DNA from: Squalus acanthias
Taxonomy: Eukaryota
Direction: 5' to 3'
Length of the DNA stretch: 64,000 nucleotides
Assembly: GCA_030390025.1 (NCBI GenBank)
Contig: CM059432.1
Coordinates: 96,102,001-96,166,000, forward strand
Part shown: positions 1 to 64,000 of the stretch, in pieces
Position numbering within the stretch: position 1 is the stretch's first letter
Layout: each line of letters starts with the position of its first letter
Translations under genes and position numbers: made by a program
Notes under the pieces: model-generated
Seen by the model: only the letters and a program-made list of their open reading frames with translations
Databases searched by the model: none
What the model was told of the DNA's origin: nothing

Positions 1-210
1 ATGTGATCTGGAATGCACTGCCTGAAAGGGTGGTGGACGCAGATTCAATAATAACATTCAAAAGAGAATTGGAAAAATACTTGGAGAGAAAATTTACAGG
101 GCTATGGGGAAAGAGCAGGGGATTGGGATTAATTGGATAGCTCTACCAAAGAGCTGGCACAGGCACGATGGGCTGAATGGCCTCCTTCTCTGCTGTATCA
201 TTCTATGATG
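1..210 (+). mobile_element. CR1 LINE 3' end fragment
   Basis: End of ORF2 (WNALPERVV...FKRELEKYL) followed by the CR1 3' UTR 'gggctgaatggcctccttct...attctatgat', also seen in other CR1 copies in the window. Confidence 0.85.
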
Positions 211-2192
211 CTATTTTCTTTATTACCTCATGTTCTTAATTACATAATAGTGATGACATCACATCACCAAAATGGGCCAAAGAAAAAAAGGACAAAATTC
301 AAATTAATTAAAGCTGCATTACACAAGAATAACTCTCCGATGTTCATGGCGTGACATTTTGAATTTCCATCCCGGGGGAGAGGAGGGGATGTGGGGGTGG
401 GAAAGAGATTTTCTCTGTGCATTATGGTGAGTAAAATCATAAAGAAGTTTATAAATGCTTCATGATTTTGTCATGTAGCAAGCAGAGATAATTCCCTCTT
501 CTTACAATTTAACAATGTAGTAGCTTTATTCAAAATACCATGCAAAATTACAATGAAAAATAGAACAAAGAATTTACTTAAGAAATAAGTGCCTTTGATT
601 TAATTTTGCCCATCAAAGTCCTATATTTATAAAATCACTTAAAATTTGAACCATTTATATGAAAACCTTGATGCCAAGTTAGTTACTTCAAAATTACTGT
701 TGAATAAATAGATGATATACAATAGGACATTGTTTTGATAGATGGCAGTTTCTGTTGTTATCTTGCTTATGTTGCTCATCATGCAATACTGAGGCCTATT
801 TAAAATGTTTTAAGTACATTTTTACTTTGAGGGTGGGTGGGGGGGAGTGGCAGCTGGTTCCCTAATACATGATTAAAAACATGAGCCATGGTGGGTGTCT
901 GGAATAGCTGCAGATAGTCAGTGACAGAGATCAAGGGTGAAACATGGTCAGAAAAAGCAGCAGGAGACAGGCACCTCATGGGGCATGATACTGCACAAAG
1001 AGCACAGCACAGGGAATGTATTGCTAGTTTCAGAAATAATCCACCACAAATGAACCAGTGCATTGATTCCTCATATGTGGCACAATCTTAATTATTAAAT
1101 GAACCTGTTTATTTACAATCTTTTTTATTGTCAAATAATCTTGAGCAATATCCTAATTTCAAAACAGTCTGAATCAAGAGGCTGATAATATGCTTCTAGC
1201 ACCAGCGTCATATGTACCTATGCACAAATGAGCTGACATCACCAGAGCAAACAAGATCAGCCGATCTGCATAACTTACTGGTTCTCCAAGTGCAGCTCAA
1301 TGAAGAGCTGGGAGTGCCAGGACTCCACTATCATGTACCAACAACCAGTGAAGGCTGGCTGTCTTTTGTGTGTGGTGCACTTTCCCTGCTTGGCAGAAAG
1401 GGCTTTGGGCATTGTGCAGTTGGGAAACGGGTATGGGGGACAGCAGGCAAGGGGATCATGAGTAGGGTAAGGATAAGGTATCTGAATTCATTTTTTAACA
1501 AATGGAATGTTGCCCCCCACCCCCGACCACCCCTCGGCACCTGTGCCAAAATGCTCAGGTGCTCCGGCTGCATTATGGGGCATCCACCACTTACACTGAA
1601 GTTCAAATTTTAATGAGTGTGTGCGCATGCTCCCAGAACCCTTTGCACTTTCTGTCTGCATTTGGAAGCGCTAAGCACCACAGGTGAGATGTAGGCCTTA
1701 GGCCCCCATGCACAATTTTCTGAGGATGTATTATTGGCGCCCAAAAGTATGCATGGATTAAAGACTAACTTCACCACTTGGTGGGTAACCTGGCTATTGT
1801 AGAATGTGCCTGACTTTCATTCCATTATAAATGTCTTAAAGTTGAAAGGAACCTAAACACATATTCCAGAAACAGTTTCCAGACATCTGAATCTGTTGTC
1901 TAATAAATTGGATGATTTTCAAGTAGTGTTGATTTAGCTCACATAATTTTCCAGCTGCCATGGCTGATTAGTGAATAAACCGACTTGTGCTACTATTAGA
2001 AGATCTTGTAAACCCGACATTAGAAGTGGAAAATTAGTAAATAAATATGAGCAGGATGGATGCATGTGTTTACTGTTAATATCCTGCTCATGTTGTTGGT
2101 AAATGTGAGTTCAGCTGAGATTTCACACATGACAAGTTTCATATCATAGCTGTCAACAGGATGAGTTGCTTCCCACACAGAACTTTGGAGGT

Positions 2193-2194
<2 letters not shown>

Positions 2195-2225
<31 letters not shown>
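2195..2225. repeat. (GT)n microsatellite
   Basis: Direct dinucleotide run. Confidence 0.95.
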
Positions 2226-2226
<1 letters not shown>

Positions 2227-3102
2227 CGGGGGGGAAACTACCTGCAGCTAAACAACCTCCAATCAATAGTTCAAGACTGCCACTGCCTTAGGCTTGGAAG
2301 TAGGGCCCTCACATAGCCTCTTAAATGGGGAAAGGGGCCTAGGAGGAGACTGCAAAGTTATATTGAAATAGAGCAGAAATTTTATTTTTCAATTGCCCAA
2401 CATATATATTTGTGCATGCTTAAAATATTAAAATGTTAAGCAAGATAAATAATGTGCTTGCTTTGCCCGCAAATCATTTAATTAATGATTGAATAATTGT
2501 AATTGCACACATTGAAATATACACCCTCAAAAAAACAATTGACTGCAATTTTTTGAAAATAATTTTAGCCTGGAGAGAATTATAGATAAGGACACTAAGG
2601 TGTGATGCCCCCTTAACTTTATTGTGCTGCCGATAGGTTATTTGGCCAGGTTCACACTTCTGAATGTCTTCAATAAGTATACTTGTTCTTCATCAGCCCA
2701 TCCTGTTTCAACATATTCATACATGTCAGAGACTGGTTTGGTCATGTCTATAGATTGGGTTTTCAACCAAAGAACACACAACTTTCTGGAAGTTGTTCCC
2801 ACCTTCAAATGGGAAATGAGCACCAGGGGAAAGTAGTATTTTTAGGAAAATGGCACAGAAAATTAGGGTGGTTAGATTAGGTTAAAAAAGAAAATTAAAG
2901 TTGAAAAAAAGTGAACATTTGAACTAGTGATTAAATAGGAATGATGAGAGAAATGGTCTTTATTGTATTTGAATATTTAGTTTAGTTGTTTAAGGTTAAA
3001 GCTACTCCTGGCATTTGGGCAGCTTTATTAATAATAATAGTGTTAGCTTCAGATTGTCTGAGCTGTAAACTTACAAAACTGGCAAACCTAAGGAGACATT
3101 CA

Positions 3103-3508
3103 GGGCTGGATTTTGAATGACCCGTGGAGTCGGGTTTGGAGGCGTGTGGGGGGTTAAATTTGCGAGGTCGGGGGTCCCGACCCCATCCCGACTCCATCCC
3201 GCCTCCACGCAATTTTGACAAAATCAGTCGCTGGGTTCCCGACTCCGTGCCACCTCCAAGAGGCGGGAGAGGCCATTAAAGCCCTTAACAAGCCCTGAAT
3301 TGGTTCTGTAATGCCATTTTGAAACGTTTTAGCTAGTTTAACCCTTTTCCGATGTGAAGTACGCCTGATGTGAAACACGCCAGTGAAACCTGGCGGGAGC
3401 ACAAGTGGATAGCTGACTATCAGCTGCAGGTGCACTATTACAACGGAGATGTGATGAAGGTAGTATTAGGTCTGAAAGTCGCCTCTGATGCTGCGGCATT
3501 GAATATAT

Positions 3509-3546
<38 letters not shown>

Positions 3547-3815
3547 CCAGGTCCACTCACCAGGCAGGTCCTCTCTTACCAATAGCCAGGCAGTCTCTGA
3601 GACCAGACAGTCAGTCTCTGACCTGCAATGATGACATCATCAGAGGCGACTTTCAGACTGAAACCACGAATTAGTTCATGGGTTCCCACATGCTGGAACT
3701 CAATTGCCCAATTAAGTGAAAATTGCATCATTCATCCACATTAATCTGGAGTCGGGGGGGAACACGAAATGCGGATGACACGACCCCAACCCGACCCCAA
3801 GACAAAATCCAGCCC
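3103..3815. mobile_element. Non-autonomous PIF/Harbinger element (MITE)
   Basis: TIRs gggctggatttt / aaaatccagccc; TSD TCA (3100-3102, 3816-3818); CCCGCCTCC subterminal repeats; homologous to 22308-23015; internal (CT)n(AT)n. Confidence 0.85.
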
Positions 3816-3836
3816 TCATTCTCTGTACCTGCTGAG

Positions 3837-4255
3837 TTTTTTTTTATTCATTCACAGGATGTGGATGTTGCCGGCAAGGTCAGCATTTATTGCCCATCCC
3901 TAATTGCCCTCGAGAAGCTGCTTTCTTGAATTTAACTGAGTAGCTTGCTGGGCCATCTCAGAGGGCAATTAAGAGTCAACCACATGTGGGTCTGGAGTCA
4001 CATATAGGCCAGACTGGGTAAGGACAACAGATTTCCTTCCCTAAAGGACATTAGTGAACCAGATGGGTTTTTATGACAATCTGTTAGTTTCATGGTCGTC
4101 ATTACTGATACTAGCTTTTTATTCCAGATTTATTTAATTATTTTGAATTATAAATTCCCAGCTACTATGGTGAGATTTGAACTCATATCTCAGGATTAAT
4201 TAATCCAGGCCTCTGGATTACTAGTTCAGTAACATAACCACTATGCTACCATACC
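3837..4255 (-). mobile_element. tRNA-derived SINE with a 3' tail shared with the LINE at 38628-39950
   Basis: Minus-strand head ggtagcatagtggtt...gagttcaaatc (Pol III A/B-box-like); ~75 bp tail closely matches 38628-38708. Confidence 0.7.
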
Positions 4256-4889
4256 CAATATGAGTAACTAATTAAAAGCCACTGGTCTATATTTTACAAT
4301 AAATATATTTATTAATGGAATAGTTCAGATAAGGATCTGTAAAATGGATGACATTTTAATAAAAAAATCTAAATAAAATTATCTGCTGATTTTAAGGCTA
4401 TGAGTCTCAAAATGGTGTGTTTCTTTAAAGCAGCACACCCGAACATAATAATTAATTAAAATTTATTTCCCATTGCTTTTAGCCTCTGATGTCATGCAAA
4501 TGACTGATGCTACTGAGATGCAAATGCCTCAGATGTTGAGCCAATCACATTTTGGAATTGTACCTCATCCATCTAAGTCTCACTAAAGGTCCTGCTGCTT
4601 AACATCTATCAACTGACAGTCATATCAGCAAAATAAGGCTATTCTCACATTCCTTAATATTTTAAATTCAAGTTCCACTGATATGCTTTTTAAGACTACA
4701 CACTATTAAACTGTCCCAACTCTAATGTCTACAGCTATTACTCACTACTTGTTTAATATATTACACAGTGCATGGTGTACAATTATGGCACCACCACCTT
4801 AATTAATTACTCAACATAGCTGTGAACAGATAAACATTACCTATTAGTTCTGGACTTACGTCATTGAAAGAACTGATCCTATTCATAAA

Positions 4890-5749
4890 ATCAATTTCTC
4901 CAATTAAATATTGGGAAGACAAAAGCTATTGTTTTCGGTCCCCACCACAAACTCCGTTCCCTAGCCATGGACTCCATCCCTCTCCCTAACATCTGTCTGA
5001 GGCTGAACCACACTGTTCGCAACCTTGGTGTCATAGTTGACCTTGAAATGAGCTTCCGCCCACATATCCATGGCATAACTAAGACCGCCTATTTCCACCT
5101 CCATAACACCGCCCATCTCCGCCCTTGCCTCAGCTCATCCACTGCTGAAACCCTCATCCATGCCTTTGTTACCTCTAAACTTGACTATTCCAATGTACTC
5201 CTGGCTGGCCTCCCACATTCTACTCTACGTAAACTTGAGCAATCCAAAACTTGGCTACCCGTGTCCTAACTCGCACCAAGTCCCGTTCACCCATCACCCC
5301 TGTGCTCGCCGACCTACATTGGCTCCCAGTTAAGCAATGCCTCAATTTCAAAATTCTCATCCTTGTTTTCAAATCCTTCCATAGCCTTGCCTCTCCCTAT
5401 CTCTGTAATCTCCTTGAGCCCCACAACCCCCCGAGATATCTGCGCTCCTCTAATTCTGCCCTCTTGAGCATCCCTGATTACAATCGCTCAACCATTAGTG
5501 GCCGTACCTTCTGTTGCCGAGGCCCTAAGCTCTGGAATTCCCTGCCTAAACCTCTCCGCCTCTCTACCTCTCTTTCCTCCTTTAAGGCACTCCTTAAAAC
5601 CTACCTCTTTGACCAAGCTTTTGATTATCTGCCCTAATTTCTCCTTATGTGGCTCGGTGTCAAATTTTTTGCCTTATATTACTCCTGTGAAGCGCCTTGG
5701 GATGTTTTACTACGTTAAAGGTGCTATATAAATACAAGTTGTTGTTGTT
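4890..5749 (+). mobile_element. L2 LINE 3' fragment
   Basis: ORF2 C-terminus LIHAFVTSKLDYSN, ITPVLADLHWLPV, GPKLWNSLP; tail ...gctatataaatacaagttgttgttg. Confidence 0.9.
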
Positions 5750-6659
5750 TAAAAATGCATCTTGATATAACGCATATGTTCCCTAGTAGAAAAATGATTC
5801 CGTTGCATTTAAAATATTTAAATTTTTGGTATTACAGTAATAACTTCCCTAACCTGCTGATTTTAATATGAATTTATTTTCTTACGATACTGAGTGGCAT
5901 CACTTCAACCATATTATTGCATATCTATGTTTAGAGACAACTGGTACAATGATCTTTCTATTATTTCATCAGGGCACCTTAATGTTTGCAGCCTTTGACC
6001 AAGATGATTGATTTGAGTAAGAGAGTCAGTCCTCACACCTAAATAAAATGTGAAAATTTAAAGCCACTGAGTAAAATGGTGTTCAGAATCTATCCTCACA
6101 CATCAGATAAATTCATCTCCCAACAGCATACATTATTTGTACTTTATGATAAAAGTGGTTGTCTTTATACTGAAAAAGTGGGTTGCCATTTTTTTTCCAT
6201 TCAGAAAGCCAGACCAGCTGCTACTTGGAATGATGTGAAGAAACGAACAAATAAAGTTTGCCAAATAATTTCATGAAGACAGTGCCCATTTAAATGTATT
6301 GTGGATACCAGCGAAATGACACTGTACGGTTAGGGGAAAAACACTCCAGTGTCTCAAGCTGTTAAACCCGGAATCGTAACCAATAACATTTTGCATCTGT
6401 ATTCCTCCCTCTTTCGGAGCCATTCCAACGTTTTATCTGCTAGCACTTTATCTTGACCTTGACTGTGGTCCTATGGACTGCAGAGACCGCAGTACAGTCA
6501 CAAAACGATATCTGGGAAAGCCTGTCAGCAAACTATAAACAAATGACAGGGAAAATAGGTCCCAAATAAACAAATGCCTGTCATTTGCAATGGAGTCGTG
6601 TGGAAGAGCTCATATATTGGGAATATAGAAAATTAATAATCCCTCGTCATCAGAGGTAC

Positions 6660-6855
6660 CTGAACAGAAACTGATGCTGCTGACGGTGGTGGTGGATCTC
6701 CGTGACTGCCCAGAGCTCAGGTCGTAATCGCGGCTGTCTTCCTCGGATAGCGGGGATTCAGAAGAAGGCGATCCTTTCTGGGTGTGGGGGTAAGGGCGGA
6801 GAACCAGTCTCGGGATGCGGCTGCGTGGACTTCGCTTCTCTCGCACCTTCTGATC
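6660..6855 (-). CDS. SYBU: Syntabulin coding exon 2
   Basis: AG acceptor 6857-6856, GT donor 6659-6658; 196 nt, phase 0/1; encodes DQKVREKRSPRSRIPRLVLRP...KGSPSSESPLSEEDSRDY...TVSSISFCS, matching recalled human SYBU SRIPRLILRP...KVSPASESPFSEEESREF...TVSSNSFCS. Confidence 0.9.
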
Positions 6856-6959
6856 CTACCCAACAGAAAGCGTGTCGGTTATTGATTTAGCCCCAGTATC
6901 TAAGCGAATCACCTCCCCCCCACCCCCGAACAAAAAGCAGTCTTTAAAGAGAGCCGTAC

Positions 6960-6968
6960 CTGTTCCAT
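6960..6968 (-). CDS. SYBU: Probable alternative first coding exon of syntabulin (Met-Glu-Gln)
   Basis: gccgccagaATGGAACAG|GTACGG; phase 0, in frame with the exon at 6855 across a 104-nt intron. Confidence 0.5.
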
Positions 6969-7492
6969 TCTGGCGGCGCTTGTACCGAGATGCCAGCTAG
7001 CTGTGTTTGCAGCAGCGCCTGCTGCTGTCAGTTTCACTGTCAGACATTGCGGTAATAGACAGGCTCAGTGCTGCGCACAGTCCAAACAGCGACAGCACCA
7101 CTTGCGCTCACTGCCGTCCTGAATACAAATGTTTAACTCGCCTCCCCCCCACCTCCCGACGATTGAATCGCAAAATCCTGGAGAAGCCGCTGTTTCATGA
7201 CCTCACTGATTGCGCAACCCAACACGCAACCCGATCGCTGGCAGAAACAGCTCCTCTGTTCCACAAACTGACATTTAAAGTAACCTTCTCACCAGCGCGT
7301 TGACATCAATATCATGAGTTGGCCAAAAATTGCAAAACATCAGATATCAAATGTCCAGCATTGTCCAATCGCCTTCTTTATTTTTACATGGAATTGAACC
7401 CCAGTTTGCATTTAGTCAACCCAGGCATCATCGCCCCCTTGCCCCTCTCCCCTCCCCATCTAAAATTAGGGGGCATGATAAAGCGACATTAC

Positions 7493-7519
7493 CTTGTAAT
7501 GCTCATTAAACGGTCCCAT
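7493..7519 (-). CDS. SYBU: Syntabulin first coding exon (MGPFNEHYK)
   Basis: ggcgggATG GGA CCG TTT AAT GAG CAT TAC AAG|GTAATG; 9 codons resembling the human N-terminus MGPLRESKK; phase 0 fits exon 2. Confidence 0.85.
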
Positions 7520-8229
7520 CCCGCCTCTTCCTCCTGGAACCTGTCATTTGGGATGAAAAGAGATACATTAGGCGCATGCGTGTTGCTGCAGCGGTAACAG
7601 CACACGTGGCACCGCGGCTGGAGTGAGCAGCGAGAGCGGGCAGGGTTTACCTGCACTGACTGAGCTCACTGCAGGCGGGCAAAACTCACCTTCAGAACAA
7701 ATCCGCCCACATTCGGGTCTAAGTCACGCCCATTGGGTCAAGCTCACTCACATTTCTGTCAAACTCGCCCACCTTCAGGTCAAACGCACCCACATTCAGA
7801 TCGAATTCCCTCAGATTCAGCCACTTTTCTGTTTAACCCAATTGGATTTCTTTGTTTTTAACTTCACTTAAAAAAACTAAAATGGTTTCATTTTCCAAAA
7901 GTCTACATTTAGATGTTTTCAATTTCTCACAGCAATGAATTGTATATCTGAAGGAAGGGCACAGAATTAAGCAGTGCCTCCATCTGCTGACCTGTTATTC
8001 ATTTCATAGAATCATAGAATGGTTACAGCACAGAAGGAGGCCATGTGACCCGTCGCACCCGTGCCGGACTGCATCTCATGCAAATATTTTGAGCATCAAT
8101 GTTGTTAACATTTGAATATTCCACTGGAATGACCTTTGAGAAACAGCCTCCCAGGTAGCACCCAAACCTGTGAAATAAGTAGCTTTACAGGGAAATCTTA
8201 CTGCTTCCCCTCTTCCCCTCCTCCATTCT

Positions 8230-8672
8230 GTGTCAGCTTGGCACAGGTGTAGCACTCTTGCCTTAGAAGGCATGGTTTCAAGCTGCTCTCCAGGATTTGC
8301 GCACATCATCTAGGCTGACACTTCAGCGCAACACTGAGAGAGGACTGCACTGTCAAAGGTGCTGTCTTTCAGATGAGATGCTAATCTGAGATCCCATCTG
8401 CCTTCTTAGGTAGATGTAAAAGATCCCATGGCACTATTTGAAGAAGAGCAGCGGTGTTCCTCTGGTCTTCTGGCCAATAGTTATTTTAAAACAATACTGC
8501 AAAAACAGATTATTTGGTCATTTATCTTACTGCTGTTTGTGGGATCTTGTGTGCAAATTAACTGCCACATTTTCCTACAGTACAACAGTGACTACACTAA
8601 AAAACTACTTAATTGGCTGTAAAGCACTTTGAGGCATCCTGAGTCACGAAGGGCTCTATATTAGTGCAAGTT
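8230..8672 (+). mobile_element. Deu-domain SINE (SacSINE1/AmnSINE1-like)
   Basis: tRNA-like head, Deu core aaaagatcccatggcactatttgaagaagagcag, L2-like tail. Confidence 0.8.
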
Positions 8673-11600
8673 TGCTTTTTTTTCTTTGATAGTAAGTTAC
8701 TGTACAATATATGTGATATGTAAAAGACAGCATATAATAATTTAGTACAACCTGGGCTTCCTATCTGTGTACCTCCACATTTGTTCAATAAGAGAAGATA
8801 CACAAGTTTTGCTACCTTTTTTCTGAATTATGTAATCTGTACTATTTTTGTGTGTATGTATCAATTCCAGGGGCTAACAGTTATTGGAAAATAAACTAAT
8901 GGCATTAGCTGCATGACTCACAAATGGCACCAGTCAATTATTATTCCTTTTGTGTTTCAACTAACTTTTGCTTAGGTTTTTATTCATTTTTTTGCACTTC
9001 CAAGGGCAGATGTATTAAGAGACTGGTGAAGTATGTAAGGTGATGGAACCAATGACATAGGAAAGAAAAGAGTTGAAGTCCTACAGACAGAGTTCTAGGA
9101 GCCAGGGAGGAAACTAAGGAGCATGACCTCGAAGGTGGTCATCTCTGGATTACTCCCAGTGCCACGTATTAGTGAGTCTAAGAACAGCAAGTTAAAGCAG
9201 GTTAATGTGTGGCTGGAGGAATGGTGCAGGAGGGAGGGCTTCAGATTCCTGGGGCATCGGGTCCAGTTCTGTGGTGGGAGGGTCCTGTACAACATAGACA
9301 AGTTGCACCTAAACAAGGCTGGTACCAATGTCCTCACAGGGAGGTTAACTAGCACTGTGAGGGAGGGTTTAAACTCATTTTGCAGGAGGAGGAGAATGAG
9401 GATAAACCATTGGAGAGGAGAATCAAGGTGCATAGAGGTCTGGGAGAGACAAACAGCATTAGAATAAAGAGTAGTCCAGAAAATTGAGGGATCAGACAGG
9501 GGAACAATGCAAGGCAGACTTAGGCGGGTTTTGAGTGCATGTGCGTTAATGCTCAGAGCGTGACAAATAAAATTGGGGAGCTGCAGGAACAAGTTGCCAC
9601 ATGGGATTATGATACAGTGGCAATAACAGAGGCCTGGCTCAAACAAGGGCTGGAATGAGAATTAAACATTCCTGGCAACAATGCATTCAGGAGAAATAGG
9701 GAAGGAAAAAATGATAGGCGTGGCAGTATTGATGAAATATACCCTTACAGCCCTAGAAAATGAAGTGCTTGACAATTCAAAGACTGAATCTATTTGGTTA
9801 GAGTTAAGAAGTAGAAGAGAAGCTGTTATGCTGCTGGGCATATATTATAGACCACCAAATAGTGGGAAGGAAATGGAGGAGCAAATCTGTAAGCAAACTT
9901 CAGAAAGATATAAAAACAATAGAGTAGTGATAATGGGGGACTTCAATTATCCTAATATAGACTGGGAAAATACAGTGTAAAGGGCAAGGAGGGGATGGGT
10001 TTTCTGAAATGTGTACAGGAGAACTTTCTTGATCAGTATGTATCCAGCCCAAAAAGAAAGGAAACCATGCTGGATCTTGTTCTGGGGAATGAAGTGGGGC
10101 AAGTGGAGCATGTTTCAGTGGGAGAGTTTTTGGGAAACAGTGATCATAATATCATTAGGTTTCAAGTAGTTATGGAAAGGGACAAGGAACAATCAAAGGG
10201 AAAGATACTCAACTGGAAGAGGGTTAATTTCAGTGAATTGAAAAGGGATCTGGCCCAGGTGGAATAGAAACTAAGATTATCAGGTAATACAGTGAATGAG
10301 CAATAGGTGGCCTTCAAGGAGGAGATAGTTCAGGTACAAACTAGACACATTTCTACGAGAGGGAATGGAAGGGCATCCAAAGCTAGATGACTCTGGATGA
10401 CTAAAGAAATTGAGAATAAAATGAAACATAAAAAGGAGGCTTATGATAAGTGTCAGGAGAATCAAACATAATACAGAAAGTGCATAGGAGGAAATAAGAT
10501 GGGCAAAGAGAATTTATGATAAACAATTAGTGGATAACATAAAAGGGAACACTGAAGTATTTTATGAACGTATAAAGAGTAAAAGGATAGTTAAATGAAG
10601 GGTGGGGCCGATTAGGAATCAAAAAGATAATTTTCTTGTGGAGGCAGAGGGCATTGCTGAGGTACTAAATGAGTACTTTGCATCTGTCTTCACTAAAGAA
10701 GAGGATGTTGCCAATGTCACAGTAAAGGAGGAGGTCGTAGAGAAATTGGATGGGATAAAAAGAGATAAAGAGGAGATACTTAAATGATTGGCAGTGCCTA
10801 GGTTTCTGAGGGAAGTAAGGGTGGAAATAGCAGAGGCTTTGGTCACAATCTTTCAATTCTCCTTAGATATGGGAGTGGTGCCAGAGGACTGGAGTGTTGC
10901 AAATGTTACACCCCTGTTCAATAAAGGGGAGAGAGATAAACCAGGTAACTACCATCCAGTCAGCCTAACCTCAGTGGTGGGGAAACTTCTAAAGACCATA
11001 ATCCAGTAAAAATTAATTGCCACTTGGAAGAACATGGGTTAATAAATGACAGCCAACACGGATTTGTTAAAGGCAAATCCTTTCTGACAAACTTGCTTGA
11101 GTTCCTTGATGAAATAATGGAGAGAGTTGATGAAGGTTGATTTTCTGTATATGGACTTTCAAAAGGTGTTTGATAAAGTGGGAAATAATATGATTATTAG
11201 CAAAATTGAAGCCCATGGGATTAAAGGGGCAGTGGCAACTTCAATACAAAATTGGCTAAGAGACAGAAAATAGTGAGTAGTGATGAACAGGTGTTTTTTC
11301 AGACTGGATGAAAGTATACAGTGGTGTCCCGCAGGGGTTGGTATTAGGACTACTGTGCTTTTTGATATATACTAATGAACTGGACTTGGTTACAGCGGGT
11401 ATCATTTTAAAGTTTGCACATGAAACAAAGCTTGGAAATGTAGTAAACAGTAAGGAGGATGGTAGCAGACTTCAAGAGGCCATAGACAGACTGGTGAAAT
11501 GGGCATACACATGGCAGATGAAATTTAATGCAGAGAAGTGTGAAGTGGCGCATTTAGGAAGGAAAAATTAGGATAGGCAATATAAACTAAATGGTACAAT

Positions 11601-11960
11601 TTTAAAGGGATCCAGGAACAAACAGACCTGGGGGTTCACTTTCACAAATCTTTGAAGGTGACTGGAGAAGTTGATAAGGCTGTTAAAAAGGCATACAGGA
11701 TCCTTGGCTTTATAATTAGAAGCATAGAGTACAAAAACAAGGAAGTTATTCTAAAATAACAGAAAATGCTGGAAACACTCAGCAGGCCAGGCAGCATCCG
11801 TGGAGAGAAGTTATTCTAAACCTTTATATATCACTGGTTAGTCCACAGCTGGAGTATGGTATCCAATTCTGGGCACCACACTTTAGGGAGGATGAAATAA
11901 AAACAGAAAATGCTGGAAATACTCAGCAGGTCAGGCAGCATCTGTGGAGAGAGAAACAGA

Positions 11961-11995
11961 GATAACATTTCAGGTCGATGACTTTTCATCAGAAC
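11961..11995 (-). ncRNA. Minimal type I hammerhead ribozyme motif (decayed)
   Basis: gtt-CTGATGA-aaagtc-atc-gacct-GAAA-tgtt; the opposite arm (13472-13506) has a mutated core CTAACGA. Confidence 0.6.
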
Positions 11996-12410
11996 TGGAA
12001 AAAGTTAGAGATATAACAGATTTTAAGCAAGTACAGGGGCAGGGAAAGGGGGGAGGGAGGAAAGAACAAAAGGGAAGGTCTGTGATAGGGTGGAAGGCTG
12101 GAGTGATTAAATGACAAAATGTATGATAGTACAAAGCAAAAGAAGATGGTAATGGGACAAGTAAAGAAACAAAAGATGAGTCTAGAAGAGGTGTAAATGG
12201 GAATGGCAGAATTATCAACAACTGCCATGTGAAAAAAATAGGGGCAGAGGTTATGGTCTGAAATTGTTGAACTCGATGTTGAGTCCAGAAGGCTGTAAAG
12301 TGCCTAATCAAAAGGTGAGGTGCTGTTCCTCGAGCTTCCATTGAACTTCGTTGGAACAGTGTAAGAGGCCAAGGACAGAGGTCAGAGTGGGAGTGGAGCA
12401 GAGAATTAAA

Positions 12411-13380
12411 GGCCGCGATTTTCTCATCAGTGTCGGGATGGGGGCGGGTCAGCTGGTTTCCGGGTTCCAGTCACGCCCCCAGCTTCCTCCGCTCTGCAGA
12501 TGTGATTTTCCCTTGATTACCGGCCAATTAACAGGAAGCGGGTCTGATGACATCATTTGATGATGCATCATCTGCCGGTTTCCTTAAAGGGACCATGCAC
12601 AATTTTATTTTGACAGTTGATTTTTCAGTGTTTGACAGCATTGAGGTGCTGAAAACACTGACAATCACTGCACAAAGGTGAACTTTTGCACCCAGGCTCT
12701 CCGATGACTCCCTCCATATGCTTATCCAGTGCAGCATCAAGTGATGGCGGCGAAGATTGGTGATGAGGTTGGTGATTTTGGTGTTGGGGTGATTGTGGAA
12801 GGATTCGGAGGTCTGATTGTTTCATTGGCTCCGATGTTGCTGGAATAGATGGCAGCTGCAGGTGAGATGACAGAAGCGATCTGTCACTGGTGAGAGAGGT
12901 TCTCCCAATGAGGTGGCACTGGACATACAGTTGGATTTAAAAACTTGTAAGCTAAAAAAATCTGTATATGTATTAAAAATGCAGTAACCAACATTTTCTT
13001 TGCTCTGAAACTCACCATGTGCAACATTGCATCCTTGACACCACTTCTGCAGCTGTCATCTTTTCACAAACATCAGACCTGACTCACAACACGCCACACT
13101 TACCATGTTGTCCGGACATTGTAAAACCCAACCCAGACGCTGGAAAATCGAAAAAGACCCTGAAAATTGCTCACAAGTACCTGTTAATAGGCAGTTAATT
13201 GCCTTTAATCCATTTCCCGCCACTAGGTGTCGGGTCCATTTGCAAATCGGGGACCTGACACTTGGGAAGGTTGTGTGGAGGTGGGTTGACGGCAGGTGCG
13301 GAACCAGCCGTTAATCAAAATGACTTTAACCTCTGACCCGCCTCCAAACCCGCCCTCTGAGCGCCGGCAAAATCGCGGCC
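12411..13380. mobile_element. Non-autonomous Harbinger element with Myb-promoter remnant
   Basis: Perfect TIRs ggccgcgatttt / aaaatcgcggcc; flanks AAA/ATA; CCAAT and TGACATCA followed by an APRLSDDSL-like Myb remnant. Confidence 0.75.
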
Positions 13381-14979
13381 ATAGTGACCTTCCCTTCAGT
13401 TCTTTCCTCCCCTCACCCCTTTCCCTGCCCCTGCACTTGCTTAAAATCTGTTACATCTCTAACTTTTTCCAGTTCTAACGAAAGGTCATCGACCTGAAAA
13501 GTTAACTCTGTTTCTCTCTCCACAGATGCTGCCTGACCTGCTGAGTATTTCCAGCATTTTCTGTTTTTATTTCAGATTTCCAGCATCCGCAGTATTTTGC
13601 TTTTGCTTTAGGACTGTAGAGAGGGTGCAGAGAATATTTACCAGAATAGTACCAGGGATGAGGGACTTCAGTTATGTGGAGAGACTAGAGAAGCTGTGAT
13701 TGTTCTTAGTGCAGAGAATGTTAAATGGAGATTTAATAGAGATGTTCAAAATTATGAGGGGTTTTGATAGAGTAGATAGGGAGAAACTGTTTCCTTTGGC
13801 AGGCAGGTCAGTAACTGGTGATATAGATTTAAGATAATTGGCAAAAAATCCAGGGGGGAGATGAAGAGAATATTTTTTACGCAATGAGTTCTTATGATCC
13901 GGAATGCACTGCCTGAAAGGGTGGTGGAAGCGGATTCAGTAGTAACTATCAAAAGGGAATTGGATATATACCTAAAAAGGAAAAAAATTGCAGGGCTATG
14001 GGGAAAGGGCAGGGGAGTGGGACTAATGGATAGCTCTTTCAAAGAGCCGGCACAGGGGCGATGGGCCAAATAGCCTCCTTCTGTGTGGTATGATTCTATG
14101 TTGTGTGAAAAGGGCCAGAGTTAGTTAAAAAAAAAGGTAAACTTTAAAATGGTTTTACAGTAAAAATATTTTTAAAGGGAGTTTAAAAAAAAAAAATCCT
14201 AAATATTGACAGTGGACAGGAAAGTAAGACATTTGGTCTAATAACTCCGATGTAGTTCTGGTCATTCTGTAGAGTAATTATATACATTTGAATGCGGACC
14301 GGGGCAGAGAATTTGAAACGTAGGAAAAAACAGACAAAATATAAGTGGTTTTTGCCTGTAACCATACTGCAACTTCCAGTCTGAGTTGGCACATCCTTCG
14401 ACAAACCTGAGTCTCACTGATATGCAGTAACAGTGGTACTCTGTGCTTTGATGCATGTGCAGAGTTGCACTCCTATGGTTGTTAATTTTTAATATTGGAA
14501 GAGATTGTGCAGGGGTATTCTTTTTCACTAAATTTATCAATACAATGAATTAGACCCCTTTGTTTATCAAAATGCCCTTATTAAGGAAAGCAGTACCATC
14601 TGTAAACAATTTTCTATTGACAGCATAAAGTCTCCACCAAAATATACAAAACTTTCCTTTATTGGCTGAGGCATAGAATCTAAGAGCGGGGATTTTATGC
14701 TAGAACTGTATAAAACACTAGTTAGGCCACTGCTAGAGTACTGTGTACAGTTCTGGTCACCCCATTACAAGAAGGGATGTGATTGCTCTAGAGAGGGTAC
14801 AGAGGAGATTTACGAGGATGTTGCCAGGACTGGAGAATTTTAGCTATGAGGAAAGATTGGATAGGCTGAGATTGTTTTCTTTGGAAACATAGAAACATAG
14901 AAGATAGGAGCAGGAGCAGGCCATTCAGCCCCTCGAGCCTGCTCCGCCATTCAATGAGATCATGGCTGATCATCCAAAT

Positions 14980-17838
14980 TCAGTACCCTGTCCCTGCCTT
15001 CTCTCCATATCCCTTGATCCCTTTAGCTTTAAGAAATGTATCCAACTCCTTCTTGAATATATTTAATGAATTGGCCTCTACTGCCTTCTGTGGTAGAGAA
15101 TTCCACAGGTTCACCACTCTCTGGGTGAAGAAATTCCTCCTCATCTCAGTCCTAAATGGCTTACCCCTTATCCTTAGACTGTGACCCCTGGTTCTGGACT
15201 CCCCCGCCATCGGGAACATCCTTCCTGCATCTAGTCTGTCTCGTCCTGTTAGAATTTTATAAGTTTCAATGAGATCCCCACTCTTTCTTCTAAACTCCAG
15301 CGAGTATAAGCCCAATCGACCCAATCTCTCTTCGTACGTCATTCCTGCCATCCCAGGTATCAGCCTGGTGAATTTTCGCTGCACTCCCTCCATGGCAAGA
15401 ACATCCTTCCTCAGATAAGGCGACCAAAACTGCACACAATACTCAAGATGTGGTCTCACCAAGGCCCTGTACAACTGCAGCAAGACATCCTTGTTCCTGT
15501 ACTCGAACCCATTCACTACGAAGGCCAACATACCATTTGCCTTCTTAACCGCCTGCTGCACCTGCATGCTTACCTTCAGCGACTGGTGCACAAGGACACC
15601 CAGGTCTCGTTGCACTTCCCCTTCTTCCAATCTATTGCCATTCAGATAATAATCTGCCTTCCTGTTTTTGACACCAAAGTGGATAACCTCGCATTTATCC
15701 ACATTATATTGCATCTACCATGCTTCTGCCCAATCACCCAACCTGTCCAAATCATCCTGGAGTTTCTCGGCATTCTCCTCACGGCACACACTCCCACCCA
15801 GCTTTGTGTCGTCTGCAAACTTGGAGATATTACATCCAATTCCCTCGTCTAGATCATTAATATATATTGTGAATAGCTGGGGTCCTAGGACCGATCCCTG
15901 CGGTACCCCACTCGTCACTGCCTGCCACTCGGAAAAAGACCCATTTATTTCAACTCTTTGCTTTCTGTCTGCCAACCAGTTCTCTATCCAAGTCAATACC
16001 TTGCCCCCAATCCCATGTGCCTTAACTTTACACGCTAATCTCTTATGCGGGACCTTATCGAAAGCCTTCTGAAAGTCCAAATACACTACATCCACTGGTT
16101 CTCCCTTATCTATTTTACCAGTTACATCCTCAAAAAATTCCAGTAGATTAGTCAAGCACGATTTACCTTTTGTAAATCCATGTTGACTTTGTCTGATCCT
16201 GTCACTGTTTTCCAAGTGCTCTGCTATTACATCTTTTATAATGGACTCTAGCATTTTCCCCACTACCGATGTCAGGCTTACCGGTCTATAATTCCCCATT
16301 TTCTCTCTACCACCTTTTTTGAATAGTGGGGTAACATTAGCTACCCTCCAATCCATGGGTACTGTTCCAGAGTCTATAGAATTTTGGAAGATGAGCAGCA
16401 ATGCATCTACTATTTCTAGGGCCTCTTCCTTAAGTACCCTAGGATGTAGATTATCAGGCCCTGGGGATTTATCGGCCTTCAATCCCATCAATTTCCCTAA
16501 CATTATTTCCCTACAAATACTGATTTCTTTCAGTTCCTCCCTCTCATTAGACCCTATGTTCCCCGACATCTCTGGGAGGTTATTTGTGTCCTCCTTTGTG
16601 AAGACAGAACCAAAGTATGTATTTAATTGGTCAGCCATTTCTTTGTTCCCCATTATAAATTCCCCTGATTCTGAATGCAAGGGACCTACGCTTGACTTCA
16701 CCAATCTTTTTCTCTTCACATATCTATAAAAGCTTTTACAGTCAGTTTTTATGTTCCTTGCAAGCTTACTCTCATACTCTATTTCCCCCCTCTTAATTAA
16801 TCCCTTTGTCCTTCTTTGCTGAATCCTATACTGCTCCCAATCCTCAGGTTTTCTGCTTTTTCTGGCCAATTTATATGTCCACTCCCTGGATCTTATGCTA
16901 TCCCTAATTTTCTTTGTTAGCCACGGTTGAGTCACCTTTGTTTTATTTTTATGCCAAACTGGGATGAACAAATTCTGTAGTTCATTCACGCGATCTTTGA
17001 ATGTTTGCCATTGCCTATCCACCGTCAACCCTTTGAGTGACATTCCCCAATCAATCCTACACAACTCGCGCCTCATACCATCATAGTTTCCTTTATTTAA
17101 ATTCAGGACCCTAGTCTCTGAGTCAACTACTTCACTCTCCATCTTAATGAAGAATTCTATCATATTATGATCGCTCCTCCCCAAGGGGCCTCGCACAACA
17201 AGATTGCTAATTAATCCTTTCTCATTACATAATACCCAGTCTAAGATGGCCTGATCTCTAGTTGGTTCCTCGACATATTGGTCCAGGAAACCATCCCGTA
17301 TATACTCCAGGAATTCCTCCTCCACAGTATTGTTACTAATTTGGTTAGCCCAATCTATATGTAGATTAAAGTCGCCCATGATAACTGCTGTGCTCTTAGT
17401 GCACGCTTCAGTAATTTCCCTTTTAATGCCTTCCCCAACCTCTGTATTACTGTTTGGGGGTCTATACACCACTCCCACTAGCGTTTTCTGCCCCTTGGTA
17501 TTTCTCAGTTCTACCCATACAGATTCCACATCATCAGAGCTAATATCCTTCCTTACAATTGTGTTAATCCCCTCTTTAGCCAGCAATGCTACCCCACCTC
17601 CTTTTCCTTTTTGCCTATCTTTCCTGAATATTGAATACCCCTGTATGTTGAGTTCCCAGCCTTGGTCACCCTGGAGCCATGTTTCCGTAATCTCAATCAT
17701 ATCATATTTGTTTACCTCTATTTGCTCAGCTAATTCATCCACCTTATTACGAATGCTCCTCGCATTAAGACACAAAGCCTTCAGGCTTGTTTTTTTAATG
17801 CTCTTAGACCTTTTAGAATTATTATTTACTGTGGCCAC
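14980..17838 (-). pseudogene. CR1 ORF2 (APE endonuclease + reverse transcriptase) with a single in-frame stop
   Basis: The 707-aa and 244-aa ORFs are in frame, separated by TAG at 15715-15717; motifs LNARS, ETW, YRPP, GDFN, SDH, QGSVLGP, FADD. Confidence 0.95.
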
Positions 17839-17961
17839 GTTTGATTTAAACCCTTGATTTCTCTGACTGACACCTTTGTTTTTTTTTCTTCCTGGCTTTT
17901 GCTTCTATCCTTGTTTCCCTTTCCTCTGTCTCCCTGCTCAGGTTCCCAACCCCCTGCCATT

Positions 17962-18907
17962 TTAGTTTAAACCCTCCCCCAGAGCACTAGCAAACACTCC
18001 CCCTAGGACATCGGTCCCGGCCCTGCCCAGGTGCAAACCGTCCAGTTTGTACTGGTCCCACCTCCCCCAGAACCGGTTCCAATGTCCCAGGAATTTGAAT
18101 CCCTCCCCCTTGCACCATTCCTCTAGCCACGTATTCATCTGAAATATCCTTCTATTTCTACTCTGACTAGCACGTGGCACCGGTAGCAATCCTGAGATTA
18201 CTATCTTTGAGGTACTATTTTCTAATTTACCTCCTAACTCCCTATATTCAGCTTTTAGGACCTCATCCCATTTTTTACCTATATCGTTGATGCCTATATG
18301 CACCATGACAACTGGCTGTTCACCCTCCCCTTCCAAAATGTTCTGCAGCCGCTCTGAGACATCCTTGACCCTTGCACCAGGGAGACAACACACCATCCTG
18401 GAGTCTCGTTTGCGGCCGCAGAAACGCCTATCTATTGCCCTTACAATAGAATCCCCTATCACTGTAGCTCTACCCCTCTTTTTCCTCCCGTCCTGTGCAG
18501 CAGAACCACCCATGGTGCCAGGAAGTTGGCTGCTGCTGCCTTCCCCTGATAAGCCATCCCCCTCAATCCAAAGCGGTATATCTGTTTGAGAGGGGGATGT
18601 CCACAGTGGACTCCTGCACTACCTGCCTGCGCCTACTACTCTGCCTGGTGGTCACCCATTCCCTTTCTGCCTGTGCAACCTTTACCTGCGGTGTGACCAA
18701 CTGGTTAAACGTGCTATCCACGAGGTCCTCAGCATCGCGAATGCTCCAGTATGTATCCATTCGCAGCTCCAGCGCCACAATGCGGTCTGCCAGTAGCTGC
18801 AGCTGGATACACTTCCCGCACACATGGTCGTCAGGGACACAGGAAGTGTCCCCGATTTCCCACATAGCGCAGGAGGAGCATACCACGGTGCCGAGCTGTG
18901 TTGCCAT
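17962..18907 (-). pseudogene. CR1 ORF1 (Zn finger/leucine zipper + SGNH esterase), one frameshift
   Basis: CSSC...CGKC with coiled coil; GDSIV, PGA, GIND, DGLH esterase blocks; frame break near 18560. Confidence 0.9.
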
Positions 18908-19334
18908 GACTTACCCTTTAATTAATTGAACTTAAATTAAATCAAATCAATCCCACCAACATAGGAGGCTGAGGGGAGATTTAATTAAGTTTATAAAATT
19001 ATAAGAGGCCTAGATAGAGTGGATAATAAGGACATATTTCCCTTAGCAGAGAGGTCAATAACCAGGGGGCATAGATTTAAAGTAATTGGTAGAAGGATTA
19101 GAGGGCAGTTGAGGGGAACTTTTTTTCACCCAGAGGGCGGTGGGGGTCTGGATCTCACTACCTGAAAGGATGGTAGAGGCAGAAACCCTCATCACATTTA
19201 AAAAGTACTTGGATATGCACTTGAAGTGCCGTAACCTACAAAGCTACGGATCAAGAGCTGGAAAGTGGGATTAGGCTGGATAGCTCATTTTCCGCCGGCA
19301 CAGACACAATGGCCCGAATGGCCTCCTTCTGTGG

Positions 19335-22300
19335 CGATGCATCAGGGAGGGGGTGAGTTACCTGGACACTTTGATCCAGGAGGCAGTCACACCCCTTAGG
19401 ATAAATACTTCAAATTTGGTCCATGGTCAGGGACAGGAGGGTGTGACTGTGAGTGAGGCAGGTATGGGGATCCAGAAGGTAGTATTGGAGGAGCCTCAGC
19501 CCTTGCACTTGTCCAACAGGTACGAGGTTCTTGCAGCCTGTGTGGACGAGAGCAGGGACTGCAGGGAGGATGAGCAAACTGATCACAGCACCTTGGTTCA
19601 GGTGGCCATTCAAGTTGGGGGAGTAAAAAGAAATGTAGTAGTGGTAGGGGATAGATACTGTTCTCTGCAACCAAGAGCATGAGTCCCGAAGTCTGTGTTG
19701 CCTGCCTGGTGCCAGGGTTAAGGAAATCTTCTCGGGGCTGGAGAGGAACTTGGAGTGGGAGGGGAAAGATCCAGTTGTCGTAGTCCATGTAGGTACCAGC
19801 GACATAGGTAGGACTAAAAAAGAGGTTCTGCTGAGGGAGTAGGAGCAACTAGGGGCCAAATTAAAAAGCAGAACCACAAAGGTAATAATCTCTGGATTAC
19901 TACCTGAGTCACGAGCAAATTGGCATAGGGTCAATAAGATCAGAGAGATGAATGCATGGCTCAAAGATTGGTGTGGGAGAAATGGGTTTCGATTCATGGG
20001 GCACTGGCATCAGTACTGGGGAAAGAGGGAGCTGTTACGTGGGAACGGGCTTCACTTGAACCATGCTGGGACCAGTGTCCTGGCGAATCGAATAACTAGA
20101 GCGGTAGATAGGGCTTTAAACTAAATAGTGGGGGGGAGGATTCAGGTGAAGGGGAATTTAGAAAGTCAAAGAGAAAGGAGAAGGCAATAGTGCAGGGTAG
20201 CGATAGGGGTAATGAGAACCAGAGTGTGACAGGAAGAGAAAAAGCGTACAAACATAAGAGTGCACCAGCAAATAGAGTCAGAGCAGGGAAAAATGGTAAA
20301 AGACAAAATGTGAGGTTCTTTATCTGAATGCACGCAGCATTCGTAACAAGATAGATGAGTTGACGGCACAAATAGAAATAAATCGGTATGATCTGATAGC
20401 CATTACAGAGACGTGGTTGCAAGGTGACCAATGCTGGGAACTGAATATTCAGGGGTATTTGACATTTTGGAAGGATCGGCAGAAAGGAAAAGTGGGGTAG
20501 CTCTGTTAATAAAGGATGAGATCAGTGCAGTAGTGAGAAATGATATTGGCTCAGAAGATCAAGATGTAGAATCAGTTTGGGTGGAGATAAGAAATAGTAA
20601 GGGAAAGAAGTCACTGGTGGGAGTAGTCCATAGGCCCCCTAACAGTAGCTACACTGTAGGACAGAGTTTAGATCAAGAAATAATGGGGGCTTGTATGAAA
20701 GGTACTGCAATAATCATGGGTGATTTTAATCTTCATACAGATTGGACAAATCAAATTGGCAAGGGTAGCCTGGAGGACGAGTTCATAGAGTATATTCGGG
20801 ATGGTTTCCTAGAACAATACGTTGTGGAACCAACCAGGGAGCAGGCTATTTTAGATCTGGTAATGTGTAATGAGACAGGATTAATTAATGATCTCATAGT
20901 AAAGGGTCCTCTAGGGAAGAGTGATCATAGCATGATAGAATTTCAAATTCAGTTTGAGGGTGAGAAACTTGGGTCTGAAACTAGTGTCCTAAACTTAAAT
21001 AAAGGCAATTACAAAGGTATGAAGACAGTGTTGGCTAAAGTGGACTGGGAAAATAGATTAAAGGGTAAGACGGTAGATAAGCAGTGGCAGACATTTAAGG
21101 AGATATTTCATAACTCTCAGCAAAGGTGAGAAAGAAAGACTCTACGAGAAGGACGAACCATCCGTGGCTAACTAAGGAAGTTAAGGATGGTATCAAATTG
21201 AAAGAAAAGGCATACAATGTTGTGAAGATTAGTGGTAGGCCAGAGGATTGGGAAATTTTTAGAAACCAGCAAAGGATTACTAAAAAAATAATAAACAGGG
21301 AGAAGATAGATTATGAGAGTAAACTAGCAAAAAATATAAAAACAGACAGTAAGTGCTTCTACAGGTATATAAAAAGGAAGCGAGTAGCTAAAGTAAATGT
21401 TGGTCCCTTAGAGGATGAGACTGGGGAATTAATAATGGGAAACAGGGAAATGGCAGAGACTTTGAACAAATATTTTGTATCGGTCTTCACGGTAGAAGAC
21501 ACTGAAAGTATCCCAATAATAATTGATAATCAAGGTGCTATAGGGAGGGAGGAATTTAAAACAATCACTATCACTAGAGAAAAAGTACTAGGGAAACTAA
21601 TAGGACTAAAGGCTGACAAGTCTCCTGGATCTGATGGCCTGTATCCTAGGGTCTTAAAAGAAGTGGCTGGAGAGATAGTGGCTGCGTTGGTTGTAATCTA
21701 CCAAAATTCCCTGGATTCTGGAGAGGTCCCAGCACATTGGAAAACCACAAATGTAACGCCCCTATTCAAGAAAGGAGGGAGACAGAAAGCAGGAAACTTT
21801 GAGCAGTTAGCCTAACATCTGTCATTGGGAAAATGCTGGAATCCATTATTAAGGAAGTAATAGCAGGACGTTTAGAAAATCATAATACAATCAAGCAGAG
21901 TCAACATGGTTTTATGAAAGGGAAATCGTGTTTGACAAATTTACTAGAGTTCTTTGAAGATGTAACGAGCAGGGTGGATAAAGGGGAACCAGTTGATGTA
22001 GTGTATTTGGATTCGATAAGGTGCCACAAAAAAGGTTACTGCACAAGATAAGAGCTCACGAGGTTGGGGGTAATATATTAGCATGGATAGAGGAATGACT
22101 ATTTAACTGAAAACAGAGAACCGGGATAAATGGGTCATTTTCAGGTTGGCAAACTGTAACTAGTGGGGTGCCACAGGGATCAGTGCTGGGGCCTCAATTA
22201 TTTACAATCTATATTAATGACTTGGATGAAGGGACCGAGTGTACCGTAGCCAAATTTGCTGATGATACAAAGATAGGTGGGAAGGCAAGTTGTGAGGAGG

Positions 22301-23890
22301 ACACAAAGGGCTCGATTTTGCCAGGCCCGAGGAGGCGGGAATGGAGGCATGTGGGGTGTTAAAATTGCAAAAAATGGCGGGCGGACCCGACCCCGCCTCC
22401 AAGCAATTTTCCCAAATGCGTGGTTTCTGAACCCCTCTCCGTCCCGCCTCCAAGAGGCAGGATAGGCCCTTAACAACCACTTAATTGCCTCTATAATCCC
22501 ATTTTGAGAGGCCTTTCTGATTTTAACACTTTTCCGACGTGATGCACGCCTCCTCTGAAACACGACGGTGAAACCTGGCGGTAGCACACTTGGATTGCTG
22601 ACTATCAGCTGCAGGTCCACCATTAAGAAGGAGATTTGATCAATCATCATTCTGGGGGAACTTTTAGCAGTCATAACCATTGTTGTGGAACTTTGGAGTG
22701 GTGGTGGTGCTACAAAAAAAATCTGGGAGCAGACTTAGGTCTCCTGCTGCTCATTTTGCCTCCAGGTCCCTCTCACAGCAAAGACCAAAAGCTTCCCAAT
22801 CTTTGCAGACCTTAAATGCAGCAGCAATGATGACATCATCAGAGGCGACTTTCAGACTGAAAACACTAATTGGGTCATGGGTTCCCACATGCTGGAACTC
22901 AATTGCCCAATTAGGGGAAAATCGAATAATTCTCCCACATCCAATTGGAGTTGGGTGGCTAACACGAAAAGCGGATGACACGACCCTAGCCCACCCCAAT
23001 GACAAAATCAAGCCCCAAGAGTCTGCAAAGGGATATAGATAGGTTAAGTGTGTGGGTAAAAAATTGGCAGATGGAGTATAATGTGAGAAAATGTGAGGTT
23101 ATCCACTTTGGTAGGAAGAATAAAAAAGCAAATTATTATTTAAATGGAGAGAGACTACAAAATGCTGCAGTATAGAGGGATTTGGGGGTCCACGTACATG
23201 AAACACAAAAAGTTGACATGCAGGTACAGCAAGTAATTAGGAAGACAAATGGAATGTTGGCCTTTATTGCAAGGGGGATGGAGTATAAAAGTAGGGAAGT
23301 CTTGCTACAACAGTACCGGGCGCTGGTGAGACCACATCTGGAGTACTGCGTACAGTTTTGGTCTCCTTATTTAAGGAGGGATATATTTGCATTGGAGGCA
23401 GTTCAGAGAAGGTTCACTAGGTTGATTCCTGAGATGAAGGGGTTGTCTTATGAGGAAAGGTTGAACAGGTTGGGCCTATACTCATTGGAGTTTAGAAGAA
23501 TGAGAGGGGATCTTATTGAAACATATAAGATTCTGAGGGGGCTTGACAGGGTAGATACTGAGAGGATGTTTCCCCTCGTGGGGGAATCTAGAACTAGGGG
23601 GCATAGTTTCAGAATAAGGGGTCGCCCATTTAAAATGGAGATGAGGAGGAATTTCTTCTCTCAGAGGGTCGTGAATCTTTGGAATTCTCTACCACAGAGA
23701 GCTGTGGAGGCTGAGTCATTGAATATATTCAAGGCCGAGATAGACAGATTTTTGAGCTGCAGGGTTATGGGGAGCAGGCGGGAGAGTAGAGTTGAGGCCA
23801 AGATCAGATCAGCCATGATCTCATTGAATGGTGGAGCAGGCCCGAGGGGCCAAATGGCCTACTCCTGCTCCTATATCTTATGTTCTTATG
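19335..23890 (+). mobile_element. 5'-truncated CR1 LINE (ORF1 remnant + frameshifted ORF2), interrupted by a MITE
   Basis: ORF fragments with HRPPNS, GDFN, SDH, QHGF, QGSVLGP, FADD, LEYCVQFWSP; 3' UTR to ~23890. Confidence 0.92.
22308..23015. mobile_element. Harbinger MITE
   Basis: TIRs gggctcgatttt / aaaatcaagccc; flanks AAA/CAA inside CR1 RT; near-identical to 37087-37899 and 48892-49613. Confidence 0.88.
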
Positions 23891-25510
23891 TGCCGCAAAC
23901 TTCTATGATTCTATGATTTTAAGATCACCAGTAAAATAATACAAATACACAAAATGGCAAAGGCCTATACAACTCTGCTCTACTTGTTCTTCAAAATAGC
24001 AATCCAGACTCTTCGAAATACACAGAACTCCATCACAATTAATGTCATGCAGTAGTCTTCATGAAAGTGTGGAGTACAGTTGTAATAGAAACAGTAAATA
24101 AACAGCTATGCTATGTTCCTACATTTGCTATTATACTGTATTATTAGAACATATGTTGGGCGGGGGGACAGCAGTAACAGAAAATAAAGAGCTTGGGTCA
24201 TAGAATATACCTGCTACATTAATTATGCAATCAATGATATTAGCTGGCATATTATCCATTAAACCTGATATATATTTGCAATTATTATGTAAAGGTTTCA
24301 AGTACTAGGGCATGACCAGTATTTTCATTGTTAGCAATGACTGTGATGATGAACTGATCCCTTTGTTCATTTTGTATCCAGGTAATTCTAGATTATTTGT
24401 TGCTTGAGTCATGGCCATCAGAAGTGAGCTCCTTTTCAGATTGTTTCAGGAACACAACTCAAGTGAACATTATAGATCAAATGTACTGTGCAACATAATC
24501 AGAGCTTTGATCAGTTCTTGTCTCGTGTATTAAGCTACATTTTGTTTGTTTTTGAAAAAAGTTGTAGAGGTATCAGACTGTACAATGAATTGCAAGAATT
24601 GATTAATAAGTAGGAAAGATTAAAATGTCACGAATTCAACGGACACAAGTATAATGCAGTTTCTAATAGAAAGTTTTGAAAGATGGTTTTACCATTTTTT
24701 TAAAAAAATTGTAAAATACAAAAATGTTTTCAAATGATAAAATAAACTTCCTTACTATACCAACAAGACTTCATTTCAGCTATTCTCATACAGTAAATAA
24801 GAATGCCAAATTGAGGTATTTTATAATTTTCTGTTCTTATTTGTAAGACTGCTGGGAGTATAGGCTGTAATCCTTAATACCAGTTAGTTGAACAAAATCA
24901 CCTAATTTCACTGAGTTGAATTCAAGCTCACAGAAAGAGATGATGGTCAGTACTAAAAGATTAGTGTCACAACCAGCTGTGCACTATCTGTGTCAACATT
25001 TTACTGTGTTAATTGTGCATCTAACACAGCAAGGATTGGAAAACATGTAATTATATAAGGCTGTCACTTTGTCACCATGAGAATCTAGGCAGAAAACTTA
25101 CTACTGCTTTACATTTTTAACAGCAGAGATTATTGAATTAAAATATTATTGTCAGTATAATGTTTTCATTAGAGTAAGTGCTCTTCCTATACTGCATCAA
25201 TAATTCTCACAATAATCACTGAAGTATGTGTGTACATCCACCACAAATCAAAAATATAATCCAAGCATTTCAGTTACGATAGAGAATCCTTTAATTAAAG
25301 CAATACAAGACATTTTGTAATCTCATGGTTGTTGAACTATTCTTCTTCAGCTGTATTTCTTTTCGTAACAGTCAAATGTTGTCAATAATGAATGACAGCA
25401 CATGTGTATACGACACCTTATAGATCTTTTCACGCTCAACCAGTTTCCCTCTTCCCCAACCTTTTAATCTGTTTCCCTCAAAGAGGCTTTGTTTGCTTTT
25501 AAAATTCAAC

Positions 25511-26084
25511 GGGGATGATTTTAACCCTACTCACCCAGCGGAAATCGACCAGGTGACTTACCTGCCGATGTCCCACCTGGATCCCACTGTCTTCGAATTT
25601 AACCTGCTCTTCTGAGCAGGCAGCAAAGGCACCCACCTGAAGCCGGCAGGGTCCTTCTTTAATTAGGACGTTATCGGGCCTTGACCGCTATTTTAACTCT
25701 GACCTGAGCGAGGAAACCACTGCAGCTTTGCCACCAGGTGAACTATAGTCAGAAGAGGATCGGAAACAGAGAGGCCCTTCAAGGTAATTTTTTTACTTTT
25801 CTTTGTGGGGCCAAGAGGAGCAGGAATACTCCTCCAGGCCCCACAAGGGAAGTTTAGACCTTCCTTGCCCCAGACGCCCCACCCCACCTAACTCAAGATG
25901 CCCCCCACCCCCCAGAAACCCGGTCCCCATGCTTACTTGAGTGCTGGCAGACGATCAAAGGCCAATCAAATTTCAATAAGCAGGCAGCTATTCCAGGCAG
26001 GAAGTTGGCCAGCGGGACGTTAATGAGGCCCAGTGGTTATAATAGCTGTGACCTCATTCTGTCGCTGACAGTTAAAATTCTCTC
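25511..26084. mobile_element. Older non-autonomous Harbinger-like element
   Basis: Imperfect TIRs ggggatgattttaac / gttaaaattctctc; AAC on both flanks. Confidence 0.55.
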
Positions 26085-28684
26085 AACTTGATTTTTTACG
26101 GAAATCAAATTAGAATGAGGAAAGAAAATGCCTGTCTGCTCTTTTCTCTATTTGTGTCCTCTCTGTATCTGTCTCTCTCTGTCTCTTTCCCATGTCTTAT
26201 TGATATTAGAAATTAAAATCTCTGCCTTACAGATGTAACCTTTTTAAACTGTCAACAAAACAGAAGTTGATCATTAGTTGGCTTCAAAAATTAACTGTTT
26301 TTTCTTGAAAATTGAAGAACTACATGAAAAAGACTCATTCTTTCTCCCCCTGGCCTTCTCTCTTTCTTTATCTTTGCATCTTCTTTTAATTTCTAACATT
26401 TTATACAACATAAAACAAAGGCTACAACAGAATGCTGTAATTTTTGTCTGTCACAGACACACACAAACATTGACCCTCCTGCCTGTACTGGCGCTGCACA
26501 TCTCCATTGGGGGGGTGGGGATGGGGTGGGGGGCGGTTAGCATAATTACAATGTGACAAGTTACATAGGGTGTTTCCATTATAAATGGGGGCATAGGAAT
26601 TTATAATGCAAATATGTAAAAATAAGAACAGAATATTTGACTTTAAAATGGGGACTGAATTATGTCTATGCACAGTAGTCTAGTTATAACCATCTAACAT
26701 AAGACTACACTAGGTACTGAATCTCTGTGCAACACCGTGGGAGATTGACCAGTACAAATGGGCTTAAGATTCGATAAGGCCAGAAATAGGCGTGGGGATT
26801 GCGATACGCGATCTGTCCGCGCCCATTGAAAGCAATGCAGGCAACATTCGACATTCATGCTGCCTGCTAATTAACATGATTGATGCATTCAGCCCAACGC
26901 TGAGAGCGCTGCTGAGTGGGCGCAAGTTCGTGGGAAGTGATCTCTATTTAAAGCTCGCCTCCAGTTTGAAACACAGTCTGCACTTTCTGAAATAAGCACC
27001 TCATTGTAATTGTTGTCAAGGCAACTATAAGGTAGCTATGGCTCAATAGGGCAGAGAAAGGGCACTTAGGTTCTCAGATGCAACACTGGAGGCCTTAGTG
27101 CAGGGGGTCGAAAGGAGAAGACAGGTCCTCTACCTGCAGGGGGCCAACAGGCCCTCCAGATTCACTGTAAGATGGTAGTGGGAGCAGATAGTTGAAGTGG
27201 TCATGGCCAGCAGTCTTGCCCCAGGAACTAGATCCACTGCTGAAAGAAGTTTAATGACCTAATATGAGTGGTCAAAGTCAGTGAATGCATCTTCACATGC
27301 CATATCCCACCAAATGCCACATCCCACCAACTGCACCACTAGCCTCACACTCTGCTCAATGCACCACACCCCCCATCACTCACCTACCAACAATCTCTAT
27401 CAATCACGACTCATACCGCACCTCACCCTCAATCATGACAGACACATCACCCAAACACATTGCACCACTCTCACTGACACACTTCCCTTTCTCTTGCAGG
27501 CCAAGGTGGTGCATAACAGGAGACAGCAGTAGCTAACAGGCAGGAGACAGGCATGGCTGCATATTCTGACCCAGCTGGAGGAGACTGTGCTTGACATCAT
27601 TGGAGGGGCCGTCACTGAGGCCGTGACGATCAGCAAGGCTGAAACCATTGATGATGACAGTATGCTCATACCTAATCCTCCTTCTCACATCCCACTTCCC
27701 CCTCATCCCACAATCTCTTCTCACTTACAAGCTGCTGATGGTGTAAGCATGCACATCTTGTTTCCCCCCTTCCCCTCATCACAACCCTACTGTTGTGCCT
27801 TTCACCTTTCAGATACCCAAGAACTTCAAGCTTCCCAGCCAGTGGTGCATGAAGAAGAGGGAGAGGAGAGTGATGATGAAGAAGAGACACCGTCACTCGA
27901 TCTGACACCAGCTCAGAAACTTGCAAACTAGTATAGAGGCGGGATCTGCATGTGGTGAGTCACCGGGCATGAGTGGCCTGCAGCAAGGATAGGGGGAAAG
28001 GGTAGCGCAGGTGCCAGCTCCCCGGAGGGTGAGGCCGCACACGAGTTCTGCTGCAGAGGACTCAGAGGAGGACTTTGATGGGGTGGCCTTCTGAAGAAGG
28101 GTGATGGCCATGAACACAAAAATGTTTGGTGCCTGGCAGAGAGCCTGTTGTCACTGTCAAGGAGTATGGAGGAGTCTGGCTCCAACCTTGCACAGGGATT
28201 TGCGCAGAGCTTGGAGCCCATGTTTTCCAGGGTGGAAGTGATGGGCATCTCCATCAGAGCACTTGTGGACCCAACCATGATGTAGGGTCTGATGGCCGAT
28301 GTCTCATCTTCCATTGTAGCACAAGCGGAAGAGACCCAACATCTGAGTGCTGCAGTGGAAGTCCAGACTTCTGTCATGCAAGCTCAGACTGCTCTCCTGC
28401 AGGCTCAGCTTACTGTCACACAAGTTCAGACTGCTGCCATCATGGCTGTGTTTACCAGTGGGGAAAGGTGCTTGCAGGGTGTCACAGCAGTCCAGCAATC
28501 TATGCTCCAACAGATTACTAGGATTGCTGAGGCTTTGCCCCTGGGGAGTGGCAGTGGCTCCATGGAGCAAAAACCTGCTGTCCTCTCTCAGGATCATGAT
28601 GCGGAGATGCCGGTGTTGGACTGGGGTGGACAAAATTGAGAGGTCGCACAACACCAGGTTATAGTCCAACAGTTTTATTTGAAA

Positions 28685-28722
28685 TCACAAGCTTTCGGAA
28701 CTATCGCTCCTTCCTCAGGTGA
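28685..28722 (-). ncRNA. Minimal type I hammerhead ribozyme
   Basis: TCAC-CTGAGGA-A-GGAGC-GATA-GTTCC-GAAA-GCTT-GTGA: stem I, intact core, stem II and palindromic AAGCTT stem III. Confidence 0.8.
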
Positions 28723-28863
28723 AGTAAATTGGATACAGAATCGTCAGAGCATATATAGATGGAAAAAAAAGCATGTGTACTTTACAATTGCAGACCAATA
28801 AATTAAATCATCCTGACTATCTGCCGAGGTGTGATAAAGTTAATTAAGTCAGCCAGGAAGGTA

Positions 28864-30044
28864 CCACATCAAAAGACATAGCAAGATACAACTGAGACAA
28901 TGAGGTGAAGTCGCAGGGGTTCTAACGTGTCAAAAGCTGCCGTCTGTATGTAAAACGAAAAGCTTTAAAAAAAAAAAAAAAAAATTACTTTTTTACTGGG
29001 AAAATTTTTACTTTTTTACTGGGAATCACATCTGTGAACAAGCTAACGACGACTCGAGTCCGGATCACGTCATGTATCGTGACATAAACCCAAGATCCCG
29101 ATTGAGACCGTCTTCATGAGTGCAGAACTTGGCTATCAGTTTCTGCTCGATGATTTTGCGTTGTCGTGTGTTTCTAAGGTTGCCTTGGAGAACGCTTACC
29201 CGCAGATCCGAGGCTGAATGTCCTTGACTGCTGAAGTGTTCCCCGACTGGGAGGTAACAATCCTGCCTGGCGATTGTTGCGCGGTGCTCGTTCATACGTT
29301 GTCTCAGTGTCTGCATGGTCTCGCCGATGTACCATGCCGCGGTGCATTCTTTCCTGCAACGTATGAGGTAGACAACGTTGGCCGAGTCACATGAGTATGT
29401 ACCATGTACCTGGTGGGTAGTGTCCTCACGTGTGATGGTGGTATCTGTGTTCATCAACACAGATACCACCATCACACGTGAGGACACTACCCACCAGGTA
29501 CATGGTACATACTCATGTGACTCGGCCAACGTTGTCTACCTCATACGTTGCAGGAAAGAATGCACCGCGGCATGGTACATCGGCGAGACCATGCAGACAC
29601 TGAGACAACGTATGAACGAGCACCGCGCAACAATCGCCAGGCAGGATTGTTACCTCCCAGTCGGGGAACACTTCAGCAGTCAAGGACATTCAGCCTCGGA
29701 TCTGCGGGTAAGCGTTCTCCAAGGCAACCTTAGAAACACACGACAACGCAAAATCATCGAGCAGAAACTGATAGCCAAGTTCTGCACTCATGAAGACGGT
29801 CTCAATCGGGATCTTGGGTTTATGTCACGATACATGACGTGATCCGGACTCGAGTCGTCGTTAGCTTGTTCACAGATGTGATTCCCAGTAAAAAAGTAAA
29901 AATTTTCCCAGTAAAAAAGTAAATTTTTTTTTTTTTTTTTTAAAGCTTTTCGTTTTACATACAGACGGCAGCTTTTGACACGTTAGAACCCCTGCGACTT
30001 CACCTCATTGTCTCAGTTGTATCTTGCTATGTCTTTTGATGTGG
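28864..30044. repeat. Near-perfect ~1.18 kb palindrome
   Basis: ~588-bp arms around a CATC spacer (29452-29455); only a 1-nt indel beside the A/T run noticed; mirror ORFs in the track. Confidence 0.97.
29435..29842 (+). CDS. Potential stand-alone GIY-YIG endonuclease ORF, 135 aa (mirror copy at 29065-29472, minus strand)
   Basis: In-frame ATG at 29435 supplied by the antisense arm; open to stop; expression unknown. Confidence 0.4.
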   Translation: MVVSVFINTDTTITREDTTHQVHGTYSCDSANVVYLIRCRKECTAAWYIGETMQTLRQRMNEHRATIARQDCYLPVGEHFSSQGHSASDLRVSVLQGNLRNTRQRKIIEQKLIAKFCTHEDGLNRDLGFMSRYMT

Positions 30045-30482
30045 ATTTGTACTTCCACCACTGTCACTCTGCCAGTACCTTTACTGTTGCCTGTCAGCCA
30101 ATCAGCCCAGACTGCTGCCGCCCATGCCGAGGTGCTGCAGTCAACAGCTGAGCCTTCTAGGCTCAGAGCTGCTTGAGGTTGTCCTGCAAGGCCATCTGCA
30201 GTTTCCCCCACTGAAAGTCAGCAGCCTTCCACCAGCCATGCTGCAGCCACTGGGGTAGCACTTCGTAGGAGCACTAGGACAGGTAAAGGCACACAGAAGA
30301 CAGGCACTAAGGGTGATTAGTTGACCTTGTTATGTAGTATTGGATTGAATGATTTATTAATTTGGTTTGAAATGTTTGTTTTGTGGTGGCTTTCATTTCA
30401 GCATTGTGGCTAGAGGACAGTGTGATGTTCTGTGACAGAGGGATCGTAAGGTGGGGAAGTGTAGAACAATGGGGATCTGGGT

Positions 30483-31592
30483 TTCATTCAGGGGACGCGG
30501 AGTATGATGATCCGCTCATGGACAGCCCGTCTGGAACGTGGATTTGCAGGCTGCCTCCTCCCTTCCTCCTCCTCCTCCTCCTCCTCTTTCTTTTCCTCCT
30601 CCTCCTAAGATGTTCGCAGAACCCATATTGCAAGTGCTATGCCCGCATGATGGACAAGTTGTGGAGGATGCAGCAGACCACCACGAATAGGGACTCTCAC
30701 TCCAGTGTATACTGGAGGGATCCTCCCAAGCAGTCAAGGCAGCAGAACCGTTGCTTGAGCACCCTGATGGTCTGCTCAATGACATTCCTCATGGCAGCAT
30801 GGCTGTCATTATATGAGTGCTGGCCACGAGTGGTGTGGTTGCGGAGGGCAGTCATCAGCCAGGTGTAGAGCGGATAGCCATTGTCTCCGAGCAGCCACCC
30901 TCGGGTTCAACGTGGTGGCTGGAAGATTGCTGGCAAAGCCGACTGGCGCAGGATGAAGGCATCATGTCTGCTGCCAGGATACTGGGCATTCACCATTATG
31001 ATGTGCTGGGCGTGGTTGCACACCAACTGCACATTAAGTGAGTGGTAGACACATGTGTGCAGTTGATGGCACCCTGCACCATGGGGAAGCCCGATACCCT
31101 GGCAAAGCCATGTGCGTGCTCCCCCTGCTTCGCTCTGGTCAGAGAGAAGATAATGAAGTCCCTTCTCCTGGAATACAGAACCTCTGTGACCGCTTGGATG
31201 CAACGATGGACGGCGAACTGCAAAATGTTTGCTATGTCACCTATTCCAGCCTGGAAAGATCTGCTGGCGAAAAATTTCAGGGCCACGGTCACCTTGAGCG
31301 CCACTGGCAGCACCGTCATCGCCCTGCTCTGAGGCTGCAGGTCTGGTTCCAAGAGGTGGCAGAGTTCTGTGACCACCTCCTTGGTGAAGGGGAGCCCCCG
31401 AACACACTGCTCCTGGTTTAGGTGCAGGTAGGAGAAGTGCTCCCTGAAGATACTAGGTGGGTAAGGCCTCCTGCTGAGAGCCTTCCTATCCCTCCTCCTC
31501 CTCGCTCTGTGAGCTGCTTGTCTTCTTTGCTGCCTCTGCTCCATCTCCCTGTCATGTTGCAGCGCGAGGGGGACTGCAAGAAGATCCCCCAT
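30483..31592 (-). pseudogene. Harbinger (HARBI1-like) DDE transposase, copy A
   Basis: [60 protein letters not shown]; internal deletion and frameshift. Confidence 0.9.
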
Positions 31593-32096
31593 GACTGGGA
31601 GCAATTGGCATACTCAGAGTCCTTCCAGTAGCAGACAACACCTTCCCAACGTCCAGCAGCACTCCCTGCACACTTTAACAACTTTTGAAATGTCTTCCAG
31701 CAACTCAGTATTCATACAAACTTTGCAAGTGCCAGTACAAAATCAATAAATCAACTTACCTGCAATTTCGATATATCCCTTTAAATAGTGCTAGTGGGGC
31801 GAGGGGGGTGGGGGTGCGGGTCTGTCGTGCAGCTGCATGCACATGCAGCTGTGCGTGTTTAGGAGATGGTGTTGAATGGAGCGGCGGCTTCAAAAATGGC
31901 AGGTTGTGCTGACGTCACAATCTGCCTATTCTGCATACTGCCGGTGTACGCACGTACCACCCGTGCTATCACCCTCACCAAGATGCCGAACAGCACGGGC
32001 CATGCTGGAAGTGGGCGGAAGCGAGGCGGACAACATTTTTTTTTTTTTTAAACGGCCATAACTACCGGCGCTAAGGTGTCGAATTTCGCGGACATA

Positions 32097-32880
32097 GGGG
32101 GCGATTTTCCCAGCCCCGAGGAGGCGGGTTTGGAGGTGGGATGCACTCATCCTGGCCAGATTTGCATAGATTGACCATTGTGGCACATGTGCTTGGCTCC
32201 TTCTTAACACATGATAGACAATGGACATGACTCTCTGGCCTCCTTTCACTCTGACCACCAACCTGACCATGCAAGTGTCGTGGAGCCCGCAATGTGGAGC
32301 TGCCTAAGCCAAAATAATAGATGCCATCACGCCAACAGTTTGCCATCACCTCATTTTAATAGATTCCCACAGGGATGGCATTTCATCAATAAACAGAAAC
32401 ATTCACCCAATCTGCACACAGACCTGGAGGTTATATCCCTTGCCAGCTGGACCCACACAGCCTTGGTTTCTTTGGGAGGCCTCTTCCTCCCAGATGAGGG
32501 GAAGAGCACCTCCCTGCTAGCTCTCACCCCTTCAACCAGCATACCCAGCGCCTCATCCGAGAACCTCGGGAAGGCCCTTGCCTTGGAGCTGGCCATTTTT
32601 CAAGGAGATAACAGCTTGGAGGTGGTGCAGCATTGACCAAAAACCAGTGGAATGAGCCAAGGCAGCAAGCAGCCCTTAAATGAAGCTGGATAAGTGACGT
32701 CAGCAGAGGCGAATTTCAGTCCCAAAACACTAATTGGCCCAGGGGAAGCCACAACTCTGAAATCAACTGGCCAATTAGGGGAAAATCGCAAATTTTTCCC
32801 ACTTCTCAGTGGAGGCGGGTTTGGAACCCACCCAAACCGAAACCCCCCTCCAACCCGCCTCCATTGGGAAAATCGCGCCC
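32097..32880 (-). mobile_element. Non-autonomous Harbinger with Myb-domain ORF (32351-32596)
   Basis: TIRs gggggcgatttt / aaaatcgcgccc; TSD ATA; ORF MASSKARAFPRFSDEALGMLVEGV...W. Confidence 0.85.
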
Positions 32881-33834
32881 ATAGTCTTTTGTTCAGGATA
32901 CATGGGACATGCTGCAATGACAGACAGTAACAGGGATCAGTTACAGAACAAATGTGGACATAAAAAATTATAATTGAACAAGTTGACCAGAAGTGCACAC
33001 AGATGCAACCTTTCATATTTCTATGTATTATTCGTATATTATATTAATATATTACTAGTTTATCTTCCACAGCATTGAACACGGGGAGGCAAGGCCAAGT
33101 GTTACCTTAATGTGAAGTGGGGTTAGTGGCTAGGGGACATCTGGACCAGGGTACACAGACTTAATTCCATCCCCATTTTGAGGTCATACATTCTATCCTT
33201 ATTTTTATATTTCCATTATTAAATTCATATGTCTACATATGTCTACATTGATGCTGGGACCTGCCTATGTGAGCTTATCATCCTGTAATTACACCCTCAT
33301 GGCAGTGGTGACTCTGTAGCAGTTCCATGGTGAGAGGGTGTAATTATAGCATGACAAGTTTACATGCAGAGATGCCATTATAAATGTGGATATAGGAATT
33401 TATCATGGTAAAAGTTGACAGGAGGTACACAAAAAATGAATAGCAGAGCTGTAATTACAAAAAAAACTGTGAAAGTGGGAGTTAAAAATAAACAGCACAG
33501 CTTTACTTAAAAACATAAACACTGGGAGCAACACTAAATAAAAAGTACACAAATACTGGAGCAGTATTAAAGAAAGCACAAACACCAAGAGAAAGATAAC
33601 AAAAAACCCCAAGAGCAGGACTGGAACTCAGAAAAAAATACAAAGCTGAGGCATAGGAGTGAATAGGTTATTGTGGCATGGTGTTTAGGGTCATATTTCC
33701 ATTAATCCAATAGAGTGGAGGTCATAGCTGAAATATATAAACCACAATTTAAAATCAAGTTCAAGAACTAAGCTATGTTTGGCATGATGAATGTATTTAC
33801 CCTTTAGCTTCTCCCTACAGTAGAATGGGCCGAT

Positions 33835-35435
33835 AATCTCTGGAGTTTAGAAGAATGAGAGGTGATCTCATTGAAACATATAAGATTCTGAAGGGGATTG
33901 ACAGGGTAGATGCTGAGAGGCTGTTTCCCCTGGCTGGAGAGTCTAGAACTAGGGGACATAGTCTCAGGATAAGGGGTCGGCCATTTAAGACTGAGATGCA
34001 GGGAGGATGTTTCCCCTGGCTGGGAGGTCTAGAATGAGGGGTCACAGTCTCAGGATACGGGGTAGGACATTTAGGACTGAGATGAGGAGAAATTTATTTA
34101 CTCAGAGGGTGGTGAACCTGTGGAATTCTCTACCACAGAAGGCTGTGGAGGCCAAGTCACTGAATATATTTAAGAAGGAAATAGATAGATTTCTAGACAT
34201 GAAAGGCATCAAGGGGTATGGGGAGAGAGCAGGAATATGGTATTGAGATAGAGGATCAGCCATGATCTCATTAAATGGCGGAGCAGGCTCGAAGGGCCGA
34301 ATGGCCTACTCCTGCTCCTATTTTTCTATGTTTCTATGAGGAGAAATTTCTTCACTCAGAGAGTTGTGAATCTTTGGGCTGGATTTTGAATCTGGGGTCG
34401 GGTTGGGGTCGGGAATCACACATTCTGGCTTGTGAACCCGCCTCCATCGAGATGTGGCCAACCCACTGTATTTTCCCTTGATTGACCTTGTTCAGCCCGT
34501 CCAGTGGGCTCAGCAGGCCAATTAAGGGCCACCCGGCAACAGGTGACGTCACAGATTGACATTTCATCTGTCAAGAGCTTTTGACAGATAAAATATCAGT
34601 GTTTGACAGCTCTGTGAAGCTGTCAAACACTGACAATATGAATTCTAACTTCAGTCCTTCCTTTCAGGCTGAGTTAGAAATCATTCCACCACAGAAAACA
34701 GAAGGCTGCAGTTTTTGACAGAACCACGGCTTTCCTGCTTTCTGTGCCGGTGAGATTTCTAACTCCCGAGAACTGAAGGGCTGACACCTGCAGGAGGAAG
34801 TTAAGGTAAGTAAAACTTTTTCCCACACTTAGCACTTACCTTACACACTTACCTCTGCACACATGCACCCATCACTCACCTGCCCACCGGACATATCGAC
34901 CCCTCCAACCCCTGCAGACCCACGGTCCGCCCCGATTACTTGGAGTGGTTGCCACCTGTCGGGAAGCCCACACTTTTCTTTTTGAAATAGGGATTATGCA
35001 AAAACCTGCCTGTTAACTACCTGTTAACAGGCAGTTAATTGTCACTAATCCCTTCCCGCCTCGGGGAATCGGGTCTCAGCACAGGTCAGGGTACCCGCCG
35101 CCAGAGAAACTGGCATGGAGGCGGGTTGGAGGCGGGATGGGGTCGGGACCCCCGAATCTGCAACTTTAACCCCCCCCCGCCTCCAAACCCGACTCCACGG
35201 GTCATTGAAAATCCAGCCCTTTGGAATTCTCTACCCCAGAGGGTTGTGGATGCTGAGTCGTTCAATATATTCAAGGCTGAGATTGATAGATTTTTGGATA
35301 TTAAGGGAATCAAGGGATATGGGGATCAGGCGAGAAGGTGGAGTTGAGGTCGAAGATCAGCCATAATCTTATTGAATAGCGAAGCAGGCTCGAGGGTCCG
35401 TATGGCCTACTCCTGCTCCTATTTCTTATGTTGTT
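33835..35435 (+). mobile_element. CR1 3' fragment interrupted by a second CR1 3' fragment (34001-34337) and a MITE
   Basis: RGDLIETYKIL...FKTEM|RRNFF...; two CR1 tails. Confidence 0.85.
34376..35219 (+). mobile_element. Harbinger MITE with hairpin array
   Basis: Perfect TIRs gggctggatttt / aaaatccagccc; TSD TTT. Confidence 0.88.
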
Positions 35436-35774
35436 ATTTTCTACACACAGCTGAATGTTGGCCCAGCATTCCATAATGCTACTTCTTGTTTGAGAAGTAT
35501 AACAACATTAGTTTCTCTAAGCAATACTTATGTCATTAAAAAAACTCAGGTTCATATTTTGCATCCCATGGAAATAAACAAAAGGGAAAGACTATTGTTA
35601 CCTGTTAATGCAATTAGATAATGGAATAAAATTGAATTAAGAATTTTTAGAGAAAAACTGTTCGCAAAACTTTAATGGATCACTTAATAAAATATATAAA
35701 TTGACATTCTGAATAGAACAGTGTTTTGCTTATGGTCCTGAAACAGTGTCCTAATTTTGGTAAGTATCAAAAAT

Positions 35775-36493
35775 GGAAGGGTAGATTACTTAAGAGGCAC
35801 CCTGGCCTCGCTCTGCCTTGAAGCTTTTATCTTTCCCATGGTACGGAAAAACCTTTGCTCCTGGAGGACCAGCAGCTGTGCGCGGGAGAGGCTGCGCGCA
35901 CGCAGCGAACTTCAGGTTTTTTTTCAGGTTTCTCCGGGAAGGTAAGTATGGAGAAGCTGCACATTTAAAAAGGAGGCGCAAGGCCTGTTTTTAACAAGGT
36001 AAGTGGTTCATTAATTACAATTTAAACATTTTTTCAACAGGTTTATCTTTTTTAGATACTTTAAAGAAAGGTAAGTTTATTTTTAGCACCGTTAAAAAGT
36101 ATAATTGATTTTTTCAAAAATTTAAATTTTTGTTTAAGGTAGTTAATTTATGTAACTTATAGTTATTTTAAAAATGTGATGTGTTTTAAAACATTTATTT
36201 GAAGTTTAATTGTGGTTTTAGGGCCGATCTCTATTCATAGATTTGACAGGTCTTCCTGTCAAATCTATGAATGAAAATGCCCTGCTAGGATTGGCTCTCC
36301 ATGGCCCACGTGATCCATGGGGTCGCTTCAAACTAACTGCGCCCCTGGGATACACAAGCACTGCGCGCCAGCAGCTGGAGGAGGCCCAGGACCCGAAGTC
36401 CTCGTGGGCCCAAAGCACAACTGCAGGCGTGGTAGGCAAGTACGCGCGCGATGCTTGCACCCGCAGGAAGCCGGAAAGCCGAATTTCTGGCCC
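35775..36493. mobile_element. Probable non-autonomous Harbinger-like element
   Basis: Right end gaatttctggccc resembles the TIR at 51604-51616; left end uncertain; CpG-rich ends. Confidence 0.5.
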
Positions 36494-36509
36494 AATACTG
36501 TGTCAGAGG

Positions 36510-38610
36510 CTTCACCCAGCCCATCTTGCCTGTATCAGCTCTTTGAAAAAGCTATCCAATTAGTCCCACTCCCCTACTCTTTCCCCATAGCCCTGCTAAC
36601 TTTTCCCCCTACAAGTATTTATCCAATTCCCTTTTGAAAGTTACTATTGAATCTGCTTCCATCATCCTTTCAGGCATTTCATTCCAGATCTTAGCAACAC
36701 ACTGCGAAAAAAATATTCTCCTAATCTCATCACTGGTACTTTTGCCAATTACCTTAAATCTGTGTCCTCTGGTTACTGACCCTTCTGCCACCTGAAACTG
36801 TTTCTCCTTATTTACTCTATCCAAACCCTTCATGGTTTTGAACAACTCTATTAAATCTCGCCTTAACCTTCTCTGCTCTAAGGAAAATAACCCCAGTTTC
36901 TCTAGTCTCTCTACGTAACTGAAGTCCCGCATCCCTGCTACCATTCTAGTAAATCTCTTCTGCACCCTCTCTAAGGGCTTGCATCCTTCCTAAAGTGTGG
37001 TGCCAGAATGGAACACAATACACCAGCTGGGGCTTAACCAGTGATTTATAAAGGTTTAGCATAACTATCTTGCTTTTGTACTCTATGGGCTCGATTTTGC
37101 CAGGCCCGAGGAGGCGGGAATGGAGGCGTGTGGGGTGTTAAAATTGCAAAAAATGGCAGGCGGGCCCGACCCCGCCTCCATCCCGCCTCAAGCAATTTTC
37201 CCAAATGCATGGTTTCTGATCCCGTCTCCGTCCCGCCTCCAAGAGGCGGATAGGCCATTAAGGCCCTTAACAACCACTTAATTGCCTCTATAATCCCATT
37301 TTGAGAGGCCTTTCTGATTTTAACACTTTTCCGACATGATGCACGCCTCCTCTGAAACACAACGGTGAAACCTGGTGGTAGCACACTTGGATTGCTGACT
37401 ATCAGCTGCAGGTCCACCATTAAGAAGGAGATTTGATCAATCATCATTCTGGGGGAACTTTTAGCAGGCATAACCATTGTTGTGGAACTTTAGAGCCTGG
37501 AGGAGGTGTGGTGGTGGTGGTGGTGGTGGTGGTGGTGGTGGGGTGGTGAGGGTGGTGGTGGTGGTGGTGGTGGTGAGGGTGGTGGTGGTGGTGATACAAA
37601 AAAAATCTGGGAGCAGACTTAGGTCTCCTGCTGCTCATTTTGTCTCCAGGTCCCTCTCACAGCAAAGGCCAAAAGCTTCCCAATCTTTGCAGACCTTAAA
37701 TGCAGCAGCAATGATGACATCATCAGAGGCGACTTTCAGACTGAAAAAACTAATTGGGTCATGGGTTCCCACATGCTGGAACTCAATTGCCCAATTAGGG
37801 GAAAATCGAATAATTCTCCCACATCCAATTGGAGTCGGGTGGCTAACATGAAAAGCGGATGACACGACCCCAGCCCACCCCAATGACAAAATCAAGCCCT
37901 ATGCCTCTAATTATAAAGCTGAGGATCCCATATGCTTTTTTAACAGCTTTATCAACTTGTCCTGCCACCTTCAAAGATTTGTGTACATACACCCCCAGGT
38001 CTCTCTTTTCCTGAACCCCCTTTAAAATTGTATCATTTAGTTTATATTTCCTCTCTTCATTCTTCCTACCAAAATTAATCACTTCAAACTTCTCTGCATT
38101 AAATTGTATCTGCCATGTGTCTGCCCATTTCACATCTATGCTGCCGCTTCCCCTATAATCCCATGGGCTTCAATTCTGCTAACAAGTCTATTATGTGGTA
38201 CTTTATCAAATGCCTTTTGAAAGTCAACCGCACTACCTTCATTAACCATCTTCATTACTTTATCAAAAAACTCGATCAAATTTGCCAAACACGATTTGCC
38301 TTTAACAAATCCAGGCTGACTGTCATTTATTAAGCCATATTTTTGAAGTGTGATTACTGTTTCAAAAAATGTTCCTACGTCCCGGAGAATGGCCTGTAGT
38401 TGCCGGGTTTATCCCTATCCCTTTTTTAACAGGGGTCCAACATTTGCAATCCTCCAGTCCTCTGGCAACACTTCTATATCTAAGGAGGATTGGACAATTG
38501 TGACCAGACACTTTGCTATTTCCACCTTTACTTCCCTCAGCAACCTAGGATGCACCCCATCCGTACTGGGTGACTTTTCGACTTTGAGCACTGCCAACCT
38601 TTTAAGCACC
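36510..38610 (-). mobile_element. Degenerate CR1 ORF2 3' part
   Basis: ERLEKLGLFSLEQRRLR, WADTWQIQFNAEK, DWRIANVGPLLKKG. Confidence 0.88.
37087..37899. mobile_element. Harbinger MITE with expanded (GGT)n
   Basis: TIRs gggctcgatttt / aaaatcaagccc; TSD TAT; triplet repeat 37506-37593. Confidence 0.9.
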
Positions 38611-38627
38611 TTAGCCTACAAATTGGA

Positions 38628-39950
38628 CTTTTTTTTATTCGTTCATGGGATATGGGCGTCGCTGGCAAGGCCAGCATTTATTGCCCATCCCTAGTTACCC
38701 TTGAGAAGGTGGTGGTGAACCACCTTGTGGAACCGCTGCAGTCCACGTGGTGAAGGTACTCCCACAGTGCAGTTAGGTAGGGAGTTCCAGAAATTTGACC
38801 CAGCGACGATGAAGGATCGGCGATATACCTCCAAGTCAGGATGGTGTGTGACTTGGAGGGGAACTTGGAGGTGGTGGTGTTCCCATGCGCCTGCTGCCCT
38901 TGTCCTTCTAGCTGGAAGAGGTCGTGGGTTTGGGAGGTGCTGCTGAAGAAGCCTTGGTGAGTTGCTGCAGTGCATCTTGTAGATGGTACACACTGCAGCC
39001 ACGGTACGCCAGTGGTGGAGGGAGTGAATGTTTAAGGTGGTGGATGGGGTGCCAATCAAGCGGGCTGCTTTGTCCTGGATGGTGTCGAGCTTCTTGAGTG
39101 TTGTTGCAGCTGCACTCATCCAGGCAAGTGGAGAGTATTCCATCACACTCCTTACTTGTGCCTTAAAGATGGTGGAAAGGCTTTGGGGAGTCAGGAGGTG
39201 AGACACTTGCCGCAGAATACCTAGCCTCTGACCTGCTCTTGTTGCCACAGTATTTATGTGACTGGTCCAGTTAAGTTTCTGGTCAATGGTGACCCCCCAG
39301 GATATTGCTGGTGGGGGTTCGGCGATGGTAATGCCGTTGAATGTCAAGGGGCGGTGTTTAGATGCTCGCTTTTTGGAGCTAGTCATTGCCTGGCACTTGC
39401 ATGGCGTGAATGTTACCTGCCACTTAGCAGCCCAAGCCTGAATGTCATCCAGGTTTTGCTGCATGCGGGCATGGACTGCTTCATTATCTGAGGAGTTATG
39501 AATGGCGCTGAAAACTGTGCAGTCATCAGCGAACATCCCCACTTCTGACTTTATGATGGAGGGAAGGTATTGGTGAAGCAGCTGAAGATGGTTGGGCCTA
39601 GGACACTGCCCTGAGGAACTCCTGCAGCGAAGTCCTGGGGCTGTGATGATTGACCTCCAACAACCACAACCATCTTCCTTTGTGCTAGGTATGACTCCAG
39701 CCAGTGGAGAGTTTTTCCCCGATTCCCATTGACTTCAGTTTTACTAGGGCTCTTGATGCCACACTCAGTCAAATGCTGCCTTGATGTCAAGGGCAGTCAC
39801 TCTCACCTCACCTCTGGAATTCAGCTCTTTTTACCATGTTTGGACCAAGGCTGTAATGAGGTGTGGAACCAGGTGGTCCTGGCAGAACCCAAACTGGGCA
39901 TCGGTGAGCAGGTTATTGGTGAGTAAGTACTGCTTGATAGCACCGTTGAC
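38628..39950 (-). mobile_element. 5'-truncated CR1-group LINE of a distinct subfamily (RT C-terminus, A-rich tail)
   Basis: [30 protein letters not shown]; tail differs from the other CR1s. Confidence 0.85.
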
Positions 39951-40349
39951 CAGTTGGCCCCAGTACTTGCCCCATTTGCCTGAGCATAGCAAAGCACGAT
40001 TTAAACACGATTAAATATGCAACCAATTGAGATAGCTAGAAAACAAGTAAACACTTGAGTTAAAGTGTTTTCAATTTACATATTCTAAATGTGATACCTA
40101 CAGAAAGCTTTGAAGAAATGACATCAAGTGAAAGAGATGCCTGCTGAACAAATAGTTTTAATGTTAAGCTTGAAAGATGGAGTCCCAAGGTCTGATAAAA
40201 ACCAATTGAAGTAAATTAGAAATGCATGAAGATACTAGAGAAGTGGTTTTAATTTACAAGTTGTAAAAAGTACACAAAGACAACTTTGAAAATATTACTT
40301 CAATGGATACACCAAGCAATTACAAGCATGACAACTATTCTGCACTGCC

Positions 40350-40626
40350 AAAGGCTGTGAGATGAATGGCCAGTCAATCTGTTTTGAGTGGTATTGGTTG
40401 AGGGAGGAATGTTGGTCAGAAACCTGTTCTTAAAATAGTGCAATGGGATTGTTAACATTCACCAGAACAGGCAAACAGAATCTCGATTCAAAGAATCCAA
40501 CTACGTAGCGTTCCCTCAGTTCTACATGGGAGCATTAGCCTAGCTTATACAAACTAGCCCTTAATGTGGAGCTTCAAAAGAGGACCTTCTGACCCAGAGA
40601 TGAGAGTGCTATTATCTGAGCCAAGT
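40350..40626 (-). mobile_element. Old Deu-domain SINE fragment
   Basis: Reverse complement resembles the head and core of 40670-41092. Confidence 0.55.
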
Positions 40627-40669
40627 TATCATACAAATTAAGCCATGTTTGTATCCCCTAATGATGAGG

Positions 40670-41092
40670 TGTCAGCCTTGGCTCAGTAGTAGCACTCTTG
40701 CCTTTGAATCAGAAGATTGTGGGTCCAATTCCCACTCCAGAGACTTGATTACATAATCTAGGCTGATGCTGTGGGAGTGCTGCACTGTTGGTAGTGCCGT
40801 CTTTCAGATTAGATGTTCAACCGAGGTCCCGTCTGCCATCTCAAATGGATCTAAAAGATACCATGGCACTAGTCAAAGAAGAGCAGGGGAGTTCTGCCTG
40901 AAGTCAATAGTTATCCCTCAACAAACATCACTAAAACAGATTATCTGGTCATCATCTCATTGCTATTTGTGAAAACTTGCTGTGTGCAAATTAGCTGCCA
41001 CTTTCCCTACATTACAACAGTGACTACACTTAAAAAGTATTTAATTGGCTGTAAAGTGTTTTGGGCTGTCCCGAGGTTGTGAAAGGTGCTTT
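40670..41092 (+). mobile_element. Deu-domain SINE
   Basis: Homologous to 8230-8672 and 56036-56375. Confidence 0.8.
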
Positions 41093-41280
41093 TTTAGCTG
41101 GTCACTGAGACTGAACTGGATGGAAGGTAACCTTGATGTCCTGCTCGATCCCAAGCTGAATATCTTTCCATCACCAAGACTGCTTACTTCCAGCTCTGCA
41201 ACAATGTTTGCCTCTGCCTTTATCTCACTACCATGTCTGCTGAAACCTTAATACATGCTTTTAGTACCTTCAGACTCAAC

Positions 41281-42030
41281 GGGCTGGATTTTGTCAATGG
41301 GGACGTGATGGAGGCGGGACTCCCACTTTTTGGGTTGTAGTCCCGCCTCCATCGACTTGTGGCCAACCCACTGTATTTTCCCTTGATTGACCTTGTTAAG
41401 CCCGCCCAGCGGGCTTAGCAGGCCAATCAAGGGTCCCTTGGATACAGGTGACGTCAGCCATTGAAATTTCATCTGTCAAGAGCTTTTGACAGATGAAATT
41501 TCAACGTTTGACAGCTCTGTGAAGCTGTCAAACACTGACAATATGATTTCTAACGTGAGTCCCTGTACTTAGACTCAGTTAGAAATCAATCCAGCACAGA
41601 AAGCAGAGACTGCAGCTTTTGACAGCTCCGCGGCCATTCTGCTTTCTGTGCCGTGGATGTGAGGGACTCCCGACACCTTAAGGAAGCTAGCCTGCAGGAC
41701 AAAGTTAAGGTAAGTAAAAGTTCTTAAAACACTTTACACACACCAAACACACTTACCTCTGCACTCATGCACCCATCACTCACCTGCACACCGGACATCT
41801 CGACCCCTCCAAGCCCTCCAGACCGACGGTCCGCCTCGCTAAATCGCCGTGGTTCAGACCTGTCGGGAAGCCCACACTTCAGGGCTAAAAATAGGGATTA
41901 GGCAAAAAACTGCCTGTTAACTACCTGTTGACAGGCAGTTTATTGGCACTAATCCCCTTCCCGCCTCGGGGAGGCGGGTCCCAGCACAGGTCGGGTAACC
42001 GCCTCCTGGGAAACTGGCATGGAGGGGGTT
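41281..42030 (+). mobile_element. Harbinger MITE related to 34376-35219, right end missing
   Basis: Left TIR gggctggatttt; colinear interior; follows a short L2 fragment (~41130-41280). Confidence 0.8.
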
Positions 42031-43853
42031 GAAATTTGGAGCAGAACCCAGATCTGTTTGGTTTCTGCCCCATTTGTTAATATGGAAATTCCAATTTAGG
42101 TGTCTGGGCACTTCTAATACCTACACCACTCCATATCCTAGCAATAGTTTGTGGGCGAGTCAGGGGATGTTCCTGGGCTACCCTGGGAATTTTGCCCAGC
42201 TCATCCCTGTTTGGCCCAGCATTTCACAGAAGGATTTATCTTTTCAAAGCTGCTCCTCAGTTCCCTGTGACCAATGATGATTCTTTAAATCTTTTAATCT
42301 TGAGTCCAATAAGAGCCTTGAACTCCCCTCTTGGAGCAGTAGTGAAATGGCAGAATGCCCTGGGATTTGGCACAGAGTTATAGAGAGATCAGATCAACAG
42401 GAAACATTCCTACCTTGCCACACATCTGCCCTCTTGCCAGTGTAATTGGTTCAAAAGAGTTACTAAAATTTGTAAAGACCTCAACCGTGGTGACTCTGAA
42501 ATGGCAGTCGATAACAAAAATGAAAATTTCTCAAAAAACCTTTCAGCACAACCAGGTTCTTCCATTAAAGGCTTGTATTGACCCCAACATTACAACATTA
42601 TCTAAAATAATAGATTATAAGAATCCATAAGATTACCTCAGCATTAGACATTTGTAATACTTGAATCCCCCAATTAGACTACAACCTTTCAAAACACACT
42701 AATCTGTAAAATACTTAGTGGGGAAAGATTTCCTTTGTGCCAACATGCAATAAGATCGTTAAATCATACTTTACAAAATGGGGTAGTGATTTTTTTACAC
42801 ATAGATTACAGAGGAAATCTCACCCCAATATATTTTTATTGTGAGATAACATTTTAGATTGTTGCATCAAGATACTTAGCTGCTGAATATGAAATGTATT
42901 CCACAGCTGAGTTATATAATGGGTCCATCATATGTAAAAAAAATACATATTCAACAGAAAACTGATGCATATTCTTGCTTCCACTAGGCATAAAATATTT
43001 TGCTAAAAGCACAGAGAGCACTTTAATATTTAGGCCACTGGTATTTTCTATATGCATGCCCTGCCAGCTGAAGCTGTAAAATCATAATGTAGCTAAATCA
43101 GCCAGAATTCAATGGTACTTCTTGATGCTGTAATAAATCTTACTTTATGTTAATATTTTAAAGGTTTTGATTGCACTTTGTGTATAAATATACTCATTAT
43201 TCTTGATTTCCAACTATAAATTGTATACTAATATTATTTAGTGCTAAGGTTTGGCATGGTTAGAATACTTATATTTGTATTGCTGTTTTGACACAGGTGC
43301 AACACAACTTGCACTGATAATCAGAAATGAATGGAGCTCCAATTACAAAAAAAATGGTTTTATGTGGAAAACTGTCTTTTCTAGCATCAGCTGTTTGGAA
43401 GAAAATATGGCAGCAGCTTTGATTCCGCCCGCTTCTGGTGGGTCCCACAGCGGCTGCCATTTTGGGCAGGTCGGCAGCGTTGCTGTTGCCTGCACTCGCT
43501 GCAGAAATGGAAATTAGGCAGATTGTGACATCAATGAGTATGCATCGCTGATTTGACGCACCATCTGCCATTTTGGATATCGCCGCTCCACTTAATGCCT
43601 TCTCCAAATCACGACCAGCTAAACATGTGTTCAGCAGCAGGAAGGACCCCCCAACAGCGGTATTTAAAGGGATCATCAACAACTTGCAGCTGACTTTTTT
43701 TTAATTTCTACTGGCTCTGTGTAAGTTTGTGCAAATTGTTTGGAACTTTCTACAGTTATTTAAAGTTGCTGAGGTGACAGGGAATAGTGCTACAAGTGGA
43801 GAATGCCTTGCTTCTCATTTAAAGGCTTCTGCTCACTCCACTTGCTCCCAGTC

Positions 43854-44960
43854 ATGGGGACTCTACTTGCAGTCCCCCTCGCAATTGAGTATGACAGGGA
43901 GATGGAATGGAGGCAGCGAAGAAGAGGAGAAGATGCTTGCAGAGGGAGGAGGAGGAGGGGCAGGGGGGTTCTCAGCAGGAGGCCTTACCCAATTACAGTC
44001 TTCTGAGACCACTTCTCCTGCCTGCACTTAAGCCTGAAGCAGTCTATTAGGAGGCTTCGGTTCATCAAGGAGGTGGTCACAGAACTCTGCCACCTCTTTT
44101 AACCAGACCTGAAGCTTCAGAGCAGGGCGACGATGGCGTTGCCAATGGCCCTCAAGGTCACCATTGCCCTCAATTTTTTTGCCGCTGGATTTTTCCAGTC
44201 TGCAGCAGGCAACATAGCTAACATTTCCCAGCTCACCGTGCATCACTGCATTCGGGAGGTCACAGAGGCTCTCTACTTTAGGAGAAGGGAATTCATTGTC
44301 TTCTCTCTGAACAGAGAGAAGTAGGAGGAGCGTGCATGTGGCTTTGTCAGGATATCGGGCTTCCCCATGGTGCAGGGCACCATCGACTGCACACACGTGG
44401 CTTTGCGGGCGCCGCATACCAATCCTGAGATGTTCCGTAACCGCAAAGGTTACACCCAGCGTATCCTGGCAGCAATCATGATGCCTTCATCTTGCGCCAA
44501 TCCGGTGTGCCAGCAATCTTCCAGCCACCACATTAAACCCGAGGGTGGCTGCTCGGAGACAAAGGCTATCCGTTCTGCACCTGGCTGATGACACCCCTCC
44601 ACAACCCCACCACTCATGGCCAGAAATCATATAATGAGAGCCATGCTGCCATGAAGAATGTAATTGAGCAGAGCATCGGGGTGCTGAAGCAACAGTTCCG
44701 CTGCCTTAACCGCTCGGGAGGAGCCCTCCAGTATACGCCAGAGCGGGTGTTTCATTTCATGGTGGTCTGCTGCATGCTTCACAACTTGGCCAACATGAGG
44801 GCGCAGCCATTGCCATCACGGGTTCTGTGACCACCTCAGGAGGAGGAGGAGGGGGTGGAGGATGAGAAGGAGGAGGAGGAAGGGAGGAGGCAGACAGCAG
44901 ATCCCTGTTCCGGATGGGCTCCCCCTAAGAGCCTCATCAGACTCCGGTTCCAATGAATGA
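43854..44960 (+). pseudogene. Harbinger transposase, copy B
   Basis: [64 protein letters not shown]; several stops. Confidence 0.9.
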
Positions 44961-45123
44961 AACCCCAGATCCCCGTTGCTCACCAGATCCCATCTTACCA
45001 TCCCTCTGTCACGGAACATCACAGCGCCTCCTGGGCACAAAGCTGAAATGAGAGCCACCACAAACAAACATTCCAAACATAATTTATAAATTTATCAAAT
45101 CCAAATCAAAACAACAATGTCAA

Positions 45124-47002
45124 CTAATCACACTTGTGCATTCCCTTAGTATCTGTCTTTCGTGTTCCTTTTCCTACTCCAGTGCACCTATGAAGTGCTC
45201 CGCCAGTGGCTGCAGCACAGCTGGTGGAAGGCTGCTGACTTTCAGTGGGGGCACTGCAGATGGCCTTGCAGGATGAATCGCGCAGTTCTGGGCCTAGAAG
45301 GCTCAGCTGTAGACTGCACCACCTCGGCATAGGCGGCAGCAGTCTGGACTGGTTGGATGACTGGCAGCAGCAAGGGCAATGGCGGAGTTGCAGTGGTGGG
45401 AGTAGGAATGCTGTCATCCTGAGAGAGGACAGCAGGTTCTTGCCCCACAGACCCACTGCCACTCCCCCGGGGCAGCACCTCAGCATTCCTAGCCATCTGT
45501 TGGGGATAGATTGCTGGAGTGCTGAGACACCCTGCAGGCCCCTTTTCACACTCGTAAACCCAGCCATGATGGCAGCATTCTGAGCTTCCACTGCAGCAGT
45601 GAGACGTTGGGTCACTTCTGCCTGTGCTGCAATGGAAGCTGCGACATCATCCATTACACGCGGCATCATGTCTTGGTCCACAAGGTCTCTCATGGAGTTG
45701 CCCATCATTTCCATCCTGGAAATCATGGGCTCCAAGCTCTGCGCAAAGTCCTGTGCAATGTTGGAGCCGGACTCCTCCATGCTCCTTGACACTGGCAAGA
45801 GGCTCTCTGGCAGGCTTGCCATTGCACCAAGCATTTCTGTGCGCATGCCCACCACCCTTCTTCTGAAGGCCTGTCCATCGAAGTCATCATCTGAGTCCTG
45901 TGCAGCAGAACTTACGCGCAAACTCATCTTCTAGGGAGATGGCACCTGAGCTGCCCTTTCCCCCTGGCCTGGCTGCAGCCCACTTGTGCCCGGTACCTCA
46001 CCCTGTGCAGATCCCGCTTTTATACTACCCTCTAAGGTCCGTGCAGTGCCATTTTCTGAGCTGGTGCCTGCGAGTGTCAGATTGAGTGATGGTGTGTCTT
46101 CTTCTCCTTCACTCTCCTCCTCCATCACTTCGGGGACTGTGCTGGTGGGACTTCTTGGGTATCTGAAAGGAGAAAGGCACAAGGGTGGGTTGTTGTGAGG
46201 AGAGGGGGGAAAGCAAGATATCCATGCATACACTATCAGAAGTTTGTAAGTGAGAAGAGATTGTGGGATGAGGGGGAAGTGGGTTGCGAGAAGAAGGATT
46301 AGGTATGGCCATACCGTCATCATCAGCAATGCTGTCAACTTCCCCGCTCGCCACGGACTCTATGTTTGCCCCTCCAATGATCTCCAGCACTGCTTCCTCC
46401 AGCTCTGTCAGGGTCTGCAGATGGGCTTCCGCTCCACCCGTCTGCTGCTGCTCCCGGCAGTTATGAGTGACCTTTGCCTGTAAGAGAAAGGGAAATGGGT
46501 CAGTGAGTGTGGTGCAATGTGTTTGGGAGATGTGCCTGCCATGGTTGAATAGCTGGCAGTGTGTGCATGGTGTGAGATGTGGGTGTGAGTCTTGCAACAG
46601 TGGTAAGTGTGTGAGGGTGATGTGAAGCTATGATTGTGAGGTATGAGTGGTGATTGCTAGATATTGTTGTTAGGTGAGTGATGGGAGTGTGGTGCATTGA
46701 GCAGAGTGTGAGGCTTAGTGGTGCAGATGGTGGAATATGACAATTGAAGATGCATTCACTCACCTTGACCACTCGTGTGAGGTCATTAAGCTTTTTGCTG
46801 CAGTGGATCCAGGTCCTGGGGACAACACTCGTCGCACTGACAGCTTCAGCGATCTCCTCCCACAGCCTTCTACTGTTCTGCCTGAAGGCCTCTTACTCCC
46901 CTGCGGGTAGAGGGCCTGACGGCGTCTTTGAACCCCCAGGACCAAGGCCTCCAGTGCCACATCCAAAAATCTCCTCACCCTTTCTCTTGGCTGTTGGGCC
47001 AT
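45124..47002 (-). pseudogene. Harbinger Myb/SANT-like gene, copy B (exons ~47002-46764, 46477-46315, 46162-45124)
   Basis: MAQQPRERVRRFLDVALEALV...KKLNDLTRVVK; canonical GT-AG introns; stops and frameshifts. Confidence 0.82.
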
Positions 47003-48825
47003 GGCTTTCTCCACAATGACAATGAGTTGCTGCTGCACCAAATCACCTCCCCTTTAAGTAGTGCAGAGAGCCGAGGCCAAATTTTATTGGCCAGTAGACT
47101 GCACCCAATATTGGCCCCCCTGTTCAGCGTTAAGCCAATCAGTAGCGTGTTTACTGCTGAGATCAGCCCTGCAATCATTATAATGAGCAGGCAGCATGAA
47201 TTTTGCGTGCTGCCTGCACCACTTTGAATGGGCATGGGCACATAATGCCTTGTGCTGCCCGCGCCCATTTTCAGGCCTTATCCAATTTCTAGGCTGGTAT
47301 CTATAAAAAAAACTGGAAAATAATTAAATCAAACTTGTTTATGGATTTACATTTTCTCACTGTTATGCTATTATTTATAAGACATTTCAGAATGATTCAT
47401 TAATTTCCCATGTACGTGCACTATTTTACTGCAATGTTTAGACTTTTGAAGATTCGTAAATGCTTTAATATTGGGTGTTCGGACAAGGTATTGAGTAACA
47501 ATATCTGTATAATCTATTGACCTCCTATTCCTCATCTACATGTTGCCCCTCGGTGACATCATCTGAAAACACATCAGATTCCACATGTATGCTGACGTGA
47601 CCCAGCTCTACTTCATCGCCACCTCTCTCGACCCTTCCATTGCCTTTCTATTGTCAGACTGCTTGTCCGACATCCAGTCCTGAATGAACCAACATTTTCT
47701 CCATTTAAACATTGGGAAGACTGAAACCATTGTCCTCAGCCCCTACAATAACTCTTGAAGGATTCTGGGCTTTTGATATGGACTTTGGTGACTGCTCTTA
47801 AGAAGAATTAAGTAAGGCCTGTGGAGTGGAACCATCAAGGTGAAACTTGCCCGGGAACCGTGAGAAGGACAAAGGAGCATGAAACCTTGAGATAAAAGGG
47901 TGCTACCTCGGTTAAAGCACAGGCAGCCAAGGAGGCATAGCTTATGTGCAGCCAGTGCAATCGGAACAAAATTACTGATAGCCTAACTCTGGATCAACGG
48001 CCGACCAACAAACAGATCGGTTGCAGTGAAATGCCAGTCCCACGAGGGCTTCTGGGCCGTAATTGTCAGCTTGATCAAAGTTAGAGATGATGCTGAACTT
48101 GTGTTACTGCTCAAGCTGCAGTGAGGAAAGTAAGTGCGGCAATACTAACTGACTTGCTGAATTCTTCAAGGAAAAAACTTGTTCAAACTTACTTGTGTTT
48201 GCAAAAGGAGATAAACGAAGAGATAAGCCAGGATGCTGGTAATTAGAAGCAGAGAAAAACAAGTCCATATTTGGCTCTTATTCCCAGCAACAGACTCAAG
48301 GACACAGAGAGAAAGATAAAGGTATAAAACACCCAGGGCTAGAAATTCATCTACTTACCGCCACTGCGTAGCGCCATGAAATGGTGTAATAATAGCGGCC
48401 GGCACTCTATCACCAGCTGGTGGCAGGTCCCACAGCGGCCGCCATTTTCCTCCCTTCTGTTGCGCTGCCGGTAACTGTCAGCACCCTGGAAAAAATATGG
48501 TGGCGTGGTGATGTCAATCGGCGTGCATCGCCGACTTAACGTCACCACTCCGAACTCTGACCCTAGCGCTGAATTCAGCACTGGGTCCTAAGCACGCCAG
48601 GTAATCCTGCCATGCAAGCAGGCTGACAGTGGCGATGTCAACACCTCTTAAAGGGACACACACATCTTTCAGGTAAGTTTGGATTTAAGCTTTTGGACTG
48701 GGTTTTTTAGATTTTATTGAAGTAGTGGCTTGCTGTAATAGATGTTAAAACATTTTTTAAGTGTGTAGGGAGTGCTGCTGGATGCTTGCAAGGCCTCAGA
48801 TGATAAAGGAAGGCCTCTGAGAAGA

Positions 48826-49695
48826 TAGAAAATGCCGCAAATACTCAGCAGGTCAGGCAACATCCGTGGAGAGAGAAACAGAGTTCACGTGGGGCTCGAT
48901 TTTGTCATTGGGGTGGGCTGGGGTCGTGTCATCCACTTTTCGTGTTAGCCACCCAACTCCAATTGGATGTGGGAGATTGATGCGATTTTCCCCTAAATGG
49001 GCAATTGAGTTCCAGCATGTGGGAACCCATGACCCAATTAGTTTTTTCAGTCTGAAAGTCGCCTCTGATGATGTCATCATTGCTGCTGCATTTAAGATCT
49101 GCAAAGACTGCCAACTGTTTGGCTTTTGCTGTGAGAGGGACCTGGAGGCAAAATGAGCAGCAGGAGACCTAACTCTGCTCCCAGATTTTTTTTACCACCA
49201 CCACGCTCCAGACTTCCACAACAATGGTTATGACTGCTAAAAGTTCCCCCAGAATGATTGATCAAATCTCCTTTTTAATGGTGGAGCTGCAGCTGATAGT
49301 CAGCAATCCAAGTGTGCTACCGCCAGGTTTCACCGTCGTGTTTCAGAGGAGGCGTGCATCACGTCACAAAAGTGTTAACATCAGAAAGGTGTCTCAAAAT
49401 GGGATTATAGAGGCTGTTAAGTGGTTGTTAAGGGCCTTAAGGGCCTATCCCGCCTCCAAGAGGCGGGACGGAGACGGGATCAGAAACCACGCATTTGGGA
49501 AAATTGCTCAGAGGCGGGATGGAGGCGGGGTCGGGTCGCCCGCCATTTTTTGCAAATTTTAACACCCCACACAACTCTATTCCCGCCTCCTCGGGCCTGG
49601 CAAAATCGAGCCCCACATCTCAGGTCAAGATGCTGCCTAACCAGCTGAGTATTTCCAGCATTTTATGCTGTCATTTCAGATTTACAGCATCCGCT
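48826..49695. mobile_element. Short Penelope-like fold-back fragment containing a MITE
   Basis: Inverted arms of the same repeat as 11893-13605. Confidence 0.7.
48892..49613. mobile_element. Harbinger MITE (inverted relative to 22308-23015)
   Basis: TIRs gggctcgatttt / aaaatcgagccc. Confidence 0.88.
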
Positions 49696-50031
49696 CGCAG
49701 AGGGAAGAGGAAAACACAGAAGAGGAAGAAACCGAGGAGGAGGAAGCAGAAGGAAGGATGCAACTCAAACAACCCCTTTCTGGCTGGATATCCAGGATGG
49801 AATCATCCGCTTGCGGTACCAGTGACCACAACCCCAATTCCTCTTTCCACATTTGTCCCACACCTTACCGTCCCTCTGTTACTGACCATCACAGCATCCT
49901 CGTGGCCACAATGCTGAAATAAAAGCCACCACAAAGCAATCTTTCCAATCCAACTTTATACATCTATCCATCCAATATGACATCAAGAAATCAACTCATC
50001 ACCCTTATGCATTCTCTTAGTGAGTGTCTTT

Positions 50032-50356
50032 CACAGAATCAGAATCACAGAATCCCCACAGTGCAGATAGAGGCCATTTCGGCCCATCGAGCCTGCACCG
50101 ACACATATCCCACCCTATCCCCATAACCCCACGTATTTTAATCCCCCTAACACTAAGGGTCAATTTATCATAGCCAAATCAACCTAACCCGTACATCTTT
50201 GGACTGTGGGAGGAAACCGGAGCACCCGGAGGAAACCCACGCAGACACGGGGAGAATGTGCAAACTCCACACAGACAGTCACCCGGGGCCGGATTCGAAC
50301 CCGGGTCCCTGGCGCTGTGAGGCAACAGTGCTAACCACTATGCCACCGTGTTGCCC
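50032..50356 (-). mobile_element. HE1-type V-SINE
   Basis: tRNA-like head with ggttcgaatcc B box, V-domain gtgggtttcctccgggtgctccggtttcctccca, CR1-like tail. Confidence 0.88.
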
Positions 50357-53300
50357 ATCTTTGCCTATCCTAGTGATGTCATGCAGTGCTACCCCAGTGG
50401 CTGCAACATGGCTGGTGGAAGGCTGGTGACTTTCAGTGGGGGACACTGCAAATGGCCTTGCTGGTCGGCCTTGAGGAGCTGGTGGCTGGGAGTGTGACAT
50501 CGTGTGACGGTGTTTCTTCTTCTTCTTCTTCATCTTCATGCTCCTCTCCCTTTTCTTGGTCACCCACTGTCTGGGCAGGCTGCATTTTTTGGGTGTGTCA
50601 AATGAGGAAGGCACAAGGGTGGAGTTGTGGTGATGGGAGGGCAGAAAGCAAGAGATGCATGCCAGAAGGATGATAACTTATGAGGATACCAGCATCTTTT
50701 ATCCTTTCAGCCCCACCGCTGGCCAAGGGCTCAGCCATGCCCCTGCCAAGAATGGCCTGCACCGTCTTCTTCAAGGGAGTGAGGTGAGGCTATGAATGGG
50801 AGATGTGCCTCATGATTGTTGCAAATTGTTGGTAGGTGAGTGATTGGGGGTGGGGGTCATGCATTGAGCAGTGTGTGAGGCTAGTGGTACAGTTGGTAGG
50901 AGACGGCTTTTGAAGATGCATTCACTGCCCTTGACCAGTGGTCTGAGGTCATGAAGATTGTTTGGGCACTGGAGCCAGGTGGTGGGGGCAACACTGCTGG
51001 CAGTGACAGCCTCGGTGATGTAGTCCCACATCATTCTTCCTGGAGGGCCTCTTGACCCCTGTGGGTAGACGACCTGTCTCGCAGTGTTGACCCCCTGCAA
51101 AAAGCTGGAGTGCTGCGTGCGAGACCCTGGGTGTCCCTTCCATGGCTTGCTGAGCTATTTGTGTTAGTGCTGAAGCAGTTTTCCCATTTTTTGAGGTTAA
51201 AAGGGAATTCAGCTTTAAGAGCTGAATATTCACATTTGAGACTTCTTTTTAATGTTAATTTTTTTTTGAAAGGTAGAAAGGGCTGAAAACTGCATTTTTT
51301 TCACTGCATTTTAATTTCTATTAGTTCTGATTGCATTGCTCCTTTAATTCATGGCCCTTTTAATTGCCCACAATTCCTTGCGAGCTCCGCAGCCTCACTC
51401 CCAGAGGCTGTGCGAAGCTCGAACACCACTTCAGGACAGGGACTTTGCCTCGCAGGTCTCCATTGACGCCACCAGGAGGTCGTTGCATGGAAGGTTGGCG
51501 CTGCGGCACCAATTTCCAGCCCCCCAAGAAGAATTTATTCTCCTTAGCGTTGTGGCTGTTAACTCCAGTTCCCGGTGACATCCGCAACTTTTGTGGCGAA
51601 CACGAATTTCTAGGCCCCAGACTTACAGCGATCAAGAGGAGAAATACTAGCAACATTCAAAGGAAGATGTGGAAAGGAGCCTCCTCAATTGTTCCAGGAC
51701 AAAAAATTTGATCACCCTTGGTTGTGAGTTGTGCTTCCCAGTGTAAGGTTGTATTAATCTTTATCTGTTAAAACTGTCTATTTTGAACATCAATTAAATT
51801 ATTAAAATTATAAAGTCTTGGATGATTCTGTCATTTCATGTCTGGAAAAGAAAAGCCTACACTCCGTTCACTAGCCACCAATTCTATCCTCCTTCCTGGC
51901 CACTATTTCAATCTGCACCGAACTGTTCACAAACTTGCTGTTGTTTTTGACCCTGAGCTCAGCTTCCAACCCCATATCCTCTCCGTCACCAAGATCTCTT
52001 ACTTCCATCTGTGTAACATCGCCCGTCTCCCTCCCTGCCTCAGCCCATCTTCTGCTGAAACCCTCATCCATGCTTTTTTACTTCCAGATTTCCTCCTGGC
52101 TGGCCTCCTAACTTCCACCCTCATCTTAACTTAAGCTAATTAAAAATTCTGCGGTCCGTATCCTAACTTGCACCAAGTCCTGGTCACCCATTATCCCTGT
52201 GCTTGCTGACCTACATTGGCTCCCAGTTCATCACCATCTCGATTTTAAAATTCTCATCCTTGTTTTCAAATCTCTCCATGGCCTCACCCCTTTCTATCTC
52301 TGTAACCTCCTCCAGCCCTACAACCCTTTCGTGAACTCTGTGTTCCTCCAACTCTGGCCTCTTGTACATCCTCCACTTCCTGTGTCTCACCATGCCTTCA
52401 GCCGTCTAGGCCCTAAACCTCTCCGTCTTTGTTCTAATATCTCCTTCTTTGGCTCGGTATCAGTGTTTGAAAAACTATGCTACTGTGAATCGCCATGGTG
52501 CAGTTTACTACGTTAAAGGCAGTATATAAAGGCAAGTTGCTGTTGTTGTTACTGGTTGCAAAATCTGTCAAAATATAGTAAATGTTTATAATTTTAAAAG
52601 CCATGGTTTGACTATATTGTTTATTCTTGTTGCCAAGAGATGCTCCTAAAATGAACGATAGTGCCTTGGAGTATCAACATGTAACACTATGGAATGGAAG
52701 ATCAAGGGTTCAAGCCCTATCTCTGCTAAGTTCACATTTTAGGCTCTACTGCTATGGGGAGACTTGGTGCCTCCTTATAGAGATCAAGGAATATCAGAGG
52801 TGTCTTCACCAAACAACTCTTGTGCTCATTATGATACTCAGCAAAGAGCAGCTTTTGCAGTGGTCTGAAAAGCTATGACAGAAGCAAAGGATCTATAAAG
52901 GGAGCAAAAAAAAGGGGAAAGAAAAATGTACACTCAAACTGAAAGGTAACATACTCTCAAAAAAACACCTCGCTGCTTGCATATCACTGATCCACTCTCT
53001 CCTGCCAATCTTCCTCCTGATCTTGCTTCTCCATTCCAATTTTCTGGCCTGAAAAGACTGTAGTTTCCCTGCTCTCTATTACAGCAAGGGAGTTAGGATC
53101 AGGGAGTAATAGGGCAATTTCATCATTCATGGCCTGGTGACGCTGATCTGTTGTCTGTAGTTACAATTGTGAGGGACAGGAGAGCAGATCAGTAGAGTCA
53201 GAGCAATAAGATTTAGAGGGATGATTTGTAGCAGTACTAAATACACACATATACACAGTCTAAAGGTGCTTTCCATCTCTCTTCCAATAACATTTCATGG

Positions 53301-56035
53301 AAACTACACCATATTTGAATATAAAATACATTATAAGGAACAAGATACTATCACTAGAACCAATCCACAATCCATATACCAATATATTTTGCTTTTAAAA
53401 TGAATGTATTTGAACAACTGGGTAATAAAGTGAGTTAGACCCAGTATTTCACCTCTGGGATCTGATTTCAAAACCAGCCAAGAATGATGACATGAAAGTT
53501 TCCTCTGTCTGCTGTGTGTAAGGAACTTATATTATTCTGGGCAGTCTGAATCCAGTTCCCAGTGTGCATGGACCCATAGCACAAATTTGGCACTAAACTG
53601 GAAATCTCATTCAGAGAGGCCACAGAATGGAAGAAATGAGAAATGGAAAATGTAATACTGCTGCAGTAGTGTGTTGAGCCTTTCTGGGGTTGAGATTGAA
53701 GCACACTGCTGGGGGAGTTTAGAGGCAGCTTTACTTTGTAACTAACCATTCTATATATGACCTGGATGTGCCTGATGCTGACACTGGGTGCTTGAAATGA
53801 ACAGTGTGCCATTCCCCAACACTTGATGAGCATGATTTTCAAAAAAATAAAAAAAATGTTTGTCTTCAATATTTCAGTATTTATAATTTTAATGACTTTA
53901 CTCCTGTGTAGGACAGGATCCACTTTTCTTTCACTGCACCAACCTTAATTAGTGAACCACAAAGTTGAGCGTGATTTTCAAGTCAGACAATTTATGGGAT
54001 AGGAATAATAATCCACAGGTCTTCATCATATGCGCACTTCCATAAGACAAGTTTAAATTTCTAGCTCTGTGACTTATTAGTGTTAAATATTTAAAGTGTA
54101 ATCTCACCTGTAAGTATTTAATAATAGGGATATGCCTCCTCTAGTTTTGTAATGAGCCATTTCCCATGGTCTACTACTTACAGAACTGGCAAACAAGTCC
54201 CAATTACCAGTAAATCTACAATGCTGAAATGTATGCATTTTTAATGGACCCTTATCAATGCATTCTGCAGATTGAACTGTAAAGTAGTTCATAGAAAAAT
54301 TACAGAAATGCAATAATTTGGGAGTTGAAATTGCAATGGTTATCTGGTGTCACATTGCACCAAAATTAGGGTTGAGCCCCCTTCTGATATTTAAAATCCA
54401 GTAATTGTATCAGTGGCAAGAATCCAAATATTATTAACTCTGCCTAGACTGAGTGAATAAAAGTACACTCCTTCTGGTAGTATTGAGGTCAACTGGGAAA
54501 GCTACTTGGGCAGAGCAATTTCAATTTAATTCCAAGACAGTACGAGTCCACAGCAACAATACAGCAATTCCGTGTAGTTTGGGAAACATACATGTCGCGC
54601 TATCAAAATTTGGAGGTGGTTTCTGATGGGAATTATGAGCATTGTTGAGAGATTGTGGGGGAAGTTTTTCCCTGCAGGCTAGCCTTGTTAAGGCTTAACC
54701 TTGGAGTATCTGATCCCGACAATGGGTTGAAAAGCTAAGAAGTTCTGCTTCTCAGTAATAGCATACATTGCCTTGACGGCAGAATGCACCAGTGATTGAA
54801 GAAAGTATTGGTCCCAGAACCTGCAAATGAATATATTATGCAAATAACGCACTGAAGTAACACATTTATTCTGCTCTGTACATCCATAGTTACACAAATT
54901 ACAAGCAGGATAACAAATCACACATTTAATACAACGCGGTAGCTCACTGACGGATTGCGATGACATTAGCAATCAGAACTGACATTTGCACTGCCTCCGG
55001 GACATTTGGTGCAAATTTATGATACTTGTGCAGCAGATCGTGTTAAATGTGCTAAGTGCAGAAATTTCCAGGATTATTGTGATAAATCACTTGCCCTATC
55101 ATAAATTGCGAGAATGAATCTCAGTTTAAAAATCCAAACCAGACTCCATTCGTGTTTATATATCAGTAATTTCTTACTTTGCCTTTTGGAAAGGAGTGCC
55201 AGGGCAGAGGGTCATGGACCATAGGCTCCCGCAGTCACATTATTGACAAACAGTCTGACTGGGATTTATTTTACTGATACAGGGGAACATCACAACTTCT
55301 GCACAACACACTAAAAATAAACCCTCCAAACAAATAAATAACAAGCAGACGCCCATCTATCTGGGTGACACGTTTCAGATCTTTATCCTCTCAATAAAAA
55401 GGTGCTACAAAGACATTCTTGGCCGTTTTTGCATTAACCGAGGTTAAATTTTATCTGGATTTTATACACGACACATTGCGATGATAAAACGACTTGCCTT
55501 GAGCAGCAACTGAAGAAGAAATCCGTCCTCCTGCCCCCAAATAATGAAGCCCCTGATCGCAGAAAAGACAGAGACACGCAAAAACACCAGGACCAAACCG
55601 CAAGCAAACAAGTTCGACAATATCAATTGAAAAAGTCTGCTTTTGAACAGGGAATAAATGAAGCCAAGGATTAAGCGGCGCACGGACACTGGAGCCCGAG
55701 CCGATGGCGCGATCGGATCAAAATAATAACACAGGAGGGAACAAAAACTGCTTCCTCTTCGCAGCAAGCCTTGACCAACTGCTAAACAAAGGCAATGTGG
55801 TAACTGCAGGGGCTTTAGAAACGTAACCACCTGGGGGGAGGACGGTGCTGAGACGCGGGCTGTCAGGTTTATTTACCTCAGAAAACCAAACTAGCAGGAC
55901 ACCCTCAAGGCGCGCTGCTACCCACAGTAAGCTGAGCATTCTGCCTCATGTATTACATTTAAAGACATTTATTTCTGGGTGAGCATATATAGGTTTCTTT
56001 TTCTCCTTATTCTGGCACATTCAGATCTCTCCATC

Positions 56036-56375
56036 TGAGCGCTGCACTGTCGGAGGTGCCCTCTTTTGGATCAGACGTTAAACCTAGGTCACATCTGCTC
56101 TCTCAGGTGGACTTAAAAGATCCCATGGCACTATTTCAAAGAAGAGCAGGGGAGTTATCCTGGAGTCCTGGCCAATATTTATCACTCAACCAACATAACA
56201 AAAACAGTTTATCTGGTCATTATCGCATAGCTGTTTGTGGGACCTTGCTGTGCGCAAATTGGCTGCCGTGTTTCCCACATTACAACAGTGACTACACTCC
56301 AAAAGTACTTCATTGGCTGTAAAGCACTTTGAGATGTCCGGTGGTCGTGAAAGGCGCTATATAAATGCAAGTTCT
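56036..56375 (+). mobile_element. Deu-domain SINE, 5' truncated
   Basis: Deu core and aaaggcgctatataaatgcaagt tail. Confidence 0.85.
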
Positions 56376-58469
56376 TTCCTTGAGCCAAATGCACATTTTT
56401 GACAATGGTTGTGTCCAATCTTTCCAGACCTCCACTCAAACCTGGTGTAATTCTGCCAGGAAGATGGAAATGAATAAACAACCACCCTCCCCTCAAAAGC
56501 AAAACATTGCAGATTCTGGAAATCTGAAAAAAAATCTATAAAATACTGCAAAAGCTCAGCAGTTCAGGCAGCATCTTTGGGGAAAAGGGGGAAAAAGTTA
56601 ATGTAACATTCCCTCTCAGTTTAGGCCCAGAATTTTCTGGAGTGGAACGTGTGCTGTGAGTTGGATTTTTTTCCCTCACCCTTCAGCTCCAATTCATTTT
56701 GCACTGCAAAATGCTGAAAGTGCAAGTTGATAACGGTGTGGCGAGGTTAACAGGGCATCTGGGAACCTGGTGAACGACATGACCAATAGTCCATCTCCTT
56801 AACATTTAAGGATAGAGAAAAACAGTGCGAATGACACAGAAGGAAATAGGACGAATTAGAGTTAAATTAGATGCAGAAAGAGAAATAAAGATTGGCTTAA
56901 GAGAGAAAAAAGAGGCAGAAAGGAAAAGTAAGGAAACAATTAAAATGTAAAATTTAAAAATCTCTAGAAATAGTTTACTACCTGCAGGAGTGAGACTCCA
57001 CAGCTTCAATTGTTCCCTTTCTGGGTCAGAGAGGTTGAGTGGTATTGCAGGAACATATATCTCATCATTAAAAGGGTTGTGAAATATCAGCCCTACCTTT
57101 CGGTGGTGAGTTTAATTTGTATTTACGGCCCAAATGCAGCAATTTCTTGAAATTCATGGGGACAGTAAACAACCACCCCTTATCTATTTTGTTAAACAAA
57201 TTAGGTATCTAAAAAAATTCACCTTGCCTTTTCTTTAAATAACTATCCCCCAAATCAGTTCAGACAAGAAATAACACATGCACTATCTTTTTATAGCAGC
57301 TGTCACAAGATCTTAAATTCATCATAAGATATCTGCCTTCATCATCTTGACCTTCTGCCATTTTCTGACATGTGTTTTTGTGTTTTTGGGACAAGGATTT
57401 AATGTATTTCATTGGGTGTCAATAGGAAAGAGGTAGCCCATTCAAGTTTACAAAGTAAGACTTGCTATTTTTGAGATCAACAGTGGTGGTCTGAGGTTTG
57501 TTACAATATTGTTCATTAGACTGAAACCTCTTTTAAATTCAGCTGTGCTGCACACAAGGGATTTGGCAGTGCCAGGAGAGGTTTTAAATCACTGGACTCA
57601 CTCTGTGTGTTCTCCATAAAGTTCCAGATACCGCTGATGGCTTGCTGAACAGCTAATCAGAAACATTGACAAAGGTGGCACACTTCCTTTTTAACATTTC
57701 GAATGCATGGGACAAAAGTCCATTTGCTGGGCTCCTCGATATTCAGGTCTGCTAGGACCACAGCGTGGGAAGTGCTGGAGACAAACAGCTGGTGCTCTGT
57801 GTTATTTTTGAGACTTTGTAGGAATTGTCCTTCATAAAAGCTCCTTAGTTTACAATTTGGCCTGAAAGAAACAGAGCAGAATTTCCCCAAGTATTTGGCT
57901 TTCTAAGCCTCCTCAGACTTGCTCCTGGTTTGTCTTTAAAGGAATCCAAGACTCTCACATTGATTTTAGTTAAATGCTCTGCATGGGGCAACATCATGGA
58001 ATGGGTTTAAGGCTCCTGTAACAGATTGGACAGCTCCTGTAGCACATCGTAAAGCAGACTAAGGTCACACAGGAACTCTGGGCTTGCAAGGTAGGCAGCT
58101 ACTCTCTCAAACTTCTTTTACACTGATTCTGTGATTCATCTCTAGCAGCAGTCTTGAAATGATGGAAGAGGCTGCAGGATACCCACACAGATTGCAATGT
58201 TCTGAAGTTACTTGTTACCCAACACATGTCCAGGATGTACCCAATGTGTTAATCTCGCATCTCCAACTCCATGGATGCTTTTTTTAAGCTCATGCTGATC
58301 CTTGCTGGTTCATTATCGATGCTGTCCAAAAACTCCTCGAAATGGTTAATGTTCATAACCACGGGAACAACATTGATCACTGTAAGCTAGAAATTATGGT
58401 TTAGGTACTGCCAGCTGAAGAGTAGTGGGTACTGTTCACAAAACTGTGAAGACCCTCCTGACCTCCCCT

Positions 58470-58932
58470 CCAAGGCGGCCTTCGTGATACACGACAACGC
58501 AGAATCATCGAGCAGAAACTGATAGCCAAGTTCCGCACTCATGAGGACGGCCTCAATAGGGATATCGGGTTCATGTCACGCTATAGAACGTGACTTGACA
58601 TCGTTGCCGGTCTTTCCAGTTTTTAAAAAAAAAACAAACACAAGAAACAAACACAAAAAATGGAGAGGATATGCAGCCAGCAGGTGTTCTGACGCGTTGG
58701 ACCCCCTGGGACACATCTCATTGTCTTGGCTGTGCTCTTAGTGTGTCTTTGATGTAGGGAAAGATTTAATCTATGCATTTTCTCTGTGTTTTTATATTCT
58801 GTGAATTCTGATAGATTCTCTCACAGTAACTTTGCCTGACGAAGGGGCGACAGCTCAGAAAGCTTGTAATTTTAAATAAATCTGTTGGACTAAAATCTGT
58901 TGGACTATAACCTGGTGTTGTGCGACTTCTCA
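58470..58932 (+). mobile_element. Penelope-like 3' fragment
   Basis: QRRIIEQKLIAKFRTHEDGLNRD and terminus homologous to 28595-30044. Confidence 0.85.
58832..58869 (+). ncRNA. Minimal hammerhead ribozyme motif
   Basis: TTGC-CTGACGA-A-GGGGC-GACA-GCTCA-GAAA-GCTT-GTAA. Confidence 0.7.
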
Positions 58933-58939
58933 TGATATG

Positions 58940-60509
58940 TGAGAGCATTGCGGGAGGCCCAAGGAGCATAAATACAGTGCAGGCACGGCGAGAGCGGCAG
59001 AGAGCATCGCAAAACAACCACAGGGAAAAAAAACTGACAAAGTGACGTCACAACCAATGCCTCCCTGGTGCCAGGGTACAGAACATCACTGAGAGCATGC
59101 AGAACATTTTGAGGGGGAACGGGAACAGCCAGAAGTCATGGTCCATGTGGGAACCAATGATATAGGAAGGAAAAGGGTTGAGGTCCTGGAGTCAGAGTTT
59201 CAGGAGCTATGGAGGACTTTAAAAAGCAGGACCTCAAAGGTAGTAATCTCTGGATTACTCCCAGTGTCACATACTAGTGAGTATAGGAATAGTAGAATAA
59301 GACAGGTTTACGCTTGGCTGGAGAAATGGTGCAGAAGGGAGGATTTCAGATTCTTGGGGCATTGGTACCAGTTCTGGGGCAGGAGGGACCTGTTCAAGAT
59401 GCACGAGTTGCACCTCAACAGAGCTAGGACCAATGTCCTCATGGGGAGATTAACTGATGCTGTGGGGGTGGGTTAAATCTAATTTGGCAGGGGGATGGGT
59501 ACCAAGTTGAAATATTAGAGAGGCGAGACAAGGTGCACAGAGGACTGGGAGAGACAAATAACACTAGAATAAAGAATAGTTTAGAAATAGGAGTGATCAG
59601 ATGGGGGGGGGGTGCGGGGGGTGGGGGGGGTGGCTGGTGGTGGCAGGCGGTAAATGCAAGGCAGTCTAAGATGGGTTTGAAGTGCATGTGCGTAAATGCA
59701 TGGAGCGTGGTAAATAATGTTGGTGAGCTGAAGGCACACGTTGCCACATAGGACTCTGATATAGATGCAATAACAGAGACCTGGTGGTCAAACAAGGGGA
59801 GGATTGGGAACGTAATATTCCTGGCTACAGGTATTCAGGAAAGATAGGGTAGGTAAAAAAGGAAAGATGGTGGCAGTATTGATCAAATAAACTATTATAG
59901 AACTGGAAAGGATTAGAAATAAGAAATAATAGAGGAGCTATTATGTGACTGAGTGTATACTATAGGGTACCAAATAGTGGGAAGCGGATAGAGGAGCAAA
60001 TTTTCAGGCAAATTACAGAAAGTTGCAAGAACTATAGAGTAGTGATAATGGGCGACTTCAATTATCCTAATATAAACTGGGATAGTAACAGTGTAAAAGG
60101 CAAAGAGGGGGAGGAATTCCTGAAATGTGTACAAGAGAACTTTTTTGACAAGTATGTTTCCAGCCCAACGAGGAAGAAAGAAGTGCTGGATCTAGTTCTG
60201 GGGAATGAAGTGGGGCAAGTGGAGCATGTTTCAATGGAAGAGCATTTGGTGAACATGTTTAGAAAAGTTATGAAAAAGGACAAGGAACAATCAAGCGTAA
60301 TAATACTTAACTGGAGCAGGGTCAATTTCAGTGAGTTGAAAAGGGATTTGGTACAGGTGGATTGGAAGCAAAGATTGGCAGGTAAAACAGTAAATGAGAA
60401 ATGGGAGACCTTCAAAGAGGAGATAGTTCGGGTACAGACTAGACACATTCCCATGAGGAGGAAAGGAGGGACATCCAAAGCTAGAGCTCCCTGGATGACT
60501 AAAGATATA
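58940..60509 (+). mobile_element. Degenerate CR1 5' portion (5' UTR, esterase, APE)
   Basis: VHVGTNDIG, SKVVISGLLPV, IMGDFNYP; cut by the Harbinger at 60510. Confidence 0.85.
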
Positions 60510-63500
60510 GGCCGCGAAAGTGGAGCCTTAGCACCGGCTGGTTTGGAAGAAAAAATGGTGGCCACCTCGCTTCCGCCCGGTTCCGGCGGGTCCCGTGGCA
60601 GCCGCCACTTTGGGAGGTCGGCAGCGCTGCCGTTGCTTGCATTCACTCCAGAGGCAGATTGTGACGCCAATGAGTGTGTAACGCTGATTTAACGCACGAT
60701 CTGCAGGTACAGCAAGTAATTAGGAAGGCAAATGGAATGTTGGCCTTTATTTCAAGGGGGATGGAGTATAAAAGTAGGGAAGCCTTGCTACAACTGTACA
60801 AGGCATTGGTGCGACCACACCTGGAGTACTAGGTACAGTTTTGGTCTCCTTATTTAAGGAGGGATATACTTGCATTGGAGGCAGTTCAGAGAAGGTTCAC
60901 TAGGTTGATTCCTGAGTTGAAGGGGTTGTCTTATGAAGAAAGGCTGAGCAGGTTGGGCCTATACTCATTGGAGTTTAGAAGAATGAGAGGTGATCTTATT
61001 GAAACATACAAGATTCTGAGGAGGCTTGACAGGGTAGATGCTGAGAGGATGTTTACCCTCGTGGGAGAATCTAGAACTAGGGGCATAGTTTCAGAATAAG
61101 GGGTCGCCCATTTAAAACAGAGATGAGGAGGAATTTCTTCTCTCAGAGATTCGTGAATCTTTGGAATTCTCTACTTCAGAGAGCTGTGGAAGCTGGGTCA
61201 TTGAATATATTCAAGGCTGAGAGAGACAGACTTTTGAAAAACAGGGGAGTCAAGGGTTATGGAGAGCAGGCTGGAGAGTGGAGTTGAGGCAAAGATCAGA
61301 TCAGCCATGATCTTATTGAATGGCGGAGCAGGCTCGAGTGGCCAAATAGCCTACTCCTGCTCCTATTTCTTATTCTTATGTTTTTATGTTCGACGCTGCG
61401 GCTCCATTTAACGCCCTCTCCTAATCACAACCAGCTGGCCGCAGCACTATTTAAAGGGATCATTAACAACTTGCAGCTGACTTGTTTTTTCAGTTCTACT
61501 GGCTCTATGTACGTTTGTGCAACTGTTTGGAGCTTTCTAAACTTATTTAAAATTGCTGAGGTGACGGGGGCGTTGCTGCAATTGGAGAACACCTTGGTTC
61601 TCATTTAAAGGCTTCTGCTCACACCACTTGCTCCCAGTCATGGGGGCTCTACTTGCAGTCCCCCTCACGCTCAAGTATGACAGGGAGATGGAGCAGAGGC
61701 AACGAAGAAGAGCACAAGATGCTCACAGAGGGAGGAGGAGGAGGGGGGGCAGATGGGACTCTCAGCAGGAAGCCTTACCCACCTAGGGTCTTCTGAGAGC
61801 ACTTCTCCTACCTGCACTTAAGCCAGGAGCAGTGTATTCGGAGGCTCTGCTTCACCATTGAGGTGGTCACAGAATTCTGCTACCGCCTGCAACCAGACCT
61901 GTAACCTCAGAGCAGGTTGACAATGGCCTCCCAGTGGCCCTCAAGGTCACTGTGGCCCTCAATTTTTTTGCGACTGGATCCTTCCAGTCTGGAGCAGGAG
62001 ACATAGCTAACATCTCCCAGTTTGCTGTCCATCGCTGCATCCAGGAGGTTACAGTGCCTCTCTACTCCAGGAGAAGGGACTATATCATCTACTCTCTGAA
62101 CAGAGAGAAGCAGGATGAGCATGCATGTGGCTTTGCCAGGATAGCAGGCTTCCCCATGGTGCAGGGCGCCATCGGCTGCACACACGTGGCTTTGCGGGTA
62201 CTGCATGTCATTCCTGAGATGTTCCGTAACCCCAAAGGGCACCACTCACTTAATCTGCAGTTGTTGTGCTACCATGCCCATGATGGCGAGTGCCCAGTAT
62301 CCTGGCAGTAGTCATAATGCCTTCATCCTGCACCAGTCCAGCGTGCCAGCAATCTTCCAGCTACCATGTCAAACCCGAGGGTGGCTGCTCGGAGACGAGG
62401 GTTATCCGCTCTAAATTGGCTGATGACTCCCCTCTGCAACCCACCACTCGTGGCCAGCACTCATATAATGACAGCCATGCTGCCACGAGGAATGTCATCG
62501 AGCAGACCATTGGGGTGCTCAAGCAACGGTTCCGCTGACTTGATCGCTCAGGAGGAACCTCCAGTACACGCCGGAGTGGGTGACCCATTTCATGGTGGTC
62601 TGCTGCATCCTCCACAACTTGACCATCATGAATGCGCAGCCCTTGGTACCAAAGGTTGTGGGACCACCTCAGGAGGAGAACGAGGAAGAAGAGGAAGAGG
62701 AAGAGGAAGAGGAGGAGGAGGAAGAGGAGAAGGAGGAAAAGGAGGAGGAGTGAAAAGGGAGGAGGCAGGCAGCAGATCCCCATTCTGGACGGGCTGTCCG
62801 TGAGTGCCTCATCAGACTCCAGTTCCAGTGAATGAATCCCAGATCCCCGCTGCTCACCAGTTCGCCATCTTACCGTTCCTCTGTCAAGGAACATCACAGC
62901 GTCTTCTTGGGCACAAAGCTGAAATGAGAGTTACCTCAAAACAAACATTCCAAACATAATTTGTAAATTTCTCTAGTGCAAATCAGAATAACAATGTCAA
63001 CTAATCACACTTGTGCATTGCCTTAGTGTCCGTCTTTAGTGTGGCTTTTCCTACTCTAGTGCTCCTACAAAGAACTCCCCCAGTGGCTGCAGCATGGCTG
63101 GTGGAAGGCTGCTGACTTTCAGTGGGGGAAACTGCAGATGGCCTCGAGCAGCTCTGGCCCTAGAAGGCCCAGCTGTAGACTGCACCACCTGGGCGGCAGC
63201 AGTTTGGGCTGGCTGATAACATTCAGCATCAAGGGCACTGGCAGAGGGGCAATGGTGGAAATATGAATGCTGTCATCCTGATAGAGGACAGTAGGTTCTT
63301 GATCCACAGAGCCACTGCCACTCTCCTGGAGTGGCGCCTCAGCATTCCTAGCCATCTGTTGGAGGACAGATTGCCGGACTGCTGCGAGACCCTGCAAGCT
63401 CCTTTCCACACTCGTAAACCCAGCCACGATGGCAGCAGTCTAAGCTTGCGTGGCAACAAGCTGAGACTGCAGGAGAGCAGTCTGAGCTTCCACTGCAGCA

Positions 63501-64000
63501 CTGAGATGTCGGATCACTTCCGCCTGTGCTGCAATGGAAGCTCTGAGATCGCCCATCACACCCAGCATTGTGTTTGAGTCCACAAATTCTCTAATGGAGT
63601 TGCCCATCATTTCCATCCTGGAAATCATGGGCTCCAAGCTCTGCAGTGTTGGAGCCGGACTCCTCCATGTTCCTTGACACTGACAAGAGGCTCTCTGGCA
63701 GGCTAGCATTTTTGTGTGCATGCCCATCACCCTTCTTCTGAAGGCTGCCCCATCGAAGTCATCATCTGAGGCCTGTGCAGCAGAATTCGTGCGTGAACTT
63801 GCCGTCCGGGGAGCTGGCACCCGAGCTACCCTTTCTCCCTGGCCTGGCTGCAGCCCACGCATGCCCACCTCTATATAACCCTCTAAAGTACGTGCAGTGC
63901 CATTTTCTGAGCTGGTGTCTGTGAGTGTCAGATGCAATGCCGGCATGTCTTCTTCTTCTCCTCCATCACTCCTCCTCCAGAACTTAAGGAACAGGCTAGG
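60510..64000. mobile_element. Two-gene PIF/Harbinger (copy C), runs off the window
   Basis: Left end ggccgcgaaa matches the reverse complement of copy A's right end; transposase remnant 61640-62836 (+); Myb exon 3 ~63002-64000 (-). Confidence 0.88.
60702..61390 (+). mobile_element. CR1 3' fragment inserted in Harbinger C
   Basis: QRRFTRLIP...RGDLIETYKIL and CR1 3' UTR. Confidence 0.9.

Follow-up and report, generated by a model that had tools for sequence, protein, structure and literature searches.

Our analysis places the segment at 34500-34815 inside an 844-bp mobile element (copy 1) that, by structural tests, is a non-autonomous member of the PHIS (Harbinger) superfamily, and the segment itself is most likely derived from the front of a Harbinger Myb-like gene. 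The ends of the element and its target duplication are observed directly, as are the homology of its left interior to the Myb promoter and 5' UTR and that of its post-donor part to Myb intron 1. We consider it probable that copy 1 belongs to an abundant PHIS family formed by deletion, in which the front of the Myb gene and the parent's far end were retained and fold-back hairpins were gained; it would be mobilised in trans and carry internal blocks that act at the DNA level or have been homogenised between subfamilies. The original prediction had proposed a mobile structured-RNA or first-exon cassette, or an array of paired protein-binding sites. No test supports a working structured RNA, with no Rfam match at threshold, no significant covariation and no strand preference in the stems. 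The first-exon proposal holds as history, in that the segment represents the Myb promoter, the 5' UTR, the donor of exon 1 and the beginning of intron 1.

Under the account we favour, a two-gene parent would have given rise, by internal deletion, to a non-autonomous Harbinger (PHIS) element that lost the Myb coding part of exon 1. Hairpin 2 would have been inherited from the parental 5' UTR; for hairpins 1, 3 and 4 the source would be template switching as DNA was synthesised, which would have created them in master copies and perfected them time and again. Myb-like and transposase proteins would move the element in trans by cut and paste, and the conserved internal blocks would be kept as DNA-level transposition aids or by subfamily exchange rather than through a mature structured RNA. 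The rival readings weighed below are not fully exclusive of this explanation. Coordinates are given in Table 1 and refer to the window, the whole stretch of 64,000 nucleotides that was analysed.

Table 1. Positions of the elements and of the parts of copy 1 in the window.
Feature	Position	Strand	Remarks
Sister element with hairpin-2 homologue (12608-12665), then Myb exon relic from 12664	12411..13380	+	
Sister element with CCAAT, CRE, TTTAAGGG and Myb/SANT frame 32596-32351	32097..32880	-	PF13873, E 3.8e-4
Non-autonomous Harbinger-type element, copy 1	34376..35219	+	844 bp; TIR scan and TTT on both flanks
Left TIR GGGCTGGATTTT	34376..34387	+	Target duplication TTT 34373-34375
Promoter-like block: ATTTTCCCTTGATTG, CCAAT 34518-34522, CRE 34544-34551	34469..34551	+	Common to Myb-exon-bearing sister elements
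Hairpin 1	34556..34599	.	5' arm is an inverted copy of the 3' arm; at the sisters' TTAA(A)GGG site
Hairpin 2	34596..34633	.	16 bp perfect; homologue before the Myb start in 12411-13380
Hairpin 3, without TGACAG	34641..34681	.	Two-sided change between copies, 34652/34671 C-G to G-C
Hairpin 4	34689..34747	.	Extendable in copy 1 to 34671-34765 via reverse complement of 34671-34682
Putative 92-nt mini-intron signal set	34788..34879	-	CAG|GTGAGT, branch-like TACTTAC/CTTAAC, pyrimidine tract, GCAG|G; read from sequence
Splice-donor consensus AAG|GTAAGT	34803..34811	+	Spacing to intron motif as in Myb exon-1 donor
Intron motif CCCATCACTCACCT	34868..34881	+	Myb intron 1 motif; probable deletion junction with right end
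Right-hand internal palindrome	35004..35036	.	4/50 differences between copies; partly in sister element
Right TIR	35208..35219	-	Target duplication TTT 35220-35222
Copy 2, second subfamily, right end missing	41281..42031	+	625/756 identical to copy 1

Ends, insertion site and relatives of the element

The earlier identification of a Harbinger MITE is borne out by terminal inverted repeats (TIRs), a 3-bp duplication and Myb and DDE relatives in the window; the motifs do lie within 34500-34815, an interval that covers only the interior of the element. The TIR scan gives 12 perfect base pairs, extending to 37 nt at 70%. Copy 1 sits in the 3' part of a LINE, which we take to be CR1-like, and two uninterrupted copies of this LINE in the window (two of the four matches listed) provide empty-site analogues with a single TTT. 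Neither reading all six frames by eye nor a Pfam search of one frame found a Myb- or transposase-like frame in copy 1. Descent from an element with Myb/SANT and DDE genes is supported by Myb relics in sister elements with the same ends, by the intron motif in three Myb genes and by a DDE_Tnp_4 relic. Among PHIS elements, PIF/Harbinger in the strict sense has TWA targets, NuwaI CWG and NuwaII C|TNA|G, according to the available part of PMC4482050. The TTT duplication of copy 1, the single complete copy, matches none of these, and sister elements are flanked by TCA, TAT and ATA.

The diverged copy described at 41420-41716, with its parts in the same order, is found within copy 2. Contigs of four runs span all 30 bins of the element in three organisms; some are all but identical with copy 1, others have diverged about as far as copy 2 has, and both kinds occur in more than one organism, so copies 1 and 2 probably represent two subfamilies. 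The family is abundant, with 9178 contigs from 55% of one DNA run (a contig count, not a copy number), and 20 of the 24 sequencing runs listed, across 11 studies, contain part of the element. A search of open papers found no description of the family or of its hairpin cassette; a Repbase or Dfam entry may exist. An exact 26-mer of the element had zero matches in metagenome, viral and genome contigs, and an exact 20-mer had zero in metagenome contigs. A possible kinship to the ancient Eulor/UCON repeats was set aside, the available portion of PMC5753468 containing nothing supportive.

The window also holds six more elements with related TIRs, together with decayed autonomous Harbingers that match DDE_Tnp_4 (E 1.6e-20) and Myb_DNA-bind_5 (E 9.2e-5); the direct two-gene parent of the element was not found in it. 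The Myb/SANT frame of the sister element at 32097-32880 comprises 81 residues and scores 20.8 bits, just under the curated cut-off of 21.7. Four stretches, at 3103-3815, 22308-23015, 37087-37899 and 48892-49613, belong to a related family of MITEs whose TIRs are similar; these elements contain an internal inverted repeat, and their centres are variable and microsatellite-like. In another small element, at 35795-36495, the AGGTAAGT motif occurs three times, and TTTGACAG/CTGTCAAA form the basis of a hairpin at 36233-36272 whose relation to hairpin 2 is not significant. At 28967-29940 a GIY-YIG (Penelope-like) fragment is duplicated in inverted orientation, 485 bp nearly perfectly matched around a 4-nt loop, with A and T runs at the ends; this is either a fold-back insertion or an assembly artefact.

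Segments shared with Harbinger Myb-like genes

The CCAAT at 34518-34522 and TGACGTCA at 34544-34551 are present as originally read, and AAG|GTAAGT is confirmed with its GT at 34806. The promoter-like block matches the sister element at 32097-32880 better than any of 200 shuffles. Past the donor, the first introns of three Myb genes align with copy 1 (4, 0 and 0 of 3000 shuffles as good) and more weakly with copy 2 (7, 131 and 325 of 3000), whose best match in one of these introns lies at a different place; these Myb-intron and left-end alignments come from a 180-way screen, in which the position of a match outweighs its nominal value. The 14-mer CCCATCACTCACCT, allowing up to two substitutions on both strands of the 64 kb, occurs five times, in the two copies and in three Myb introns 1. 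Beyond CCCATCACTCACCT the element matches the right end of a sister element (z 22 and 16), which suggests that CCCATCACTCACCT marks the probable junction of the deletion.

At 12411-13380 the sister element has the same left-end layout as that at 32097-32880, and behind it a homologue of the hairpin-1 3' arm and hairpin 2 (47/59 identical; z 11.2 and 9.1) that stops 2-3 nt before the position of the Myb start codon, and on this basis hairpin 2 appears to be a 5'-UTR hairpin of the parent gene. The relic frame of this element aligns in register with the Myb protein of 32097-32880, counted from the start-codon position, residue 10 to residue 10 (E 2e-4; 0 of 2000 shuffles), and with a second Myb protein (5 of 2000); there is no alignment with a third (1296 of 2000), and the relic has zero Pfam matches of its own. 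Where the sisters have a TTAA(A)GGG box, copy 1 has the 5' arm of hairpin 1 instead, between the CRE and hairpin 2. Hairpins 3 and 4 gave zero significant alignments with Myb targets, and an origin as decayed Myb coding sequence was set aside; the protein alignment of copies 1 and 2 to Myb used one frame, other than that of the start-codon position. In the 5' region of another Myb relic, at 51160-51200 (minus strand), a short CTTAAAG hairpin resembles the top of hairpin 2 and may be due to chance.

A transposase-gene origin of the plus-strand cassette was weighed in view of a CRE-like motif and CAG|GTAAGT at transposase 5' ends in the window; we dropped it, as the blocks held in common are those of the Myb side. 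In the transposase 5' regions of two autonomous relics, at 31754-31785 (minus strand) and 48650-48680, TTAAAGGG stands about 20-28 nt before CAG|GTAAGT; as a TATA box, it would leave almost no space for a first exon.

The region around the plus-strand donor of the element, read on the minus strand, resembles a small intron. Beyond the signals listed in Table 1 there are further minus-strand donors at 34847 and 34834, the putative branch region corresponds to the plus-strand donor read in reverse complement, and the donor could form duplexes with antisense motifs in the element at -12.7 and -12.0 kcal/mol. These features could be read as a self-contained splice cassette, in which the donor doubles as the minus-strand branch region, pairs with antisense motifs 25-45 nt downstream and softens insertions into host introns. 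Both copies have the full minus-strand signal set, CCTGCAGG and the branch region are unchanged within a spacer that is about 40% diverged, and donor/antisense duplexes are predicted in one Myb intron as well as in the element. However, Myb intron 1 is where the antisense motif comes from, the pairing is weak in two other, decayed Myb copies (-6.3 and -10.8), only two of the three minus-strand donors are present in copy 2, and the reverse complement of any donor resembles a branch point; we regard such a cassette as improbable. Intron 1 of a Myb-like gene at 46672-46765 (minus strand) contains a 10-nt complement of its own donor (duplex -17.6 kcal/mol), and the motif is also found in two decayed Myb copies.

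Hairpins, TGACAG sites and uneven divergence

The four stem-loops are real as predicted folds: the 316 nt of copy 1 fold at -123.9 kcal/mol (z -7.9) and their counterpart in copy 2 at -139.8 (z -10.7), and 0 of 100 shuffles reach either value. The stem of hairpin 2 is perfect, as first described, with a length of 16 rather than 15 bp. Hairpins 1 and 2 are indeed built on TTGACAG/CTGTCAA, but hairpin 3 is not, and hairpin 4 has TTGACAG without a CTGTCAA partner. Watson-Crick pairs number 16/19 in copy 1 and 19/19 in copy 2 for hairpin 1, 13/15 and 15/15 for hairpin 3, and 12/15 and 14/15 for hairpin 4. Within the 316-nt fold of copy 1, a longer stem (34671-34701/34735-34765) displaces hairpin 3. 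Over the whole elements there are six perfect 9-bp stems in copy 1 and eight in copy 2, compared with at most two in 200 base-shuffles of each.

The block that follows hairpin 4 repeats different neighbours in inverted form: copy 1 has 34671-34682 reverse-complemented there, and copy 2 the 5' arm of hairpin 3. Template switching yields reverse-complement blocks, perfect stems and compensatory changes, as described in the available part of PMC8794818. Two-sided changes alone are therefore no proof of RNA function. Hairpins 1, 3 and 4 have the look of fold-back products, given this replaced block and stems that are mostly Watson-Crick and show no plus-strand G.U preference. Near the right end, a G+C-rich subterminal hairpin at 35115-35198 gives the best matches to Rfam miRNA models, still below threshold.

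An active version of the RNA proposal would make the CCAAT/CRE block a promoter from which the element expresses a first exon or a structured RNA, spliced from AAG|GTAAGT into host exons or processed to small RNAs, under selection in master lineages. The strong folds of both copies, the conservation of the donor and hairpins 1-2 between subfamilies, and the descent of the parts from a real transcription unit are all consistent with this, as are two-sided changes, seen at 2 of the 82 predicted pairs when the copies are compared and, for hairpin 2 set against 12411-13380, at 1 pair in 16. The latter count, from two to three sequences, is equalled or exceeded in 156 of 500 shuffles, so covariation does not rise above shuffles. 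Across 65 pairs in two copies, read on the plus strand, 119 of 130 cells are Watson-Crick, 2 are G.U, 6 are A.C and 3 are other; on these small numbers the plus-strand G.U preference expected of this reading is absent. In both copies folding favours the minus strand over the plus strand (-101.1 vs -86.6 for copy 1, -111.1 vs -103.7 for copy 2). The element has no counterpart of the TTAA(A)GGG box seen in the sister promoters, and 34600C breaks an outer hairpin-2 pair unless its partner has changed, a change that does not appear among the variant rows listed. We consider this reading unlikely.

Searches for known RNAs bear on the same proposal. Rfam, including miRNA precursors, returned zero matches at gathering score. 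The weak matches (35 and 27) all fall far below threshold, the best in the hairpin region reaching 31.4 bits against 70, and those to miRNA models and to EBV sisRNA-1 (12.5 and 14 bits against 58) were dismissed as generic hairpin or composition matches. With a covariance model built from three sequences, the matches in the window are its own sources and their reverse strands, followed by 36214-36280 at E 0.6. Four runs were examined for junctions: X13 and X14, guessed to be RNA, and two others, X5 and X17. One X13 contig (34773-34871) crosses the donor unspliced, contigs having neither level nor strand and giving no evidence for or against expression. The 13 contig joints listed for these runs all lie away from both candidate introns, and of the 24 loose contig ends listed not one is at 34805, in data where contigs cannot show absence. 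The X13/X5 depth ratio runs without a step over 34550-34810 (median 5.7 vs 5.8 elsewhere), which likewise is no evidence for or against expression.

Alternatively, the hairpins could be by-products of inverted TGACAG sites bound by TALE factors or by the element's own Myb-like protein. TGACAG, which we take to be the TALE homeodomain motif (MEIS/PKNOX/TGIF), occurs five times in 34568-34721 and 76 times in the window against 42 expected; inverted pairs recur at 12868-12886 and 36243-36262, and contig joints reveal sister subfamilies in which other arrangements of TGACAG lead into the same 3' arm of hairpin 2. Yet copies 1 and 2 supply only 11 of the 76, which makes the excess a general property of this DNA. 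Pairing extends well past the hexamer, copy 2 has lost both outer TGACA cores of hairpin 1 with the pairing kept, and hairpin 3 has no site. The motif behind the proposed TALE/MEIS array is thus present, while the array itself is weakened, pairing having outlasted the core, and we think this origin of the hairpins very unlikely. The GGAGGCGGG-type repeats near both ends would be the likelier Myb sites.

Divergence between the copies is uneven. They differ at 131 of 753 sites, with a dispersion over 25-nt bins reached in 6 of 10000 permutations, and neutral inheritance alone is therefore an insufficient explanation. With block limits set by eye, differences are few in hairpins 1-2 (5/85), the donor (0/15), the intron motif (3/55) and the right palindrome (4/50), and more frequent in neighbouring spacers (21/53 and 11/30) and hairpins 3-4 (23/107). 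Stems differ less than non-stems (13/126 vs 15/66, p 0.03), a comparison in which the definition of stems is circular. The conserved blocks could reflect selection on master elements or exchange between subfamilies. Contig depth peaks at hairpin 2 and the right palindrome in four of four runs, and clearly at the intron motif in three of four.

Variant bases, taken from 40 of 153 variant rows in four runs, suggest that copy 1 is decaying, since majority bases mend three of its stem mismatches: 34590G, the majority in all four runs at more than 99% of depth, restores a hairpin-1 pair, and others mend 34642 (59-74%) and 34689 (55-100%). The copy-2 base 34600C, which breaks an outer pair of hairpin 2, is common in all four runs (30-100%). 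Selection on the conserved motifs is possible, and template switching, being able to preserve RNA stems that function as well, is compatible with function. We judge it quite unlikely that master lineages keep a cut-down Myb transcription unit under selection, made up of the hairpin from the 5' UTR, the donor and a mini-intron that spans both strands and masks itself, whose RNA tunes helper Myb mRNA in trans or hides splice sites from host pre-mRNAs. If true, this would be an RNA-level strategy among elements thought to live by DNA signals alone.

Relation to known elements and implications

The rice element mPing keeps the promoter of Ping ORF1. Like copy 1, this Tourist-like MITE of the PIF/Harbinger group is a non-coding derivative of a parent with a Myb-like ORF1 and a transposase, and has TIRs and a 3-bp duplication (available parts of PMC9921582 and PMC2836001); its mobility is tuned by internal sequences, as reported in the same portion of PMC9921582. 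The element differs from mPing in length (844 vs 430 bp), in its duplication (TTT vs TTA), and in its four internal hairpins, retained donor and intron motif. Zebrafish Harbinger3_DR/Harbinger3N_DR and NuwaI resemble it as vertebrate PHIS elements with a Myb/SANT partner, TIRs that start with GGG and a 3-bp duplication (PMC2836001, PMC4482050, in the sections available). NuwaI, however, duplicates CWG where the element duplicates TTT (available part of PMC4482050), and the accessible text of PMC2836001 and PMC4482050 makes no mention of an internal hairpin cassette for Harbinger3_DR or NuwaI.

Two further systems offer partial parallels. MITE transcripts can act as hairpin precursors that fold and yield small RNAs, and MITEs can also bring splice sites; such precursors fold through their TIRs, whereas the element has short internal stems of 15-19 bp (excerpts of PMC12595863). 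Hairpins formed by template switching share with ours perfect stems, two-sided changes and replacement by a nearby reverse complement, but in the available text of PMC8794818 they are described for RNA genes, while the present case concerns a DNA transposon and would follow from two copies.

What at first looked like a new RNA cassette becomes a history of the parts that a vertebrate Harbinger MITE kept from its Myb gene. Fold-back copying can build a convincing multi-hairpin 'RNA', complete with two-sided changes, which calls for caution in covariation screens of repeats. A teleost-centred survey reported finding no Harbinger in elephant shark and urged that other cartilaginous fish be checked (PMC9179366, as far as its available part goes); the window is rich in Harbinger elements and bears on this gap if the genome is a shark's. 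If the conserved blocks are functional, the family would spread promoter, hairpin and splice signals across several related genomes, and would be a test case for the internal determinants of MITE success.
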